A stretch of DNA of 63,119 bases, counting the filler. It is 9 parts of 9 records of this genome, joined end to end, with 100 filler letters (N's around TTAATTAATTAA, not from the genome) between each part and the next. Parts side by side here need not be neighbours in the genome. Positions count along the whole stretch, not along the records: positions 9,306 to 15,378 come from SRR31156797_84297; 8 more parts are not named here. One strand, given 5' to 3'. Below are positions 1-63,119 of this stretch, one piece after another (position 1 is the first letter of the stretch; every line of letters begins with the position of its first letter). The notes under the pieces were generated by a model. It was not told where the DNA came from and made no database searches. It saw nothing but the letters and a program-made list of their open reading frames with translations. The position numbers and the translations under genes are program-made.

Positions 1-654
1 GTCCCGCATCTCCCCCACCAGGATCACCTTGGGCGCTTGGCGAAGGGCCGCCCTCAGCCCCGAAGCAAAGGTATCAAAATCCGCCCCCAGCTCCCGCTGG
101 TTAAAGGTGGACTGTTTCTGGGAATGCTGGAACTCGATGGGGTCCTCCAGGGTGATCACGTGGACCGACTTGGTGTCGTTAATTTTGTCCAGGAGGGCGG
201 CAAGGGAGGTGGACTTACCGCTGCCCGTGGCCCCGGTGACAAAGATGATCCCGTTCTTCTCAAGGGCCATCTTGTGAAAGGGCTCGGGCAGGTTCAAATC
301 CTGGATGGTGGGAATGGTGGTCTCAAGCTTTCTTAAAACAATGGCGTAGTGGCCGGAACGGGAAAAGATGTTCACCCGGAATCGCGCCTTGTCGCCAAGG
401 GCGTAGGAAAGATCGCAGGAGCCCTCCCGCAAGAGCGTCTCCGTGAGTCGCCGGTCCTGGTTGATCAGGTTCAGGGCAAAGGTTTCGGTCTGAAACGGGG
501 TCAGCACCTTAAAATCGGGCGCCATCGTCACCGGCACCAGCTCCCCCGAGCTTTCCACCTGCAACGGCTTTCCCGGGGTCAGGTTGAGATCCGACACATT
601 TTCCCGGCTTTCGAGCATCTTCTCGAGGATGTGATCCATCTCCTGTTTCTGCAT
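1..654 (-). CDS. PilT/PilU family type IV pilus ATPase (3' truncated at window edge; absent from the ORF track)
   Basis: Manual translation MQKQEMDHILEKMLES...VTGATGSGKST...ITLEDPIEF...LRAALRQAPKVILVGEMRD; SD AGGAGG before ATG at 654. Confidence 0.9.
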   Translation of the reverse strand, partial: MQKQEMDHILEKMLESRENVSDLNLTPGKPLQVESSGELVPVTMAPDFKVLTPFQTETFALNLINQDRRLTETLLREGSCDLSYALGDKARFRVNIFSRSGHYAIVLRKLETTIPTIQDLNLPEPFHKMALEKNGIIFVTGATGSGKSTSLAALLDKINDTKSVHVITLEDPIEFQHSQKQSTFNQRELGADFDTFASGLRAALRQAPKVILVGEMRD

Positions 655-666
655 GGCATCCTCCTT

Positions 667-1749
667 TTACGCTTCTGTGAAATCGGCGGGCGGGGTCTTG
701 AGGAACGGCCGGAAGAGCGACTTGTTGTTGGCCTTTCCATAGGCCTCGTCCGGGCTGATCCACCCCTTCTGGTAGAGCTGCATGATGGCATCGTCCAGGA
801 GCTGCATGCCGTACTGCTTACCGGTCTGGATCATGGAGGGAATCTGGTGGGTCTTGGCCTCCCGGATGAGGTTTCGCACGGCGGGTGTGGCCACAAGGAT
901 CTCCAGGGCCGCGCACCGCCCCTTTTTATCGATCCTTTTGAACAGGGTCTGGGCCACCACGGCCCGGATGCCGTCGGACAGGGTGGAACGGATCTGGGCC
1001 TGCTCCGTTGCCGGGAACACCTCGATCACCCGGTCCACGGTCTTGGCGGCACTGGAGGTGTGCAGGGTGCCGAATACCAGGTGGCCGGTGGAGGCGGCTT
1101 CAATGGCAAGGGAGATGGTTTCGAGATCCCGCATCTCCCCCACCAGGATGATGTCCGGGTCCTCACGCAGCGCCCCCCGCAGGGCAGCGCTGAAGGTTTC
1201 CGTATGGAGCCCCACCTCCCGGTGGTTGACGATGCACCCCTGGCTCTTATGGACAAACTCGATGGGGTCCTCCACCGTGATGATGTGATCTTTTCGGGTT
1301 TTGTTTGCCTGGTCGATGATGGCGGCGAGGGTGGTGGATTTTCCGCTGCCCGTGGGCCCGGTCACAAGGACCAGCCCCCGGGGAAGGGAGGCAAGCTTTG
1401 AGATCACCGGGGGCAGCCCCAGCTGATCGGCGGTGAGGATCTCCGAGGGGATCTCCCGGAACACCGCACCCACCCCGTTTTTCTGCATGAAATAGTTGGC
1501 CCTGTACCTGGCAAGCCCGGGGATCTCGTACCCGAAATCCACATCCCCGGTTTCCTCAAACACCTTGACCTTATCTTCCGGGGTGATCTCGTAGAGAAGA
1601 CTTCTCAATTCATCCGTGGAAAGGACGTTGTACTTGATCCTTTCGATATCGCCGTGGAGCCTCAATGCAGGAGGCTGACCCGCCATGAGGTGGAGGTCCG
1701 ACGCCCCCTGCTCGTGCATGAGTTTGAAAAAAGCGTCGATTTTTGCCAT
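667..1749 (-). CDS. pilT: Type IV pilus retraction ATPase PilT
   Basis: Walker A GPTGSGKST, EDPIE, LVGEMRD, TLHT, AVRNLIRE signature. Confidence 0.95.
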   Translation of the reverse strand: MAKIDAFFKLMHEQGASDLHLMAGQPPALRLHGDIERIKYNVLSTDELRSLLYEITPEDKVKVFEETGDVDFGYEIPGLARYRANYFMQKNGVGAVFREIPSEILTADQLGLPPVISKLASLPRGLVLVTGPTGSGKSTTLAAIIDQANKTRKDHIITVEDPIEFVHKSQGCIVNHREVGLHTETFSAALRGALREDPDIILVGEMRDLETISLAIEAASTGHLVFGTLHTSSAAKTVDRVIEVFPATEQAQIRSTLSDGIRAVVAQTLFKRIDKKGRCAALEILVATPAVRNLIREAKTHQIPSMIQTGKQYGMQLLDDAIMQLYQKGWISPDEAYGKANNKSLFRPFLKTPPADFTEA

Positions 1750-1763
1750 GGATTACTCCTAGG

Positions 1764-2264
1764 TTAAGCCTGCTTGATGAATCGCAGGCTCGAATCTGTG
1801 GCATCCGAGGCCTTGCTCTCCTCCTTACTCATCTCCAATAGCTTTGAGTGGGACTCGATCACCGTGCTGATCTGCATTTCGATCTGCATGCGCTGGCGCT
1901 TGAGTTCGGTAATGTCGCTGTGGAGTTGTGACAGCCTCTGATGGGCCCGGTTAAGTATTTTTTCCGCCTCGACCTCGGCATTGGCAATAACCACTTCCGC
2001 GGATTTCCTGGCGTTTTGCTTCATCTGGTCCAGGACCTTCTGGGACTGGATCATCACCCGTTTCAACGAGGTCTCCCGCTTCCTGTACCCCTGATTCTCG
2101 AGGTCGAGCCGATGGTTCTCCTCTTTCATGGCCAGAATCAGCTGGTTCAGCTTCTCAAATTCGTAAGAAACTTCTTCAAGGAAACTGTCCACCTCATGGA
2201 CGTCAAATCCCCGGAACCGTGTAGCAAACTCCTTTTGCTTGATAACCTCAGGTGTAATCCCCAT
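1764..2264 (-). CDS. divIVA: DivIVA domain protein
   Basis: N-terminal ITP..I.QKEF...FRGFD..EVD.FL motif followed by coiled coil. Confidence 0.9.
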   Translation of the reverse strand: MGITPEVIKQKEFATRFRGFDVHEVDSFLEEVSYEFEKLNQLILAMKEENHRLDLENQGYRKRETSLKRVMIQSQKVLDQMKQNARKSAEVVIANAEVEAEKILNRAHQRLSQLHSDITELKRQRMQIEMQISTVIESHSKLLEMSKEESKASDATDSSLRFIKQA

Positions 2265-2282
2265 TCAAACTCCTCTTCAGTT

Positions 2283-2582
2283 TTAGGACAAGGTATAGGC
2301 CAGTCGGTGCAGGCTGCCCACGATAAAGGTCTGGAGAAAAATGACGATCAGGATGGCAATGACAGGGGAAATGTCAAGGCCGCCCAGATCAAAGGGAATT
2401 CTCTTTCGTATCTGATAGAGAACGGGTTCAGTGGCACTGGTGATGAACCGGACAATGGTGTTATAGGGATCGGGATTGACCCAGGACAGCACGGCCCGGG
2501 CAATGATGATCCACATGAAGATGCTCAAGGCGTAGTCAAGAACCACGGCAATCGCTTCGAAAAAATTTCCCATGATAAACAT
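2283..2582 (-). CDS. yggT: YggT family membrane protein
   Basis: LSWVNPDPYN..V.F....TEP.L..IR...P....LDISP motif. Confidence 0.93.
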   Translation of the reverse strand: MFIMGNFFEAIAVVLDYALSIFMWIIIARAVLSWVNPDPYNTIVRFITSATEPVLYQIRKRIPFDLGGLDISPVIAILIVIFLQTFIVGSLHRLAYTLS

Positions 2583-2739
2583 TGGTTAGAACAGTCTCCT
2601 CACAATCTAAGTTTCAATTAAATATCACCATGAAAATATGGTACTTATGCGCCAAAATGTCAAGATTTTTTGAACATTTAGCCCGAACATCCCCTGTTTT
2701 TCCTCATTTGCCGGATAGAAAAACGCGATGGAAAACAAC

Positions 2740-2781
2740 TTGACAAACCCCCATCGATCTCATACGAATGGTTTAACCATT
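2740..2781 (+). promoter_or_regulatory. sigma70-like promoter overlapped by a FadR-subfamily operator AATGGTTTAACCATT
   Basis: TTGACA at 2740-2745, weak -10 (TACGAAT) about 17 nt downstream, palindrome TGGT-N3-ACCA at 2767-2781 just upstream of the GntR gene. Confidence 0.7.
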
Positions 2782-2811
2782 ACAGTATCACGAGGTTGAG
2801 AAAGGAGGAGC

Positions 2812-3579
2812 ATGCCAGCAAAAAAAACTCCTGATTTTCAACGGGCCAAAAAGAACAGAATCTTCCAGGATGTGGTTGAACAGATCCAGGAAGCCATTCT
2901 TGAGCGACGGCTCGAACCCGGAGATGTATTACCCCCGGAGCGGGAGCTGAGGGAAACCTTCAACATCAGCAGGGGCACCCTGAGGGAAGCCCTGCGTGTG
3001 CTTGAGCACAAGGGCCTCATCGAAATAAAAGTGGGCACGGCCGGTGGTTCCATCGTCAAGCAGGCCGGCATGGAACAGCTGACCGAGACCTTTACCCTCT
3101 TGATCCGGTCCGGCAGCCTTACGGTGATCGATATCGGCGAATTCCGGGAAGGCATCGAGGGAAAAATCGCGGCCCTGGCTGCAGAACGGGCCACCCCGGA
3201 CGATATCAAGCGGCTGGACGCCCTGATCGAGCGGGCCGCAGCCATGAACGCCCGGGGCACCGAGGGATGGGAAGATTTTCTGGACATGGACCAGGCGGTT
3301 CACAAGGAACTGGCCCGGATCACCCGGAATTCCCTTTACCGGCTTGTGAGCGAAATGGTTCACGACAACATCCGGCAGTACTATGACCGGTTCCTGGACA
3401 ACACCCTGGACCGGATGGCCGAGAACCTCAGGGATCTCCAGGAGATGGTCGACGCTGTCAAGCACCATCGCCCCCAGGAGGCGGCCCGGGTTTCCGAGAC
3501 CCATGTACACCGGTTCATCGTTCGCATGAAGAACAAGGAGGCTTTGATTGTCGATGGCCAACGAAATGGCGATCGCTAA
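2812..3579 (+). CDS. GntR/FadR family transcriptional regulator
   Basis: wHTH LPPERELRETFNISRGTLREAL..LE..GLI plus FCD-type C-terminal domain. Confidence 0.93.
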   Translation: MPAKKTPDFQRAKKNRIFQDVVEQIQEAILERRLEPGDVLPPERELRETFNISRGTLREALRVLEHKGLIEIKVGTAGGSIVKQAGMEQLTETFTLLIRSGSLTVIDIGEFREGIEGKIAALAAERATPDDIKRLDALIERAAAMNARGTEGWEDFLDMDQAVHKELARITRNSLYRLVSEMVHDNIRQYYDRFLDNTLDRMAENLRDLQEMVDAVKHHRPQEAARVSETHVHRFIVRMKNKEALIVDGQRNGDR

Positions 3580-3611
3580 TGATAATGACGTTAAACAGGA
3601 GAAGGATGATT

Positions 3612-4748
3612 ATGAACAAAATGGTTAGAGTGATTACCGCGTCTTTGCTGTTATTCGCCCTTTCGGCTGCCCCGTCACTGGCATCCGATACCATCAAGAT
3701 CGGGGTCCAGGCCCCCACCACCGGCCAGTACGCCAATGAGGGCCAGGGCATCGACCAGGGCGTAAGGCTCATCGCAGAGCAGATCAATGCCAAGGGTGGC
3801 ATCCTCGGAAAACAGATCGAAATTTTCACCTGCGACGACGAGGGTACGGCCATGAAGGCCGCCATCTGCGCCAAGGACCTGGTCAACAAAGGGGTGATCG
3901 GCGTCATCGGTTCCTACACATCCACCTGTGCCGAGGCTGCCCAGGCAACCTACTACCGCGCAGGCGTTCTCCAGACAACGGACGGCACCAGCGATACCCT
4001 GACCGAGCACGGCTACTGGACCTTTTTCAGGAACTCCTTTCCCAACTCCGCCGAGGCCGAATACACCGCCAACTACTTTGTCAACGTAAAAAAGTACAAG
4101 AGAATCGCCATCGTCACCGATTTCTCCTCCTACTCCACGGGTCTTGGCTCCTCGGTTGAAGCCGAGATCAAGAAGCTTGGCGGCAACATCGTGTACCAGG
4201 GCAAGATCAAGGCCGGCGCCCAGAACTACACCCCCGTACTCACCAAGATCAAGTCCAAACACCCGGACGTGATCTACTTCAGCGGCTACTACAACGAGGC
4301 CGGCCTCCTGCGGTCCCAGCAGATGCAGCTTGGCGTCACCGCCGACTTCTACGGCTCCAACGCCTGTGACAACCCCGACTACATCAAGCTTGCCGGCAAG
4401 TTCGCCGAGGGTTCCTATCTCATCAACGTTCCCTCTCCCGAGCTGCTGCCCTATGACCTGGCCGTCAACTTCCTCAAGGACTACCGGGCCAAGTACAATA
4501 TGGATCCCCCGAGCATCTGGACCCTCCTCAACATCGACGGCCTGAGAGCGTTCCTCCACGCCATCGAGCAGACCGGCACCACGGACACCAAAAAGCTTGC
4601 TGAGTACCTCCACACCCTCAAGGGCTATCCCGGCATCACCGGTCCCATCCAGTGGGCGCCGGACGGAAACCGTACCGGAAGCGCCCACCAGACCTATGAG
4701 TACCAGGCAGACGGTTCCAAAAAGATCATCTATCCGGTCGTAAAATAG
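3612..4748 (+). CDS. Branched-chain amino acid (LivK/LivJ-type) ABC transporter substrate-binding protein
   Basis: Signal peptide, IKIGVQAPTTG..A..G, INAKGGILGKQIE..DD; start uncertain (3579/3606/3612). Confidence 0.9.
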   Translation: MNKMVRVITASLLLFALSAAPSLASDTIKIGVQAPTTGQYANEGQGIDQGVRLIAEQINAKGGILGKQIEIFTCDDEGTAMKAAICAKDLVNKGVIGVIGSYTSTCAEAAQATYYRAGVLQTTDGTSDTLTEHGYWTFFRNSFPNSAEAEYTANYFVNVKKYKRIAIVTDFSSYSTGLGSSVEAEIKKLGGNIVYQGKIKAGAQNYTPVLTKIKSKHPDVIYFSGYYNEAGLLRSQQMQLGVTADFYGSNACDNPDYIKLAGKFAEGSYLINVPSPELLPYDLAVNFLKDYRAKYNMDPPSIWTLLNIDGLRAFLHAIEQTGTTDTKKLAEYLHTLKGYPGITGPIQWAPDGNRTGSAHQTYEYQADGSKKIIYPVVK

Positions 4749-4809
4749 GGGTTTAGCTCTGATTGCCGTGTCCTTTTAGCACGACAATCGGCGAAGAACC
4801 CATCAAACA

Positions 4810-4838
4810 GCAGGCTGCCCTCCCCGTGGGCAGCCTGC
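4810..4838 (+). terminator. Intergenic stem-loop (partial terminator or mRNA stabiliser) after the binding-protein gene
   Basis: 11-bp perfect stem GCAGGCTGCCC/GGGCAGCCTGC with a 7-nt loop. Confidence 0.6.
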
Positions 4839-4865
4839 CAAGCGTATTTTAGAAGGTTCAACAAT

Positions 4866-5768
4866 ATGGACATTTTTTTTCAGCAGCTTGTCAATGGGCT
4901 GACCATTGGCTCCATCTTCGCCCTGGTTGCCCTTGGTTACACCATGGTGTACGGCATCATGAAACTGATCAACTTTGCCCACGGCGATCTCGTGGCAATG
5001 TCGGCCTTTGTGGGCCTCACCGTCTATGACCAGTTTTTAGGCGGCACCACCAACCCCCTGATAACGGTCCTGACGGTGTTTGCCGCCACCGGCGTCATCA
5101 TCGCCATGGCGGGCATCATCCTTGAACGGGTGGCCTACCGCCCCCTGCGGAACGCGCCACGGCTCAGCGCCGTTGTCTCGGCCCTGGGCGCAAGCCTTGT
5201 GATCCAGAACGGCATCATGCTCATCTGGGGACCGCGCATGCGCTTCTTTCCCGCGGATATCCTGCCCGCCACCACCTGGGAGATCGGCGGGGTCTACATC
5301 AGCTTCATCCAGGTGGTGATCCTGGTGGTCTCCCTTCTGATCATGGCAGGACTGATCTTCTTCATTGACAAAACCCGGGTGGGCGCCGCCATCAGGGCCA
5401 CCTCCATCGACCACGACGCATCCAGGCTCATGGGCATCGACGTCAACCGCATCATCACCCTGATCTTCGTCATCGGCACCTTCCTCGGCGCCGTGGGCGG
5501 GCTTTTCATCGGTCTCTACTACCGGGGCATCAACTTCAACATGGGATGGAACTACGGACTGTACGCCTTTGTGGCGGCCATCATCGGCGGCATCGGCAAC
5601 ATCCCCGGCGCCATGGTGGGCGGCATGCTGCTGGGCATCTTCAAGGCGTTCATCGCGGGCTACGTCTCCAGCACCTGGGCCGATGCCTTTACTTTTACTC
5701 TTTTGATCGCCATCCTTGTTGTGAGACCCACCGGTATCATGGGAGAACGCGTAGCGGAGAAGGTATGA
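4866..5768 (+). CDS. livH: Branched-chain amino acid ABC transporter permease LivH
   Basis: QQLVNGLTIGSIFALVALGYTMVYG..KLINFAHG motif. Confidence 0.92.
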   Translation: MDIFFQQLVNGLTIGSIFALVALGYTMVYGIMKLINFAHGDLVAMSAFVGLTVYDQFLGGTTNPLITVLTVFAATGVIIAMAGIILERVAYRPLRNAPRLSAVVSALGASLVIQNGIMLIWGPRMRFFPADILPATTWEIGGVYISFIQVVILVVSLLIMAGLIFFIDKTRVGAAIRATSIDHDASRLMGIDVNRIITLIFVIGTFLGAVGGLFIGLYYRGINFNMGWNYGLYAFVAAIIGGIGNIPGAMVGGMLLGIFKAFIAGYVSSTWADAFTFTLLIAILVVRPTGIMGERVAEKV

Positions 5769-6712
5769 AAAAGACACCAAACAAAAAAATCGGATATACA
5801 GTGTTCATCCTGGCCCTGTTGCTCTTTCCCGCCCTGGCCAACCCCAAATGGCTGGCCATCGGGTCAACCTTCCTGATCTTCTCCGTGGTGGGACTGAGCG
5901 AAGACATCATCCTGGGCAAGGGTGGAATGTTCAACATGGGACATGCCCTGTTCTTCGGCATCGGCGCCTATACGGCGGCCATTGCCAACAATACCTTCGG
6001 CATCCCCATCCTCTATTCCATTCCCCTGGCCATCCTGATCCCGGCCCTGTGCGGCATCATCCTGGCCGGACCCATCATCCACCTCAGGGGAGACTATCTT
6101 CTCGTGGCCACCATCGGGTTCAACATCGTGTTCCTCCAGCTGGTGGAGAACGACATCTTCGGTGTCACCGGCGGACCCAACGGCATCTTCGGCCTGGACA
6201 CGCCCACGTTTCTCGGCATCGATCTTGCCTCGCCAACGGCCATTTACTACCTGGGAGTGGGCGTCCTGGTGCTCACCTTCTTTGTCATGGCCAACCTTGA
6301 CAAAAGCAAGGCCGGCCGCGCCCTTCACTATCTTCGCCTGGACGATCTCGCCGCCAACTCCATCGGCATCAACACCCGGGGATACAAAATCTTCGCCTTT
6401 GGTCTCGGGGCCGGTATCGCGGGCCTTGCCGGGGTGCTGCTTGCCATCCAGTATTCGGCCGTGAGCCCGGAAGCGTTCAACTTCATGCAGTCGGTTCTCT
6501 TCTTCTCCATCGTTCTTGTGGGCGGCTCTTCCCTGCCCGGGATCCTCATGGGCACCTTTGTGATGTTTGTGCTGCCCGAGATCTTCAGGGACTTTGCCAC
6601 CTGGCGGTACTTCATATTCGGCTTTGCCATGATCCTTGCGATGATCCTGAGACCCGAGGGCATCTTTCCCGCCCGGTTTGGCAAGATACCAGATTACTTC
6701 AAAAAAGGATGA
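5765..6712 (+). CDS. livM: Branched-chain amino acid ABC transporter permease LivM
   Basis: LRGDYLLVATIGF, TGGPNGI, RPEGI; ATGA overlap with livH stop at 5765. Confidence 0.9.
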   Translation: MKKTPNKKIGYTVFILALLLFPALANPKWLAIGSTFLIFSVVGLSEDIILGKGGMFNMGHALFFGIGAYTAAIANNTFGIPILYSIPLAILIPALCGIILAGPIIHLRGDYLLVATIGFNIVFLQLVENDIFGVTGGPNGIFGLDTPTFLGIDLASPTAIYYLGVGVLVLTFFVMANLDKSKAGRALHYLRLDDLAANSIGINTRGYKIFAFGLGAGIAGLAGVLLAIQYSAVSPEAFNFMQSVLFFSIVLVGGSSLPGILMGTFVMFVLPEIFRDFATWRYFIFGFAMILAMILRPEGIFPARFGKIPDYFKKG

Positions 6713-6715
6713 GAC

Positions 6716-7486
6716 ATGGCGCTTCTTGAACTTAAAAACATGACCAAACGGTTCGGGGGTCTCACTGCGGTGGACCACCTGAACATCAAGGTCGAAAAAA
6801 ACCAGATATACGGAATCATCGGGCCCAACGGCGCCGGCAAAACCACCGCGTTCAACTGCATCACCGGCATCCATCCCCCTGAAGAGGGAGCGGTGCTCTG
6901 GCAGGGCAAGGATATCACCGGCGCCCCGCCCCATAAGGTCGCCTCCATGGGCATCGTTAGAACCTTCCAGACCATCCGGTTGTTCACCGAGATGAGCGTG
7001 GCGGAGAACGTCATGTCCGGCCGCCATTTTCGAAGCAGCCAGCGCTGGTGGCACGGCATCTGCCACACCCCCGGCTCCCGGAGGGACGAGAAGGAGAACT
7101 GGCTCAAGGTCAAAGAGGTGCTGGAGTTCTTCAAGATCGACGATCTTGCGGCGGAACCCGTTGGCAGCCTGGCCTACGGCATCCAGAGAAAGGTGGAGAT
7201 GGCAAGGGCGCTTGTGAGCGAGCCCGAGCTCCTCATCCTGGACGAGCCTGCGGCAGGCCTCAACGACAGCGAGACCATGGAGCTTGTGGAGACCATCTAC
7301 AGCATCAGGGACCGTGGGATAACCATCCTTTTGATCGAGCACAACATGGACCTTGTCATGACATTGACCGACTACATCACCGTAATCAACTTCGGCAAGC
7401 CCATTGCCGAAGGCCTACCCGATGCCATACAGTCAGACCCCATGGTGATTGAAGCCTACCTGGGCAGCGAGGATGACGATGAATAA
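6716..7486 (+). CDS. livG: ABC transporter ATP-binding protein LivG
   Basis: FGGLTAV, GPNGAGKTT, RTFQ, LDEPAAGLN, EAYLG. Confidence 0.92.
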   Translation: MALLELKNMTKRFGGLTAVDHLNIKVEKNQIYGIIGPNGAGKTTAFNCITGIHPPEEGAVLWQGKDITGAPPHKVASMGIVRTFQTIRLFTEMSVAENVMSGRHFRSSQRWWHGICHTPGSRRDEKENWLKVKEVLEFFKIDDLAAEPVGSLAYGIQRKVEMARALVSEPELLILDEPAAGLNDSETMELVETIYSIRDRGITILLIEHNMDLVMTLTDYITVINFGKPIAEGLPDAIQSDPMVIEAYLGSEDDDE

Positions 7487-8201
7487 TAATATCATGTTTG
7501 AAGTAAAGGACCTGGAGGTCTCCTACGGCAGCATTGCCGCCATCAAGGGCATCTCCCTTCAGGTGGGCAAGGGTGAGATCGTCACCATCCTGGGGGCCAA
7601 CGGCGCAGGCAAGACCACCACATTGAGAACCATCAGCCGGCTCCACGATCCCAATGCAGGCCAGATCCTGTTCAAGGGCGAGGATATCACCACCACCCCC
7701 GCCCACAAGATCGTCTCCATGGGCATCAGCCATTCCCCGGAAGGCCGCCGGATCTTCGGCATCCTCACCGTGGAGGAGAACCTGATCCTCGGCAGCTACA
7801 CCCAGAAAACCACGGACCGGAAGACCCTCAACTGGGTCTATGAGCTCTTTCCCAGGCTTGCCGAGCGGAAACGCCAGCTGGCCGGCACCCTGTCCGGCGG
7901 TGAGCAACAGATGCTCGCCATTGGCCGGGCCCTGATGTCACGGCCCGAGATGCTGCTTCTCGACGAACCCAGCCTGGGCCTTGCCCCCATCCTGGTCAAG
8001 GCGATCTTCAAGACCGTCAAGGAGATCTCCCAGAGCGGCGTCACCGTTCTTTTGGTGGAGCAGAACGCCAAGGCGGCCCTGAAGCTGGCCGACCGGGCCT
8101 ATGTACTTGAAGTAGGCAAACTCGTCCTGAGTGGCACCTCCGAAGAGCTTTTAGCCTCGGAGAAAATCCAGGAGGCCTATCTCGGCAAAAAAAGGAAATA
8201 G
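7479..8201 (+). CDS. livF: ABC transporter ATP-binding protein LivF
   Basis: GANGAGKTT, PEGRRIF, LSGGEQQMLAIGRALM, LDEPSLGLAP. Confidence 0.92.
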   Translation: MNNNIMFEVKDLEVSYGSIAAIKGISLQVGKGEIVTILGANGAGKTTTLRTISRLHDPNAGQILFKGEDITTTPAHKIVSMGISHSPEGRRIFGILTVEENLILGSYTQKTTDRKTLNWVYELFPRLAERKRQLAGTLSGGEQQMLAIGRALMSRPEMLLLDEPSLGLAPILVKAIFKTVKEISQSGVTVLLVEQNAKAALKLADRAYVLEVGKLVLSGTSEELLASEKIQEAYLGKKRK

Positions 8202-8236
8202 TCATACACCCGATTAAAATTTGAGCGAGACACTGA

Positions 8237-8262
8237 ACCGGGGAGGTAACTCCCCGGTATTT
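8237..8262 (+). terminator. Putative intrinsic terminator
   Basis: ACCGGGGAG-GTAA-CTCCCCGGT (GNRA loop) followed by ATTT after livF. Confidence 0.55.
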
Positions 8263-8411
8263 CATAACCTTTTGCAAAAGGTCGAACCATTGACCTTTGC
8301 CCGAAAAAGAGACGGGACAATGAAGCTGAAAACTGAAAGCCAAAGGCAAAGCTAAAAACAAAAATTCCCATCTCCTTTCAACAACATTCAGACGGTTTAA
8401 CAGGTAGACAC

Positions 8412-9205
8412 ATGACACAAAAAAGAGTTACCCAACACCCTGTTCTGGAAGTTCCCCAAGGCGAAGAGGTTCCGTTCACCTGGAACGGCAAAGAAATCAC
8501 CGGCAGATCAGGAGAGATGATCTCCTCCGCCCTCTTTGCCAACGACATCCAGATTTTTGGCCACCACCACAAGGACGAAAGCCCCCAGGGCATGTACTGC
8601 GCCAACGGCCAGTGCTCCCAGTGCCTTGTCATTGTTGACGGCCTCCCCGTAAAATCCTGCATGACCCCCCTTGCCCGGGGCATGAATATCCAAAGCGTGG
8701 AAGGCCTCCCCGAAGTTCCTGCTGAAGACACCCCCCAGGCCTTTGAAGATCCCGAAAAAATACAAACAGAAGTCCTGATCATCGGCGGCGGCCCGGCGGG
8801 CCTGTCCGCCGCCATCGAGCTGGGCCGTCTCGGCATCGACACCTTGCTGCTAGACGACAAGGACCGCCTCGGCGGCAAGCTCGTCCTCCAGACCCACAAG
8901 TTCTTCGGCTCGGTGGAAGACTCCTGGGCCGGCACCCGGGGATTCGAGATCGGCCACATCCTCGAAGACCAACTCAAGGAACTCGACTCGGTAAAAGTCA
9001 AGCTCAACACCACGGCCGTGGGCGTGTTTTCCGACGGCATCATCGGCGCGGTCCAGGACAACCGCTACATGAAGATCCGCCCCAACAAACTCCTGGTGGC
9101 CACCGGCGCAAGGGAAAGAATGCTCGCCTTCCCCGGCAACACCCTGCCCGGGGTTTACGGCGCAGGCGCCTTCCAGACCCTGGTCAACCGGGATCTGGTC
9201 AAGGC
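8412..9205 (+). CDS. 2Fe-2S/FAD-dependent oxidoreductase, sarcosine oxidase alpha / proline dehydrogenase alpha-like (3' truncated)
   Basis: Fer2_4-like C..G.C..C..V.G...SC domain, then Rossmann IIGGGPAGL and ATGARER..FPGNTLPGV. Confidence 0.85.
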
Positions 9206-9305
9206 NNNNNNNNNNNNNNNNNNNNNNNNNNNNNNNNNNNNNNNNNNNNTTAATTAATTAANNNNNNNNNNNNNNNNNNNNNNNNNNNNNNNNNNNNNNN
9301 NNNNN
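9206..9305. other. Artificial contig spacer
   Basis: 44 N + TTAATTAATTAA (stops in all six frames) + 44 N. Confidence 0.98.
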
Positions 9306-9325
9306 GAATCCTGCCGGGCGCGCCA
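9306..9325 (+). tRNA. 3' end of tRNA-Arg (truncated gene or duplicated att core)
   Basis: GAATCCTGC-CGGGCGC-G-CCA = T-loop end, T-stem, acceptor 3' strand complementary to GCGCCCG, discriminator G, CCA; anticodon not visible. Confidence 0.75.
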
Positions 9326-9339
9326 ATAAAATCAAGGGG

Positions 9340-10575
9340 TTAGCTCACTTTGAGCCGCCCCTTTGTTGCTTCAAAATCGGCAATTGTGCCCAAATTGTGC
9401 CCACGCTGTGATTCCAAGTATGCGTGCTGGCGCTCGGCAGCAAGTTTCAAATCAGCATCATTAACGATATTGTAGCGATCAAAAACCGATCTCGTTTTGT
9501 GGCCTGATACCATCATCGCAACCCTTTCTGGAACACCTGACCTGACCATATTTCTAACCGCTGTGCGACGGAAATCATGGAAGATGGGACCTGCAGGAAG
9601 TTTGCCTTGCCATTTCAAAACATATTCGATGCTGATTCGATAACCAAACCCAAGCTTTGCCTTTCGACAAGCCTCGTTCCATGCTTTTCTGAGATTGACA
9701 ATTGAGCCCTTGCCACTTTTGTTGGGAAAGACGAATGGCGTGATCCTGGAAGATTTTTTACGATTTTTCCAAAGCTCATCAAAAAGCTCCTTCAACTCCG
9801 GATCAAGGTATACCGTCCTGGCCTCATTGTTTTTTGTTTCCCCAACTTCCAAAGTCACAATTCCGTTTGTCCGGTCCACATTTTCACTCCATTTCAAAGA
9901 TGCAATTTCCTTATCGCGCCAACCGACCTTGTATCCAAAAGTCACGAATGGCTTCAGGTATTCAGGCAATTCATCTCTTAGGGCAATAAACTGAGCATGC
10001 TCAAAAAAACCTTTTCGGGTATTGTTTTCTTTAAGCATTGGAATATACGGAACTCGGTCAACTTTTGGAGGTGTTTGCTTGGCTCCAAGATTAAGCATAC
10101 GCCGTAGCGCAGACAATTCCCGATTTACCGTCGCGTTAGCAGCCCCCTTTTTTAGCTTCGTCACCCCACATTTAGGGCAATGGTGCTCGCCGTTGAAATG
10201 AAATTTGAATTCGCAACTCTTGCAAGTCCATTTCATCCTTTCGGAAACGTAAGCTTGAATAGCAGGGGTGGTGATACTGGGAACCTTTGAATTTCCAAAT
10301 TCGGAGCTCAAATGTCCAACGCTGAGTTTTGCTCTATCCAGCGACTTTTTGTTGTTTATCTGGTAATCCCTCAGAAAGTCAGCTGCAAGCTCATCAAATG
10401 TAACTTTGTCAAACAAAATGCCAGGCATCTTACCTTGAGCAATTTCACCCTCCTTTCTTTCCAAGAGCTTTTTGGCAACCATCTTCTTGGTGCTTTTAGT
10501 GCTCTCGCGATAAGATTTTCCGTTGCGATAATACTTAATCCACCAAACATTGCCTCTTTTAAACAAAGAACCCAT
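9340..10575 (-). CDS. Tyrosine recombinase/integrase with an internal zinc-ribbon insertion
   Basis: Catalytic R (GWRDKEI), HDFRR, SGHKT, RY; N-terminal arm-binding-like MGSLFKRGNVWWIKYY; SD AGGAGAG before ATG 10575 (frame open to TTG 10665). Confidence 0.95.
   Translation of the reverse strand: MGSLFKRGNVWWIKYYRNGKSYRESTKSTKKMVAKKLLERKEGEIAQGKMPGILFDKVTFDELAADFLRDYQINNKKSLDRAKLSVGHLSSEFGNSKVPSITTPAIQAYVSERMKWTCKSCEFKFHFNGEHHCPKCGVTKLKKGAANATVNRELSALRRMLNLGAKQTPPKVDRVPYIPMLKENNTRKGFFEHAQFIALRDELPEYLKPFVTFGYKVGWRDKEIASLKWSENVDRTNGIVTLEVGETKNNEARTVYLDPELKELFDELWKNRKKSSRITPFVFPNKSGKGSIVNLRKAWNEACRKAKLGFGYRISIEYVLKWQGKLPAGPIFHDFRRTAVRNMVRSGVPERVAMMVSGHKTRSVFDRYNIVNDADLKLAAERQHAYLESQRGHNLGTIADFEATKGRLKVS
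9382..9403. repeat. Tandem 11-bp direct repeat AATTGTGCCCA x2, probable integrase arm-type site
   Basis: Perfect tandem repeat about 60 bp from the tRNA CCA, inside the int 3' end. Confidence 0.6.
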
Positions 10576-10661
10576 ATACTCTCCTATCCGCCTTGACGGG
10601 CACTGATAGGCAAAATGAAAATTCTCACTATTCTTAAAGTCACGCAATAGGAAAATGGTAC

Positions 10662-10865
10662 TCAATATTGGATCTTGTTCTTTTTGATAAATATTTCAAT
10701 GTCTTTACTGTCTACTAAAATTTTTCTGCCAACCTGAATGAAGGGAAGTTTTCCGTCCCATATTTGACTTCTCCAAAACCATTCAGTAACACCGATAAAC
10801 GAGACCAACTCCTTGATGGAGTAAAGTCGTTTGTGGAAAAGTGGATTTGGAGATTCGGTTTGCAT
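10662..10865 (-). CDS. Excisionase / HTH_17-type DNA-binding protein
   Basis: 67 aa, LYSIKEL..FIG.....WR..I..GKLP.IQVGRKILV; directly upstream of int. Confidence 0.85.
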   Translation of the reverse strand: MQTESPNPLFHKRLYSIKELVSFIGVTEWFWRSQIWDGKLPFIQVGRKILVDSKDIEIFIKKNKIQY

Positions 10866-10903
10866 GTAAAGTCCTAGTAAAATAGCTATTTCAAAAACTC
10901 ATC

Positions 10904-11155
10904 CTATCTTTTGTAAACTCTTCCTCGCTTGTCTAAAATCCTGACAATCAATTTTTTGTTTTCAAAATCTACATCAATTATGGCCCTATAACTGCCAATG
11001 CGGAATTTATAGCCGCCGCCTGCAAAATGCTCCAAATACCGGAAAGGATTTTCTTTAATATTTTCAACTTTCTTCCAAATCCTTAGAGCATCCTTCTGAG
11101 GTAATTTCTTCAAACTGTTCGCAGCCTTGTTAGTCCAATGAACTTGATAGTTCAT
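10904..11155 (-). CDS. Type II toxin, RelE/ParE family
   Basis: Y.V.W...A...LKKL....RI..K...NP....YKFRIGSYR.I...RG.VYK pattern. Confidence 0.88.
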   Translation of the reverse strand: MNYQVHWTNKAANSLKKLPQKDALRIWKKVENIKENPFRYLEHFAGGGYKFRIGSYRAIIDVDFENKKLIVRILDKRGRVYKR

Positions 11156-11364
11156 TTTTCCAGAATCATTTGTTTAACCTCTTCAGAAAAAATCAATTCA
11201 GAATCAGGTATTTGCCTTGCTTCAGCTAATTCATTTTTCGCCCAGTCGGTAATTTCACCCTCTGGATCATTTCTATTCGCGGTTAAAATTTCCTTGATTA
11301 GAGCCACATCACGCAAAAGCTGGTTAAATTTTTCTGCTTCGACAGTTATTTCTTCAGTTGCCAT
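11152..11364 (-). CDS. Putative antitoxin (acidic, 70 aa)
   Basis: Small acidic ORF with ATGA overlap onto the relE-like gene. Confidence 0.75.
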   Translation of the reverse strand: MATEEITVEAEKFNQLLRDVALIKEILTANRNDPEGEITDWAKNELAEARQIPDSELIFSEEVKQMILEK

Positions 11365-11426
11365 AACCTATTTAACCTACTAACATTTAAATAATTATCG
11401 AGAGCCTCATGTTTTAGGTAATTTAT

Positions 11427-12212
11427 TCACCTCACGTTCCGAACATTTACAACATCTGCTCCCATGTCATGAAAATAATTCTCCCAAAATGATAAATGAC
11501 GTTTTCCCTGAATCCTGCCCAATTTGTCCCGAAGCAAATACACAATCTTGATGTCTACAGAATTCAGACTGGTAGCGATTTCGTATGAATATGATCTTTT
11601 GGAAAAATAATTGTATTCAACCGAATTTTTATAATGGGAATATTCAGGAGTATTGTGCATCATGTCAGATATGATGATAAGTGTCCTATTTTCAATGGTG
11701 TCATTAAAATCATCTCTGAGAGACAATTCCCTGATCATTTCTAAAATAGGCGACTTAGAGCCCGTGCTGTCAGAGAGCATGTTTTTCATGTTTTCTTCAA
11801 GAGGCTCGGAAAAAAACTCGTCGAAACGCATCTGGATTTTTCTTGGGTTTTGATAAAGCTCATTTGCATCTTTTCCAGATCCAGGATTACATTTTGAAAA
11901 TATAGGATCAGGAGTCATGTATGTATTTTCAGTTAGCGTAAAAATGGAAAGCTTTTCAGAGGTGTCCAAAACATCCTTTTCCATGTTGATATAATTCGGT
12001 ATAAATTTTTGTTGGTTAGCACTCAGCGAATCCGTTTTATCTAATACAATAATTGTGTGTGCCGAAATTTCGTCCTGGCACAAAGTGTCAGGATCATACG
12101 GCTTTTCTTTTAATGTAAATGCGGACGTTACGAGTGCGCCGAAAACCAAGAAGCAAACTCCAATGATAATGTAGCCAACAACAGTCTTTTTTTCTTTGTT
12201 TAATGTTTTCAT
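11427..12212 (-). CDS. Membrane-anchored vWA-like hypothetical protein
   Basis: N-terminal TM helix; MIDAS-like IIVLDKTDS, SPI, LIIISDM. Confidence 0.7.
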   Translation of the reverse strand: MKTLNKEKKTVVGYIIIGVCFLVFGALVTSAFTLKEKPYDPDTLCQDEISAHTIIVLDKTDSLSANQQKFIPNYINMEKDVLDTSEKLSIFTLTENTYMTPDPIFSKCNPGSGKDANELYQNPRKIQMRFDEFFSEPLEENMKNMLSDSTGSKSPILEMIRELSLRDDFNDTIENRTLIIISDMMHNTPEYSHYKNSVEYNYFSKRSYSYEIATSLNSVDIKIVYLLRDKLGRIQGKRHLSFWENYFHDMGADVVNVRNVR

Positions 12213-12232
12213 TTTCTCCCTCCGTATAAGGT

Positions 12233-13573
12233 TTACTTGGTTTTTACGAAAAACTGTTTTACATCCTCCAAGGCTTTCTCGTTGGTTTTCCTTAGGCTAT
12301 CACTGAGTTTCGACTCCTCATCTCTTTGGATTTTGTTGAACTGAGATTTTGCTTTATTCCATATTGTTTTTTCTTCTGACAAATCAGGTTCAAGTAGGTA
12401 TTTGCTGAAGGAATGATTGTTTGAAAAATAGGCGGGAGGCTTGCTTGTTCTGACTCGCACATTCGCATTCCGGTATTCCCACAATGCGTTATTGCATGTG
12501 TTTTCAGAGGCCTTTACAAGTTTTTCAAATTTCGAAATGATCTCCTCGCTTTGAAAGATTGTGTCCTTGTAATTAACAAGGCTTTGTTTGGCATTTTGAA
12601 CAGAGGCTGAGGCTTGTCTGCCATGGTCATCAATAATGTTATTGATGGATTTCATTGCCTCAATTCTTTTCCCAGTGTGATTCGAGGCGTTTTGGAGTTT
12701 TCGATGAACTTCTCCAAAACCAGGATAGACGTCATCAGATCTGTAGCCTTTAATTAAGGCAACAATCACAAAGAGCATTCCGATGATCAGCAAATTCCAA
12801 GCTTCAAAATTTATCCCAAATGGATCTTCAATTAGATGAGGAATGGTAGCAGCCGCTGCTGTCAATGGATCATCTTCAAGTAGGGTCCTGTAATGGGCCG
12901 CCCCAAGATTGAAGATAAAAATGAATAGGATATAAGAAGTTGTGGCAATTTTTGCTCTGGATTTTTTCTTCGAATCGACATGATTTTTAAAGGGAATAAC
13001 ATAAATACCGATAAGCAAGGCCGAGCCGATATTTGATATGGAGATAAAAAGGGCTTGAAATAATCCACCAAGAAGACCGAGATCACTTGCACTTGCAAAG
13101 AAAAAACTGTTCACAATTGATTCGATTAAGACTGCCAGAATAATAAATGCCCAGTGCAATACCTGTGAATCAGGGTAAGAGGCCTCTCTTTTTAGTTTGT
13201 TTTGTGTTGTGAAGTAATTATAATCGCGTAGTGCAGCGCTTTCTTCTTGTTTTGCCTTATTTAAAATTTCATGTAGCTGCGCCTTCAGGCGAACAATTTT
13301 ATTTTTAGCTGACTCAGCTATTTGATTTAGAGAGAAGCCTTCAACGTCTTTTAATATTAGACTCCGAGTAGCATCTAATCTATTCAAGTCTTCTAAGGCC
13401 GAAAGGCGAGATTCCATTATTTCGTTAGACATAATATCGACAACGTTTTGTTGGTAAATGTCTAACTCGGTATCATTTGTTTTTGGACATTCATTCATTG
13501 CCTGATTTGCCGCATTTTCAGACAACTTCAGTTCCTCCTGAATCGATCTTGCGTCGAGCGCAATAGAAGTCAT
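12233..13573 (-). CDS. Hypothetical 4-TM membrane protein with N- and C-terminal coiled coils
   Basis: Four hydrophobic segments at about aa 138-275 flanked by helical charged regions; SD GGGAGG. Confidence 0.8.
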   Translation of the reverse strand: MTSIALDARSIQEELKLSENAANQAMNECPKTNDTELDIYQQNVVDIMSNEIMESRLSALEDLNRLDATRSLILKDVEGFSLNQIAESAKNKIVRLKAQLHEILNKAKQEESAALRDYNYFTTQNKLKREASYPDSQVLHWAFIILAVLIESIVNSFFFASASDLGLLGGLFQALFISISNIGSALLIGIYVIPFKNHVDSKKKSRAKIATTSYILFIFIFNLGAAHYRTLLEDDPLTAAAATIPHLIEDPFGINFEAWNLLIIGMLFVIVALIKGYRSDDVYPGFGEVHRKLQNASNHTGKRIEAMKSINNIIDDHGRQASASVQNAKQSLVNYKDTIFQSEEIISKFEKLVKASENTCNNALWEYRNANVRVRTSKPPAYFSNNHSFSKYLLEPDLSEEKTIWNKAKSQFNKIQRDEESKLSDSLRKTNEKALEDVKQFFVKTK

Positions 13574-13588
13574 GGTATACCTCCCAAT

Positions 13589-15378
13589 TCAAATTAGCTT
13601 TTCTGGAAAATTTAATAGTTCGTGGACAACACACGTTTTTACTTTACTGATAGACTTAATTTTTTTGCTTAATTCTTTGTCAAGTTTGGTTTTGGTCTTT
13701 TTGTCAGGTGTCGCAATGATTAAAATATCACAACTGCCTATGTCCTTTTGAACATTCAAATATTCAGTCTTGATCGTTGTGCAACAGATCTCTATCCCGA
13801 TCTTTAAATCCCTAAATTTTCCAAACAAATCGATTCTTTTCCCTTGGATATTTTTCTCAATTTCCAATTCAGAAAATCCTTTCTCTGGCAAATGCTTTTT
13901 CAAATACCGTTGAAGGAAAAAATGCATTGGTCCAGTTCCACCTGGTTGCTTTGGTGGAATTTTACTTATGGACTCATAGCCCTTAGGATTAGTGAGAACA
14001 TAGAATTTCGATGTTTTTCCCCTGCCGCCTGCAAGATTTAATCGGACAACCTCGACTAATTGCTCACTCTCAATGTATTTGAAAATTTTGTTTGACGAAG
14101 ATGCACTGAGTCCAAAGTCATTAGCTCTCATAGTAGAGGCAACATCAAACCTGTTAAAAATGTCCAAAAGCATGTCTTTGGATTTTCCAAACATTTGGTC
14201 CGTTTTGGATTGTGATTCTTTTTTGTCAGTATACTCAGGTATACTTTTAGAAATTTCCAAGAAAGGAAGGTCTGATTCAGTTGCGTGTTTTACTGCTCCC
14301 AATAATTTTTTGACCCTTTCATCTGTGGCGTTTTCTTCATCAATCTTTCTATCCGAAAAATTTTCTGGCTTTACAAAAGGGAATTTGATTAATTGTGGGA
14401 AGGGATATCTGCCGCCAAGTCTTATTATGCCTTGGCCGACATCTAAGAAATTAACAACTTGGGCCTGTTCAGAATCTAGCCCTAATACACTGATCATCTC
14501 TCGTCGATCCTTTTGACCAACCTGGTTCATCCCAATAATTGTATAGGTATTGCTTTTTACAACGTTATCAATGGTGGTAATACATTGGTCGGCAAGTACT
14601 ATGGCTTCACCGTATTCTCGCAATCTACGAATACAGCTAAGAATATAGGACTCGCGACCGATGCCTCCGCTTGCACCGACAACATGAGCGGCTTCATCTA
14701 AGAAAAAAACATGACGAAGCTTACCAAAGGACATGGGGCGGGCTTCTCGGTAGGAGGCTATTGCTGCTAAGATAAGAGAAATCAGCCAGTATTGGATTTC
14801 TGCAGATTTTATTCCAACTAATTCAATGCAGACGGGATATTTCAACAAATGATCGATTGGTATACCTTCATGGACATTGATCATTTTGTCTAAGGTGATA
14901 CAGACCGCTTTCAATTTGCTGTGTATACCGTTGATATAGCCTCGCTCATTAATTGGAATTTTTGTTTTTAATCTGGCTTCCATAGTGCGAATGAGATCAT
15001 GCATTGTGGGAAACTTTGAAGTTTCATTAGTTTTTCCTTTCTGAAAAAAATGATTTTGAACAAATTCTGTTAAATAAAGTTTCGATGCGGTTCTAAGTCC
15101 AAATAGTTCCGTTGTGATTTCACTAAAAACCATCAGCCATTCTTTTAGGGGTACGCCTTTCGGAGGCTGCAGTGGATTAAATGAGAAGTCTTTGCTCCAC
15201 CTCAAAATCATAAGATCCTTCATATTGGGCTTTAAAAATCTGGAACCAAGTTTTGCAGTATCAAAAATAAGGAATGGAATTCCGAGACGATTGAGCTCCA
15301 GTTGCAAAACTCTTAGAAAGTTTGATTTACCTGAACCTGAAGAGCCGCAAATCAATAAATGCCGAACAAGCTCTTTTA
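13589..15378 (-). CDS. HerA/VirD4-like (DUF87-type) ATPase with C-terminal wHTH and PD-(D/E)xK-like region (5' truncated)
   Basis: RHLLICGSSGSGKS, FFLDEAAH, LREYGEAIVLADQ; tail IEK...RIDL...IGIEI. Confidence 0.82.
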
Positions 15379-15478
15379 NNNNNNNNNNNNNNNNNNNNNN
15401 NNNNNNNNNNNNNNNNNNNNNNTTAATTAATTAANNNNNNNNNNNNNNNNNNNNNNNNNNNNNNNNNNNNNNNNNNNN
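15379..15478. other. Artificial contig spacer
   Basis: N44-TTAATTAATTAA-N44. Confidence 0.98.
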
Positions 15479-15523
15479 CCTACTGATTACGAATCAGTTG
15501 CTCTACCACTGAGCTAAGGCGGC
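15479..15523 (-). tRNA. tRNA-Thr(CGT), 5' portion (truncated by contig edge)
   Basis: Reverse complement GCCGCCTTAGCTCAGTGGTAGAGCA-ACTGA-TTCGTAA-TCAGT-AGG: D-arm and anticodon arm with CGT. Confidence 0.9.
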
Positions 15524-15597
15524 ACCGTGAGGCGCCCTTTACTACAGCGCCAGCCCCCCGCCGTCAACGATGCGAAGGGCCGAAATCAAGGCCCGGT

Positions 15598-17031
15598 TCA
15601 CGACCCGGGCGGGGTTTCCGTGTCGCTTTTGGCAGGCGCGATGGCCGGCAATTTTCCGCTTTCGCCCCCGTCCGCTGCGTTGGCGGCAATCGCCGCCGGT
15701 TCCGTTGTCTTGGCGGGCTCCAACAGGCGCACCACATGCGGCGGTGTCCGCCAGTCGAAGCTGGCAAAGGCGTTGCAGTTCCCGCAAAGGATTTCCCATG
15801 CGGAAAGGCTGTTGCCGCATTCTCCGCAAACCCAGGCCGGATCCGGATCGGCCAACGAGGCCCGCATCAGCCAGTTTCGGGCGCCGTCGGTATCGTTGCG
15901 TTCCGATTCCTCAAGCTCCGCCATCATCCGGCAAGCCCGAGCCGGCGGATTGTCGCCGCCGGCGATGCCCAGATGATGCCGCGCTTCGCCCCAAAGCTTC
16001 GCTTCCAGGGAAACTTCGGCCACGATCAGATGGCTTTCCCGATGGTCCGGGTTGGCCCGAGCCAGCCGCTCGGCCGCCTTGACGCGATCCAACGCGCTGT
16101 CGGCCCCTTTCGCCCGCCAATAGGGATCGGCCAGATCCGGATGCGGATTGATCGACCACGCCCGTTCGATGATTGTCGCGGCCCGTCCGCGACGGCCCGC
16201 TATGAGATTTTCCTCGGCCAACAGAGCGGCCGCAGGGACAAATCCGGGATCGCGATCGTTGGCGGCTTTCAGCAGCTTGTTCTTCTTTGCGCTGTCGCCC
16301 GCCGCCACCGCTTCGATGCTTAGCTGATAGTCGAGGACGACCAGACGATGAGCCGCTTTTTTCGCCGGAACCAACTTGTTCTTTATCATTTGCTCCAACG
16401 TTGTCCGGGCATCGGCCCAGGCGCCGCCATGGACCTGAAGATCCAGCAGGTTGTTGGATACCCAATCGCTTTTCGGCCGCAACCTGTAGGCCCGGCCGGC
16501 CAATTCCAGCGCCGATTTCCGATTTCCCGTTTTCAGCGCCTGGGTCAACAGGCCGCGAACGCCCAGGAATTCCGTCTCCGGCTTTGCCAGCATGGCGCCG
16601 AAGAATTTCCCGGCCGCACCCTCGTCGCCGGACAATTGCGAAGCCTGCGCCGACAGCAGCATGGTCAGGGGCGGATCGTCGAGCAGCCCGTCTGCCCGGC
16701 GCGCCTGTTTCCGGGCTTCGGCGGTATCGCCTGCGGCCACCGCCACCATTCCCCGGGTCAGGGCTAGGTAACCGCGGCGTTGGCGGATATCGTGGCGCGA
16801 ACCGGCGACCTGGCCGGGAACCCGGCGAAGAAACAACCAGAACCGGTAGACGATGGCAACGGCGCCGGACAGAACCGCCACCGCCGCGGCAAGCACGGCG
16901 AACGACGTGTCGATCCGCCAGCCCCGCCATTCCAGGCTGACGTCGCCGGGACTATCGGCCAGCCAGGCGGCAACGACCGCCAGAACAGCCAGGAAAAAGA
17001 TGTACCCCATTGTGCGAAGCATGGCGCTCAC
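15598..17031 (-). CDS. hemY: HemY-family membrane TPR protein (alphaproteobacterial)
   Basis: WLAD.PG.V...W.G..I.TS N-terminus, TPR-like repeats, C-terminal DPAWVC..CG...C..C; downstream of hemC-hemD. Confidence 0.88.
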   Translation of the reverse strand: MSAMLRTMGYIFFLAVLAVVAAWLADSPGDVSLEWRGWRIDTSFAVLAAAVAVLSGAVAIVYRFWLFLRRVPGQVAGSRHDIRQRRGYLALTRGMVAVAAGDTAEARKQARRADGLLDDPPLTMLLSAQASQLSGDEGAAGKFFGAMLAKPETEFLGVRGLLTQALKTGNRKSALELAGRAYRLRPKSDWVSNNLLDLQVHGGAWADARTTLEQMIKNKLVPAKKAAHRLVVLDYQLSIEAVAAGDSAKKNKLLKAANDRDPGFVPAAALLAEENLIAGRRGRAATIIERAWSINPHPDLADPYWRAKGADSALDRVKAAERLARANPDHRESHLIVAEVSLEAKLWGEARHHLGIAGGDNPPARACRMMAELEESERNDTDGARNWLMRASLADPDPAWVCGECGNSLSAWEILCGNCNAFASFDWRTPPHVVRLLEPAKTTEPAAIAANAADGGESGKLPAIAPAKSDTETPPGS

Positions 17032-19070
17032 TTCGCGTCCGCGTTCATCATGGAAACGGAATAGACGTGCAAAACCGCCATCGCGCGCTCGGCAACAACG
17101 CGGGCTTTGGCATCGCGAAGCCAGTCGGCCGCTTCCGTTGCAGGCGCCCCTTCAAGGGCATCCAAAGATCGTACCGCGCCGATAAGATCGCCCTCGGCGA
17201 CCGCCGCCTCGGCGCTTGCAATCAACGCATCGACCGAGTTTTCGTCATTGTCGGTCCGGGTCCGCCGAACGGTGACGAGTGCGGTCAAGCGGTTGACGAT
17301 TCCGGCAAACCAGCCGTCACCTTCGATGCGAAGCGAGGCCGCCGTCACGCGACGGGCGACGCCGCCAAATCGATCCCTGAGTGCCGCCAGGGTGGGGATT
17401 CCCGCCTCGGCATGGGGAGCCAGCTCGGCAACGGTTTTCGAAAGGTCCGAACCATCTTCGGAAACCGTCCTGAGCGCATCCAGCTCGTTGCCGAACGGTG
17501 CGGCCGATCGAAGCACGTTGCGCAGATTTTCGACCGCAACCATGGTCGAACGCAATCCTTCCCCCAAATTCTCCAGGGTTGCGCGGTTTTCCTCGAAGCC
17601 ATCGATGCGCTCGCTGATATCGGCGACCGATGCGGAGATTCTTTCGCTCTCGACACCAAGCTTTTCCAGGCCGGCCTTCAGGTCCGTGACCTCGCCGGTC
17701 TCTTCCAGCTGAGCTATGCGCTGCGACAGTTCCTCCAGGGACTTGCGGGCGTCTTCCGCCTGCAGGGGAAGATTGGTCGCAACGACCAACTTTTTGACCG
17801 ACTCCAGCGCACTTTCGAGGTCCTGTACGCGGTCGACCAATCCGCCAACCCGTTGACTCAACTCGGCGCGCTGCTGTTCAAGCTCGTTCAAAGCATCATT
17901 CGATTTTTTGTTGGCCGTCGCCAATCCTTCGAGCGCCGAGAGCCGATTGGCCAAACCGCTGAGACGTGGATCCTGGAACGGGTCCTTTTGCATCGCCTGA
18001 ATGTAGGCATCGACATAGGGTTGCCAGAAAGGCTTCGCCGCAAAGACCGCGCCGCCGATAATCGCCAAGGACAAAAAGGTCCACAAGACGACCGCCGGCA
18101 CGACACTTCGCCGGCTGAGCGGACGCGATGACGGCATGTCAGCCGTCTCGTCTTCCGTCGACCCCGCCGACGCGGGCTCGATATCGGACAGCGAGCCGAC
18201 ATCCGGTTCGGCGGACATATCCGGCGGCGCTGCCCCGCTCTCGTCCTCCGGCATTGGCCGCGTCTCCGATGGATCGGGCTCCTCGGGTGCCGGTGTTTCT
18301 TTCGATTTGGCTTTATTTTTTTTCGTTTCGCTCATTTCGCTCCAGGGTCCGAGACTGGGTATGCCGATCAGCGCCATTAACGACCCCTGGTCCGGGTCCT
18401 TGGCAACCGCGATCTCTTTCCATGCGATGGCGCGGGCACGTTCGGCAACGGCAACGCTCAAGCAATAGGCTGTCATCTGGCGGCAGGTTTTGACCAGCCT
18501 TGCCTTGCGCGCCAGGGTAACAAAGGTCTCGGCCGTACGGGGAGAGAAAAACAGAACCCCATCCAACGTCCCGGCACGGATCGCTTTCACCGTCGCCGTC
18601 GAAAAGCGCGAGACCGCGCGCGCCTCGTACAATACTTCGCGGCGATAGGTAAACCCCTTTCCGCCGAGCATCGTCGAAAGATCGCCGGCAATATGGGATC
18701 CGGCGACATGCAAAAGATCGCCGCCATCCGGATGGAGAATACGGGACGCCAGATCGGCCAGGTCCGCAACATCGCCGCCGGCGCTTTCGACATTCATGAA
18801 CCCGGCGTCACGTGCCGCGCGCGCCGTCGCATCGCCGACCGCGAGCAAACCTACGCTTCGGTTTTCGCTGGTTGCCGCGAAGGCCCGAACCCCATTGGCG
18901 CTGGTCGCCAATACGGCCTGCACGCCCGATAGATCCAGCTGGGCGTCGGCATTCGGAACGATTTCAAACAACGGTTCGACCGTGGCCTCGACACCCCGTT
19001 CGCGCAGGAGCGCCACCAGCGGTTCGGCATCTTCGGTTGGTCGCGTCACCAGAATGTGCATGGCCATCAT
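17028..19070 (-). CDS. hemD: Uroporphyrinogen-III synthase HemD fused to a COG4223/mitofilin (Mic60-like) domain
   Basis: ILVTRP, TSANGV, AVGDATA, FFSPRTA; then acidic linker, TM helix, coiled coil and PF..EL...GIPT...L..RF...W...A.AR. Confidence 0.85.
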   Translation of the reverse strand: MMAMHILVTRPTEDAEPLVALLRERGVEATVEPLFEIVPNADAQLDLSGVQAVLATSANGVRAFAATSENRSVGLLAVGDATARAARDAGFMNVESAGGDVADLADLASRILHPDGGDLLHVAGSHIAGDLSTMLGGKGFTYRREVLYEARAVSRFSTATVKAIRAGTLDGVLFFSPRTAETFVTLARKARLVKTCRQMTAYCLSVAVAERARAIAWKEIAVAKDPDQGSLMALIGIPSLGPWSEMSETKKNKAKSKETPAPEEPDPSETRPMPEDESGAAPPDMSAEPDVGSLSDIEPASAGSTEDETADMPSSRPLSRRSVVPAVVLWTFLSLAIIGGAVFAAKPFWQPYVDAYIQAMQKDPFQDPRLSGLANRLSALEGLATANKKSNDALNELEQQRAELSQRVGGLVDRVQDLESALESVKKLVVATNLPLQAEDARKSLEELSQRIAQLEETGEVTDLKAGLEKLGVESERISASVADISERIDGFEENRATLENLGEGLRSTMVAVENLRNVLRSAAPFGNELDALRTVSEDGSDLSKTVAELAPHAEAGIPTLAALRDRFGGVARRVTAASLRIEGDGWFAGIVNRLTALVTVRRTRTDNDENSVDALIASAEAAVAEGDLIGAVRSLDALEGAPATEAADWLRDAKARVVAERAMAVLHVYSVSMMNADAK

Positions 19071-20008
19071 TTCCAGCTATCGATAACCTTCTGCCCGACC
19101 CGGGCAATAAGATCTTCGCCGGCCTCGTGCCCCAGGCCTTTCGCCCCATTGACCGGGCCATCCCGTTCGACACGTTGAATGATAGCGCCGTCAGGGCTGG
19201 CGACAAGCCCGCGCAGATTCAGAATGCCTGAACCATCGGTTTCTGCCAGGGCGGCAATGGGCGTCTTGCAGGATCCGTCCAACACCTCAAGAAACCCGCG
19301 TTCCGCCGAAATGCAGGCGGCGGCGCCCGCGTCCTCGATTTTTTTCAGCCGCCGAAGCATGGTTTCATCGCCCCTGCGGCAGGTTATCCCGATCGCCCCC
19401 TGGCCGACGGCGGGCAGCATTTCGTTGATCGGCATAATCGACGTTATGTGTTTTTCCATGCCGAGTCGTTTCAGGCCGGCCACGGCCAGAAGCGTGGCAT
19501 CGACAACGCCGGCGCCGAGCTTCTTCAAACGGGTCGCGACATTGCCCCGAAGGATTTTGACCCGAAGGTCCGGCCTGGCTCCGAGAATTTGCGCCTGGCG
19601 TCGCAATGACGCCGTTCCGACAATGCTGCCCGGCGCCAATTCAGCCACGGTTTTCGCCCGCGGACTGATAAAGGCGTCGCAGGGGCTCTCGCGCGCCGGA
19701 ATGCAGGCCAGTTCGATCTCGTCGGGAAGCCAGGTCGGAACGTCCTTGACCGAATGAACGGCAATGTCGATGTGATCCGAAAGCATGGCTTCGTCGATCT
19801 CGCGGGTGAACAACCCCTTGCCGCCGATTTCGGAAAGGGGCCGGTCCTGCACAGTGTCACCCGTCGTCTTGATGACGACAATTTCGATGCCCCCCGGTTC
19901 GGCCAATCCGGGATCGGCCGCGACCAAGCAATCCCGGACAGCATGGGTTTGCGCCAAGGCCAATGGGCTGCCGCGGGTACCGATGCGTACAAGATGATTT
20001 GAAGGCAT
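19067..20008 (-). CDS. hemC: Hydroxymethylbilane synthase
   Basis: RIGTRGSPLALAQ, GGKGLFT.EI, AVHS.KD, LDGSC.TPI. Confidence 0.97.
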   Translation of the reverse strand: MPSNHLVRIGTRGSPLALAQTHAVRDCLVAADPGLAEPGGIEIVVIKTTGDTVQDRPLSEIGGKGLFTREIDEAMLSDHIDIAVHSVKDVPTWLPDEIELACIPARESPCDAFISPRAKTVAELAPGSIVGTASLRRQAQILGARPDLRVKILRGNVATRLKKLGAGVVDATLLAVAGLKRLGMEKHITSIMPINEMLPAVGQGAIGITCRRGDETMLRRLKKIEDAGAAACISAERGFLEVLDGSCKTPIAALAETDGSGILNLRGLVASPDGAIIQRVERDGPVNGAKGLGHEAGEDLIARVGQKVIDSWK

Positions 20009-20089
20009 GAAAAAAGCTGCAACGGCGGTGGTGGTTTGAATTGATCGACCAGAGTAAAGTCCCCTACCGATTCGACAAGAGGCTTTTTT

Positions 20090-21151
20090 GTGATGATCGT
20101 TTTGGGCATCGAAACCAGCTGCGACGAAACCGCCGCCGCCATCGTCGACGACGATCGGCGGATTTGGGCTGAATCACTGCTTTCGCAGTTGGAAACCCAT
20201 CAGCCGTACGGCGGCGTCGTTCCCGAACTCGCGGCCCGCGCCCACCTTGAATTTATCGATGAACAGGTCGCGCGCGTGATGGAAACAGCCGGGTTGGGTT
20301 TCGATAAACTGGATGGCGTCGCTGCCACCGGCGGGCCCGGACTGATCGGCGGCGTCATGGTCGGCATGATGACTGCCAAGTCGATTTCACTGGTGCATGG
20401 GCTTCCGCTGATGGCGGTCAATCACCTTGAAGGCCATGCCCTGACCGTGCGCCTGACCGACGGCGTCGCCTTTCCCTATTTGTTGCTATTGGTTTCTGGA
20501 GGACATTGCCAAATTCTGGTGGTCGAGGGCGTCGGCCGCTATGCCCGCCTCGGAACGACGATCGACGATTCACTTGGCGAAGCCTTTGACAAAACCGCCA
20601 AGATGTTGGGACTGGGCTATCCCGGCGGTCCACCGGTCGAGGAAGCTGCACGGGACGGTGATCCCAAACGCTTTTCCCTACCGCGTCCGCTGCTCGGGCG
20701 TCCGGGGTGTGATTTCTCGTTTTCTGGTTTGAAAACGGCGATTCGGCGCGCCATCCTGGCCTTGCCCGAGGGGCCGGTTGAAAATCGCGACATCGCCGAT
20801 ATTTGCGCATCCTTTCAGGCAGCCGCCGGCGACGTCATCGAAGACCGGTGCAAAAATGCGGTTCGTACGGCCCGGGAATCCTATCCGGCCATCGATACCT
20901 TGGTGGTTGCCGGCGGCGTCGCCGCCAACTCCTACCTGCGGGACCGCCTTTGCGGCCTTGCCGGACACGAAGGGCTGCGCCTGGTGGCGCCGCCGCAACG
21001 CCTTTGTACCGACAATGCAGCGATGATCGCCTGGGCGGGACTGGAACGGCTGCGGGAAGGCCTGACAGACGGCTTCGAATTTTCCGCTCGCCCGCGCTGG
21101 CCGCTCGATCCGAACGCGCCGCCGGCAAAAGGCGCCGGGGTCAAGGCCTGA
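20090..21151 (+). CDS. tsaD: tRNA N6-threonylcarbamoyltransferase TsaD
   Basis: LGIETSCDET, GGVVPELAAR.H, NHLEGH, TDNAAMI. Confidence 0.97.
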   Translation: MMIVLGIETSCDETAAAIVDDDRRIWAESLLSQLETHQPYGGVVPELAARAHLEFIDEQVARVMETAGLGFDKLDGVAATGGPGLIGGVMVGMMTAKSISLVHGLPLMAVNHLEGHALTVRLTDGVAFPYLLLLVSGGHCQILVVEGVGRYARLGTTIDDSLGEAFDKTAKMLGLGYPGGPPVEEAARDGDPKRFSLPRPLLGRPGCDFSFSGLKTAIRRAILALPEGPVENRDIADICASFQAAAGDVIEDRCKNAVRTARESYPAIDTLVVAGGVAANSYLRDRLCGLAGHEGLRLVAPPQRLCTDNAAMIAWAGLERLREGLTDGFEFSARPRWPLDPNAPPAKGAGVKA

Positions 21152-21249
21152 CAGTCATTTTCAAGGTACGTATTGCACTGCGCCGCTGGGTTAAGCGATA
21201 ACCAAGCACTTGTGAGAAAAGCGGGAATACTGGGAATTGGGGGAGAAAC

Positions 21250-21996
21250 TTGCTTCTGCATCAAAGTACCTGGCCGGAAACCGAGGCCTATCTGCAATCG
21301 TCCAAGGGCATCGTCATGCCGATCGGTGCGACCGAGCAGCATGGACCCATGGGCGTCATCGGCACCGATACCATCTGCGCGGCGGTGATCGCGAAGGGTG
21401 TCGGCGAAACCGTCGGTGCCTTGGTCGGCCCGACCATCGGGGTCGGCATGTCGGAACACCATATGCGGTTTGCGGGCAGCATGACTTTGAAGCCGTCAAC
21501 GCTGGTGCTCGTCGTCCGCGACTATGTCCTTTCTTTAGCCGCGCATGGATTTCGACGGTTCTTTTTCGTCAACGGCCATGGCGGTAACCTTGCTTCGTTG
21601 CAGGCCGCTTTTTCCGAAATTTACGGCGAAGTAAGACAACCGTCTTGTGACGATACACCGGACATCCGATGCAAGGCCCTCAACTGGTGGCTGCTGGAGC
21701 CGGTTCAGGCCGTCGGCCGCGAACTGTTCGGACCGGACGACGGCAGTCATGCCTCGGCGTCGGAAGTCGCGGTTACCCAATATGCCGATCCCGCCAATAT
21801 CAAAACGGCAACGCTGGAACCGCCGGTGGCGCCGCGCGGCACCTTTTTCGGGGCCGATTCCTTCCGTGCGCGTTTCGCCGACGGCCGGATCGGTTCGAAC
21901 CCCGCATTGGCAACGCCGGAAGCGGGGAAACGCCTGTATGACACCGCGGTCGAAACGATATCGCGGGAATACCAATCCTTCGTGGCTGAGGATTGA
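21250..21996 (+). CDS. Creatininase/MftE family amidohydrolase
   Basis: PIGATEQHGP, SEHH..F.GS, NGHGGN, HA...E. Confidence 0.9.
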   Translation: MLLHQSTWPETEAYLQSSKGIVMPIGATEQHGPMGVIGTDTICAAVIAKGVGETVGALVGPTIGVGMSEHHMRFAGSMTLKPSTLVLVVRDYVLSLAAHGFRRFFFVNGHGGNLASLQAAFSEIYGEVRQPSCDDTPDIRCKALNWWLLEPVQAVGRELFGPDDGSHASASEVAVTQYADPANIKTATLEPPVAPRGTFFGADSFRARFADGRIGSNPALATPEAGKRLYDTAVETISREYQSFVAED

Positions 21997-22034
21997 GATA
22001 ACATGACCGTCATTGCTGCAAACGGGACAACAAG

Positions 22035-23042
22035 GTGAATCGGGTCTCAGTCATCGGGGCGGGCGCCTGGGGAACGGCCCTGGCGATAACGGCCAAACGA
22101 GCCGGACGCGAGGTCACGATCTGGGCCCGCGAGGAAGAGGTCGCACGCGACATCAACCAAATCCACGAAAATTTGGCTTTTTTGCCCGGTATAAAAATGG
22201 CCCCGGAAATCAGGGCAACGACGGATCTGGACCGGGCGGCATCGACCGACGCCCTGATCCTGGCAACGCCGGCCCAGCGATTGCGCGAAATCTGTCACCG
22301 TCTGGCGCCATATGTCGAAGCCGGCACACCGGCGGTCATTTGTGCCAAAGGAATCGAACAGAAAACAGGCGCCCTGATGTCGGATGTTCTGGCCGACGCC
22401 CTGCCGCAAGCGGTGGCAGCTGTATTGTCCGGCCCCACCTTTGCCGGCGAGGTCGCGCAAAATTTGCCGACCGCGGTAACTATGGCCTGCGCCGATGCCG
22501 TTCTGGCCGAAACCCTGTCGGCGGCGCTTCGAACCTCGCCTTTTCGCATTTACCACTCGACCGACGTGATCGGCGCCCAGGTCGGTGGCGCGGTCAAAAA
22601 CGTCCTGGCCATCGCCTGCGGTATCGTCGAAGGTCGAGAATTGGGCGAAAACGCTCGGGCGGCGTTGATCACAAGGGGATTGGCCGCGATCGTCCGTTTG
22701 GGCGTGACATTGGGCGCGCGGGCCGAGACCTTTTTGGGGCTGTGCGGGATCGGCGACATCACCCTGACCTGCAATGCCATGCAATCGCGGAATTTCTCGT
22801 TAGGCTACGCCCTTGGCCGCGGAGCAAATCTGGAAACCGTGCTGGGCGCACGCAATTCGGTAGCCGAAGGCGTTTATACGGCTTCATCCGTGATCGAGCT
22901 GGGGCGCAGGCTGCGCGTCGACCTGCCGGTCGCCGAGGCGATCAATAAAATTCTTCATCAGGGCGTGGATATAGACGACACCATTGCCGAGCTTCTGGCC
23001 CGTCCATTCAAGGCGGAGGATTCTTTCTCCGGCCCAAGATAA
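22035..23042 (+). CDS. gpsA: NAD(P)H-dependent glycerol-3-phosphate dehydrogenase
   Basis: GAGAWGTALA, KGIE, SGPTFA, KNVLAIACG, SRN. Confidence 0.96.
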   Translation: MNRVSVIGAGAWGTALAITAKRAGREVTIWAREEEVARDINQIHENLAFLPGIKMAPEIRATTDLDRAASTDALILATPAQRLREICHRLAPYVEAGTPAVICAKGIEQKTGALMSDVLADALPQAVAAVLSGPTFAGEVAQNLPTAVTMACADAVLAETLSAALRTSPFRIYHSTDVIGAQVGGAVKNVLAIACGIVEGRELGENARAALITRGLAAIVRLGVTLGARAETFLGLCGIGDITLTCNAMQSRNFSLGYALGRGANLETVLGARNSVAEGVYTASSVIELGRRLRVDLPVAEAINKILHQGVDIDDTIAELLARPFKAEDSFSGPR

Positions 23043-23066
23043 AATTGAACACCGAAAGGAAAAGCC

Positions 23067-23351
23067 GTGCTGTTTGTCATTCATTACGTCGATAAGCCAA
23101 ACCATGCCGAGGTCCGCGCCGCCAACCGCCAGGCTCATCTCGACCATATTGGCTCGAAGAAGGATCAGGTCGTCGTCGCCGGGCCAACGACGAGCGACGA
23201 CGGTACGCAAATGACCGGAAGCGTCATTATCATGGATTTCTCCGATCGCACGGCGGCCGAGGATTTCACGGCAAACGATCCCTATGTCAAAGCCGGCTTG
23301 TTCGAGCGGATCGAGGTGAAAGCCTGGAAAAAGGTTCTTCCGGCTGATTGA
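23067..23351 (+). CDS. YciI family protein
   Basis: R...R.AHL, AGP, GS..I, DPYVKAGLF. Confidence 0.9.
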   Translation: MLFVIHYVDKPNHAEVRAANRQAHLDHIGSKKDQVVVAGPTTSDDGTQMTGSVIIMDFSDRTAAEDFTANDPYVKAGLFERIEVKAWKKVLPAD

Positions 23352-23420
23352 GCCAACCGAACGCCCCCACATCCGGGAACCAGGGATAAACATTCAGAAC
23401 CGAAAACAATGGAGGAACGA

Positions 23421-23834
23421 ATGGCCTACTGGCTGGTGAAATCGGAACCGGGAGCCTGGTCCTGGCAGGATCACGTCAAAGCCGGTGTCGCCGAATGGGA
23501 CGGTGTTCGAAACCACCAGGCCAACAACAACATGAAGGCCATGAAGGTCGGCGACCTCGCCTTTTTCTACCATTCCGTCAACGAGAAACAGGTCGTCGGC
23601 GTGCTTGAGGTGGTGAGGGAACACTATCCGGATCCTTCCGATGCTTCCGGGCGTTTCGGCATGGTCGATTTCAAGGCGGTAAAGCCGTTTCAAAGTCCTG
23701 TCACGCTCAAGGACATCAAATCGGATGAACGGCTGGCACACCTTATTCTGATCCGGAATTCGCGCCTGTCCGTGATGCCGATCGACGACGAAGCCTGGCG
23801 CATCATATGCGAAATGGGCGGAACCGAGATTTAA
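23421..23834 (+). CDS. EVE domain protein
   Basis: YWLVKSEP, WDGVRNHQA, GD..FFYHS, RLSVMP; SD GGAGG before 23421. Confidence 0.93.
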   Translation: MAYWLVKSEPGAWSWQDHVKAGVAEWDGVRNHQANNNMKAMKVGDLAFFYHSVNEKQVVGVLEVVREHYPDPSDASGRFGMVDFKAVKPFQSPVTLKDIKSDERLAHLILIRNSRLSVMPIDDEAWRIICEMGGTEI

Positions 23835-23856
23835 TCCAGGCAGCAGGGAGACCATC

Positions 23857-24366
23857 ATGTTCAAAGGTTGGCTCGGCGACAGGATGCAAAGCCGGGCTGT
23901 CAACAGCGCCGGCAAGGAAGTTCAGCAGTTTATCGAAGGCCTACGCAAGACACCGGACCGGGATCTGGGAGTTATCGTCGGCATCGCCGCTGTCGTTCGC
24001 ATCAACATGGAAATTCACGGGGTGATCCCGGAACGGATTTTCCAAAAAAACGAACTGCCGCCGACCCGCGACCTGGGCCTCTTGCAACTTCGCATCAACG
24101 ACGTCGCCCGTCAGTTCACCAAAATGCGCCAGGTGGCCGACGCCACGGCGGCGATGATCTGGTCGTATTCCCTGCGTTGTCTGAACGTGCCGGAATTGCG
24201 GCCGTTGGGTGCCGAGATGTGGGGCGAACTGAAACGCGGGTTTGATCATGCCGAGGAGGCCCTTGATGAGGGAGAGGAACGCCTGGGCGAGAAGTTCAAT
24301 GCACGGGTCTGGGAAGAGTGGGCGATGATCCCGACCGGCCTTGAGCCGCCGCCGAACGAAGATTGA
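23857..24366 (+). CDS. Hypothetical protein
   Basis: 169-aa ORF with SD GGGAG, co-oriented and filling the gap; no motif recognised. Confidence 0.7.
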   Translation: MFKGWLGDRMQSRAVNSAGKEVQQFIEGLRKTPDRDLGVIVGIAAVVRINMEIHGVIPERIFQKNELPPTRDLGLLQLRINDVARQFTKMRQVADATAAMIWSYSLRCLNVPELRPLGAEMWGELKRGFDHAEEALDEGEERLGEKFNARVWEEWAMIPTGLEPPPNED

Positions 24367-24382
24367 CGGAGGCGCCGGTTCC

Positions 24383-24733
24383 ATGTCGAAAAATCCGGAA
24401 AAAACCCTCTGCCGTTTGGATGAAATCGAGGATGGCGGATCGCAGCGTTTCATCGCCGATGTTGACGGCCGGCCGACCGCCGTTCTGGCGGTGCGAAAAT
24501 CAACCCGGGTTTTCGCCTACGTGAATTCCTGTCCCCATATCGGGGCGCCGATGGATTTTATCCCCGGCAAGTTCCTGAATGTCGAAGGCACCCACATTCT
24601 TTGCGCCAATCATGGCGCCCTTTTCAGAATCGATGACGGCGAATGCGTTTCAGGCCCCTGTGTCGGAGACAGCCTGACGCCTGTTTTAACAAAGGTGAAA
24701 GACGGATTCGTTCGTTTGTGTGATAGAAAATGA
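24383..24733 (+). CDS. Rieske (2Fe-2S) ferredoxin
   Basis: CPH and C.NHGA.F...G.C..GPC; SD GGAGG before ATG 24383. Confidence 0.92.
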   Translation: MSKNPEKTLCRLDEIEDGGSQRFIADVDGRPTAVLAVRKSTRVFAYVNSCPHIGAPMDFIPGKFLNVEGTHILCANHGALFRIDDGECVSGPCVGDSLTPVLTKVKDGFVRLCDRK

Positions 24734-24921
24734 AATCAATGCATGCATCGACATCAAATTTTGGGAGGCGGGCTTGTTTCAGGGCCCGATTTCGGATAAG
24801 TCTGGCCGCGCTTTCTCGGGTATTTTCAATCCCCTCGCCGCCACTCAAGATGGAAGGACGGCTCGCGGACCTGAACGTCCAAGCAGCACATACCGCAACC
24901 AAGTAAAGAGGCAACAAATCA

Positions 24922-26765
24922 ATGTCTGATCTATTTCCTGTTCCGGACTCACTGGCACAATCGGCCTGGGCCGACAGCGCCAAGTACGAAGAAATGTACA
25001 AACGATCGGTCGAGGATCCCGAGGGATTCTGGGCAGAGGAAGGCAAAAGGATCGACTGGATCAAGCCGTACACCAAGGTCAAGGATGTCAATTTCAACGC
25101 GCCCGACATCAGCATCAAATGGTTTTACGACGGCACCCTGAATGCTTCCTACAATTGCCTTGACCGCCACCTCGAAAAGCGCGGCGATCAGACAGCCATC
25201 ATCTGGGAAGGCGACGATCCGAACGTCAGCGAAGAGATTACGTATAAGGATTTGCACGAGCGAACATGCCGCTTGGCCAATGCACTGAAGGCGCAAGGCA
25301 TCAAGAAGGGCGATATCGTCACGATCTACATGCCGATGATCCCCGAAGCCGCCGTCGCCATGCTGGCCTGCGCGCGCATCGGCGCCGTACATTCCATCGT
25401 TTTTGGCGGCTTTTCACCGGATTCGCTGGTCGGCCGCATCAATGACGGCAAATCCGTTGCCGTTATCACGGCCGACGAGGGCCTTCGTGGCAGCCGCCCG
25501 GTTCCGCTAAAAGCCAATGCCGACAAAGCGCTGCAATCCTGCCCGACGGTGAAGACGGTTGTCGTCGTCAAACGCACCGGCGGCAATGTCGACATGGTCG
25601 ATGGCCGCGACGTTTGGTACCACGACATTTGCGCAGCCGCATCCACCGACTGTCCGCCCGAAGAGATGAACGCCGAGGATCCGCTGTTCACCCTTTACAC
25701 ATCGGGCTCGACCGGCACGCCGAAGGGCGTGTTGCACACGACCGGCGGTTACATGGTCTATGCGGCCATGACCCATCAGTATGTGTTCGATTACAAGGAC
25801 GGCGACGTCTATTGGTGCACGGCCGACGTCGGTTGGGTAACCGGCCACAGCTATATCATCTATGGGCCGCTGGCCAATGGCGCCATCTCGCTGATGTTCG
25901 AAGGCGTTCCCACCTATCCGGACGCGTCCCGTTTCTGGCAGGTCGTCGACAAGCACAACGTCAACATCTTCTACACCGCGCCGACCGCCATCCGCGCCCT
26001 GATGCGAGAAGGCGAAGGCCCGGTCAAGAAGACCAGCCGTAAATCCCTGCGCATCCTCGGAACGGTCGGCGAGCCGATCAATCCGGAAGCCTGGATGTGG
26101 TACTACAACGTGGTCGGCGAAGGCCGCTGCCCGATCGTCGATACGTGGTGGCAGACCGAAACTGGCGGCATCCTGATTACGCCGCAGCCGGGCGCCATCG
26201 CGCTGAAGCCGGGTTCGGCCACGAAGCCTTTCTACGGTGTCGAACCGTTGCTCGTCGACGCCGACGGTGGAGTTCTGGAAGGCGAAACGTCTGGCAATCT
26301 GTGTATCGCCGATGCCTGGCCCGGAATGATGCGGACCGTTTATGGCGACCATGATCGTTTCGTGCAGACCTATTTCACCACCTATCCGGGTCGTTACTTC
26401 ACGGGTGACGGCTGCCGTCGCGACGCCGACGGTTATTACTGGATCACCGGCCGCGTTGATGACGTTATCAACGTCTCCGGTCACCGCATGGGCACCGCAG
26501 AGGTGGAAAGCGCCCTGGTTGCGCACCCGAAAGTGGCCGAGGCCGCCGTTGTCGGCGCCCCGCACGAAATCAAGGGCCAGGGCATCTATGCCTATGTCAC
26601 CTTGAACGCCGGCGAGACGCCGTCCGACGACCTCAAGAAGGAACTGGTGCAGTGGGTCCGCAAGGAGATCGGCCCGATCGCTTCGCCGGACTTCCTGCAA
26701 TGGGCGCCGGGTCTGCCGAAGACTCGTTCGGGCAAGATCATGCGCCGCATCCTGCGCAAGATCGC
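24922..26765 (+). CDS. acs: Acetyl-CoA synthetase (3' truncated)
   Basis: [31 protein letters not shown]. Confidence 0.97.
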
Positions 26766-26865
26766 NNNNNNNNNNNNNNNNNNNNNNNNNNNNNNNNNNN
26801 NNNNNNNNNTTAATTAATTAANNNNNNNNNNNNNNNNNNNNNNNNNNNNNNNNNNNNNNNNNNNN
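26766..26865. other. Artificial contig spacer
   Basis: N44-TTAATTAATTAA-N44. Confidence 0.98.
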
Positions 26866-28136
26866 ACCTTGACCATAATGGTGGCTTCGGCGACAGGGGG
26901 TTCGTCTTCCTTCAATTTATGATCAATAACCCTGAAGCCGAGAAGTTCGAAATACTTTTTCTGCGCGCCCATGGCCCTGTTCATCAGCAATTCAAAAGAG
27001 CCCTCCGCCCCTTCAAATTGAAAGCCCTGGCTTTCCAGCGTCTTGATTTCCTCAAGAATTGACATGGCCACGGGATCTCTGGAATCGATATCCAGCCCGT
27101 ATTTCCTGGCTTTATTGAGCACCGTGCTTTTGCCTGACAAATCCGAAATCAAAATCCTCTGCACGTTTCCCACCGAAGACGGCGGTACGTGCTCGTAAGT
27201 CTCCGGGTTTCGCTCAACCGCGCTCACATGGATGCCGCCCTTGTGGGCAAAGGCGCTGCGGCCGACATAAGGCTGGAACATGTTATGGCGCTTGTTGGCC
27301 AGCTCGTTGACAAATCTGCTGACTTCGAACAACTGGGCCAAACCGCCTTCTACAAGGCATTCTTTTTTCATTTTTAGAACAAGGGCCGGAATAATTGAAC
27401 AAAGGTTGGCGTTGCCGCAACGTTCTCCCAGGCCGTTGATCGTCCCCTGGACATGTTCCACGCCGGCTTCAACCGCGGCCAGGGTGTTGGCTACGGCAAG
27501 TTCGGCGTCGTTGTGGACGTGAACTCCCAGTGGAATCCCTGGAAACGACCGGCGCACTTCCTGGACAATGGAAGCGATTTCACTCGTCAGCGACCCGCCG
27601 TTGGTGTCGCACAAAACCAGGCAGTCCGCCCCGCCCTTGATCGCGGCTTCCAGGGAGGCGCCGGCAAATTCCCTGTTCCTTTTGAACCCGTCAAAAAAAT
27701 GCTCGGCATCGAAAAAGAGCTTTTCCGCTTCCGGCCTGAGAAAAGCCAGGGAGTTCTCAATAATCTCAAGGTTGCGACCCAGTTCTATCCTGAGCGCATC
27801 CCTGACATGAACATCCCAGCTTTTTCCCACCAGGGTCATGACCGGAGCGCCGGCCTTGACAAGCGCTTTCAGATTCGCGTCTTTTTCCGGCGCCTTTTTG
27901 GGGTTATGGGTGCTGCCGAATGCGGCCAACCGGGAATGTTTGAGGTTGTGCCGACTGATTTCCTTGAAATAGGAAAGGTCGCGGGGATTGGAGCCCGGCC
28001 AACCCCCTTCAATATAGTCCACCCCGAATTCATCCAGCCGATGGGTTATGCGCACCTTATCCTCAGCCGTAAAGGTAACGTCCTCGGCCTGGGTTCCGTC
28101 CCTCAGGGTGGTGTCGTATATTTCAACTCTTTTCAA
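26866..28136 (-). CDS. cimA: Citramalate synthase (3' truncated)
   Basis: YDTTLRDGTQ, EGGWPGSNP, FDAEHFFDG, AFAHKGGIH. Confidence 0.92.
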
Positions 28137-29362
28137 TGGTTGGTCTTGTCCAGCTCAAAAGCCTCGTGCAATGCCCGTACTGCCAGTTCGGTGTATTTTT
28201 CCGTAACAACGCAGGATATCTTGATCTCGGAAGTGCTTATCATCCTGATGTTGATGCCTTCCTTGGCCAGGGCCGCGAACATTTTCGTTGCCACGCCGGC
28301 ATGGCTGCGCATGCCCACGCCAATGAGCGACACCTTGGCGATCTGGTCGTCCCCCAGAACCCTTTCGGCGCCGATTTCCTTGGCTGTTTCGGTTACCAGG
28401 GCCATGGCTTTTTCAAAATCGGTCAAGGGAACGGTGAAGGAAAAGTCCGTCAATCCGTCTCCGCCGGCGCTGGTGTTCTGGATTATCATATCCACGACTA
28501 TATTCGCATCGGAAACCGCCGTGAGAATCTTGGCGGCCACGCCGGGCCTGTCGGGCACCTTAATAATAGTAATACGGGCCTCGTTTTTACTGTAGGCCAC
28601 TCCGGAGACGACGACTTTTTCCATCTCCTCATCCTCCTCTTGAATAAACGTTCCAATTTCATCGTTCTGGGAATGGCGCACGTGAATCTTCACTCCGTAT
28701 TTTTTCGCAAATTCAACGGAGCGTATCTCCATGACCTTTGCTCCAAGGCTGGCCATTTCCAACATCTCTTCATAAGAAATTCTATCCAATTTGCGGGCTT
28801 TTGCACACACATTCGGATCGGTCGTATAAATGCCGTTGACATCCGTGTATATCTCACAGGCATCCGCGTTCAGGGCCGCGGCCAAGGCAACGGCCGTGGT
28901 ATCGGATCCCCCGCGCCCCAGGGTTGTAATGTCGCCTTTTTCATCAAGCCCCTGGAAGCCGGCCACCGAGACAATGCGCCCTTTATCAAGCTGGTCCCGG
29001 ATACGGCTGGTGTCGATATCAAGTATCCTCGACTTCCCGTGGAGATGATCTGTAATGACCTTGGCCTGAAACCCCAGCAAAGATCTGGCTTCGGCGCCCT
29101 GGGCCTGGCAGGCCAGGCAAAAAAGCGACACCGATACCTGCTCGCCCGTGGATATGAGAACATCCACCTCGCGCAGGTCCGGCTGGGGAGCCATGTCATG
29201 AGCCATACCCAGAAGCCGATCCGTTTCACCGGCCATAGCCGACAGGACCACCACAACGTCATGACCCTCATTCTTCTTGCGGATCACCCTGGCCGCCACC
29301 TTGCGGATCAGATCCAGGGAACCCACCGAAGTCCCGCCGTATTTCTGTACGTATAATCCCAT
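28133..29362 (-). CDS. lysC: Aspartate kinase
   Basis: VQKYGGTSV, TTLGRGGSD, two ACT domains, STSEIKIS. Confidence 0.96.
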   Translation of the reverse strand: MGLYVQKYGGTSVGSLDLIRKVAARVIRKKNEGHDVVVVLSAMAGETDRLLGMAHDMAPQPDLREVDVLISTGEQVSVSLFCLACQAQGAEARSLLGFQAKVITDHLHGKSRILDIDTSRIRDQLDKGRIVSVAGFQGLDEKGDITTLGRGGSDTTAVALAAALNADACEIYTDVNGIYTTDPNVCAKARKLDRISYEEMLEMASLGAKVMEIRSVEFAKKYGVKIHVRHSQNDEIGTFIQEEDEEMEKVVVSGVAYSKNEARITIIKVPDRPGVAAKILTAVSDANIVVDMIIQNTSAGGDGLTDFSFTVPLTDFEKAMALVTETAKEIGAERVLGDDQIAKVSLIGVGMRSHAGVATKMFAALAKEGINIRMISTSEIKISCVVTEKYTELAVRALHEAFELDKTNH

Positions 29363-29469
29363 TTTGCTCTCCTGGTAGTATTAACGCCTTCCTCGTTCCG
29401 GCAAGGACAGACGTAAGTATTGCTTTTGTTTTATATATTCAGATGGAATATAGGGCTTTCCGCCTAAAT

Positions 29470-29946
29470 TTACGCAGGCGGGAAAACCTTTTTAATGCTG
29501 TCTATCAGTCCGTCAAAACCCCGACCCCGTGTAATAATAACCGCCAGCCGCCCGCCTCGTTCCGGCGTTAACTCCACTTCCAACCGCCTTGCCGGAAGAT
29601 CGTCCTCGATTCTTTCCGCCCACTCAACCACAGTCACTCCGGGACGGTGAAAATATTCATCAAGCCCGGTATCCAAAAATTCATCGCCGGACAATCGGTA
29701 CGCGTCAATGTGAAACAGAAAAGTCCGGCCCTTGTATTCATTGACCAGCACGAATGTCGGGCTGACTACTGGATATTCCTCGGGCACGCCCAGACCGGCC
29801 GCAATTCCCTGGGTCAGGCTGGTCTTGCCGGCGCCGAGGTCGCCGCGAAGAGCGACAGTATCTCCCTCGCCCAAACTCCGCCCCAGAATTTCTCCCAGCT
29901 TTCGAGTCTCTTCCGGACATGATAAAAAAACGCATATTCTCATCAA
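29470..29946 (-). CDS. tsaE: tRNA t6A biosynthesis ATPase TsaE
   Basis: GDLGAGKT, SPTF, HIDAYRL, VEWA. Confidence 0.95.
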   Translation of the reverse strand: MMRICVFLSCPEETRKLGEILGRSLGEGDTVALRGDLGAGKTSLTQGIAAGLGVPEEYPVVSPTFVLVNEYKGRTFLFHIDAYRLSGDEFLDTGLDEYFHRPGVTVVEWAERIEDDLPARRLEVELTPERGGRLAVIITRGRGFDGLIDSIKKVFPPA

Positions 29947-29976
29947 AAAACGCCGCCGTAAAGAAAAAGTTACTCG

Positions 29977-30429
29977 TCACCTCAAAAGGGAGCGGACGAT
30001 ATCAAGTTTGCCGATCACGCCCAAAAGCTTCCCGCCTTCAACAACAGGTATGGTGTGGACTTTTTTCTCGGTCATGATTGTGGCCACATCTTCCATGGTC
30101 GTTTCGGGACCGACGCTGATAACCTCACCGGTCATAATGTCCCCAACCGTGGTCCCGGCCATTTTATCCATTTCAGCCTTGAATTTATCCATGCTTTCCA
30201 GGTAAATGACCCAGTCAAAAAGAGTAATGGCATTCGGAATATGAGGATTTTTGTTCTGGGCCACCAGGTCGCTTTGGGAGGCCACGCCTATGATATTGCC
30301 GCCGTCGTCCAGTACGGGCGCGCCGCTGATACGATTGATGGCGAATATTTCAGCCAGTTGCAGAACACCCATATCCGGAGACAAGGTAATTACATCTTTA
30401 GACATTATATCGACAGCCGTCAGGCCCAT
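29977..30429 (-). CDS. CBS domain pair protein
   Basis: Two CBS repeats (DIMS..VIT; DIMT..VISV). Confidence 0.92.
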   Translation of the reverse strand: MGLTAVDIMSKDVITLSPDMGVLQLAEIFAINRISGAPVLDDGGNIIGVASQSDLVAQNKNPHIPNAITLFDWVIYLESMDKFKAEMDKMAGTTVGDIMTGEVISVGPETTMEDVATIMTEKKVHTIPVVEGGKLLGVIGKLDIVRSLLR

Positions 30430-30481
30430 GGTTTTCCTCCACAGCGGTATAAATCGCCATCCATATCAATATTGACGAAAT

Positions 30482-32026
30482 TTAGCAACCCATGTCGCGC
30501 CAAATTTCCGGAAGTTTTTCCAAAAGGTCGCCGGCCAGGACGCCGAAGGGTCCTTTTTCAGACGCCGCGCTATCCGCGGCCCGCCCGTGCGCGAACACGG
30601 CCAGGCGGGTTGAGTCAAGAAGTCCGGCGCCCTGTGAAGCAAGTCCCGCTATCATGCCGGTTAATATATCGCCCATTCCGCCCGAAGCCATATGAGGCCC
30701 ACCGGTCGTGCCCAAATACAAGGATCCATCCGGAGAAGAAACCACGGTCCGGTATCCTTTTAATACCGTAATAGCTCCATGCCTAGCGGCAAACCTGGTA
30801 GCCGCGCCCAACCGGTCGTTCTGAATTTCCGAAGTTTTTAGCCCGGTCAGCCTGGACATTTCTCCGGGGTGCGGGGTAATAACCACGCCCTTTAGAGCTT
30901 TTTTCAACAGTTCCGGGGCGCCGCCAAAAGCATTCAGGCCGTCAGCGTCAATGACTAGCGGAAGTTCGGCTTTTTCGACCAGGCGGCGGACCACGCTGAC
31001 AGCCCCTTCCCTGGCGCCCAGGCCCGGGCCGATTGCCAGCACGGATTTTCCTTCGGCCAATTCCAGGACCCTGTCTGCGGCTTCGGCGGAAATAAAGCCA
31101 GGTAATTCCTCGGGCAGAGGTTCGGTCATGGCTTCGACGACCATTGTTTCCAAAACCGGATTCAAACTCGAAGGGACGGCCAGGGTGATCAACCCGGCCC
31201 CGCTCCTGGCCGCGGCCAGGGCGGCCATGGCCGCGGCGCCTGTTTTGCCGGTTGACCCGGCCAAAAGGAGCACGTGGCCGAAGTCGCCTTTATGAGCCGT
31301 CCTTTTACGCGGCTTTATAATTCCGCGCAACGTATCTTCAAGCAATAGTTCCTTGCCGGGATCGGCTTCGGCCAAAACATGAGGCGGTATACCTATGTCG
31401 ACAACTTCCAGCCGTCCGGCCAGTTCTTCTCCCGGAGGCAGTAAAAGTCCGATTTTGGGCAGCCCGAAAGTGACGGTCAAATCAGCGCGAACAGCGGTCC
31501 CCAGAATACGGCCCGTATCGGAATCCAGTCCCGACGGCGTATCCACTGCCGCGACAGGCAGCCCTGACCGGTTGATTTTTTCTATAACGTCCCGGTAAAG
31601 GCCTCGAACATCAGAATTAAGACCTGTGCCCAGAATGGCGTCGACAATCAAATCCGCTTCCGAAAGGTCGAAAAGCTGCAACTGCTCTTCATTGACGATT
31701 TCTATGACTTCTATGCCCATTTTCAGGGCGACGTCAAGATTGATCTTTGCATCGCCGCCGACCTGGTCGATTTTTCCGAGAAGAAAAATCCGTACCATGG
31801 CGCCCCATCCGTGGAAGATCCTGGCCATGACATGTCCGTCTCCGCCGTTGTTTCCCCGGCCGCAGACAACCGCGACCCGGCGGCCGGCCAAATCTCCGAA
31901 ATGGGCCCGGGTTAAAACCGCGGCGCCGCGCCCCGCGTTTTCCATCAAAACAACGCCGGGTATGCCGCATTCGTTAATGGTCTTCTCGTCAAGTTTCCTC
32001 ATTTCAGCAGCAGTGCAGAACTTCAT
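30482..32026 (-). CDS. nnr: Bifunctional NAD(P)H-hydrate epimerase/dehydratase
   Basis: LMENAG, GNNGGDG, HKG.FG, TPHPGE, GG.GD.L.G. Confidence 0.95.
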   Translation of the reverse strand: MKFCTAAEMRKLDEKTINECGIPGVVLMENAGRGAAVLTRAHFGDLAGRRVAVVCGRGNNGGDGHVMARIFHGWGAMVRIFLLGKIDQVGGDAKINLDVALKMGIEVIEIVNEEQLQLFDLSEADLIVDAILGTGLNSDVRGLYRDVIEKINRSGLPVAAVDTPSGLDSDTGRILGTAVRADLTVTFGLPKIGLLLPPGEELAGRLEVVDIGIPPHVLAEADPGKELLLEDTLRGIIKPRKRTAHKGDFGHVLLLAGSTGKTGAAAMAALAAARSGAGLITLAVPSSLNPVLETMVVEAMTEPLPEELPGFISAEAADRVLELAEGKSVLAIGPGLGAREGAVSVVRRLVEKAELPLVIDADGLNAFGGAPELLKKALKGVVITPHPGEMSRLTGLKTSEIQNDRLGAATRFAARHGAITVLKGYRTVVSSPDGSLYLGTTGGPHMASGGMGDILTGMIAGLASQGAGLLDSTRLAVFAHGRAADSAASEKGPFGVLAGDLLEKLPEIWRDMGC

Positions 32027-32410
32027 TTAAGACACCTCGACAATAACAAAAGCCTGGGCCAGGCCGGCTTCATCGGTCAGCGAAAGATGGCAGGCGGTCA
32101 TCCCGATTTCATCGGCCGCTGCGGCGGCGGTTCCCAAAAGGTTGAACGACGGTTTACCCTGCCGGTCGTGGACTATTTCTATGTCCCTCCACAGAAGCCT
32201 TGACGACCGCAGCCCTATACCCACGGCTTTGGAAAAAGCTTCCTTGGCGGCAAAACGCATGGCCAGACAATTGGCCGGACGCGGACGCGTGCGGCAAACA
32301 GACACTTCGTTCGGGGTGAAAACCCGTTTTTCAAAACGGGCGCCCCACCGCTTCCAGGCCTTGTCGATGCGGGCCGCGTCTACAAGATCAACTCCGACTC
32401 CGTATATCAT
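32027..32410 (-). CDS. acpS: Holo-[acyl-carrier-protein] synthase
   Basis: GVGVDLV, RFAAKEAFSKA, G.P. Confidence 0.95.
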   Translation of the reverse strand: MIYGVGVDLVDAARIDKAWKRWGARFEKRVFTPNEVSVCRTRPRPANCLAMRFAAKEAFSKAVGIGLRSSRLLWRDIEIVHDRQGKPSFNLLGTAAAAADEIGMTACHLSLTDEAGLAQAFVIVEVS

Positions 32411-32442
32411 AAAAACAATTCCGTCAAAAAATGAACGGACTC

Positions 32443-33162
32443 CTACAAACGGCTGACCAGAACCGCCATGTCCCTGACCGCCCTGTCCAGGCCGACCATA
32501 ATCGCCCTGGCCATTATGGCGTGGCCGATGGAATAATCCTCAACTTCCCTCTGCCCGGCGAACCGCTGAATATTAAAATAGTTCAAGCCGTGGCCGAGAT
32601 TGACACGCAGTCCGTATTCCGCGGACAGCTTGATTCCGTCGACAATTTTGTTGAAATGAAAATCAGCTTCCGCTTCGGTGACGCTGTCCGCATAGGCGCC
32701 GGTGTGCAATTCCACAAAATCGGCGCCGACTTCCATTGACGCCTTGACCTGGTCAGGCTCCGCATCAACAAAAAGGCTGACCAGTATATCGGCTTTATGA
32801 AGAACCTCTATGGATTGGACCAGGTGATCCCTCTGGCCGTTGACGTCCAACCCGCCCTCTGTAGTCAGTTCCTGCCGTTTTTCCGGGACCAGGGTGCACA
32901 TGAACGGTTTCGTGTCAACGGCGATGCCGATCATTTCCTCGGTTGCCGCCATCTCGAAGTTAAGCCTTGTCTTTATTGTTTCCTTGATAAGCCTGACGTC
33001 GCGATCCTGTATGTGGCGGCGATCCTCCCGCAAATGAACGATGATTCCCTGGGCGCCGGCCATTTCCGCAATAGCAGCCGCGGCGACAGGATCGGGTTCA
33101 ATCCCTCCGCGTGCCTGGCGCAATGTAGCTACATGATCCACGTTAACGGATAAAGTTGCCAT
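32443..33162 (-). CDS. pdxJ: Pyridoxine 5'-phosphate synthase
   Basis: VNVDHVATLRQAR, HLREDRRHI, ELHTG, GHGL. Confidence 0.97.
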   Translation of the reverse strand: MATLSVNVDHVATLRQARGGIEPDPVAAAAIAEMAGAQGIIVHLREDRRHIQDRDVRLIKETIKTRLNFEMAATEEMIGIAVDTKPFMCTLVPEKRQELTTEGGLDVNGQRDHLVQSIEVLHKADILVSLFVDAEPDQVKASMEVGADFVELHTGAYADSVTEAEADFHFNKIVDGIKLSAEYGLRVNLGHGLNYFNIQRFAGQREVEDYSIGHAIMARAIMVGLDRAVRDMAVLVSRL

Positions 33163-33197
33163 GCTTATCCTCCTTTACACGATATATTCATACACGG

Positions 33198-33230
33198 AAA
33201 AAAACGCACCTGACTTTTCAGTCAAGTGCA
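33198..33230 (-). terminator. Intrinsic terminator upstream of pdxJ
   Basis: Minus strand GCACTTGACT-GAAA-AGTCAGGTGC followed by a T-tract. Confidence 0.65.
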
Positions 33231-33273
33231 TAAATCGGGTTCTTTTACAAGCCATCTCAAAAATAGGAGTTTG

Positions 33274-33373
33274 NNNNNNNNNNNNNNNNNNNNNNNNNNN
33301 NNNNNNNNNNNNNNNNNTTAATTAATTAANNNNNNNNNNNNNNNNNNNNNNNNNNNNNNNNNNNNNNNNNNNN
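33274..33373. other. Artificial contig spacer
   Basis: N44-TTAATTAATTAA-N44. Confidence 0.98.
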
Positions 33374-33617
33374 ACCTTGGAAAAAATCTCACATTTCTGG
33401 ACACACACTAGTAAGCAAAAAATGTTTATTCATATGTAATGATAATATATTGCCTCTTTGGCGAAAGGAGCCCGCCCCCTTCGAACCGGCGCCAAAATTA
33501 TTCCCGCAGAACATGCCTTCGCCATATGGTTTAACTCTGAAATTCGCTGCTGGAGTTGAATGAATCAAGGAGGGGAGAGGACAGTTTCGAAATAGATTTA
33601 ACATGTAATTTTCATGG

Positions 33618-35984
33618 GTGATATCAGTGGTCATCAAACCGACCATATGGCGAAAATTGATCTTGCTTTTTATTTCAGTGGGGCTTCTTTCGTTTACCGT
33701 CCTGGGGCTGCTGAGTTACCGGGAGCTTCGACGGGAAAAACTTCTATCAATTGAATCCAATTTAAGCGGCCAATTGAAGCAACTGGATTTGATGGTCGGA
33801 AGTTTGTTTTCCGATGTTGAGGCCGGCGTCCAGGTGCTTGCACATAACCCGGTAGTGCGCACTCGGAATGATGCGGATTTTACCAACTTCACTCAAGCTG
33901 ACGAAAAGACGTTCACTTACAATATTGGCCCGGTTGAAGCCAGGATCAGGCAGCTTTTCGCCCGGTACCGGAAATATTACGAAAATGTAAATTCGGTTTA
34001 CATGGGGAGGGAAAACGGGGGTTTTGCCAGGTCTCACAAGAGAGCGCGGCCGACCCGCTACGATCCCCGTAAGCGCGATTGGTACAAACTGGCTCGGGAT
34101 AATCCGGGTAAGGTGATGCGCACAAAGGCTTACAGATCGGTTACTACTGATGACGTAAATATTGGGACCACAACGGCCCTGCTTGACGAGGATGGCCGGG
34201 TTTACGGCGTGGTCGGCATGGATGTTACACTCAAGGATTTAAGCCGGTTCGTTTCCAACATGAAATTGGACTATGACGCCCGTGCGGCTTTGATAACAAA
34301 GGATGGAGAAATATTAGCCGCTGCCTGGCCGCCATTGAAAGGGAAAAACATCAAGGAAGTGTTTCCTGATAACGCGGCAGATATTCTCTCCCAGGAATCC
34401 GGCTGCCGGGCGACCCGGTCGGGCGATTTTGCACTCTGCCACATGACTTCCGACCGCCTTGGCTGGAAGATCCTGGTAATAACTCCTTTTAAATCCATTA
34501 ACGCTGAAGTCTTCACTTTCGCGTTTCGCATGCTGGCCATAATATTTTTATTATTGGCGGTTTTGGGGCTTTTGATAGGGGCGGGTCTGCAGAGGTTTGT
34601 GATAAGCCGTATTCAGAACCTGAGCAACAAGGCCGAGGAAATAACACGTACCGGTGAACTGACGGCATTCATTGACATCGGTTCAGACGATGAAATCGGG
34701 GCCTTGGGCCGGTCTTTCAACCGAATGGTGTCCAAGATTAAAGAAATGGACGATCAACTAAGGGAACATTCAACGGAATTGGAGGAGATGGTCCGGGCCA
34801 GGACGGCGGAACTGGCCGAAGCCAACCGGGAATTGGAGGATGAACTGGGTTTAAGGTCGCAAGCGGAACAGGATTTGAAAATCCAAAAGGCATATTTGGA
34901 GCAGTTGTTCGCACTCTCTCCGGAAGCCATTGTCCTGATTGATAGTGACGATCGCGTAATGCGCGTAAATTCGGAGTTCACTAATGTCTTTGGATTCAGC
35001 GCCGAGGAAGCGGTGGGCCGATCCCTTGATGAAACCATAATTCCGCAGGAATTGAGCGAGGAGGGAGCCGGCCTCAAAAAACAGCTTGTTTCCGGAAATA
35101 GGATATTCACGGAAACAAAACGGAAGCACAAAGACGGGCGCCTGGTGGACGTTTCCATAATCGGTATCAAGGTGGAGCTTGGGGGCAATCATTATGGCGT
35201 GTACGCAATTTACCGGGATATTAGTCATAAAAAACATCAGGAAGAAGAGCTGCGCCGGGCCAAGGACGCGGCGGAATCGGCCGACCGGCTTAAATCGGCC
35301 TTTTTGGCTTCCATGTCCCACGAGCTGCGCACCCCCCTTAATTCCATAATAGGATTTACCGGAATACTGCTTCAAAAGTTGCCGGGACCTCTTAATGCGG
35401 AACAGGAAAAGCAGATGGGCATGGTGCAGACCAGCGCCCGAATTCTGTTGGATCTTATTAACGACGTTTTGGATATTTCAAAAATTGAAGCGGGCCAATT
35501 GGAGTTGTCCAGGGAAAGTTTCAATTTCAGGGAGTCAATGGACAAGGTATTGAGTATAATAGGACCGATGGCGGATAAAAAAGGAATCGCCCTTACATAC
35601 GGCATTGACAAATCCATCGGCGAGATACATACGGACAAACGCCGCTTCGAGCAGATATTGCTGAATCTTCTCAGTAATGCCGTTAAATTCACCGAGCAGG
35701 GATCAGTCAGAGTTGAATCCGAGCTTAACGGCGGGAGAGTGGTCACAAGCGTCAGAGACACGGGCATAGGAATGAAAAGAGAAGATATGGACAGGCTGTT
35801 CAATCCTTTTGAGCAAATCGACACCGGCCTTGCCCGGCGATACGAGGGGACGGGCCTGGGCTTGTCCATCTGCAAAAGACTGGTCGAAATGATGGGCGGG
35901 AAAGTATGGGCGGAGAGCGATGGGCCGGGCCTGGGCAGCGTTTTTATTTTTGAATTGCCGATAGCCCTTGAGGAGTCGAAATGA
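33618..35984 (+). CDS. Sensor histidine kinase (dCache-HAMP-PAS-HisKA-HATPase)
   Basis: Two TMs around a Cache domain, HAMP DEIGALG..FN.M, PAS, MSHELRTPLN, NAVKFT, GTGLGL. Confidence 0.93.
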   Translation: MISVVIKPTIWRKLILLFISVGLLSFTVLGLLSYRELRREKLLSIESNLSGQLKQLDLMVGSLFSDVEAGVQVLAHNPVVRTRNDADFTNFTQADEKTFTYNIGPVEARIRQLFARYRKYYENVNSVYMGRENGGFARSHKRARPTRYDPRKRDWYKLARDNPGKVMRTKAYRSVTTDDVNIGTTTALLDEDGRVYGVVGMDVTLKDLSRFVSNMKLDYDARAALITKDGEILAAAWPPLKGKNIKEVFPDNAADILSQESGCRATRSGDFALCHMTSDRLGWKILVITPFKSINAEVFTFAFRMLAIIFLLLAVLGLLIGAGLQRFVISRIQNLSNKAEEITRTGELTAFIDIGSDDEIGALGRSFNRMVSKIKEMDDQLREHSTELEEMVRARTAELAEANRELEDELGLRSQAEQDLKIQKAYLEQLFALSPEAIVLIDSDDRVMRVNSEFTNVFGFSAEEAVGRSLDETIIPQELSEEGAGLKKQLVSGNRIFTETKRKHKDGRLVDVSIIGIKVELGGNHYGVYAIYRDISHKKHQEEELRRAKDAAESADRLKSAFLASMSHELRTPLNSIIGFTGILLQKLPGPLNAEQEKQMGMVQTSARILLDLINDVLDISKIEAGQLELSRESFNFRESMDKVLSIIGPMADKKGIALTYGIDKSIGEIHTDKRRFEQILLNLLSNAVKFTEQGSVRVESELNGGRVVTSVRDTGIGMKREDMDRLFNPFEQIDTGLARRYEGTGLGLSICKRLVEMMGGKVWAESDGPGLGSVFIFELPIALEESK

Positions 35985-36367
35985 AAAAAAAGGTTCTGGT
36001 CATAGAAGACAACGAACAGAACATCTACCTGATGGATTTTCTTTTGAAGAGCAACGGATTTGAGGTGATCCAGGCGCGGGATGGGATGACTGGAATCGAA
36101 ATGGCCCGGGAGACAGATCCTGATTTAATTTTACTGGACATCCAACTCCCCGGAATGGATGGTTATAGTGTGGCAAAACGCCTTGGAAGCGATTCGGAGT
36201 TATCGAGAGCGCCCATTGTGGCCGTAACATCATATGCCATGGTCGGCGATAAGGAAAAGGCTCTAGAAGCCGGCTGCACCGGATATATTGAAAAGCCCAT
36301 AAATCCGGATACTTTTATCGCCGCTATATCCCAATATCTTAATCCGCCGTCAAACGGGAAGGAATAG
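35981..36367 (+). CDS. Single-domain response regulator (DivK-like)
   Basis: VIEDN, LLDIQLPGMDG, AVTSYAM.GD, KPI. Confidence 0.94.
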   Translation: MKKKVLVIEDNEQNIYLMDFLLKSNGFEVIQARDGMTGIEMARETDPDLILLDIQLPGMDGYSVAKRLGSDSELSRAPIVAVTSYAMVGDKEKALEAGCTGYIEKPINPDTFIAAISQYLNPPSNGKE

Positions 36368-36370
36368 GAC

Positions 36371-38395
36371 ATGGTCAGGATTTTGATCGCCGACGACATG
36401 GAGCAGAATAGATATATGCTTGAGGTGCTGCTCACCGGACACGGGCATGAAGTAGTTTCGGCGTCCAATGGCGAGGAAGCGATTAATATCGCCAGGTCTA
36501 CGCCTGTTGATCTAATTGTCACCGACATTCTTATGCCTGTTAAGGATGGGTTTACACTTTGCCGGGAATGGAGAGCCGATGAATTTCTAAAAAAAATCCC
36601 TTTCATCTTTTATTCGGCCACTTATACGGATCAGAAAGATATAGACCTCGGTTTGAGCCTGGGCGCCGACCGTTTTCTGATCAAGCCCATGGAACCCGAA
36701 GAGTTAATAACTGCATTAGAAGAGGTTTTGAATAAAAAGGCGGCAGAGAATGATACAGGTAAGGAACCTCTTGGAGATTCGGAATATCTGCTGGACTACA
36801 ATAAAGCCCTGGTTCGAAAGCTTGAGAAAAAAATGCTCCAGCTGGAGTCGGAAATCAATGTGCGCCGCGATACGGAAGCCCGGTTGTTAATGTTTAAAAC
36901 CGCCATTGAGAATACGGACGAGTCAATTATTATAACTGATGCCGATGGATTGATTGAATATGCGAACCCGGCTTTTGAAAAGACAACCGGTTATAGGCGT
37001 GAAGAGGCCCTTGGACTGCGCCCTGAATATTTTGAAGGTCCAAACCCGGAGGACGGCAAGACCTGGAGTTCGATCAAAAGTAGTGAAACAGGGCGGGGTC
37101 ATTTAACCAATAGAACCAAGGCCGGTAAAATCATTGAGCTGGAGGCGACCATATCCCCGATTCCCGTGGAATCCGGAGGGATAGGCGGTTATGTCTCGGT
37201 AATGAGGGACATAACCCGGCAGATAGCCATGGAAAGCCACTTGGCCCAGTCTCAAAAGATGGAGGCCATCGGCACTTTGGCCGGCGGCATCGCACACGAT
37301 TTTAACAATATATTGGGCGCTATCGCGGGTTACAATCAATTGGCCCTGTTTGAAAGTTCTGAAGAAAGTAAATTTACAAATTATCTCAATTCAGCCCTTG
37401 AAGCCTGTGACCGGGCAAAACACCTTATTGAACAGATTCTGACTTTCAGTCGAAAAACCGAACAGAAAAAGGTGCTGGTAGAGTTGGCGCCATTGATTAA
37501 GGAAAGCCATAAGTTTTTAAGGGCTCTTATTCCGCCGACCATCGATATAAGGATTCAACTTGAGGCAAAAGCCGGGTACATCCAGGCGGACCCGGTCCAG
37601 GTCCAGCAGGTTATTCTTAATCTTTGCACGAATGCCGTTTATGCCATGCGCGACAGCGGGGGCATTCTGGATATCATACTGCGACGGATTGAATTGGACA
37701 GCGTAACCAGCCGTTCTTATCCGGAGCTTACGCCCGGGTTGTATTTTTTACTCTCGTTCTGCGACGCCGGATGCGGAATGGACAAGGAGACCCAGGGCAA
37801 GATTTTCGAACCTTTTTTCACTACCAAGGAGCGAGGTGAAGGGACAGGATTGGGACTTGCCGTGGCTCACGGCATAGTGCAGGCGCACAACGGGACTATT
37901 GCCGTGTATAGTGAATTGGGGCATGGATCGACCTTTAATGTTTATTTTCCTGAAGCGGAGGGCGTGGCCAGAGGGGATGAAAAACGCGGCCCGATTCATT
38001 TGCCCACAGGCAGCGAGCATATTTTATATGTGGATGACGAGCAGGACCTTATCAGCATAGGATCGCAGATGCTCGGCAAGCTTGGCTATCGTGTTACTAC
38101 CGCATTTTCGGGGAATGAGGCCCTCAGTTTGTTTGAAAAAGATCCACAGGCATTTGACCTGGTTATCACTGATCAGATAATGCGCGGCATGACCGGGACG
38201 AACCTGGCGGTTCTCTTGAAGAATCTAAGTCCTGGCATTCCTATAATTTTATGCACCGGCTTCAGCACTCAAAATCTTGAGGATAAGGCCGGGGAAATCG
38301 GAATCGCCCGTTTGATGACCAAGCCTTTCGATTTCAGGGAACTGGCCATAGCGGTCAGGAATATACTTGACGGTAAGGACGCTGAAAAAGAATAG
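36371..38395 (+). CDS. Hybrid sensor kinase (REC-PAS-HisKA-HATPase-REC)
   Basis: N-terminal REC, GIAHDFNNIL, PFFTTK..GTGLGL, C-terminal REC. Confidence 0.93.
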   Translation: MVRILIADDMEQNRYMLEVLLTGHGHEVVSASNGEEAINIARSTPVDLIVTDILMPVKDGFTLCREWRADEFLKKIPFIFYSATYTDQKDIDLGLSLGADRFLIKPMEPEELITALEEVLNKKAAENDTGKEPLGDSEYLLDYNKALVRKLEKKMLQLESEINVRRDTEARLLMFKTAIENTDESIIITDADGLIEYANPAFEKTTGYRREEALGLRPEYFEGPNPEDGKTWSSIKSSETGRGHLTNRTKAGKIIELEATISPIPVESGGIGGYVSVMRDITRQIAMESHLAQSQKMEAIGTLAGGIAHDFNNILGAIAGYNQLALFESSEESKFTNYLNSALEACDRAKHLIEQILTFSRKTEQKKVLVELAPLIKESHKFLRALIPPTIDIRIQLEAKAGYIQADPVQVQQVILNLCTNAVYAMRDSGGILDIILRRIELDSVTSRSYPELTPGLYFLLSFCDAGCGMDKETQGKIFEPFFTTKERGEGTGLGLAVAHGIVQAHNGTIAVYSELGHGSTFNVYFPEAEGVARGDEKRGPIHLPTGSEHILYVDDEQDLISIGSQMLGKLGYRVTTAFSGNEALSLFEKDPQAFDLVITDQIMRGMTGTNLAVLLKNLSPGIPIILCTGFSTQNLEDKAGEIGIARLMTKPFDFRELAIAVRNILDGKDAEKE

Positions 38396-38424
38396 ATGAT
38401 GCTGAAAAACGGAGGGTTGCTTGC

Positions 38425-39051
38425 ATGACAGCCGATCTCGCTAATCTAACTCCTGTTAATAGACCCCGGATCAGATCAGCCGGCCTCATTTTTGCCAAGG
38501 CCTTTATGGACGATCCTTTTATTTCACATGTCTTTCCGGGCCTGGAAAAAAGGGAATTGAAATCGGCGCAATATTTCAGGTTATTACTGCAATATGTTCA
38601 TCGTTACGGCGAGATGTTTGCTCCTTCCGGCGAGATGCAGGGCGTCTCCGCCTGGGTTCCTTCGGAACAATGCGGCTTCTCGCTTTGGAAAACAATTCGA
38701 ACCGGCGGGCTGAAAACTCCCTTCCTTATTGGGTTTGACGCTTTTAAACGCCTTAACCTGGTCGTAAATCATGTTATGTCCGTTCAAGAAAGAGTTGCCC
38801 CGGCAAAATACATGTATTTAAACGCGTTATGCGTATCGCCGGAATATCAGGGCCGGGGCTTTTCAACAAAACTGCTCCGGCCGATGTTTGACAGGCTGGA
38901 TAAAGAAAACAGGCCTTGTTACATGGAGACTCAAAAACCGGGCTTGATCCAGTTTTATGAAAAATTCGGTTTTAAGTTAATAGATGAGAGCCCGGTTCCC
39001 GGCACGCCCCTTGTCAACCTGGTCATGCTGCGCAATCCCGACAGTGGGTAA
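38425..39051 (+). CDS. GNAT family N-acetyltransferase
   Basis: AF.DDP, V.PEYQGRG, FYEKFGF. Confidence 0.88.
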   Translation: MTADLANLTPVNRPRIRSAGLIFAKAFMDDPFISHVFPGLEKRELKSAQYFRLLLQYVHRYGEMFAPSGEMQGVSAWVPSEQCGFSLWKTIRTGGLKTPFLIGFDAFKRLNLVVNHVMSVQERVAPAKYMYLNALCVSPEYQGRGFSTKLLRPMFDRLDKENRPCYMETQKPGLIQFYEKFGFKLIDESPVPGTPLVNLVMLRNPDSG

Positions 39052-39114
39052 TATAGTGCATGCAAAAGTTTGGTCTGATTGGCCTGAAAACCAGGCTAAA
39101 GCTACTTATGGATT

Positions 39115-39135
39115 GTAGGGGCGCCCCCCTGTGGG
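39115..39135 (+). repeat. Truncated GTAG-type REP-like palindrome at contig end
   Basis: GTAGGGGCGCCCCCCTGTGGG: GTAG tetranucleotide followed by a GC-rich stem arm, cut by the contig break. Confidence 0.5.
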
Positions 39136-39235
39136 NNNNNNNNNNNNNNNNNNNNNNNNNNNNNNNNNNNNNNNNNNNNTTAATTAATTAANNNNNNNNN
39201 NNNNNNNNNNNNNNNNNNNNNNNNNNNNNNNNNNN
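39136..39235. other. Artificial contig spacer
   Basis: N44-TTAATTAATTAA-N44. Confidence 0.98.
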
Positions 39236-39236
39236 T

Positions 39237-39515
39237 GAATCTAAACAATATTCTTCTCGTTGGATTGAAGATGGTTCTTATTTACGATTGGATAATGTGA
39301 CCCTGTCTTACAACTTTGATTTACAAAATACATTCCTGTCTAATGCCCGGGTTTACCTCTCGGGGCAAAACCTGTTTATTATCACCAATTACTCAGGATT
39401 AGATCCTGAGGTTAATTCTGAAGTCTCGGGTAGCGGAGTTGCACCACTTGGTATTGACTACTTAAGTTATCCAAGAGCCAGAACATTTACACTTGGGGCA
39501 ACTATTTCATTTTAA
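39237..39515 (+). CDS. SusC/RagA TonB-dependent receptor, C-terminal fragment
   Basis: SSRWIEDGSYLRL.NVTL.Y, T.YSG.DPEV, YP..RTF.LG...F. Confidence 0.93.
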   Translation, partial: ESKQYSSRWIEDGSYLRLDNVTLSYNFDLQNTFLSNARVYLSGQNLFIITNYSGLDPEVNSEVSGSGVAPLGIDYLSYPRARTFTLGATISF

Positions 39516-39527
39516 TAATTACTACAC

Positions 39528-41069
39528 ATGAAAATGAGAATCAAAATGAAAAAAAATATATTCTTAGCAGGAATACTGCTAGCAATCACATTACTATTTG
39601 GGGCATGTACCAATTTGGATGAAGAAATTTACGGAAGCCTTTCTCCTGAAAACTACTATCAAACAGAAGAAGAAGCATTATCTTCTGTTATTGGCGTCTA
39701 TCAAAAATTATCTGATATTGTGAGTATTGGTGCAGGCTGGCGTCCATCTGTATTGGGCACAGATGAATTTTTTGTTCCTGCCCGAACAAATGGTGGATGG
39801 TACGACGGAGGAATATGGATTGAATACTCAACACATAACGTTTCAGCAGGCAACGAATTGAACAGACGAGCATGGGTTTCTATTTTTAATACCATTGGTG
39901 CTGCCAATGCCGTTATCGAAAGTTTAGAGCAATCACCTAACGCTGATGAGTTAACCGCCCTTATTGCCGAAACCAGAGTGCTTCGTGCTTATGCCTATTT
40001 CTATGCAATGGACTTTTGGGGCAATGTACCAATTTTTACCGCTGCACGAGTTAACTCCCAAAACTTGCCAAGCACAGACTCCAGAGCTGATGTTTATGAG
40101 TTTGTTGTTGATGAGTTAGTTGCAGCAGCTGCAGGTCTCCCTTCGGTAACTGCGGTGAGTAAAAAAGAATACTATCCACGTTTTACAAAAGAAGCTGCTT
40201 ATACTGCCCTGGCTACGGTCTACCTAAACTCTGAAGTGTATACCGGAACTGGTCATTGGGCAGAAGTAATTACGATGTGTGATAATGTAATTTCAACAGG
40301 CGCATATTCGTTGGAGGCTAAAGTTGCCGATTGTTTTTTGGCAACCAACGAGGAAAATTCGTCTGAAATTATTTCCTCTTTTTCTATTGATCCAAATCAA
40401 AATGCTGGAAAAAATCAATTTATGCTGTACACCAATCATGCACTGGATAAAGAAAAATATGACTTGCCGTTTACTCCAGCCGATGGTTACAGCTTAGGTG
40501 ATGATGCCCTCAATAAATATGATGATGGAGATGAGCGTTTAGAGATGATTGAATACGGTTTGCAGTACTATTTAAATGGCGACCCTTTATTAAAAGAGGA
40601 CGGTACACAGTTGGAATTAATTCCAATTCAGGATATTTATGCTGCAACAAACGACGAAGGGTATCACTTATTAAAATACTCTCCAATTGGTGTAACCTGG
40701 TCGGCATATAATGCTGACAATGATTTTGTATTGAATCGTTATTCCGATATTCTTTTAATGAAAGCTGAGGCCATTTTCAGAACCAGTGGGTCGACAACAG
40801 AAGCAGTTGCGTTGGTTAACCAGGTTCGAAACCGTAGTAATGCCGGTGATGAATTATCAAATATCACCCTGCAGGATTTAGAGAATGAACGAGCAAGGGA
40901 ATTTATTTGGGAAGGACACCGCCGCCGTGATATGATTCGCTTTGGATCCTATTTTACAGAAACCTGGGCGTTCAAAACAACAACAACTCCTGAATGGAGA
41001 GGAATTTATCCAATTCCTGAAGAGCAGTTAAATGCCAACCCCAATTTGGAGCAAAATCCAAATTATTAG
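39528..41069 (+). CDS. SusD/RagB family lipoprotein
   Basis: Lipobox GAC, AE.R.LRA..Y, RYSDILLMKAEA, ERAREF.WEG.RR.D.IRFG, QNP.Y. Confidence 0.94.
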   Translation: MKMRIKMKKNIFLAGILLAITLLFGACTNLDEEIYGSLSPENYYQTEEEALSSVIGVYQKLSDIVSIGAGWRPSVLGTDEFFVPARTNGGWYDGGIWIEYSTHNVSAGNELNRRAWVSIFNTIGAANAVIESLEQSPNADELTALIAETRVLRAYAYFYAMDFWGNVPIFTAARVNSQNLPSTDSRADVYEFVVDELVAAAAGLPSVTAVSKKEYYPRFTKEAAYTALATVYLNSEVYTGTGHWAEVITMCDNVISTGAYSLEAKVADCFLATNEENSSEIISSFSIDPNQNAGKNQFMLYTNHALDKEKYDLPFTPADGYSLGDDALNKYDDGDERLEMIEYGLQYYLNGDPLLKEDGTQLELIPIQDIYAATNDEGYHLLKYSPIGVTWSAYNADNDFVLNRYSDILLMKAEAIFRTSGSTTEAVALVNQVRNRSNAGDELSNITLQDLENERAREFIWEGHRRRDMIRFGSYFTETWAFKTTTTPEWRGIYPIPEEQLNANPNLEQNPNY

Positions 41070-41087
41070 TTGGCAAGTAAATAAGGC

Positions 41088-41127
41088 ATAAAGGATTGCG
41101 ATATTAATCGCAATCCTTTATTTGTTT
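41088..41127 (+). terminator. Intrinsic terminator after susD
   Basis: 14-bp stem ATAAAGGATTGCGA/TCGCAATCCTTTAT followed by TTGTTT. Confidence 0.75.
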
Positions 41128-41162
41128 AAAAATCAACTCTATCATTTTTACAATCCCGGGTA

Positions 41163-44162
41163 ATGACAAAATCCTTTTTTACGCTTTTTGCACTTTTAAT
41201 GGTTGGCATTCCGTTCAAAGTATTTCCTACCGGAATAGAAAAGCAAACATACGCTACTATCGACTTCTCTTGCGCTGGCTATAAAGGCCGGGGACAATTG
41301 CCTCCTGTTATACCAGCAACGTTCAAAATATTTCCAACCGGAGGAGATGACACGCAGTTGATTCAATCTGCTATTGACTCTTTAGCGCGTCTGCCCGTGA
41401 ATTCTGAGGGATTTCGCGGCGTACTACTTTTAGAAAAAGGAGTTTTTCAAATATCCGGACATTTAGAGATTTCCCATAGTGGAATTATAATAAGAGGACA
41501 GTCAGGTGAAACAAAGAGTGTTTTAAAGGCAACCGGAAACAGTAGGAGGACATTAATTGAGGTAACAGGCAATCCAAAATATGCTTCAGCGAAAATTATT
41601 TCAGTCACAGATTCGATTGTCCCTGCTGGTAGAACTATTTTTCATGTCTCCACACCAGAGAATCTCAAGCAAGGAGACCGAATTCTGATAGTTCGTCCAA
41701 GCCCACGAAGCTGGATGGCAAAGATTGGTATGCACAGAAAGGAAGGTACTTTTGCCGAACGCCGAGGGCTCCAATGGGATCCCGGAACCCGCGATCTGTT
41801 TTGGGACCGGGAAGTTATAGCTGTAGATCTGGCGAGCCATTCCATAACCATCGATGCTCCGATAACAACAGCGATCTATGATGAGTGCGGTGGCGCTGAA
41901 ATTCGCAAAATGGCACCTAACAGTTTTATTGCGAATGTTGGAATTGAAAACCTGGAGTTCGACAGTGAATACAATGATGAGAATTTGAAAGATGAAGAGC
42001 ATGCCTGGATGGCTGTAGCAATACAAAATGCTGAAGATTGTTGGATTAGAAATGTAAAAGCCAGCCATTTTGTAAGCTCTTTGGTATATGTTGGGAATAG
42101 AGCCAGACGGATCAGTATTCTTGATTGTGAATCAACAAATCCAATTGCTGAAATTGGTGGTTTCCGGAGGCAAGCCTTTTGGATTGAAGGTCAACAGGTG
42201 TTGGTTCGCAATTGCCTATCGGACAGCGGGATGAACAGCTTTGCAGCCGGAATGTGCGCAGGAGGCCCAAATGTATTTTTCAACTGCAAAGCCACAAACG
42301 CCCATGCCGATAATGGTGGAGCAGAAAGTTGGGCATCGGGTTTTTTATATGAACAAGTTGAAATTGCAGGTGCAGATCTGAAATTGGATTGTAACTACAA
42401 TCGTTCTCAAGGCGGCGGGTGGACAGCAGCCAATTCCGTAATTTGGAATTGTAATGCTGATAATATTGTTGCTGAGGGATCGGTTCATGGACCAAATCAG
42501 CAAGTTACATGTGATTCGAGTCTTTATCTTTCGCAAATACAAGCCAGCAATTTTATCTGTAATAAAAAGATAATTAACAGGTCTTCTGCTGCTGATCTTT
42601 TGCATGAAATACCGGTTTTCGAATTAAAACAGAATAACAAAAATAATAAAAAGCCGGCTATCCCTATTTTACCAATTGAACTTGAAAACGGACGTTTTAT
42701 CAGAAACGGGAAATCCTTTTGGGGCGGAGTAAAAGGAGATACATTTTGGAAAGGACAGACATACCCCTTTGCTCATTCGGGGCACAGTATTACGCGTTTT
42801 GTTCCTGGCAAAAACAGGGAATATTTAACCGAGGATCTGGAAGTTTTTGTGGCAGGTCAATGCGAAAAAGGAAACTTGTTTTACGAGATTGTTACCGGTC
42901 TTTGGTATGACCGGCGCAGAGATGACCATTCAATCGAAAAAAAACCAAACGGAAATGTTTGGGCACCCTTTTTCGAAATGCCCTGGGCACGCTCGGGTAA
43001 AGGAAGCGCCTGGGATGGATTGAGCAAATACGATTTAAAAAGCTTTAATCCATGGTATTTTAATCGATGCAGAAATTTTGCAGAACTAAGTGATCAACAC
43101 GGTTTAGGGGTGATTTTCAATTTTTACGACACACACAATCTACTGGAATATCTAACACATTGGGTTGATTATCCCTGGAGACCAGTTAACAATGTGAATG
43201 AAACCAACCTGCCAGAACCTCCACCGCTGAGTAACTGGGGAGGAACACAAATGGGCAATGAGTTTTACGATCCTGAGAATCCCGTTCTGGCAGAACTGCA
43301 CCGGGAATATATTTTTCATTGTCTGAACGAACTGGGCGATTATAAAAACATCTGGTTTAAACTGGGCATTCAATATGCAGGGCCAGTTAATTTTCAACGT
43401 TTCTTTATTAAAACAGTAATGGAATGGGAAAAACAACATCAGCGAGATGTGCACTTAATTATTGCTGCTGCTAAGAATGTTACAGATTCCATTTTGAATG
43501 ATACTGTTTTAACAAAGGAAATCGAAGCCATCGACACCCGTTACTGGCAGTATCGTTCAGTAGAATCCTTTTCTGATGGTGAAGAACTTTGGGCACCGGA
43601 AGGCGGCACAAATCGTTCGTTCCGGCAAATGGTTGGCGAAAATTTTATTCTGCAAAGCGATTACCCCTTTGCCACAACACAAGAGAAAGTTTACCAACAA
43701 GTTCATGAATATCATGAGAAGTTTCCTGAGAAAGCGATCTTCTCTGTTGGCAATGGTGTAAATGAGATTCCTTCTTTTTTCGCGGGTGGTGCTTTGGTTG
43801 CTATGGGATCCATTTCCCAACCCGGTTATTTATCATTTCCCGATTTTATAAACCAGTTTCTGGACGGCCGTTCGCATTTATTAAATCCAACAAACGACTT
43901 GGTCGCTGAACTAAAATCGACTTGGCAAATGATGGATATCGATAAAAAACAAATTCTACTCTTTTCGCGGCAAGGTAATCAGTTAACTTTTTTAAAAAAT
44001 ATTGCACCTGAGTCATATTCACTAACCTGGTATGATCCGAACTCGGGTTTTGTCATTCAAGAAAAAAAATCGGTTCGTTTACAGAAGAATAAGAAGCTTA
44101 TAAAGCCTGATTCGCGAGAATGGATCGTATTACTAAAAGCAATATCACCAGTATTTGAATAA
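41163..44162 (+). CDS. Large secreted protein: pectate-lyase-like beta-helix plus DUF6298-like domain
   Basis: Signal peptide, DFSCAGY, DDT..IQ.AID, GLWYDRRRDDH, PWARSG.G.AWDGLSKYDL; domain names from recall, not from a search. Confidence 0.7.
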   Translation: MTKSFFTLFALLMVGIPFKVFPTGIEKQTYATIDFSCAGYKGRGQLPPVIPATFKIFPTGGDDTQLIQSAIDSLARLPVNSEGFRGVLLLEKGVFQISGHLEISHSGIIIRGQSGETKSVLKATGNSRRTLIEVTGNPKYASAKIISVTDSIVPAGRTIFHVSTPENLKQGDRILIVRPSPRSWMAKIGMHRKEGTFAERRGLQWDPGTRDLFWDREVIAVDLASHSITIDAPITTAIYDECGGAEIRKMAPNSFIANVGIENLEFDSEYNDENLKDEEHAWMAVAIQNAEDCWIRNVKASHFVSSLVYVGNRARRISILDCESTNPIAEIGGFRRQAFWIEGQQVLVRNCLSDSGMNSFAAGMCAGGPNVFFNCKATNAHADNGGAESWASGFLYEQVEIAGADLKLDCNYNRSQGGGWTAANSVIWNCNADNIVAEGSVHGPNQQVTCDSSLYLSQIQASNFICNKKIINRSSAADLLHEIPVFELKQNNKNNKKPAIPILPIELENGRFIRNGKSFWGGVKGDTFWKGQTYPFAHSGHSITRFVPGKNREYLTEDLEVFVAGQCEKGNLFYEIVTGLWYDRRRDDHSIEKKPNGNVWAPFFEMPWARSGKGSAWDGLSKYDLKSFNPWYFNRCRNFAELSDQHGLGVIFNFYDTHNLLEYLTHWVDYPWRPVNNVNETNLPEPPPLSNWGGTQMGNEFYDPENPVLAELHREYIFHCLNELGDYKNIWFKLGIQYAGPVNFQRFFIKTVMEWEKQHQRDVHLIIAAAKNVTDSILNDTVLTKEIEAIDTRYWQYRSVESFSDGEELWAPEGGTNRSFRQMVGENFILQSDYPFATTQEKVYQQVHEYHEKFPEKAIFSVGNGVNEIPSFFAGGALVAMGSISQPGYLSFPDFINQFLDGRSHLLNPTNDLVAELKSTWQMMDIDKKQILLFSRQGNQLTFLKNIAPESYSLTWYDPNSGFVIQEKKSVRLQKNKKLIKPDSREWIVLLKAISPVFE

Positions 44163-44214
44163 TGGTCAAACGTGCTAACCAGCTATTTGTTCGTCATTTT
44201 ATTCTAAAGTCGAA

Positions 44215-45076
44215 TTAAATAAATTCAATTGTACGTTTCTCCTTATTGCTTAACAAACAAGCCTCCAGTATTTCAAGTACCTGAGCTGCTTCTTCCGGTT
44301 TTACCAGAAGTTCGGCATTATTTCTTATAGCCTCATACAAATTAGAATAAAATATACCATAGTTTCCGGGGATTGTTTCTACCAGTTCTTCTACGGTTTC
44401 ATCGTTTTCATCGTAAACCATTGTTCCCCAACATTCCGGTTCTTCAGTACCCAAAATATCTCCAACAGGAAGTTGCCCGGCCTTTAACAACTCTTCTTGT
44501 GGATCGATACCCGATTTGTAAAAGGTACCGTATTCTCCGTGTAAGGTATACCTTGGTCCCTCATCTTTTACCAGATATGAGCATTTTAAAATTGCAGCAT
44601 GTGATTCATAATCCAGTCGCACATCATAATAATCGGTCACTTTTCCGCCTGTTCTAACAACTTTTAAATGAGCCGTTACAGCTTTGGGCTTTCCAAATAA
44701 AACAAAGACCTGGTCTATCATGTGAGATCCCAGGTTATACAATACCCCTGCATATTCATTTCCTTCTTCTTTCCAGGTATTTGGTGTAATTTCTGTTCGG
44801 TAGCGGTCAAAATGAGATTCAAATTCAATCAACCTTCCAAGTTTACCTTCTTTCAAAATTTTCTGAACCGTTCTGAAATCACCATCCAATCTGCGGTTTT
44901 GGTACACTGTAAAAACTAACTTTTTTTCGTTTGCCAGTTTTATTAAGTCATAAGTTTCATGGCTTTTCTGCGTAGCAGGTTTTTCTACAACCACGTGTTT
45001 TCCTGCTTCCAGTGCCTGTTTCACCATTTGGTAATGCAAAGCATCGGGTGTATTTACAATAACCAGTTCTATCTCA
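44215..45076 (-). CDS. Gfo/Idh/MocA family oxidoreductase (5' truncated)
   Basis: ALEAGKHVVVEKP, YQNRR.DGDF, LGSH.IDQ. Confidence 0.9.
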
Positions 45077-45176
45077 NNNNNNNNNNNNNNNNNNNNNNNN
45101 NNNNNNNNNNNNNNNNNNNNTTAATTAATTAANNNNNNNNNNNNNNNNNNNNNNNNNNNNNNNNNNNNNNNNNNNN
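45077..45176. other. Artificial contig spacer
   Basis: N44-TTAATTAATTAA-N44. Confidence 0.98.
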
Positions 45177-45431
45177 GTTTTCCGTGGCGTTTTTCCAGGA
45201 CTGCCGTTTTTCGTTGATGGCGGCTTCCCTTAAGGTATAGGACACATCCAGGCCGCTGTCCCTCAGGTTGAGACCCTGGTGAAGACCCTGGGCGCCGCAC
45301 CCTACGATGACGATCTTTTTCCCCTTCAGGGCTTCCACGCCGTTGAACTCGGAAGCGTCCATGAACCGGCACTGGGATAATTCTTCAAGCTGCAGCCGCA
45401 GCGGCAATCCATTAAAATAATTCTCACCCAT
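45177..45431 (-). CDS. ilvC: Ketol-acid reductoisomerase, long (class II) type, N-terminal fragment
   Basis: NYFN.L.LR.QL..L..CRFM, GCGAQGL.QGLN.RDSG. Confidence 0.93.
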
Positions 45432-45509
45432 TTCCCTGCTCCTTATTTATATTGTTTTTCAAATAATTGATTCTCAAACTCTTTGTACCTTAAATGGCCT
45501 ATTTTTTAC

Positions 45510-45555
45510 ATTGCGTCAAATGAATTGTTTGCAACGCTATATTGCGTAAAGTGAA
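45510..45555. promoter_or_regulatory. Tandem IlvY (LysR) operators
   Basis: ATTGCGTCAAATGAA (45510) and ATTGCGTAAAGTGAA (45541), 31 bp apart, between divergent ilvC and ilvY. Confidence 0.65.
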
Positions 45556-45578
45556 ATGCAGTGGTATACACTTAAAAT

Positions 45579-46466
45579 ATGGATATTCGAACCCTACAGA
45601 TTTTCAGGCATCTTTCCGGCTCCCTTCATTTTGCCCGGACAAGCATGGCCTGCAACATTACCCCTTCCGCCTTGACCCGGATGATCCAGCGCCTGGAGGC
45701 CGAGGTGGGGCAGGCCCTTTTTATCCGGGACAACCGGTCCGTGGAATTGACCTTTGCCGGTCAGGCCTTTAAAACATATGCCGAGGATGTGATCCAGCGC
45801 TGGGACCGTCTGCAAATGGAATTGTCCGAAGATGATGTCCTCCGGGGCGAACTCTCCATCTATTGCTCGGTCACGGCCGCCTACAGCATCCTGCCCGATA
45901 TCATCGCCCGTTACCGGGTGATTCATCCCAAGGTGCAGATCAAGCTTGAAACCGGTGATCCCGCCAAATCCATCGCCCTGATCGTCAATCGGGATGTGGA
46001 TGTGGTCATTGCGGCCCTGCCGGAGAAGATGGACAATCATCTGACCTTTTTAAAGATGGCCACAAGCCCCCTGGTGTTTATCGCCCCCAGGCGCTTTCCC
46101 GATATCGTTCAATACCGGGACGGCAGGATCGACTGGGAAAAAACCCCCATGATCCTTCCCGATGTGGGGTTGAGCCGGGAACGCATGGACCTGTGGTTCG
46201 CCAGCCATCAACAGGTGCCCAACATCTACTCCCGGGTGGCCGGCCATGAGGGGATCATTGCCCTGGTCAACCTGGGATGCGGCATAGGGCTTGTGCCTGA
46301 ACTTGTCCTGGAAAAAAGCCCGCTCATGGAAGATATCATGATCCTGAACGACCTGCCGGAACTGCCGCCCTATGAGATCGGACTCTGCACCATTGAAAAA
46401 AACCTGTCCCGGCCCAAGATCCGGGCCCTCTGGGATCTTGCGGCCGGGGCAAAGGATCCTTACTGA
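45579..46466 (+). CDS. ilvY: LysR-type regulator IlvY
   Basis: LHF.RT...C..PS.L.R.IQRLE, CSVTAAYS.LP, LETGD; divergent from ilvC. Confidence 0.92.
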   Translation: MDIRTLQIFRHLSGSLHFARTSMACNITPSALTRMIQRLEAEVGQALFIRDNRSVELTFAGQAFKTYAEDVIQRWDRLQMELSEDDVLRGELSIYCSVTAAYSILPDIIARYRVIHPKVQIKLETGDPAKSIALIVNRDVDVVIAALPEKMDNHLTFLKMATSPLVFIAPRRFPDIVQYRDGRIDWEKTPMILPDVGLSRERMDLWFASHQQVPNIYSRVAGHEGIIALVNLGCGIGLVPELVLEKSPLMEDIMILNDLPELPPYEIGLCTIEKNLSRPKIRALWDLAAGAKDPY

Positions 46467-46749
46467 AATTTTGCCTCCCCCCCCCCCCTCTATTATGTGA
46501 AAAAAAGTACATAAATCTGGGGGTAATATGTAATAAATGTCCCTATAGGTCATTTCATTTTACTTCACTAAATAATAAAACTTGTCTTGTATTATTCCTT
46601 ATTACTTAATCATATTCGGTTCTGTCTATATGGTAAGCGTTGAATGAAATTCCCTGATATCAAGGGGGGCTGCATGGCCGAGGATCTTTTCTGGGCTGAT
46701 GGGGAAGACGTCTTTTTTTACAAACCATGTTTTGATCACAATATGAGGT

Positions 46750-46765
46750 TGGCATATTTGTTGCT
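46750..46765 (+). promoter_or_regulatory. sigma54 (-24/-12) promoter
   Basis: TGGCAT-ATTTG-TTGCT fits TGGCAC-N5-TTGCW, upstream of the PEP-CTERM gene. Confidence 0.75.
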
Positions 46766-46872
46766 CTTTACTGAGATAGAAATGGCGATTTTTTAATAAG
46801 AGAACGTTTTATCGTTGTTGGGTGTTACGTAAAAGGATGTAGAAAATTGGCCTGTCATAATAGAGGGTTTAC

Positions 46873-46953
46873 ATCCATGGTAAAGTCAAGCCAGCGGTAA
46901 CGCCGGGACGGAAAAAACACGGGTCCCATGAGGGATAGCCGGTTACCTTGGAT
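46873..46953 (+). ncRNA. Cyclic di-GMP-I (GEMM-I) riboswitch
   Basis: P1 ATCCATGG/CCTTGGAT; P2 AAGCCAGCG-GTAA-CGCCGGGAC; junction GACGGAAA; P3 AAC.CGGGTC...GATAGCCGGTT. Confidence 0.8.
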
Positions 46954-46969
46954 AAACATGGAGATCGTT

Positions 46970-47683
46970 ATGAAAAAATGTTTCGTTTTTCTAATCGGGT
47001 TGTTTTCAGTGTTTTTAGTTTTTGGAGTTGCAGGGGCTGTACCTACCGAATTGATAACAAATGGCGACTTTGAAAATTCATCAGACCATTCTTTCGGGTG
47101 GACGACTGCCGGTTCTGTGGATTTTACTGATGATTTTGGGTTGTTAGCGGGGGTTCAGGGCCTGAGCGGGCATTATGCCCGGCTTGGTCTATACACCACG
47201 GATTCGGATTCCATATTAAGCCAAACATTTTCAGTCAGCGGTCTTGATAAATTAACCGTTACGTTTAACTGGGCATTTGATTATTTGGATAATTCTTATA
47301 CTGCCGAGGATAACTTTATCTCCATATTGGAATCAGATGGGACAAGCGCTTTTACTATAACCATGCTGGATTTAAAAACCAAAGGTACCGGTTTTTTCAA
47401 TCCTTCCATGGGGTTTGCCTATGGAACTTTCACCGGGGTCTATGATATCTCTTTCTATACGGCAGATAATGCCGATGTTGAGTTTAAACTGCATGAAGAA
47501 AGCGATTCCCGCTGTTTGACAGGAACAGCCTCTGTTGTTGGTATTGACAATATCTCCATAATTGGAGATGGCGGACAGCTCCCCGTACCTGCAGAGCCTG
47601 TGCCGGAGCCGGCAACCATGGTGCTGCTCGGTCTTGGCCTTATGGGACTTGCCGGAGTGACCAGGAAGACGTTACGGAAATAA
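46970..47683 (+). CDS. PEP-CTERM sorting domain surface protein
   Basis: Signal peptide MKKCFVF..., ELITNGDFE, C-terminal VPEPATMVLLGLGLMGLAG..RK; SD GGAG before 46970. Confidence 0.93.
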   Translation: MKKCFVFLIGLFSVFLVFGVAGAVPTELITNGDFENSSDHSFGWTTAGSVDFTDDFGLLAGVQGLSGHYARLGLYTTDSDSILSQTFSVSGLDKLTVTFNWAFDYLDNSYTAEDNFISILESDGTSAFTITMLDLKTKGTGFFNPSMGFAYGTFTGVYDISFYTADNADVEFKLHEESDSRCLTGTASVVGIDNISIIGDGGQLPVPAEPVPEPATMVLLGLGLMGLAGVTRKTLRK

Positions 47684-47717
47684 TTATAAGGTGGCATCGG
47701 AAGGGAGGGAAGGGCGG

Positions 47718-48776
47718 TCAGTGATAGCGGAGTCTTGCGCGGATCATCCGGAGGCTTTCCAGGATGGAGCCGGCCCTTTTCTCCCCGATGCCGTCGATCT
47801 GTCTCAGGCTCGTGGCATTGGCTGTTCGGATGCGGGAGATGCTGGAGAACTGCTTTACCACGTTTCTTGCCACGGGCATGGGGATCTTGGCAAGGCAGGT
47901 GAGCAGCCGGTACCCCCTGGGAACAAGGGTTGTTTGCTGGAGGTCCGCCTCGGTTGACACCTTCCATCCCAGCATTTTTGCGATCAGGGTGAGGTCCCTG
48001 GTTTTCCGGGTGATCAGATTCTTGATGGCGGCGGCCACCTCGGCATCCCCGGGCTCCGTTTTGGAATAGTCCATGATGATGGCGGTCAGGAGGGTGCGGA
48101 TCTCAAGGGACACGTTTTTGAACTGCATGGCGCTGAGCCTTCCCTCGACGCCGGCCTCCACCACAAAGGGCTCTATCTCCTGGGGAATGGTGAGTATCTC
48201 CCGGGCCCGGTTGATGACGCTCACCACGTCCAGGAGCTGGACCTCGTATTCAAACTCCTCGATGTTCATGCCGTGGATCTGCCTGTCCAGGGCTTCCCTG
48301 AGCCTTGCAAGGGAGTTGAGGGTCAGGTTGAACCGGGTCATGAGCATGTTGAGGTTGTGGAGCCGGTGCTTGTGTTTTTTGTAAAACACCGTGATCCCGC
48401 CTTTTTTCTGGGATACGGCTATGACCAGCCGGCCGGTCTGCTTGGCCACCCGTTCGGCGGTCCTGTGGCGCATGCCGGTTTCATCGGTGGGGATGGTAGC
48501 GTCCGGGATCAGGTGAACATTGGCCGCAAAGATCCGGGTGATGGCCTTGTCAACGATGATGGCGCCGTCCATCTTGGATAGCTCGTAGATTTTCTGGACG
48601 GAAAAGGCCGACCCGATGTAAAAGCCGCCCTGGAGCATGTCCTCTCTTGCCTTTAGATCATCGAGAAAGACGATCAGGGAGCCGATGTTCGCGCTGACGA
48701 TTTCATCCAGGGCCCGCCGAAGCTCGGTGCCCGGGGCGACCTTTCGTATTTTTGGAAGAAGCTCCGCAGCTATCAT
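47718..48776 (-). CDS. disA: DNA integrity scanning diadenylate cyclase DisA
   Basis: VAPGT.LR, ELSKMDGA, ETGMRHRTA, PRGYRLL, HhH IDGIGEKRA. Confidence 0.92.
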   Translation of the reverse strand: MIAAELLPKIRKVAPGTELRRALDEIVSANIGSLIVFLDDLKAREDMLQGGFYIGSAFSVQKIYELSKMDGAIIVDKAITRIFAANVHLIPDATIPTDETGMRHRTAERVAKQTGRLVIAVSQKKGGITVFYKKHKHRLHNLNMLMTRFNLTLNSLARLREALDRQIHGMNIEEFEYEVQLLDVVSVINRAREILTIPQEIEPFVVEAGVEGRLSAMQFKNVSLEIRTLLTAIIMDYSKTEPGDAEVAAAIKNLITRKTRDLTLIAKMLGWKVSTEADLQQTTLVPRGYRLLTCLAKIPMPVARNVVKQFSSISRIRTANATSLRQIDGIGEKRAGSILESLRMIRARLRYH

Positions 48777-48896
48777 GACAACCGTCCGTGGGGGGTATCA
48801 ATTTTTTTCTTCCGTTTCTTCCCTGCCTGCTTCAAATGATGTGTTGCTGTGTTATATCAACGTTGCCTTTCCCGGCCCCTGCAAATCATGGGGGGA

Positions 48897-50129
48897 TTAA
48901 TTTTGTTCTTCCCTCTTGCCTGCCGCAAACTGCCTGAACCGCTCCGCCTGGGTTTCGTTTCCAAGCTTTGAGTAGATCTCGCTGACCCTGGTAAAGTAGT
49001 AGCTCTGGTTGGCCGGATCCTGGTTGGCCAGCTCAAGGTAGATATCAAGCACCTGGTCGGTGGGCTCTCCCAGCGCCATGCAGGTCTCCGCATACCTGAG
49101 GTTCAGGTTGGGATCCGGTCTTGCCCCGCAGCTGGTGCACCGGTTCATCAGTTCTGTGTAGAGGTCGTTTGCCTCCTGGGGTTTGTCCAGGAGTTCGCAG
49201 GTTCTAGCCAGCTGCCTTACAATGGAGACGTCCCGGTTGCCCGCTTTGATCACATTGTTGTAAAGGGCTTCCGCCTTTGCGACCTCGTCTGATTGTATCA
49301 GGGTCTCTCCCCTCAGGATCTCTATCTCTGAGTTTTTGGTGATGGCATCGGGGCAGGTGTCCAGGTGTTCCAGGGCCAGATCGAATTCATCAAGGGTCCA
49401 CAGGGCCTCGCACAGGATCTGCCATCCCCGGGTCGATTCGGGCAGATGGTCCAGGAATTCAAGGGCCAGCGCTTTTGCCCCCTGGGGATCGTTCTGGTTG
49501 AGACGGCAGGTGGCAAGTTCCAGGTGGATGAAGCTTGTATCCGGTCCATGGTCGGCAAGGGCCGTTTCAAAACAGGCGGATGCCGTGGCAAAATCCCCCT
49601 GGTTCATGGCGATGAAGCCTTTGGCAAAAGTGGAGCCGTAACCGGGATAGGCGTCCTGTTCCTCCGGGGGCAGGGCGTTCAACAGGGCCGTGAAGTACTC
49701 GCTTTCATCCATGTCAAGGTCGCTTGGGTCGGCATCTTCCGCTGTGGTGTCAATGGTTTCCCCGGGATCCACCTCATGGGAGGCGTTGGCCTGGTCCTTC
49801 AGTGTCAGGATTTCCGCCTCCAGGGCCGGGTCTTCCGTCAGGGACATGGCAAGGGTGAGGCGGTCTGCGGCCTCGGCAAAGCAGCCGGCTTCCATGAGTT
49901 CCCCGGCCTTTTGGGTGTGCTGGCGGGCGAGTTCATGTTTTGACCGGGCTATTTTTTCAAGGATTCGCTCCTTGAAACCAGGATCGTCACTGGGGGCGGC
50001 GTCGTTTTTGGCGGCAGCCTTTTCATACTCAAGTTTGGCGGGGCCGAAGGCTCCCTGGTCAAAGTGTCGGTCCCCTTTTTTTTCAATGGCTTCGGGTTTT
50101 TTGCCTGAAAATATGCTGAACAGCCCCAT
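48897..50129 (-). CDS. Tetratricopeptide repeat protein
   Basis: Multiple TPR-like helical repeats; CTSC motif near the C-terminus. Confidence 0.8.
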   Translation of the reverse strand: MGLFSIFSGKKPEAIEKKGDRHFDQGAFGPAKLEYEKAAAKNDAAPSDDPGFKERILEKIARSKHELARQHTQKAGELMEAGCFAEAADRLTLAMSLTEDPALEAEILTLKDQANASHEVDPGETIDTTAEDADPSDLDMDESEYFTALLNALPPEEQDAYPGYGSTFAKGFIAMNQGDFATASACFETALADHGPDTSFIHLELATCRLNQNDPQGAKALALEFLDHLPESTRGWQILCEALWTLDEFDLALEHLDTCPDAITKNSEIEILRGETLIQSDEVAKAEALYNNVIKAGNRDVSIVRQLARTCELLDKPQEANDLYTELMNRCTSCGARPDPNLNLRYAETCMALGEPTDQVLDIYLELANQDPANQSYYFTRVSEIYSKLGNETQAERFRQFAAGKREEQN

Positions 50130-50417
50130 GTGTATCTCCCGGTAAAGTTAATAATCGTGTTTTATTATTGATCGGTCCAGGAACAACCGGACCTGGTAAA
50201 CTAGATAGCATTGATCAAGGGGAAAAGTCCATTTTTTATTGCCCCGGGCCACGATTGACCGGTTGACACAAAGGCGGTTTCTTTATAGGTTGGGCCCGTA
50301 CCGGCAAGGCACCGGTGTTTCACTTGGCGGTTCACGGCAAGGACCGGGCAGCTGCCCGGCCTTGATGGCCAAACCGTGTCCGGCCGTCAACCGACATAAT
50401 CAACCCAGGAGATATCA

Positions 50418-50492
50418 ATGGCGACCCAGAGGAAAAACAGCGGGCAGGGGCTGCCCCCCGGCCTTTCCATTATTCATTCCAACCATCTGGAG
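50418..50492 (+). CDS. recC: Probable exodeoxyribonuclease V gamma subunit, N-terminal fragment
   Basis: SD AGGAG, MATQRKNSGQGLPPGLSIIHSNHLE resembles the RecC HSN.LE start; only 25 codons visible. Confidence 0.55.
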
Positions 50493-50592
50493 NNNNNNNN
50501 NNNNNNNNNNNNNNNNNNNNNNNNNNNNNNNNNNNNTTAATTAATTAANNNNNNNNNNNNNNNNNNNNNNNNNNNNNNNNNNNNNNNNNNNN
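50493..50592. other. Artificial contig spacer
   Basis: N44-TTAATTAATTAA-N44. Confidence 0.98.
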
Positions 50593-50669
50593 TGTTTGCC
50601 GCCCGATTTCAGGAACTCGTTCCAGGTTTTCCACGTATACAGATTCAGCCAATAACGCTTTTCGGCCAT
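50593..50669 (-). CDS. Probable EVE-domain protein, N-terminal fragment
   Basis: MAEKRYWLNLYTWKTWNEFLKSGGK with SD GGGGG. Confidence 0.55.
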
Positions 50670-50834
50670 TTCCACGTTCCCCCGCCAATGAACCGGCGGC
50701 ACCATCATACGATGAATTTCTGCGTATTTACCAATACCTGTTTCAACTCTTGGTATTGGTTTTTCTAATAGAGGTTCTCGATCGAGGTTGAAAAGGAGCC
50801 GGTGGTGGTTTAAGTCGCCAAAGCTAGAAAAAGG

Positions 50835-50863
50835 TTGAAAATTCCTTCTATATAGTATATATT
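50835..50863 (+). promoter_or_regulatory. sigma70-like promoter
   Basis: TTGAAA-N17-TATATT in an AT-rich patch of a GC-rich contig. Confidence 0.6.
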
Positions 50864-51391
50864 CCTAACTAAGTCTCTCCGCTCAAAGGGAGACCCCGCC
50901 GGCATCTCGCTGGGCTGCCGGCCGGGCTGTTGGGTAACTGACCGGGCGGGGCGTTTTGTCGTGGAGCCTAGGACCCTGAAATTACAGGAAAAAACGCCAA
51001 AATGACGATTGGGGACGAGTTTTGACGAGAATCTCTGCGTGCGAATTCCCCCTGTCCCCCGGTTTCCGGGGCGTTGCGGCATATCTCCGTGGCCGGAAAA
51101 TCGTCATTTTTGCCGGCGCCTGCCGCTCGCCGTCGTTTTTTCTGCCTATCGATGAGGCAAAAAAGCCGTTTTCCCCAGGAAATCGACATTGTGCCGTTAT
51201 TTCAGGCACAAACGGGGCTTCCCAGGCGGCGAAAAACCATCCTAAACTCTCGGATCAACCGCGGGGGCGGGACACGATCGTTTCGGTGGGGGGGTCCCAA
51301 AGAATGCCGGTCTGTCGAGCCGTTTCCGTTCGCGGAAATTTTTATCTGTCCCATTCGCAAGGATCGATGGGGGGAAAAAGGAGCCTAACGC

Positions 51392-52795
51392 ATGACGGTC
51401 AACACCTCGGTCGGGACGCTGGAACAACGGCGCGACCCGAACTATATGCCGCCCTTGGGCAAAGCCATTCCGCTCGGCATCCAGCATGTCCTGGCCATGT
51501 TCGTTTCGAACGTCACGCCGGCCATCATCGTCGCCGGCGCCGCCGGTTTCGGCTTCGGGTCGAAATCGCCCGATTTCCCGCAAATGATCTACATGATCCA
51601 GATGTGCATGTTCTTCGCCGGCATCGCCACGTTGATTCAGACCATCGGTATCGGGCCCGTCGGCGCCAAGCTGCCGGTGGTCCAGGGCACCAGCTTCGCC
51701 TTCATCCCGATCATGATCCCGCTGGTCGCCGGCAAGGGCATCGAAGCGATGCCGGCGCTGTTCGGCGGTGTGCTCATCGGCGGCCTGTTCCACGCCTTCC
51801 TGGGCACCTTCATAAAGCGCATCCGCTTCGCCCTGCCGCCGCTGGTCACCGGCCTGGTCGTCCTGATGATCGGGCTGGCCCTGGTCAAGGTCGGCATCCA
51901 GTACGCCGCCGGCGGCGTGCCCGCCATCGGCAAGCCGGAATTCGGCAGCGGCCTTAACTGGTTCGTCGCCATGGTCGTCATCGTCGTCACCTTGGGCTTC
52001 AAGTTCTTCGCCCGCGGCATGCTGTCGGTATCGGCCGTGCTGATCGGCCTGATCGCCGGTTACATCGTCGCCGCCCTGTTCGGCATGGTCAGCTTCGGCA
52101 ATGTCGGCCGCGCCGCCGCCTTCGCCGTGCCCGAGCCCTTCCACTTCGGGTTCGAGTTCAGCCTCGCCGCCGTCATCGGCTTCTGCGCCATGGCGTTCGT
52201 CTCGGCGGTCGAGACCGTCGGCGACGTTTCCGGCATCACCAAGGGCGGCGCCGGGCGCGAAGCCACCGATAAGGAAATCGCCGGCGCCACCTATGCCGAC
52301 GGCTTCGGCACCGCCATCGCCGGCCTGTTCGGCGCCCTGCCGAACACGTCGTTCAGCCAGAACGTCGGCCTGATCGCGATGACCGGCATGATGAGCCGCC
52401 ACGTCGTCACCATCGGCGCCGTTTTCCTGGTCTTCTGCGGCCTGATCCCGAAGGTCGGCGCCATCATCTCGACGGTGCCGATCGAGGTCCTGGGCGGCGG
52501 TGTCGTCGTCATGTTCGGCATGGTCTGCGCCGCCGGCGTCTCGATGCTGGCCGACGTCACCTGGAACCGCCGCAACATGGTCATCTTCGCGGTCTCGCTG
52601 TCGGTCGGTCTCGGCCTGCAGCTGGTCCCGGAATCCTTGCAGCACCTGCCGGGCACGCTCAAGGTCCTGCTCGCCTCGGGCATCCTGCCGTCCGCCTTCC
52701 TGGCGATCATTCTGAACCTGGTTCTGCCGGAAGAACTGGCCGAGGAAAGCACCGAGGAAATCTCCGGCGGCATGGCCGGCCACGACGAAGGCTGA
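51392..52795 (+). CDS. NCS2 family xanthine/uracil permease
   Basis: GIQHVLAMF, LPVVQGTSFAF, ETVGD, NTSFSQNVG NAT motif. Confidence 0.95.
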   Translation: MTVNTSVGTLEQRRDPNYMPPLGKAIPLGIQHVLAMFVSNVTPAIIVAGAAGFGFGSKSPDFPQMIYMIQMCMFFAGIATLIQTIGIGPVGAKLPVVQGTSFAFIPIMIPLVAGKGIEAMPALFGGVLIGGLFHAFLGTFIKRIRFALPPLVTGLVVLMIGLALVKVGIQYAAGGVPAIGKPEFGSGLNWFVAMVVIVVTLGFKFFARGMLSVSAVLIGLIAGYIVAALFGMVSFGNVGRAAAFAVPEPFHFGFEFSLAAVIGFCAMAFVSAVETVGDVSGITKGGAGREATDKEIAGATYADGFGTAIAGLFGALPNTSFSQNVGLIAMTGMMSRHVVTIGAVFLVFCGLIPKVGAIISTVPIEVLGGGVVVMFGMVCAAGVSMLADVTWNRRNMVIFAVSLSVGLGLQLVPESLQHLPGTLKVLLASGILPSAFLAIILNLVLPEELAEESTEEISGGMAGHDEG

Positions 52796-52818
52796 CGAAG
52801 GCTGAAAATCCGTCAAGC

Positions 52819-52843
52819 GGGCGGGGGCCCAAGGCTCCCGCCC
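52819..52843. terminator. GC-rich hairpin between convergent genes
   Basis: GGGCGGGGGCC-CAA-GGCTCCCGCCC. Confidence 0.55.
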
Positions 52844-52898
52844 CGATTGGTTGAATGAAAGACGTCGGCCGCCGGGCGCTTCTGGTTTTCGGGCGCCT

Positions 52899-53222
52899 CT
52901 AGTTTTCCGGTGCTTCCGGGGGCGGGAACATGCGGTCGCCCTGTTCCTCGACGATGCGCTTGCCTTTCTCGACGGCCATGGCGGCCGCATCGTCCTTGGA
53001 ATTGTGGGTGTCGGCGCGGATGAATTTGTGCTCGCGGACCTGCCCGTCGATTTCCTTGGAAATCACGCCGGCGGTCAGCCACTGTCCGCCCTGCGGTTTG
53101 GCCAGGGGCTGGATGGCATAACCCTGATAGTCGACCGCCTCGCCCAGCGGCGCCTCGTCGCCTTGGCCGTTGCCTGGGCCGTTGCCGCCGCCGAACAGTT
53201 TTTTGAAGAATCCGCCTGCCAT
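52899..53222 (-). CDS. HlyU-family (alphaproteobacterial) small protein
   Basis: FFKKLFGG...Y.GY.I......GGQW..AG.I.K......H.FIRAD. Confidence 0.8.
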   Translation of the reverse strand: MAGGFFKKLFGGGNGPGNGQGDEAPLGEAVDYQGYAIQPLAKPQGGQWLTAGVISKEIDGQVREHKFIRADTHNSKDDAAAMAVEKGKRIVEEQGDRMFPPPEAPEN

Positions 53223-53307
53223 GGTTCCTGCCTCCCCAACTTGGTTGTCCGGAGTCTAAATCAAAGCGGGCGGGTGGAAAAGCGAAAGGCGGGCCGGTTC
53301 GGCAGGT

Positions 53308-53943
53308 CTAGGAACTGGCGGGCAGGGGAGGCACGTTCGATCGCTTGCGGCGCTTTTTCAAGTACGCGTAGATCCGCCAGGCCAACAGCAAAGCCAGGAT
53401 CACCGCATAGATCGTTGGTTCGCGATAACCGGCCTTGATCATCAGGAAGAAGTGCAGGACGCCGAGCACGCCGGCGGCATAAACGGCCCTGTGCAGCTTC
53501 TGCCAGCGCCGGCCGCCCAATCGTTTCACCATGCCACGGGTCGAGGTGATCGCCAGCGGCACGAGGATCGCGAATGCCGCCATGCCGATGGTGATGTAGG
53601 TGCGCTTTACGATGTCGGCCCAGATCGCCGCCATATCGAAGAACTGATCCAACCCGGCGTAGCTGAGCAGGTGCAATGTCACATAGAAAAAGGCGTAGAG
53701 CCCGATCATCCGCCGGAAACGGCCGATGACGGTCCAGCCGGTGATCTCGCGGACCGGCGTCACGGCCAGGGCCAAAATCAGGAACCTCAAGCCCCATTCG
53801 CCGAAATGGCGGATGCTCGCCTCGATCGGATTGGCCCCGAGGCCGCCGGTGAAGCCCATCCAGGCCCACGAAAAAACGGGCACCAGGCAGATCACGAAGA
53901 CGGCCGGCTTGGCGATCCGGCGGATGGCGGTCTCGCGTTTCAT
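53308..53943 (-). CDS. msrQ: Heme-binding membrane subunit MsrQ
   Basis: LGANP, RRMIGLYAFFY..LH, PLAITS, W.KLHR.VY. Confidence 0.94.
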   Translation of the reverse strand: MKRETAIRRIAKPAVFVICLVPVFSWAWMGFTGGLGANPIEASIRHFGEWGLRFLILALAVTPVREITGWTVIGRFRRMIGLYAFFYVTLHLLSYAGLDQFFDMAAIWADIVKRTYITIGMAAFAILVPLAITSTRGMVKRLGGRRWQKLHRAVYAAGVLGVLHFFLMIKAGYREPTIYAVILALLLAWRIYAYLKKRRKRSNVPPLPASS

Positions 53944-54011
53944 CGGGCGGGTCTATCGCTCCGGCGGTGGCGGCGATCAGTCTAGCAGGGTTCGGGCGGA
54001 AGCGCCGGGCC

Positions 54012-54962
54012 CTAGAAGGATTTCCTCAGGTCCATGCCGGCGTAAAGCGACGCCACCTCGTCGGCGTAGCCGTTGAAAGGCAGGGTCGGCCGCCTCAGGA
54101 ATTCGCCGATGCGCCGTTCCTTCGCCTGGCTCCAGCGCGGATGGTCGACCGCCGGATTGACGTTGGCGTAAAACCCGTATTCGTGCGCCGCCTGGCCGTT
54201 CCAGGTGGTCGGCGGCTCCTTCTCGGTGAAACTGATGCGGACGATCGATTTGATCGACTTGAAGCCGTATTTCCACGGCACCACCAGGCGGATCGGGGCG
54301 CCGTTCTGGTTCGGCAGCTCTTCGCCGTAGAGACCGACGGATAGCAGCGCCAGCGGGTTCATCGCCTCGTCCATGCGCAGCCCCTCGACATAGGGCCAGG
54401 GCAGGATCGGGCGGTTCTGGCCGGGCATTTCCGAAGGTCTTACGATGGTCTCGAACGCCACGTATTTGGCGTCGCCCGTCGGCTCGAAACGCGCAATAAC
54501 GTCGGCCAGCGGGATGCCGACCCAGGGGATGACCATCGACCAGGCCTCGACGCAGCGCAGCCGGTAGATGCGTTCCTCCAGCTGGTGCGGGCTGATCAGG
54601 TCCTCGTAGGCGATGTCGCCCGGCTTGGCGCAGGCACCGTCGACGCGCACCGTCCAGGGCTTCGGCTTGAAGTCCTTGCTGTTCTTGATCGGATCGCCCT
54701 TGTCGGTGCCGAATTCGTAGAAGTTGTTGTAACTGGTCGCCGACATCATGGTCGTCACTTCCTCGTCGGTCGACAATGGGCTTTTCATGACGCCGTCCAA
54801 CTTGCGCCCGGCCCAGGCGGACGAAGGCAGCAACTGCCCGGCGGCGAGCCCGATGGACCCGACCGCCGCGGTCTTGAGGAATTTGCGGCGATCGTCGAAA
54901 ACGGATTTAGGCGTGATCTCGGAAGGCTTGACGTCGGATGATTTGGCAAATCGGAACAGCAT
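54012..54962 (-). CDS. msrP: Periplasmic methionine sulfoxide reductase catalytic subunit MsrP
   Basis: Tat [37 protein letters not shown]. Confidence 0.96.
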
Positions 54963-54974
54963 ATGATCGGTCCC

Positions 54975-55475
54975 CTACTTCGCGGCCAGCTCGGCCATGA
55001 TTTCCGGCCAGTTTCTATCGCCCTTGGATATGTTGCCGGGGATGTCCTTGGTCCAGTTTTTCTGAACCGATTTATTATAGTTCAGATACAGCTTGCCGTC
55101 CTCGATGTGCCAGGCGGCGGGATCGATCTTGGCGGTGTAGCCCTGCGACACGGCCCAGGCGCAGAAGCCGCCGTATTGCGGGGCGTATTTGGCGGGCTCG
55201 GCCTCGAACCTGGCCTTGTTGTCGGGATTGGCAAAATGCCAGGTCGCGCCTTTCCATTCGGTGCTGTGCGCCTCGGCGCCCTTGATGGGCTTGCCGTCGG
55301 TGAAATAGGCGACCGGGTCGTAGCCGGCGATCGCCGCGCCGCGCGCGCTAAAGACCGTCTCGCCGGCACCGGCCGTGCCGATGATGGTGAAAACGGCAAC
55401 GGCGGCGGCGGTCGTCAAAAGCAGGTAACGAATGAAGGGTGCGAAATCGAAACGCGCTGTCTGGTATTCTTTCAT
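54975..55475 (-). CDS. Secreted YHS-domain protein
   Basis: AI.GYDPVAYF, P.KYAPQYGGFCAW, DGKLYLN. Confidence 0.9.
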   Translation of the reverse strand: MKEYQTARFDFAPFIRYLLLTTAAAVAVFTIIGTAGAGETVFSARGAAIAGYDPVAYFTDGKPIKGAEAHSTEWKGATWHFANPDNKARFEAEPAKYAPQYGGFCAWAVSQGYTAKIDPAAWHIEDGKLYLNYNKSVQKNWTKDIPGNISKGDRNWPEIMAELAAK

Positions 55476-55736
55476 GGCACTGACCGCTCCCATAGGGCGG
55501 TTCCCGATCAAGGGTTAAATAAATGGGGGTGCTTGACGATCCTCCCGCAGAAAATTTAGGGGGCGCCGGGTGGATAGGCGAATAACAAGCCCGTGATGGA
55601 TGGAATTCGCGCAAATCTTGGGGATTGACGACTTTTTAATGTCCTGGCGTTACTCTTGGGTTTGATCGCTTGCCGCCGTCCATGGACTGTGGCATTCCTA
55701 TGGGTACGGGCGGCTTGTGGGTGTGGGGAGTTTGCC

Positions 55737-55971
55737 TTGAGGGTTCTGTATCACCTCTGGTTGTCGCCTTTCTGCCGGAAGGTGCGAATCGTACTCGACG
55801 AAAAACGCATCGAGTTCGAGATGCGCACCGAACAGGTGTGGGAACGGCGCGACGCCTTTCTGGCGCTCAATCCGGCCGGCGAGGTGCCGGTGCTGGTCGA
55901 GCCGGACGGAACGGCGCTGTCGGGCAGCGACGCCATCTGCGAATGCCTCGACGAGATCAATCCGGAACCGT
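55737..55971 (+). CDS. Glutathione S-transferase family protein, FzlA-like (3' truncated)
   Basis: LYH..LSPFCRKVR..L.EK, WERR..FLALNPAGEVPVL; TTG start after GGGGAG. Confidence 0.85.
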
Positions 55972-56071
55972 NNNNNNNNNNNNNNNNNNNNNNNNNNNNN
56001 NNNNNNNNNNNNNNNTTAATTAATTAANNNNNNNNNNNNNNNNNNNNNNNNNNNNNNNNNNNNNNNNNNNN
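55972..56071. other. Artificial contig spacer
   Basis: N44-TTAATTAATTAA-N44. Confidence 0.98.
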
Positions 56072-56166
56072 TAGCGCCAGTCGCAGAGGCAGAGCCTGTC
56101 GTCCAGGCTTCCCAGGATCAGCTCTCCGACGGGGCTTTTATAATTCCTTATGCATATCTTGTTCAT
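56072..56166 (-). CDS. ogt: Methylated-DNA-protein-cysteine methyltransferase, N-terminal fragment
   Basis: MNKICIRNYKSPVGELILGS....LCLCDWR; SD GAGG. Confidence 0.7.
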
Positions 56167-56314
56167 ACACCTCACCGGCTTAATCAGCTACGCTTCGTTC
56201 TCTCCGATTATACAACGGATCCCTTTCCTCGTGGTTTCCGCCGCCGGGTTTTTTTCCAGGGGATATAACTTTATGGCTTTTTGCATGAATCTTTGCTTAT
56301 AATTAACTGTAGCC

Positions 56315-57445
56315 ATGGTCCGGAAAAGAATCGTCTGTTCAATCTTATCACTCCTCATTCTCACCATATCAGTGAACGCCCAGGATTCCGATCCCAAGAG
56401 TATCATTCTGGCCGTCTCGGCAGAGGAGGGTGCCTCGCCGGGTATGCTGGGCAGCGTGATCGCCGATTCCATGGCTCTGGAGTTTCTGCTGAACGATTTC
56501 CGGGTCCGCATAAGCGATCCGGCGGAGGACGGGACGTCTCCGGAACGGAGGAGGGCCCTTCTGATGGCAGAGACAGCCGCCTTCGGCGGACTCTATCTGC
56601 TGGAAGGGCGCTACAGGGTTGAGGATGATCGTGTCGCCCTTCGTATCGAATGCCTGCGAACGGACCGGGAGACGGCCGTGTATACAGGAGAGGAAGAGCA
56701 TCCCGTCGATCTGAATCTGGATAACGTCATCCAGCTTTTCATACGCAAGGTTATCACAGAGATCCGGAGGGATCTGGGTGAAGATCCTGTCTACGCTGCC
56801 GTTACTGTGAGCGAAGAGGAGCCGGCCGGACAGGAAGATACGGAAGAGACCGAGGAGGGGCCGCGGGATGATGAGGAGATAGCGGAGAAACCGGGCGGAG
56901 AGCCTTCGGTTGAGGAAGATCCCGAAGGACAGCAGGACCGGAGCGTTCCCTCCGATACTCCCGGAGCCGGCCTGACTGTGGCGGCTGAGCTGGGTCTCTT
57001 TATTCCGGTGGGCAAATCGGGGGACTACTTCGACATGGGTTCCGTACCGGCTCTTACGGCCCTCTATCCCCTGACCCTTCCCTTCGGAACCCTGGAGATC
57101 GGCGGGTATATCTCCCTGAATGTCATCCATGCCGAGGGCCGCATGAACAGCTCGCAAAACCTGCTGTTCTTCTTCGCCCCTCAGGTCCGGTACAGGATCC
57201 CTCTGGGAGACCGGTTCGCCCTCTCGGTCAGGCTGGCCGCCGGGGGATCGCTGCTTATGGTCAATCGCAACGGAGAGGGGTATCAGGGTGTGATGATCCC
57301 CGCCGTTCAGACGGGGCTGGGGGGGGAGTTCGCCTTCAGAGAGCGCTTCGGGTTCCTCTGGGGAGCCGATCTCTCCATGAGCTTTGAAGAATCCGTCACC
57401 ATAACGGGAATTCAGCCCTCCGCAGGGGTATATTACAGATTATAG
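56315..57445 (+). CDS. Hypothetical exported protein with a probable C-terminal beta-barrel
   Basis: Signal peptide, acidic linker, amphipathic strands ending AGVYYRL. Confidence 0.7.
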   Translation: MVRKRIVCSILSLLILTISVNAQDSDPKSIILAVSAEEGASPGMLGSVIADSMALEFLLNDFRVRISDPAEDGTSPERRRALLMAETAAFGGLYLLEGRYRVEDDRVALRIECLRTDRETAVYTGEEEHPVDLNLDNVIQLFIRKVITEIRRDLGEDPVYAAVTVSEEEPAGQEDTEETEEGPRDDEEIAEKPGGEPSVEEDPEGQQDRSVPSDTPGAGLTVAAELGLFIPVGKSGDYFDMGSVPALTALYPLTLPFGTLEIGGYISLNVIHAEGRMNSSQNLLFFFAPQVRYRIPLGDRFALSVRLAAGGSLLMVNRNGEGYQGVMIPAVQTGLGGEFAFRERFGFLWGADLSMSFEESVTITGIQPSAGVYYRL

Positions 57446-57460
57446 GGAAGGCGGCTGAGT

Positions 57461-59314
57461 ATGGAAGAAGATGCCATCAGCACGAAAAGACGGCTTATGA
57501 GACGATCTCTCCTGGGGATTCTCGTTCTGGGACTCCTGAGCTGTAAACAGCCCTTTTCACTGACCGAGGTCCTGGACGAGCGTGCGGAAGCCCTGCCGCC
57601 CCTGGTGGTCAGTCCCTCGGAAGCAACCCTCTATATCAACAGCAGTCTCGCCCTATCCGTCTCCGGTGGGGAGGCCCCCTATGCCTACGCCGTCACCGAG
57701 GGAGCGGGCGTAGTGAACAGCGCGGGGGTCTATACGGCCGCGGGCTCGGCGGGCACGGCGGTCGTCACCGTAACGGACAACGCCGGTGGTACGGCTGAAA
57801 CCGGTCTGACCATAACGGACCAGCAGGTAAACGCAGACTATATCGTCCAGAGCATCAGCAATGCCCCGGCCCTTTTCGATGCGGGCGATCCCATAGGACA
57901 GACCTTTCTCTATGAGAACGCGGGGGCCGACGGCGGCATACAGACGGTCTACTGGAATATCTATATATCCGACGACACGAGCCTGGACGGAGGGGACAGC
58001 CTGGTCGACAGCGGATCGGGAGGAGCCCTGGGCAGCGGGGCCTCTTCGGCTCCCATAAATATTGTAGGGAACTGGCCGGCCTCCGCCGGCGTCTACTATC
58101 TGATCGTCAAGCTCTCCTCCGGGGACGACACGGATCCCTTGAACAGCACCGGCGTCAGCGCCGCCTTTACCATACAGGCCCTGAGCGGTGATATCGACTA
58201 TGTGGTCACGGATATTACCAGAAACTACCCCACCGTGGAGGAGGGGAGCCTCTGCGCCGAAACCTTTGACATCACCAATATCGGCGGGGCGGCGGGCACC
58301 CAGGCCGTGACCTGGACCGCCTACGCCTCTGCCGACCAGAGCATAGGAGGCGATGCCGTCATCGCTTCGGGAACCGCTTCGGCGGGAGGACTGGCCGCCG
58401 GGGCGAGCGTCAACGATATCTCCATCTCCGGGACCTGGCCCTCTGCGGGGACCTGGTACCTCCTGATCGGAGTCGCGGCTACGGATGAGACGGTCACCGG
58501 AAACAACGCCGCCTCCTCCGCCGATACCTATACGGTGAACGCGCCTCCCGACTATACGATCAGCAGCGTGGTGGTGCAGAGCGACGGTACGGCGGGAGCC
58601 CTCTTTTCAGCTGCGGGGGCCTTCAGCTTCGAGATCACCGAGGAAAACGGCAACGCCGGCACCCAGCAGATCTCCTACGATGTCTGGATTTCCCAGGACA
58701 CTGTGCTTGACGGCGGTGACAGCAGCGTGATGAGCGACGTGATCTCTCCCCTGGGAGGCGGAGGCAGCACGGGGCCCATCTCCTTCGGAGGCGTCAGCTG
58801 GCCGAGCTTCGGCACCACCTACTACGTCCTCATCACCGTCTCCTCGGGAGATGACGAGCACTCCTATAACAACCTGTACACATCCGCTCCCATAACGGTT
58901 CCCGAGCTCTATGTGGAGGGAGGGGAGGACAATTCGTCCTTTGGAAACGGCGTCCTGCCGAACGTCAGCACTCCGCCCGTAGACGGAGGGAGCCTGAGCC
59001 CGGGACAGCTGATCAAGGTCGAGGGCGATATGGATTCAAACGGCAACTACGATACCTATGAGATCAACCTGGGAACCCTGTCCCAGCTTGAGATCTGGGC
59101 CCAGTGGAGCAGCGGTGGCCAGCATATCAATCTCTATATATGGGATCAGACGACGGGCAGCTGGAGTTCTGTTGAGAACGCGATAAACAGCGAGCCCGGG
59201 ACGCCGCCGGCGGTCTTTCCCCTTACCACGCCGGGGCTCTATAATTTCGGGGTTAACTTCACGGCCGGGGCACCCGTGGGCGCTCCCTACGAGCTCTTTA
59301 TTCAGGGGAGGTAA
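57461..59314 (+). CDS. Surface lipoprotein with Ig/CARDB-like repeats
   Basis: Lipobox LLSC; three ~120-aa repeats (DY.V..I ... S.D..L.GGD ... WP...YY.I); start may be 57497. Confidence 0.8.
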   Translation: MEEDAISTKRRLMRRSLLGILVLGLLSCKQPFSLTEVLDERAEALPPLVVSPSEATLYINSSLALSVSGGEAPYAYAVTEGAGVVNSAGVYTAAGSAGTAVVTVTDNAGGTAETGLTITDQQVNADYIVQSISNAPALFDAGDPIGQTFLYENAGADGGIQTVYWNIYISDDTSLDGGDSLVDSGSGGALGSGASSAPINIVGNWPASAGVYYLIVKLSSGDDTDPLNSTGVSAAFTIQALSGDIDYVVTDITRNYPTVEEGSLCAETFDITNIGGAAGTQAVTWTAYASADQSIGGDAVIASGTASAGGLAAGASVNDISISGTWPSAGTWYLLIGVAATDETVTGNNAASSADTYTVNAPPDYTISSVVVQSDGTAGALFSAAGAFSFEITEENGNAGTQQISYDVWISQDTVLDGGDSSVMSDVISPLGGGGSTGPISFGGVSWPSFGTTYYVLITVSSGDDEHSYNNLYTSAPITVPELYVEGGEDNSSFGNGVLPNVSTPPVDGGSLSPGQLIKVEGDMDSNGNYDTYEINLGTLSQLEIWAQWSSGGQHINLYIWDQTTGSWSSVENAINSEPGTPPAVFPLTTPGLYNFGVNFTAGAPVGAPYELFIQGR

Positions 59315-61043
59315 GTGTTTCTTTCAGTTGCTCCAGGAAGGTCAGGTAGAGGCCGGTCTGCAGCTCGTCCCCTCCCTCGGGGGAGTAGGCACGCCCTGAA
59401 TTCAGGGCCACCATCATCTCGTTGATATCCATAAGCACCAGCGAGCGGCCGCTGCTCTCCTTGAGGACGCCGTAGGACTGGAGGTAGCGTTCCAGGGTCC
59501 GGGTCAGATCGGGATACTCCTCCCTTACCGCCTCGGAGACGAGGACCTCTTTCAGGAGCACCTTCATCCGGAGCATCTCAACCAGCTCATCCTGATCCGC
59601 GGCGGCGCTCTCCTTTCCCTCCACCGCGCGGCTGATGCGCTCCAGTTCGGTGGTCAGCGCCTCTCTGCTCTCCCTGTCCTGCAGGGCCCGTTCCATCAGG
59701 AGCCTGTCCTCATCGCTGAGGAGGGCGTAGCCTTCGGCAGACAGCCTCTCCCGCTCCGCCTCCAGGTCCATGGCCCGCAGGCGGTCATATCCCTCGCTGA
59801 GGGGTGGAAAGAGGGCGAAGGCCTCCATATAGGCCGCACGGCTCAGCTCTTTCTCTCCCGCCTCAAAGTGGGCGCGGCCCCGGGCGACCAGCTGCCGGAG
59901 CTCCTCATCCCGTTCGGAGAGGCCGGTCTCGAGGAAGGGCGGTGCCGGCCTCACAGCTCCCGTTTCTCCCGTGGGAGAGTAGATAAGGGCGCTCAGGGCG
60001 CTGAGAAGAAGGCGGTCCGCCTCCTTGCGGGAGTCCAGCCCGGGATAACCCGAGTCGTCCTCCCTCTCGATCAGGGCCTCCAGAGACAGTATTTGCCGTT
60101 CCGCCCGGACATAATCCTCCCGGGAGACGGCCTCGGCGATCTGCCTGTAGGAGGCGCTGATCTGGTTCAGGACAAACTCCTCGTTCCGGCTCCTGTCCCG
60201 GATCCGCCTAAGCTCGGCCAGCTCGCTCCGGTCCTCGGTTATGATCTCTTCCTGCCGGGCCAGTTGGGCTTCGTACTCCTCCCTGAGACGCCTCTCCCGT
60301 CCGGCCTGCTCCTGCTCCATCTCCTCAATAAGAAGATCCCTCTCTTCCTCCGCCGATTCCAGGGACAGCCTGTAGCCCTCGATCTCCGTCAGAAGAATCC
60401 CTTCCTTGCGCTGACGATCGGCCTCCGCCTTTTGGACCAGCTCCTTCTGGCTCCTGAGATAGTCCTCGTCCAGACGCTCTTTCAGCTCCCTCAGCCTCTC
60501 TTCCAGTACCGCCGGATCCAGGCCTCCCGATCTGAGCCTCTCCTCCTCGGCGAGAAACTCCTTGTCCAGCTCCTCCTTCAGCGCCGTTTCAAGGCGGGCA
60601 ACCTCGGCCCGGGTGGACATGATCAGCAGAGACTGCTCCTCCTGGAGCCGGTCCATATCGGTCCTGATGGCCGCTATCTCCCGGTTCTTCTCGTCCAGTT
60701 TCTGCTCCGCGTCCTTCTGTATCTGCCGGATGATGCGGCTCTCCGTCTGGTTCAGGGTCCGGGAGCGGGAGAGGATTCCCTCCTCCACATCCTTGAAGCT
60801 GAGGAAGAAGTAACTTCCCAGGCCCGCGAGGAGTCCGATGGCGCTGAGGTTGATGATCAGGGGAAGCCTGCCGTCCCTGCCGGAGGAGCTGAAGCGGAAG
60901 GTCCTCTCGGATATACTCAGTTTGCCCCGGTTCATCTCGCCGTCGATCTCCTCTATGATCCTCTCCCTCTCATCCTTGGGGATGGATTCCATCTCGAGAA
61001 ATTGATCGTGCAGAATGACGGCCCGTTCCAGTAAACCAGACAT
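59298..61043 (-). CDS. Hypothetical single-TM long coiled-coil protein
   Basis: TM LPLIINLSAIGLLAGLGSYFF followed by E/R-rich heptads; ATG 61043 with GGAG. Confidence 0.75.
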   Translation of the reverse strand: MSGLLERAVILHDQFLEMESIPKDERERIIEEIDGEMNRGKLSISERTFRFSSSGRDGRLPLIINLSAIGLLAGLGSYFFLSFKDVEEGILSRSRTLNQTESRIIRQIQKDAEQKLDEKNREIAAIRTDMDRLQEEQSLLIMSTRAEVARLETALKEELDKEFLAEEERLRSGGLDPAVLEERLRELKERLDEDYLRSQKELVQKAEADRQRKEGILLTEIEGYRLSLESAEEERDLLIEEMEQEQAGRERRLREEYEAQLARQEEIITEDRSELAELRRIRDRSRNEEFVLNQISASYRQIAEAVSREDYVRAERQILSLEALIEREDDSGYPGLDSRKEADRLLLSALSALIYSPTGETGAVRPAPPFLETGLSERDEELRQLVARGRAHFEAGEKELSRAAYMEAFALFPPLSEGYDRLRAMDLEAERERLSAEGYALLSDEDRLLMERALQDRESREALTTELERISRAVEGKESAAADQDELVEMLRMKVLLKEVLVSEAVREEYPDLTRTLERYLQSYGVLKESSGRSLVLMDINEMMVALNSGRAYSPEGGDELQTGLYLTFLEQLKETLTSPE

Positions 61044-61117
61044 AGCGCTCCACCGAAAAAAAATATCTGTGTTCTTTCTACTGATTTCAATTATAATTTC
61101 ATAACAGGGACATAACA

Positions 61118-62779
61118 ATGACAATACGTTCAAAAATAGTGTTAATCGCTCTGCCCCTTATCATTACGCCTCTGATGCTGGTGATGATGGTCGGCGTGTT
61201 CTCCGCCAGAAACGGCATGACCCAGGTGGCCCTGAAGCTTCTGAGCTTCAAATCCCGGGTTCTGCTCAACTATATGGAAAACCAGTGGCTCCTCCTTGAG
61301 AACCATGGTCTCGGGGAGGAGCGGGAGTTTGTGGAGATCTCCCACCTCACCATCGCCGAGTACGCCCGCACCCTGATAGAGGGGGAGGAGGACCTGATCT
61401 TCACCCTCGACGATTCGGGTCGGGAGGTCTGGTGCACCGACGGTTCCTGCCGGATGACCGAGGAGGAGGGGCGGCGCATCCTCAGTGAGATCGATAAAGG
61501 GCGGATGCAGTGGCTCGAGTTCACGAAGGGGGGAACCGTCTACGTGGCGGACGTCAACGGCTTCGCTCCTTTCGGCTGGATCGTCGTCAACGGGGTGCGC
61601 CGGGACTATTTCTACGGCAGCATCAGCAGGATCATCTTTCGGACCCTGCTGATCACGACGATCTCCCTCCTGGTTTCCATCCTCCTTCTCTTCATCTTCT
61701 CCCTCTACCTGACGAGGCCCTTGAAAAGGATCACCGCGGTCATCCATAACATCATCCAGACCAACGACCTGAGCATGAAGGTCACCCTGGAGTACAGCGA
61801 TGAGATCGGGGAGCTGGGCCATTACTTCAATATCATGACCAAGGAACTGGACATGGCGAACAGGCAGATCAAAAACTACGCCCTACGGGCGGTGATCTCC
61901 AGAAGAAACGAGAGCAAGATCAGGAATATATTTCAGAAGTATGTGCCCCAGGATGTGATTGACAAGTATTATGAGGAGCCCGAATCCATGCTTGAGGGGG
62001 AGAGCCGCATCCTGGGCGTCCTCTTCTCGGATATCAGAAACTTCACCAGCTACTCCGAAAAGATGCCCCCCCATGAGGTTGTGGAGTCCCTGAACAAGTA
62101 TTTCGATTTTATGGTGGAGATCATCATGAGGCACAACGGTATCGTGGACAAGTACATAGGCGACGCCATCATGGCCTTCTTCGGGGCTCCGGTCCACCAT
62201 GATAACGACGCGGTGGAGGCCGTCAGCGCCGGACTGGATATGATCGACGCCCTGGACGAGTTCAATCAGTGGCAGTTCGAGCGCGGCAGGCAGCCCTTCC
62301 AGATGGGGATAGGCATCAACTACGGCTTTATGACCGTGGGGAATATAGGCACGGAAAAGAAGATGGACTACACTGTCATCGGCGATATGGTGAACCTGGC
62401 CTCCCGGTTGGAGGGGCTGACCAAGCATTACAAGCAGAAGATCCTGGTCGCCAAATCGGTCTACAAGAAACTGGACGGGAAGATGCCCTGCCGGATGATC
62501 GACCGGGTAAGGGTAAAGGGGAAATCGGAGGTCCATTCGGTCTATACGGTCCGCCGGGAACTGAGCCAGTGGGAGGCGGACGCCTGGGAGATCTACAGCC
62601 AGGGGATGAAGCTTTACTTCGAGAGGAAGTTCAACGAGGCCTATGAGAGCTTCGAGATCGCCATGAAGCTGATGCCCGGGGACTTTATCAGCGAGCTCTA
62701 CCGCAACCGCTGCGATATCTTCCGGAGGCAAGAACCGCCCGAGGACTGGCAGGGCGTGACCATTATGGATATAAAATAG
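61118..62779 (+). CDS. Membrane adenylate cyclase (class III) with HAMP domain
   Basis: FSDIRNFT, DKYIGDAIMA, YTVIGD.VNLASRLE; K/T specificity residues indicate ATP. Confidence 0.93.
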   Translation: MTIRSKIVLIALPLIITPLMLVMMVGVFSARNGMTQVALKLLSFKSRVLLNYMENQWLLLENHGLGEEREFVEISHLTIAEYARTLIEGEEDLIFTLDDSGREVWCTDGSCRMTEEEGRRILSEIDKGRMQWLEFTKGGTVYVADVNGFAPFGWIVVNGVRRDYFYGSISRIIFRTLLITTISLLVSILLLFIFSLYLTRPLKRITAVIHNIIQTNDLSMKVTLEYSDEIGELGHYFNIMTKELDMANRQIKNYALRAVISRRNESKIRNIFQKYVPQDVIDKYYEEPESMLEGESRILGVLFSDIRNFTSYSEKMPPHEVVESLNKYFDFMVEIIMRHNGIVDKYIGDAIMAFFGAPVHHDNDAVEAVSAGLDMIDALDEFNQWQFERGRQPFQMGIGINYGFMTVGNIGTEKKMDYTVIGDMVNLASRLEGLTKHYKQKILVAKSVYKKLDGKMPCRMIDRVRVKGKSEVHSVYTVRRELSQWEADAWEIYSQGMKLYFERKFNEAYESFEIAMKLMPGDFISELYRNRCDIFRRQEPPEDWQGVTIMDIK

Positions 62780-62830
62780 GGATGCCCGATCTATCCGGTG
62801 CCGTATAACTGTTTAAGGAGAGACAATCAC

Positions 62831-63119
62831 ATGAAGCTAGACGAGTACAGGGAGTACTGCCACTCCTTCAAAGGGATTACCGAGGAGTTCCCCTTCGACG
62901 AGACCACCCTGGTTTACAAAGTGGGAGGGAAAATCTTCACTTTAACGGACATTAACAGCTACGAACATGTCTCTGTGAAATGCGATCCCGAAGACGCCAT
63001 GGCCTACAGGGAGATCTACGAAGCCGTGTTCCCGGGCTATCATCTGAACAAGCGGCACTGGAATTCGATCAGCAACGGCGGCGACGTGCCCGATGACACG
63101 CTGAAGGGCTGGATCAGAG
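62831..63119 (+). CDS. MmcQ/YjbR family DNA-binding protein (3' truncated)
   Basis: EEFPFD..TLVYKVGGKIF, KCDPE, PGYHLNKRHWNSI. Confidence 0.92.
   Translation, partial: MKLDEYREYCHSFKGITEEFPFDETTLVYKVGGKIFTLTDINSYEHVSVKCDPEDAMAYREIYEAVFPGYHLNKRHWNSISNGGDVPDDTLKGWIR

What the first reader, a model, noticed from the sequence alone, without database searches (positions are those of the whole stretch)
11427..15378. Candidate undescribed system: ATPase-nuclease + 4-TM coiled-coil + membrane vWA operon on a tRNA-integrated element
Seen: three co-oriented genes with 15- and 20-bp gaps and strong SDs, directly upstream of TA-xis-int. They encode (i) a HerA/VirD4-like P-loop ATPase with a wHTH/nuclease-like tail, (ii) a 446-aa protein with four TM helices between long coiled coils, and (iii) a membrane-anchored protein with a MIDAS-like DKTDS...SD motif and two extra-membrane Cys. 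Known: HerA-type ATPases, vWA domains and TM effectors recur in anti-phage systems, and island cargo next to integrases is defence-rich. I recognise no named system with this combination. Inference: a new envelope-associated defence/exclusion module, or a minimal DNA-transfer apparatus.
Basis: partly seen in the sequence, partly recalled or inferred. Interest (0 to 1): 0.78.

Follow-up and report, generated by a model that had tools for sequence, protein, structure and literature searches.

The report
ATPase plus conserved membrane pair island
A small island next to a tRNA gene carries a DNA-pump-like ATPase joined to two membrane proteins of a large unnamed family that elsewhere sits beside a proton-driven motor, which points to an undescribed envelope machine, possibly for defence.

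Summary
The three genes are real, co-oriented and tightly spaced (15 and 20 nt, GGAGG-type ribosome sites). The window is nine contigs joined by N spacers. The finding lies on one 6.1-kb, 39% GC contig whose end cuts about 62 codons off the ATPase. Relatives show the operon has five genes: small TM protein, Cys-rich protein, HerA/FtsK-type ATPase with a conserved C-terminal tail, 4-TM coiled-coil protein (c0) and an anchored vWA-fold protein (c1).

The trio is conserved only in a narrow Desulfobacterales-like clade (6 of 80 genome loci), always beside an integrase. The universal unit is the c0-c1 pair (72 of 80 loci). The c0 family is large (4170 representatives at 50% identity) and has no Pfam, NCBIfam or PADLOC model. 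Outside that clade the pair is followed by a MotA/ZorA-like and a MotB-like membrane protein, not by the ATPase, and 10 of 80 loci have an exported SNase nuclease within 2 kb.

No named system matches. My best reading (about 0.4) is an envelope-anchored anti-DNA (defence or exclusion) system in which c0-c1 couples to an ATP-driven or a proton-driven power module. Function is untested. DNA translocation and a non-defence envelope role remain live rivals.

The parts
9306..9325 (+). 3' end (T-arm, acceptor arm, CCA) of a tRNA-Arg-like gene, cut by the contig start; presumed integration site
   Evidence: Sequence GAATCCTGCCGGGCGCGCCA. The acceptor arm and CCA are identical to the tRNA-Arg(tct) next to the integrase in L004. 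ARAGORN finds no whole tRNA in the window. A tRNA lies beside the integrase in 5 of 6 related loci.
9340..10665 (-). Tyrosine integrase
   Evidence: Pfam Phage_integrase 3.6e-17.
10662..10865 (-). Excisionase-like small HTH protein
   Evidence: Pfam HTH_17 6.2e-6, 26.8 bits against a cut-off of 27. Overlaps the integrase start by 4 nt.
10904..11155 (-). ParE/RelE-family toxin of a type II toxin-antitoxin pair
   Evidence: Pfam ParE_toxin 5.5e-8.
11152..11364 (-). Putative antitoxin (70 aa), overlapping the toxin start by 4 nt
   Evidence: ORF position; no Pfam hit; the role is inferred from position.
11427..12212 (-). c1: N-terminal membrane anchor plus a periplasm-facing vWA-fold domain (261 aa)
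   Evidence: AF2 pLDDT 92.5. Foldseek top hits are vWA domains (2x5n 2e-4; BatA 4jdu; BatB 3ibs). VIA Z 12.7/12.5 to vWA chains 8s05_B and 4fx5. Invariant C45, C108, S182 and near-invariant D58, D183 in 55 sequences. No Pfam, PADLOC or NCBIfam hit.
12233..13573 (-). c0: 446-aa protein with four TM helices between two long cytoplasmic helical hairpins; large family with no model
   Evidence: AF2 pLDDT 92.3, helices 137-160, 167-191, 201-234 and 256-277 plus long helices 39-124 and 300-445. Invariant P30, E151, N155, G166, G170, R229, D281, P284 in 60 sequences. 4170 representatives at E <= 1e-3. No Pfam family in more than 3 of 60 members.
13589..15378 (-). HerA/FtsK-superfamily ATPase with a conserved C-terminal tail (wHTH-like plus PD-(D/E)xK-like motifs); 5' end cut by the contig end
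   Evidence: Walker A GSSGSGKS and Walker B FFLDEA. Pfam DUF87 3.4e-7. PADLOC mad8 8.5e-12. NCBIfam CedB 4e-10, 39 bits against a cut-off of 700. Aligns to residues 63-653 of a 656-aa homologue. Tail invariants H543, E565, K571, D574, E587, E596, N599, K602, D608, D616, K618.

Best explanation
The contig carries the 3' three genes of a five-gene operon. The operon is the conserved cargo of a family of integrase-bearing islands that sit next to tRNA genes in Desulfobacterales-like bacteria. Its gene order is: small 1-TM protein (c8), Cys-rich protein (c9), HerA/FtsK-type ATPase with a DNA-binding/nuclease-like tail, 4-TM coiled-coil protein (c0), and an inner-membrane-anchored periplasmic vWA protein (c1).

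I read it as an envelope-anchored system that acts on incoming DNA (phage or plasmid defence, or exclusion). In this reading c0 and c1 form a transmembrane unit. Its periplasmic face is the vWA domain plus the acidic c0 loops. Its cytoplasmic face is a long helical stalk. The stalk positions or activates the ring ATPase at the membrane, and the ATPase tail binds and cuts DNA.

In the far more common sister cassette the same c0-c1 unit is coupled to a proton-driven MotA/MotB (ZorAB-like) stator, often with an exported SNase nuclease next to it.

Shown: gene order, conservation, folds, topology signals, the absence of any named-system match, and the alternative partners. Inferred: physical coupling, nuclease activity, the trigger, and the defence role.
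For: Operon:
- Gaps of 15 and 20 nt with ribosome-binding sites.
- The same order c8-c9-ATPase-c0-c1 in 5 of 5 related loci that have room (L001, L002, L003, L005, L006). L004 is cut inside the ATPase.
- An integrase lies downstream in 6 of 6 and a tRNA in 5 of 6.

ATPase:
- DUF87/HerA above the Pfam cut-off.
- All 14 full-length members of 23 scanned hit DUF87 and FtsK_SpoIIIE.
- PADLOC mad8 at 8.5e-12, and 8.6e-15 for the full-length L001 protein. MAD7/MAD8 is described as an ATPase-nuclease module required for MADS defence (PMC13662399, passages read).
- The tail has invariant acidic, Lys and His residues in an order like E...D...ExC...K.
- Weak protein-atlas leads to wHTH (GntR/MarR, 0.85) and Replic_Relax (0.83) clusters.

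c0-c1 unit:
- c1 lies directly after c0 in 72 of 80 loci. Of the 8 misses, 6 are contig ends and 2 are c0 fragments.
- vWA fold for c1.
- Invariant Cys pair, and a Lys-rich N-terminus before the anchor (read from the sequence), place the vWA domain in the periplasm.
- c0 has invariant E151 and N155 inside TM1.

Sister cassette:
- c2 against a MotA/ExbB/TolQ profile gives P 7.2e-5 over both signature motifs. Controls give 0.11-0.45.
- c3/c4 have an acidic residue in the TM helix, in register with the ExbD/TolR Asp.
- OmpA domain in the Rhizobium c3 (1.7e-6).
- ZorA models hit up to 15 of 38 c2 proteins.

DNA and defence context:
- An SNase gene lies within 2 kb of the cassette in 10 of 80 loci, 7 of them within 300 bp. 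N-terminal stretches that look like signal peptides or lipoprotein signals (my reading, no predictor run) are present in 5 of the 6 clustered ones printed; the sixth is N-terminally short.
- SNase also lies beside the cassette on Rhizobium pRL11 and in IMG/VR locus L102.
- Within three genes of some cassettes lie GmrSD, type I R-M, Cas6, a reverse transcriptase, caspase-helicase, UvrD-like helicases, transposases and integrases.
Against: - There is no functional test of any kind.
- PADLOC finds nothing for c0, c1, c8 or c9.
- The tail has no Pfam or PDB sequence match, so 'nuclease' rests on a motif pattern in which the usual Lys of ExK is a Cys.
- Many cassette neighbours are housekeeping genes: shikimate kinase, GroEL, tRNA synthetase, thiamine genes. 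I computed no background rate, so defence-island enrichment is only suggestive.
- The ATPase accompanies c0-c1 in just 6 of 80 loci. The pair clearly works without it, and the two modules could act independently.
- No att repeat was found, so the island borders are undefined.
- The best NCBIfam hit of the ATPase is a DNA-import protein (CedB), which fits DNA transport as well as defence.
Confidence: 0.4

Rival explanations
1. It is a DNA translocation device: uptake, island transfer, or entry exclusion by pumping DNA. The FtsK/HerA-type ring with a wHTH tail moves double-stranded DNA through or at a c0 channel. c1 contacts the envelope or a partner cell. In sister cassettes the proton motor supplies the energy and the exported SNase processes the DNA.
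For: - The ATPase's best NCBIfam hits are CedB and CedD (DNA import, 4e-10 and 6.8e-7), with weak FtsK, TrwB and TraG hits.
- PDB FtsK motor hits at E 0.1-0.4.
- The tail looks like a wHTH, as in the FtsK gamma domain and TraB (recalled knowledge; only atlas leads here).
- The operon sits on an element with an integrase and an excisionase-like gene.
- Small TM proteins, a polytopic membrane protein and a HerA-like ATPase together resemble the Ced gene set (recalled).
- An exported nuclease next to 10 of 80 sister cassettes.
Against: - All these scores are far below family cut-offs (CedB 39 bits against 700; TrwB 16.4 against 20.5).
- No relaxase, VirB4, pilin or replication gene in the contig, or among the ORFs of 85 aa or more that I scanned around L001, L003, L005 and L006.
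- Most c0-c1 loci have no mobile-element genes beside them.
- A single inner-membrane complex does not explain passage across the outer membrane.
Confidence: 0.2
2. c0-c1 is a non-defence envelope machine: force transduction, envelope maintenance, adhesion or secretion. It is normally driven by a MotAB/TolQR-like motor, and the island simply carries a variant. The ATPase may serve assembly or remodelling.
For: - The family is very large (4170 representatives).
- It is found next to housekeeping genes in many loci.
- Inner-membrane-tethered periplasmic vWA proteins next to TolQ-like motors have been proposed as force transducers (PMC12204202, passages read).
- Some c3 proteins have an OmpA-like peptidoglycan-binding domain.
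- The structural neighbours of c1 include the BatA/BatB membrane vWA proteins.
Against: - Distribution is patchy across phyla, and the cassette occurs on megaplasmids (22 plasmid records).
- It recurs next to nucleases, R-M, GmrSD, transposases and integrases.
- In the window clade it is cargo of a small island with a toxin-antitoxin pair.
- The c1 anchor lacks the conserved His or Asp that the cited paper uses to define its two vWA transducer families (alignment; paper passages).
Confidence: 0.25
3. The trio is not one system. c8-c9-ATPase and c0-c1 are two independent modules that happen to be neighbours on this island family.
For: c0-c1 occurs without the ATPase in 74 of 80 loci. Distant ATPase relatives on plasmids are annotated alone as DUF87 proteins.
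Against: - The same order with gaps of 13-20 nt holds in every member of the clade that has room.
- All close ATPase relatives come from contigs that, by shared contig lengths, also hold c0 or c1.
- In this clade c0-c1 has lost c2-c3, so it would have no partner at all.
Confidence: 0.1

Closest known systems
Zorya (ZorA/ZorB proton-driven 5:2 motor plus effector genes)
   Same: This applies to the sister cassette only. c2 has a MotA/ExbB-like TM core (hhalign P 7.2e-5) and a long helical tail like ZorA. ZorA models hit up to 15 of 38 c2 proteins. c3 has a MotB-like TM helix with an acidic residue and, in some members, an OmpA domain. A nuclease is often adjacent.
   Different: The window has no ZorA/ZorB-like gene. 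c0 and c1 match no PADLOC model, ZorC-G included. Hits to ZorA are weak and shared with other coiled-coil models (LmuB 16 of 38). The gene order is partners first, then motor. The Pfam MotA_ExbB model itself does not reach c2 at E <= 10.
HerA-type ATPase plus nuclease defence modules (MADS MAD7-MAD8; Sir2-HerA; DUF4297-HerA; archaeal HerA-NurA)
   Same: DUF87/HerA ATPase core. The PADLOC mad8 model matches at 8.5e-12 over 28-290 of 314 positions. PDB sequence hits include HerA 4d2i and the defence HerA entries 8j4u and 8wiv. A nuclease-like part is present.
   Different: The putative nuclease is fused in cis as a tail with no family match. The partners are two membrane proteins, a small TM protein and a Cys-rich protein. 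No methyltransferase, Sir2 or DUF4297 domain turned up in the Pfam and PADLOC scans of the operon proteins or of the ORFs flanking the related loci, and no other mad model scored better than E 0.03.
FtsK/TraB/CedB DNA translocases
   Same: Same ATPase superfamily (FtsK_SpoIIIE 5.7e-4; CedB 4e-10). A C-terminal DNA-binding-like domain. Membrane partner proteins. Location on an integrative element.
   Different: Scores are far under the curated cut-offs. The ATPase has no TM segment of its own. There is no relaxase, clt-like repeat or pilus gene. The tail carries nuclease-like motifs.
Inner-membrane-tethered periplasmic vWA proteins (BatA/BatB; the vWA 'force transducers' beside TolQ-like motors, PMC12204202)
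   Same: An N-terminal anchor plus a periplasmic vWA fold. In sister cassettes it lies two genes from a MotA/TolQ-like gene.
   Different: No Pfam VWA hit. The MIDAS motif is incomplete. The anchor lacks the SHLS/His or Asp features described in that paper (passages read). It is always paired with c0, which that paper's passages do not mention.

Membership tests
HerA/FtsK superfamily P-loop ATPase (Pfam DUF87) | Walker A GxxGxGK[ST] and Walker B hhhhDE | tested here: met
   GSSGSGKS and VFFLDEA in the translation; conserved in the alignment of 23 sequences.
HerA/FtsK superfamily P-loop ATPase (Pfam DUF87) | Profile score above the curated cut-off | tested here: met
   DUF87 31 bits against a cut-off of 23.2. 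All 14 full-length members of 23 scanned match. PDB HerA 4d2i at 2.2e-4.
HerA/FtsK superfamily P-loop ATPase (Pfam DUF87) | Hexameric ring with DNA-stimulated ATPase or translocase activity | not testable with these tools
   Needs biochemistry or a structure.
MADS defence system (mad1-mad8) | MAD8-like ATPase | tested here: met
   PADLOC mad8 8.5e-12 (window protein) and 8.6e-15 (full-length L001 protein).
MADS defence system (mad1-mad8) | Eight-gene operon with methyltransferase, kinase, MAD3/MAD4 and MAD7 | tested here: not met
   The operon is c8-c9-ATPase-c0-c1. The other operon proteins have no PADLOC hit. The only other mad hit is mad3 at E 0.031, on the Walker A stretch of the ATPase itself. 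No methyltransferase among the L001, L003, L005 and L006 flanking ORFs of 85 aa or more that I scanned.
von Willebrand factor A (vWA) domain | Rossmann-like alpha/beta vWA fold | tested here: met
   AF2 pLDDT 92.5. The listed Foldseek hits up to E 0.001 (17 counted) are all vWA-type domains. VIA Z 12.7 (rmsd 3.5 A over 155 residues) and 12.5 (2.7 A over 158) to vWA chains.
von Willebrand factor A (vWA) domain | Complete MIDAS motif DxSxS...T...D | tested here: inconclusive
   The family pattern is D58-x-[ST]-[DE]-x. The second Ser is not conserved. S182 is invariant and D183 near-invariant after strand 4. The motif is lost in two Bryobacterales members.
von Willebrand factor A (vWA) domain | Match to Pfam VWA profiles | tested here: not met
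   No Pfam family at E <= 0.1 for P0003 or for three distant c1 proteins.
Zorya | ZorA (MotA-like) and ZorB (MotB-like) genes in the operon | tested here: not met
   No c2- or c3-like sequence in the window (tblastn). None in L001-L006. No ZorA or ZorB PADLOC hit for the window proteins.
Zorya (sister cassette c0-c1-c2-c3 only) | MotA/ExbB-type TM core in c2 and MotB-type TM Asp/Glu plus a peptidoglycan-binding domain in c3 | tested here: inconclusive
   c2 against a MotA/ExbB/TolQ profile: Prob 62.8%, P 7.2e-5, 46 columns, but the Pfam MotA_ExbB model gives no hit at c2. c3 against ExbD/TolR: P 0.016 over 14 columns with the acidic residue in register. OmpA 1.7e-6 in the Rhizobium c3 and 6.8e-4 in the L045 c3, and no OmpA hit in the other 6 c3 or the 4 c4 proteins scanned in that call.
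Conjugative coupling protein / type IV secretion | VirD4/TraG-type profile above cut-off with relaxase and VirB4 nearby | tested here: not met
   TrwB_AAD_bind 16.4 bits against 20.5; P-loop_TraG 11.7 against 25.8. No relaxase or VirB4 in the contig, or among the ORFs of 85 aa or more scanned around L001, L003, L005 and L006.
Ced DNA import system | CedB equivalog score | tested here: not met
   NF041017 CedB 39 bits against a cut-off of 700.

The most novel reading that the evidence does not exclude
c0-c1 defines a widespread, unnamed class of envelope-spanning sensor/effector units (at least 4000 clusters at 50% identity). These units plug into interchangeable power modules. One is a proton-driven ZorAB-like 5:2 rotary motor. 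The other, in the window's island family, is an ATP-driven HerA/FtsK ring that carries its own nuclease. Together they would form a new family of anti-phage or anti-plasmid systems that act on DNA at the point of entry. That would in effect be a fourth, Zorya-related lineage plus an ATP-powered offshoot.
Probability: 0.25. Interest if true: 0.9.

Novelty: categorically new. Interest (0 to 1): 0.72.

Why it matters
If the reading holds, several things follow.
- A protein pair found in thousands of sequence clusters across Proteobacteria, Acidobacteriota, Desulfobacterota and other phyla would get a first functional frame. It currently has no Pfam, NCBIfam or PADLOC model.
- The pair keeps the same membrane unit while swapping a proton motor for an ATPase. 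That is a natural experiment on how envelope events are coupled to cytoplasmic DNA-acting enzymes, the open question for Zorya-type systems.
- It is directly testable, because the cassette is present in a cultured, genetically tractable strain (Rhizobium johnstonii 3841, plasmid pRL11, RL_RS31080-31095).

Even if it is not defence, an unnamed motor-coupled periplasmic vWA machine of this size is worth describing.

Tried and rejected
- **Complex prediction of c0 with c1:** no verdict (score 0.28, mark 0.34). I do not use it either way.
- **Fold of c0:** Foldseek against the PDB gave no match at E <= 0.001. The VIA wide search gave only helical-bundle rows within the stated noise range (best Z 13.0 to a designed bundle; ClyA 9.8; ExbB 8.1). 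No fold assignment was made.
- **Protein atlas for c0:** only unnamed clusters.
- **Pfam on 60 c0 members:** no family in more than 3 of 60.
- **ATPase tail:** no PDB sequence hit and no Pfam hit in 23 members.
- **att repeats around the islands:** none convincing. The longest exact matches to the tRNA side were 10-11 nt.
- **A 66-nt periodic array in L006:** it looked like CRISPR but lies inside a leucine-rich-repeat gene (LRR_4 2.3e-93). Rejected.
- **The missing 5' part of the operon (c8, c9, ATPase N-terminus):** not found elsewhere in the window.
- **Phage records:** no c0 relative and one weak ATPase hit.
- **IMG/VR:** one c0 locus (L102), which holds the full cassette, and no ATPase locus.
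- **Pfam MotA_ExbB model on three genomes that hold the cassette:** it does not reach c2.
- **No answer available:** the window's whole genome is not held.
- **Literature:** searches for the Rhizobium locus tags, for Zorya-like or ZorA-like terms, for Zorya with vWA, for MotA/MotB with vWA, and for HerA with membrane terms found no description of this gene set. This covers only the held open-access library.

Full report
**1. What is in the window**

The window is not one stretch of genome. Eight spacers of N44-TTAATTAATTAA-N44 split it into nine contigs with GC from 39% to 62%. The finding lies on contig 9306-15378 (6073 bp, 39% GC), between contigs of 57% and 61% GC. The host of this contig may therefore differ from that of its neighbours.

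All genes on this contig are on the minus strand. In order they are:
- a 5'-truncated ATPase (13589 to the contig end);
- a 446-aa protein (12233-13573, here c0);
- a 261-aa protein (11427-12212, c1);
- a 70-aa ORF overlapping a ParE-family toxin (Pfam 5.5e-8);
- an HTH_17 excisionase-like ORF (6.2e-6);
- a tyrosine integrase (3.6e-17).

The gaps are exactly 15 and 20 nt, and each ATG is preceded by GGGAGG or GGAGGG.

The contig starts with 20 nt that are the 3' end of a tRNA. Its acceptor arm and CCA are the same as in the tRNA-Arg next to the integrase of related locus L004. ARAGORN finds no complete tRNA in the window.

The ATPase frame is open to the contig end, and the protein aligns to residues 63-653 of a 656-aa homologue. 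About 62 codons and everything upstream are therefore missing. They are not on another contig of the window.

**2. The three proteins**

*ATPase.* It has Walker A GSSGSGKS and Walker B FFLDEA.
- Pfam DUF87/HerA scores 31 bits against a cut-off of 23.2, with weak FtsK and TrwB hits.
- PADLOC mad8 matches at 8.5e-12.
- NCBIfam CedB matches at 4e-10 but with 39 bits against a cut-off of 700.
- A family profile finds HerA (4d2i, 2.2e-4), two defence-type HerA entries and FtsK among solved structures.

The last 200 residues or so match no family but are strongly conserved. A wHTH-looking stretch is followed by invariant H543, E565, K571, D574, E587 (in GIEIC), E596, N599, K602, D608, D616 and K618. 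That order is compatible with a PD-(D/E)xK nuclease whose Lys has moved. This is my inference. The only outside hints are weak atlas leads to GntR/MarR (0.85) and Replic_Relax (0.83) clusters.

*c0.* AF2 with 60 sequences gives pLDDT 92.3. The model has four TM helices (137-160, 167-191, 201-234, 256-277) between a helical hairpin at 39-124 and very long helices at 300-445. The loop charges, read from the sequence, put both helical domains in the cytoplasm. Invariant residues include E151 and N155 inside TM1, G166, G170, R229, D281 and P284. No fold match stands above the noise expected for helical proteins.

*c1.* AF2 with 55 sequences gives pLDDT 92.5. It has an N-terminal helix anchor followed by an alpha/beta domain. 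The best structural matches of that domain are all vWA domains: Foldseek 2x5n at 2e-4, then BatA, BatB and integrin I domains, and VIA Z 12.7 and 12.5. C45, C108 and S182 are invariant. D58 and D183 are nearly so. The Cys pair and a Lys-rich N-terminus point to a periplasmic domain. The MIDAS motif is only partly kept: D-x-[ST]-[DE]-x.

**3. Conservation: the pair, not the trio**

- c1 follows c0 in 72 of 80. Of the 8 misses, 6 have under 700 bp of contig left and 2 are c0 fragments.
- The ATPase is present in 6 of 80 (L001-L006, 57-72% identity). All are MAGs labelled Desulfobacter-type, Pseudomonadota or, in one case, archaeon.
- None of those six has the c2 or c3 genes described below.

In the five of the six with room upstream, the order is c8 (about 95 aa, one TM), c9 (about 160 aa, Cys-rich), ATPase, c0, c1. 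An integrase follows in 6 of 6 and a tRNA in 5 of 6.

The ATPase exists as one 653-658-aa protein in 12 database clusters at 62-100% identity to the L001 protein, with one more full-length relative at 37%. In 13 other clusters it exists as an N-terminal piece plus a piece of about 360 aa, split just after Walker B. In the window it is fused.

The c0 family is large. A profile search finds 4170 representatives at 50% identity with E <= 1e-3, and 2296 with E <= 1e-30. Yet no Pfam family recurs in more than 3 of 60 members.

**4. The usual partners of the pair**

I took the 55 loci without the ATPase that have at least 3.5 kb after c0. Of these, 53 have c1, 44 have c2, 43 have c3 or c4, and 41 have all three. 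My ORF calling is crude, so these counts are minima.

- *c2* (about 400-500 aa) has three or four N-terminal TM segments and a long helical tail. Its two invariant motifs, YYLGFLxTL and FGxALxTTIxGL, align with the two signature motifs of MotA/ExbB/TolQ. Against a profile of 18 such proteins from three of the same genomes, hhalign gives Prob 62.8% and P 7.2e-5 over 46 columns. Four control alignments give P 0.11-0.45. PADLOC ZorA models hit up to 15 of 38 c2 proteins (best 3e-8). Coiled-coil models such as LmuB hit 16 of 38, so part of this signal comes from the tail. The Pfam MotA_ExbB model itself does not reach c2.
- *c3/c4* have an N-terminal TM helix with a conserved Glu or Asp (GLTMAEI or TLVDFL). 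This aligns in register with the Asp of ExbD/TolR (P 0.016 over 14 columns, weak). Some have an OmpA domain: the Rhizobium protein at 1.7e-6 and the L045 protein at 6.8e-4. Most have instead a domain with two conserved Cys.

The common cassette is therefore c0, c1, a MotA/ZorA-like protein and a MotB-like protein.

It sits on 22 plasmid records, among them pRL11 of Rhizobium johnstonii 3841 (RL_RS31080-31095, with a thermonuclease gene abutting it). It is in one IMG/VR contig and in no phage record.

An SNase-type gene lies within 2 kb of the cassette in 10 of 80 loci, and within 300 bp in 7. Five of the six clustered ones begin with what look like signal peptides or lipoprotein signals, by my reading with no predictor run; the sixth is N-terminally short.

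Other neighbours within three genes include GmrSD, type I R-M, Cas6, a long reverse transcriptase, caspase-helicase fusions, UvrD-like helicases, transposases and integrases. They also include many housekeeping genes. I have no background rate, so this context is suggestive only.

**5. How it most likely works**

Shown:
- a tight operon;
- a HerA/FtsK-type ATPase;
- a membrane pair with a periplasmic vWA face and a long cytoplasmic stalk;
- strict pairing of c0 with c1;
- two mutually exclusive partner sets (proton motor-like, or ATPase plus c8 and c9);
- recurrent nucleases;
- location on an integrase island with a toxin-antitoxin pair.

Inferred: c0 and c1 form one unit that links an envelope event to a cytoplasmic or periplasmic DNA-acting enzyme. 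In the window's clade that unit holds or activates the ATPase, whose tail binds and cuts DNA. I put this at about 0.4.

Rivals:
- a DNA translocation device (0.2);
- a non-defence envelope machine of the kind proposed for motor-linked vWA proteins (PMC12204202, passages read) (0.25);
- two unrelated neighbouring modules (0.1).

**6. Comparison with known systems and novelty**

The closest known things are:
- Zorya, for the sister cassette only;
- HerA-nuclease defence modules such as MADS MAD7-MAD8 (PMC13662399, passages read);
- FtsK/TraB/CedB translocases;
- membrane-tethered vWA proteins.

Each fails at least one defining feature here (see the membership table).

Searches of the held literature for the Rhizobium locus tags, for Zorya-like terms, for Zorya or MotAB with vWA, and for HerA with membrane terms found no description of this gene set. 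Only listings and the two named papers' passages were read.

I rate the gene set as lying outside every named system. Its parts (HerA ATPase, vWA fold, MotAB-like motor) are familiar, and its function is unproven.

Noticed in passing
window 9206-9305, 15379-15478 and six further spacers: The window is nine contigs joined by N44-TTAATTAATTAA-N44 spacers, with GC from 39% to 62%. Neighbouring 'context' across a spacer is not genomic context, and the set may mix organisms.
   Followed up: yes
window 15479-15527: By eye, the next contig starts with what looks like a tRNA fragment on the minus strand. Two contigs in a row break at tRNA genes.
   Followed up: no
window about 14662-14675; L003 8009-9981; L005 8021-9987: The ATPase is one ORF in the window and L001, but two overlapping ORFs (about 299 + 358 aa, 4-nt overlap) in L002, L003, L005 and L006. 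In the database, 12 clusters close to the L001 protein are fused, one more distant relative (37%) is also fused, and 13 clusters are pieces of about 360 aa. The split falls just after Walker B.
   Followed up: partly
L044, L047, L048, L051, L053, L057, L065, L067, L071, L080; L081 11311-12054; L102 about 12930-13226: An SNase (thermonuclease) gene recurs next to the four-gene cassette. Most of the clustered ones start with what look like signal peptides, by my reading. L045 has an Endonuclease_NS gene in the same place.
   Followed up: partly
alignment A5 (c3/c4 proteins), e.g. L045 13405-14415, L071, L072, L081 10336-11310: The MotB-like protein swaps its periplasmic C-terminal domain. It is OmpA-like in a few members, a two-Cys domain of no known family in most, and a short form (c4, about 225 aa) in Sphingomonas and Burkholderiales-type loci.
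   Followed up: partly
L001 3549-6561; L005 3174-6138; L003 2824-6532: Upstream of c8 the related islands carry different two-gene modules of unknown function. One is shared by L001 and L005: a protein of about 700 aa whose L005 copy has a weak Peptidase_M48 stretch (no Pfam hit for the L001 copy), plus a protein of about 300 aa. L003 also has a second integrase further up.
   Followed up: partly
hhalign of A6 (c2) against A3 (c0): c2 and c0 profiles align over 277 columns with P 3.8e-4. This could be shared TM-plus-coiled-coil composition or a distant common origin. c0 also carries an LGLLGG motif reminiscent of the LGLLGT motif of ExbB/TolQ (that motif is recalled from memory).
   Followed up: no
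L006 2567-3988: A tandem array with a 66-nt period looked like CRISPR in the repeat scan, but it lies within a 743-aa leucine-rich-repeat gene.
   Followed up: yes
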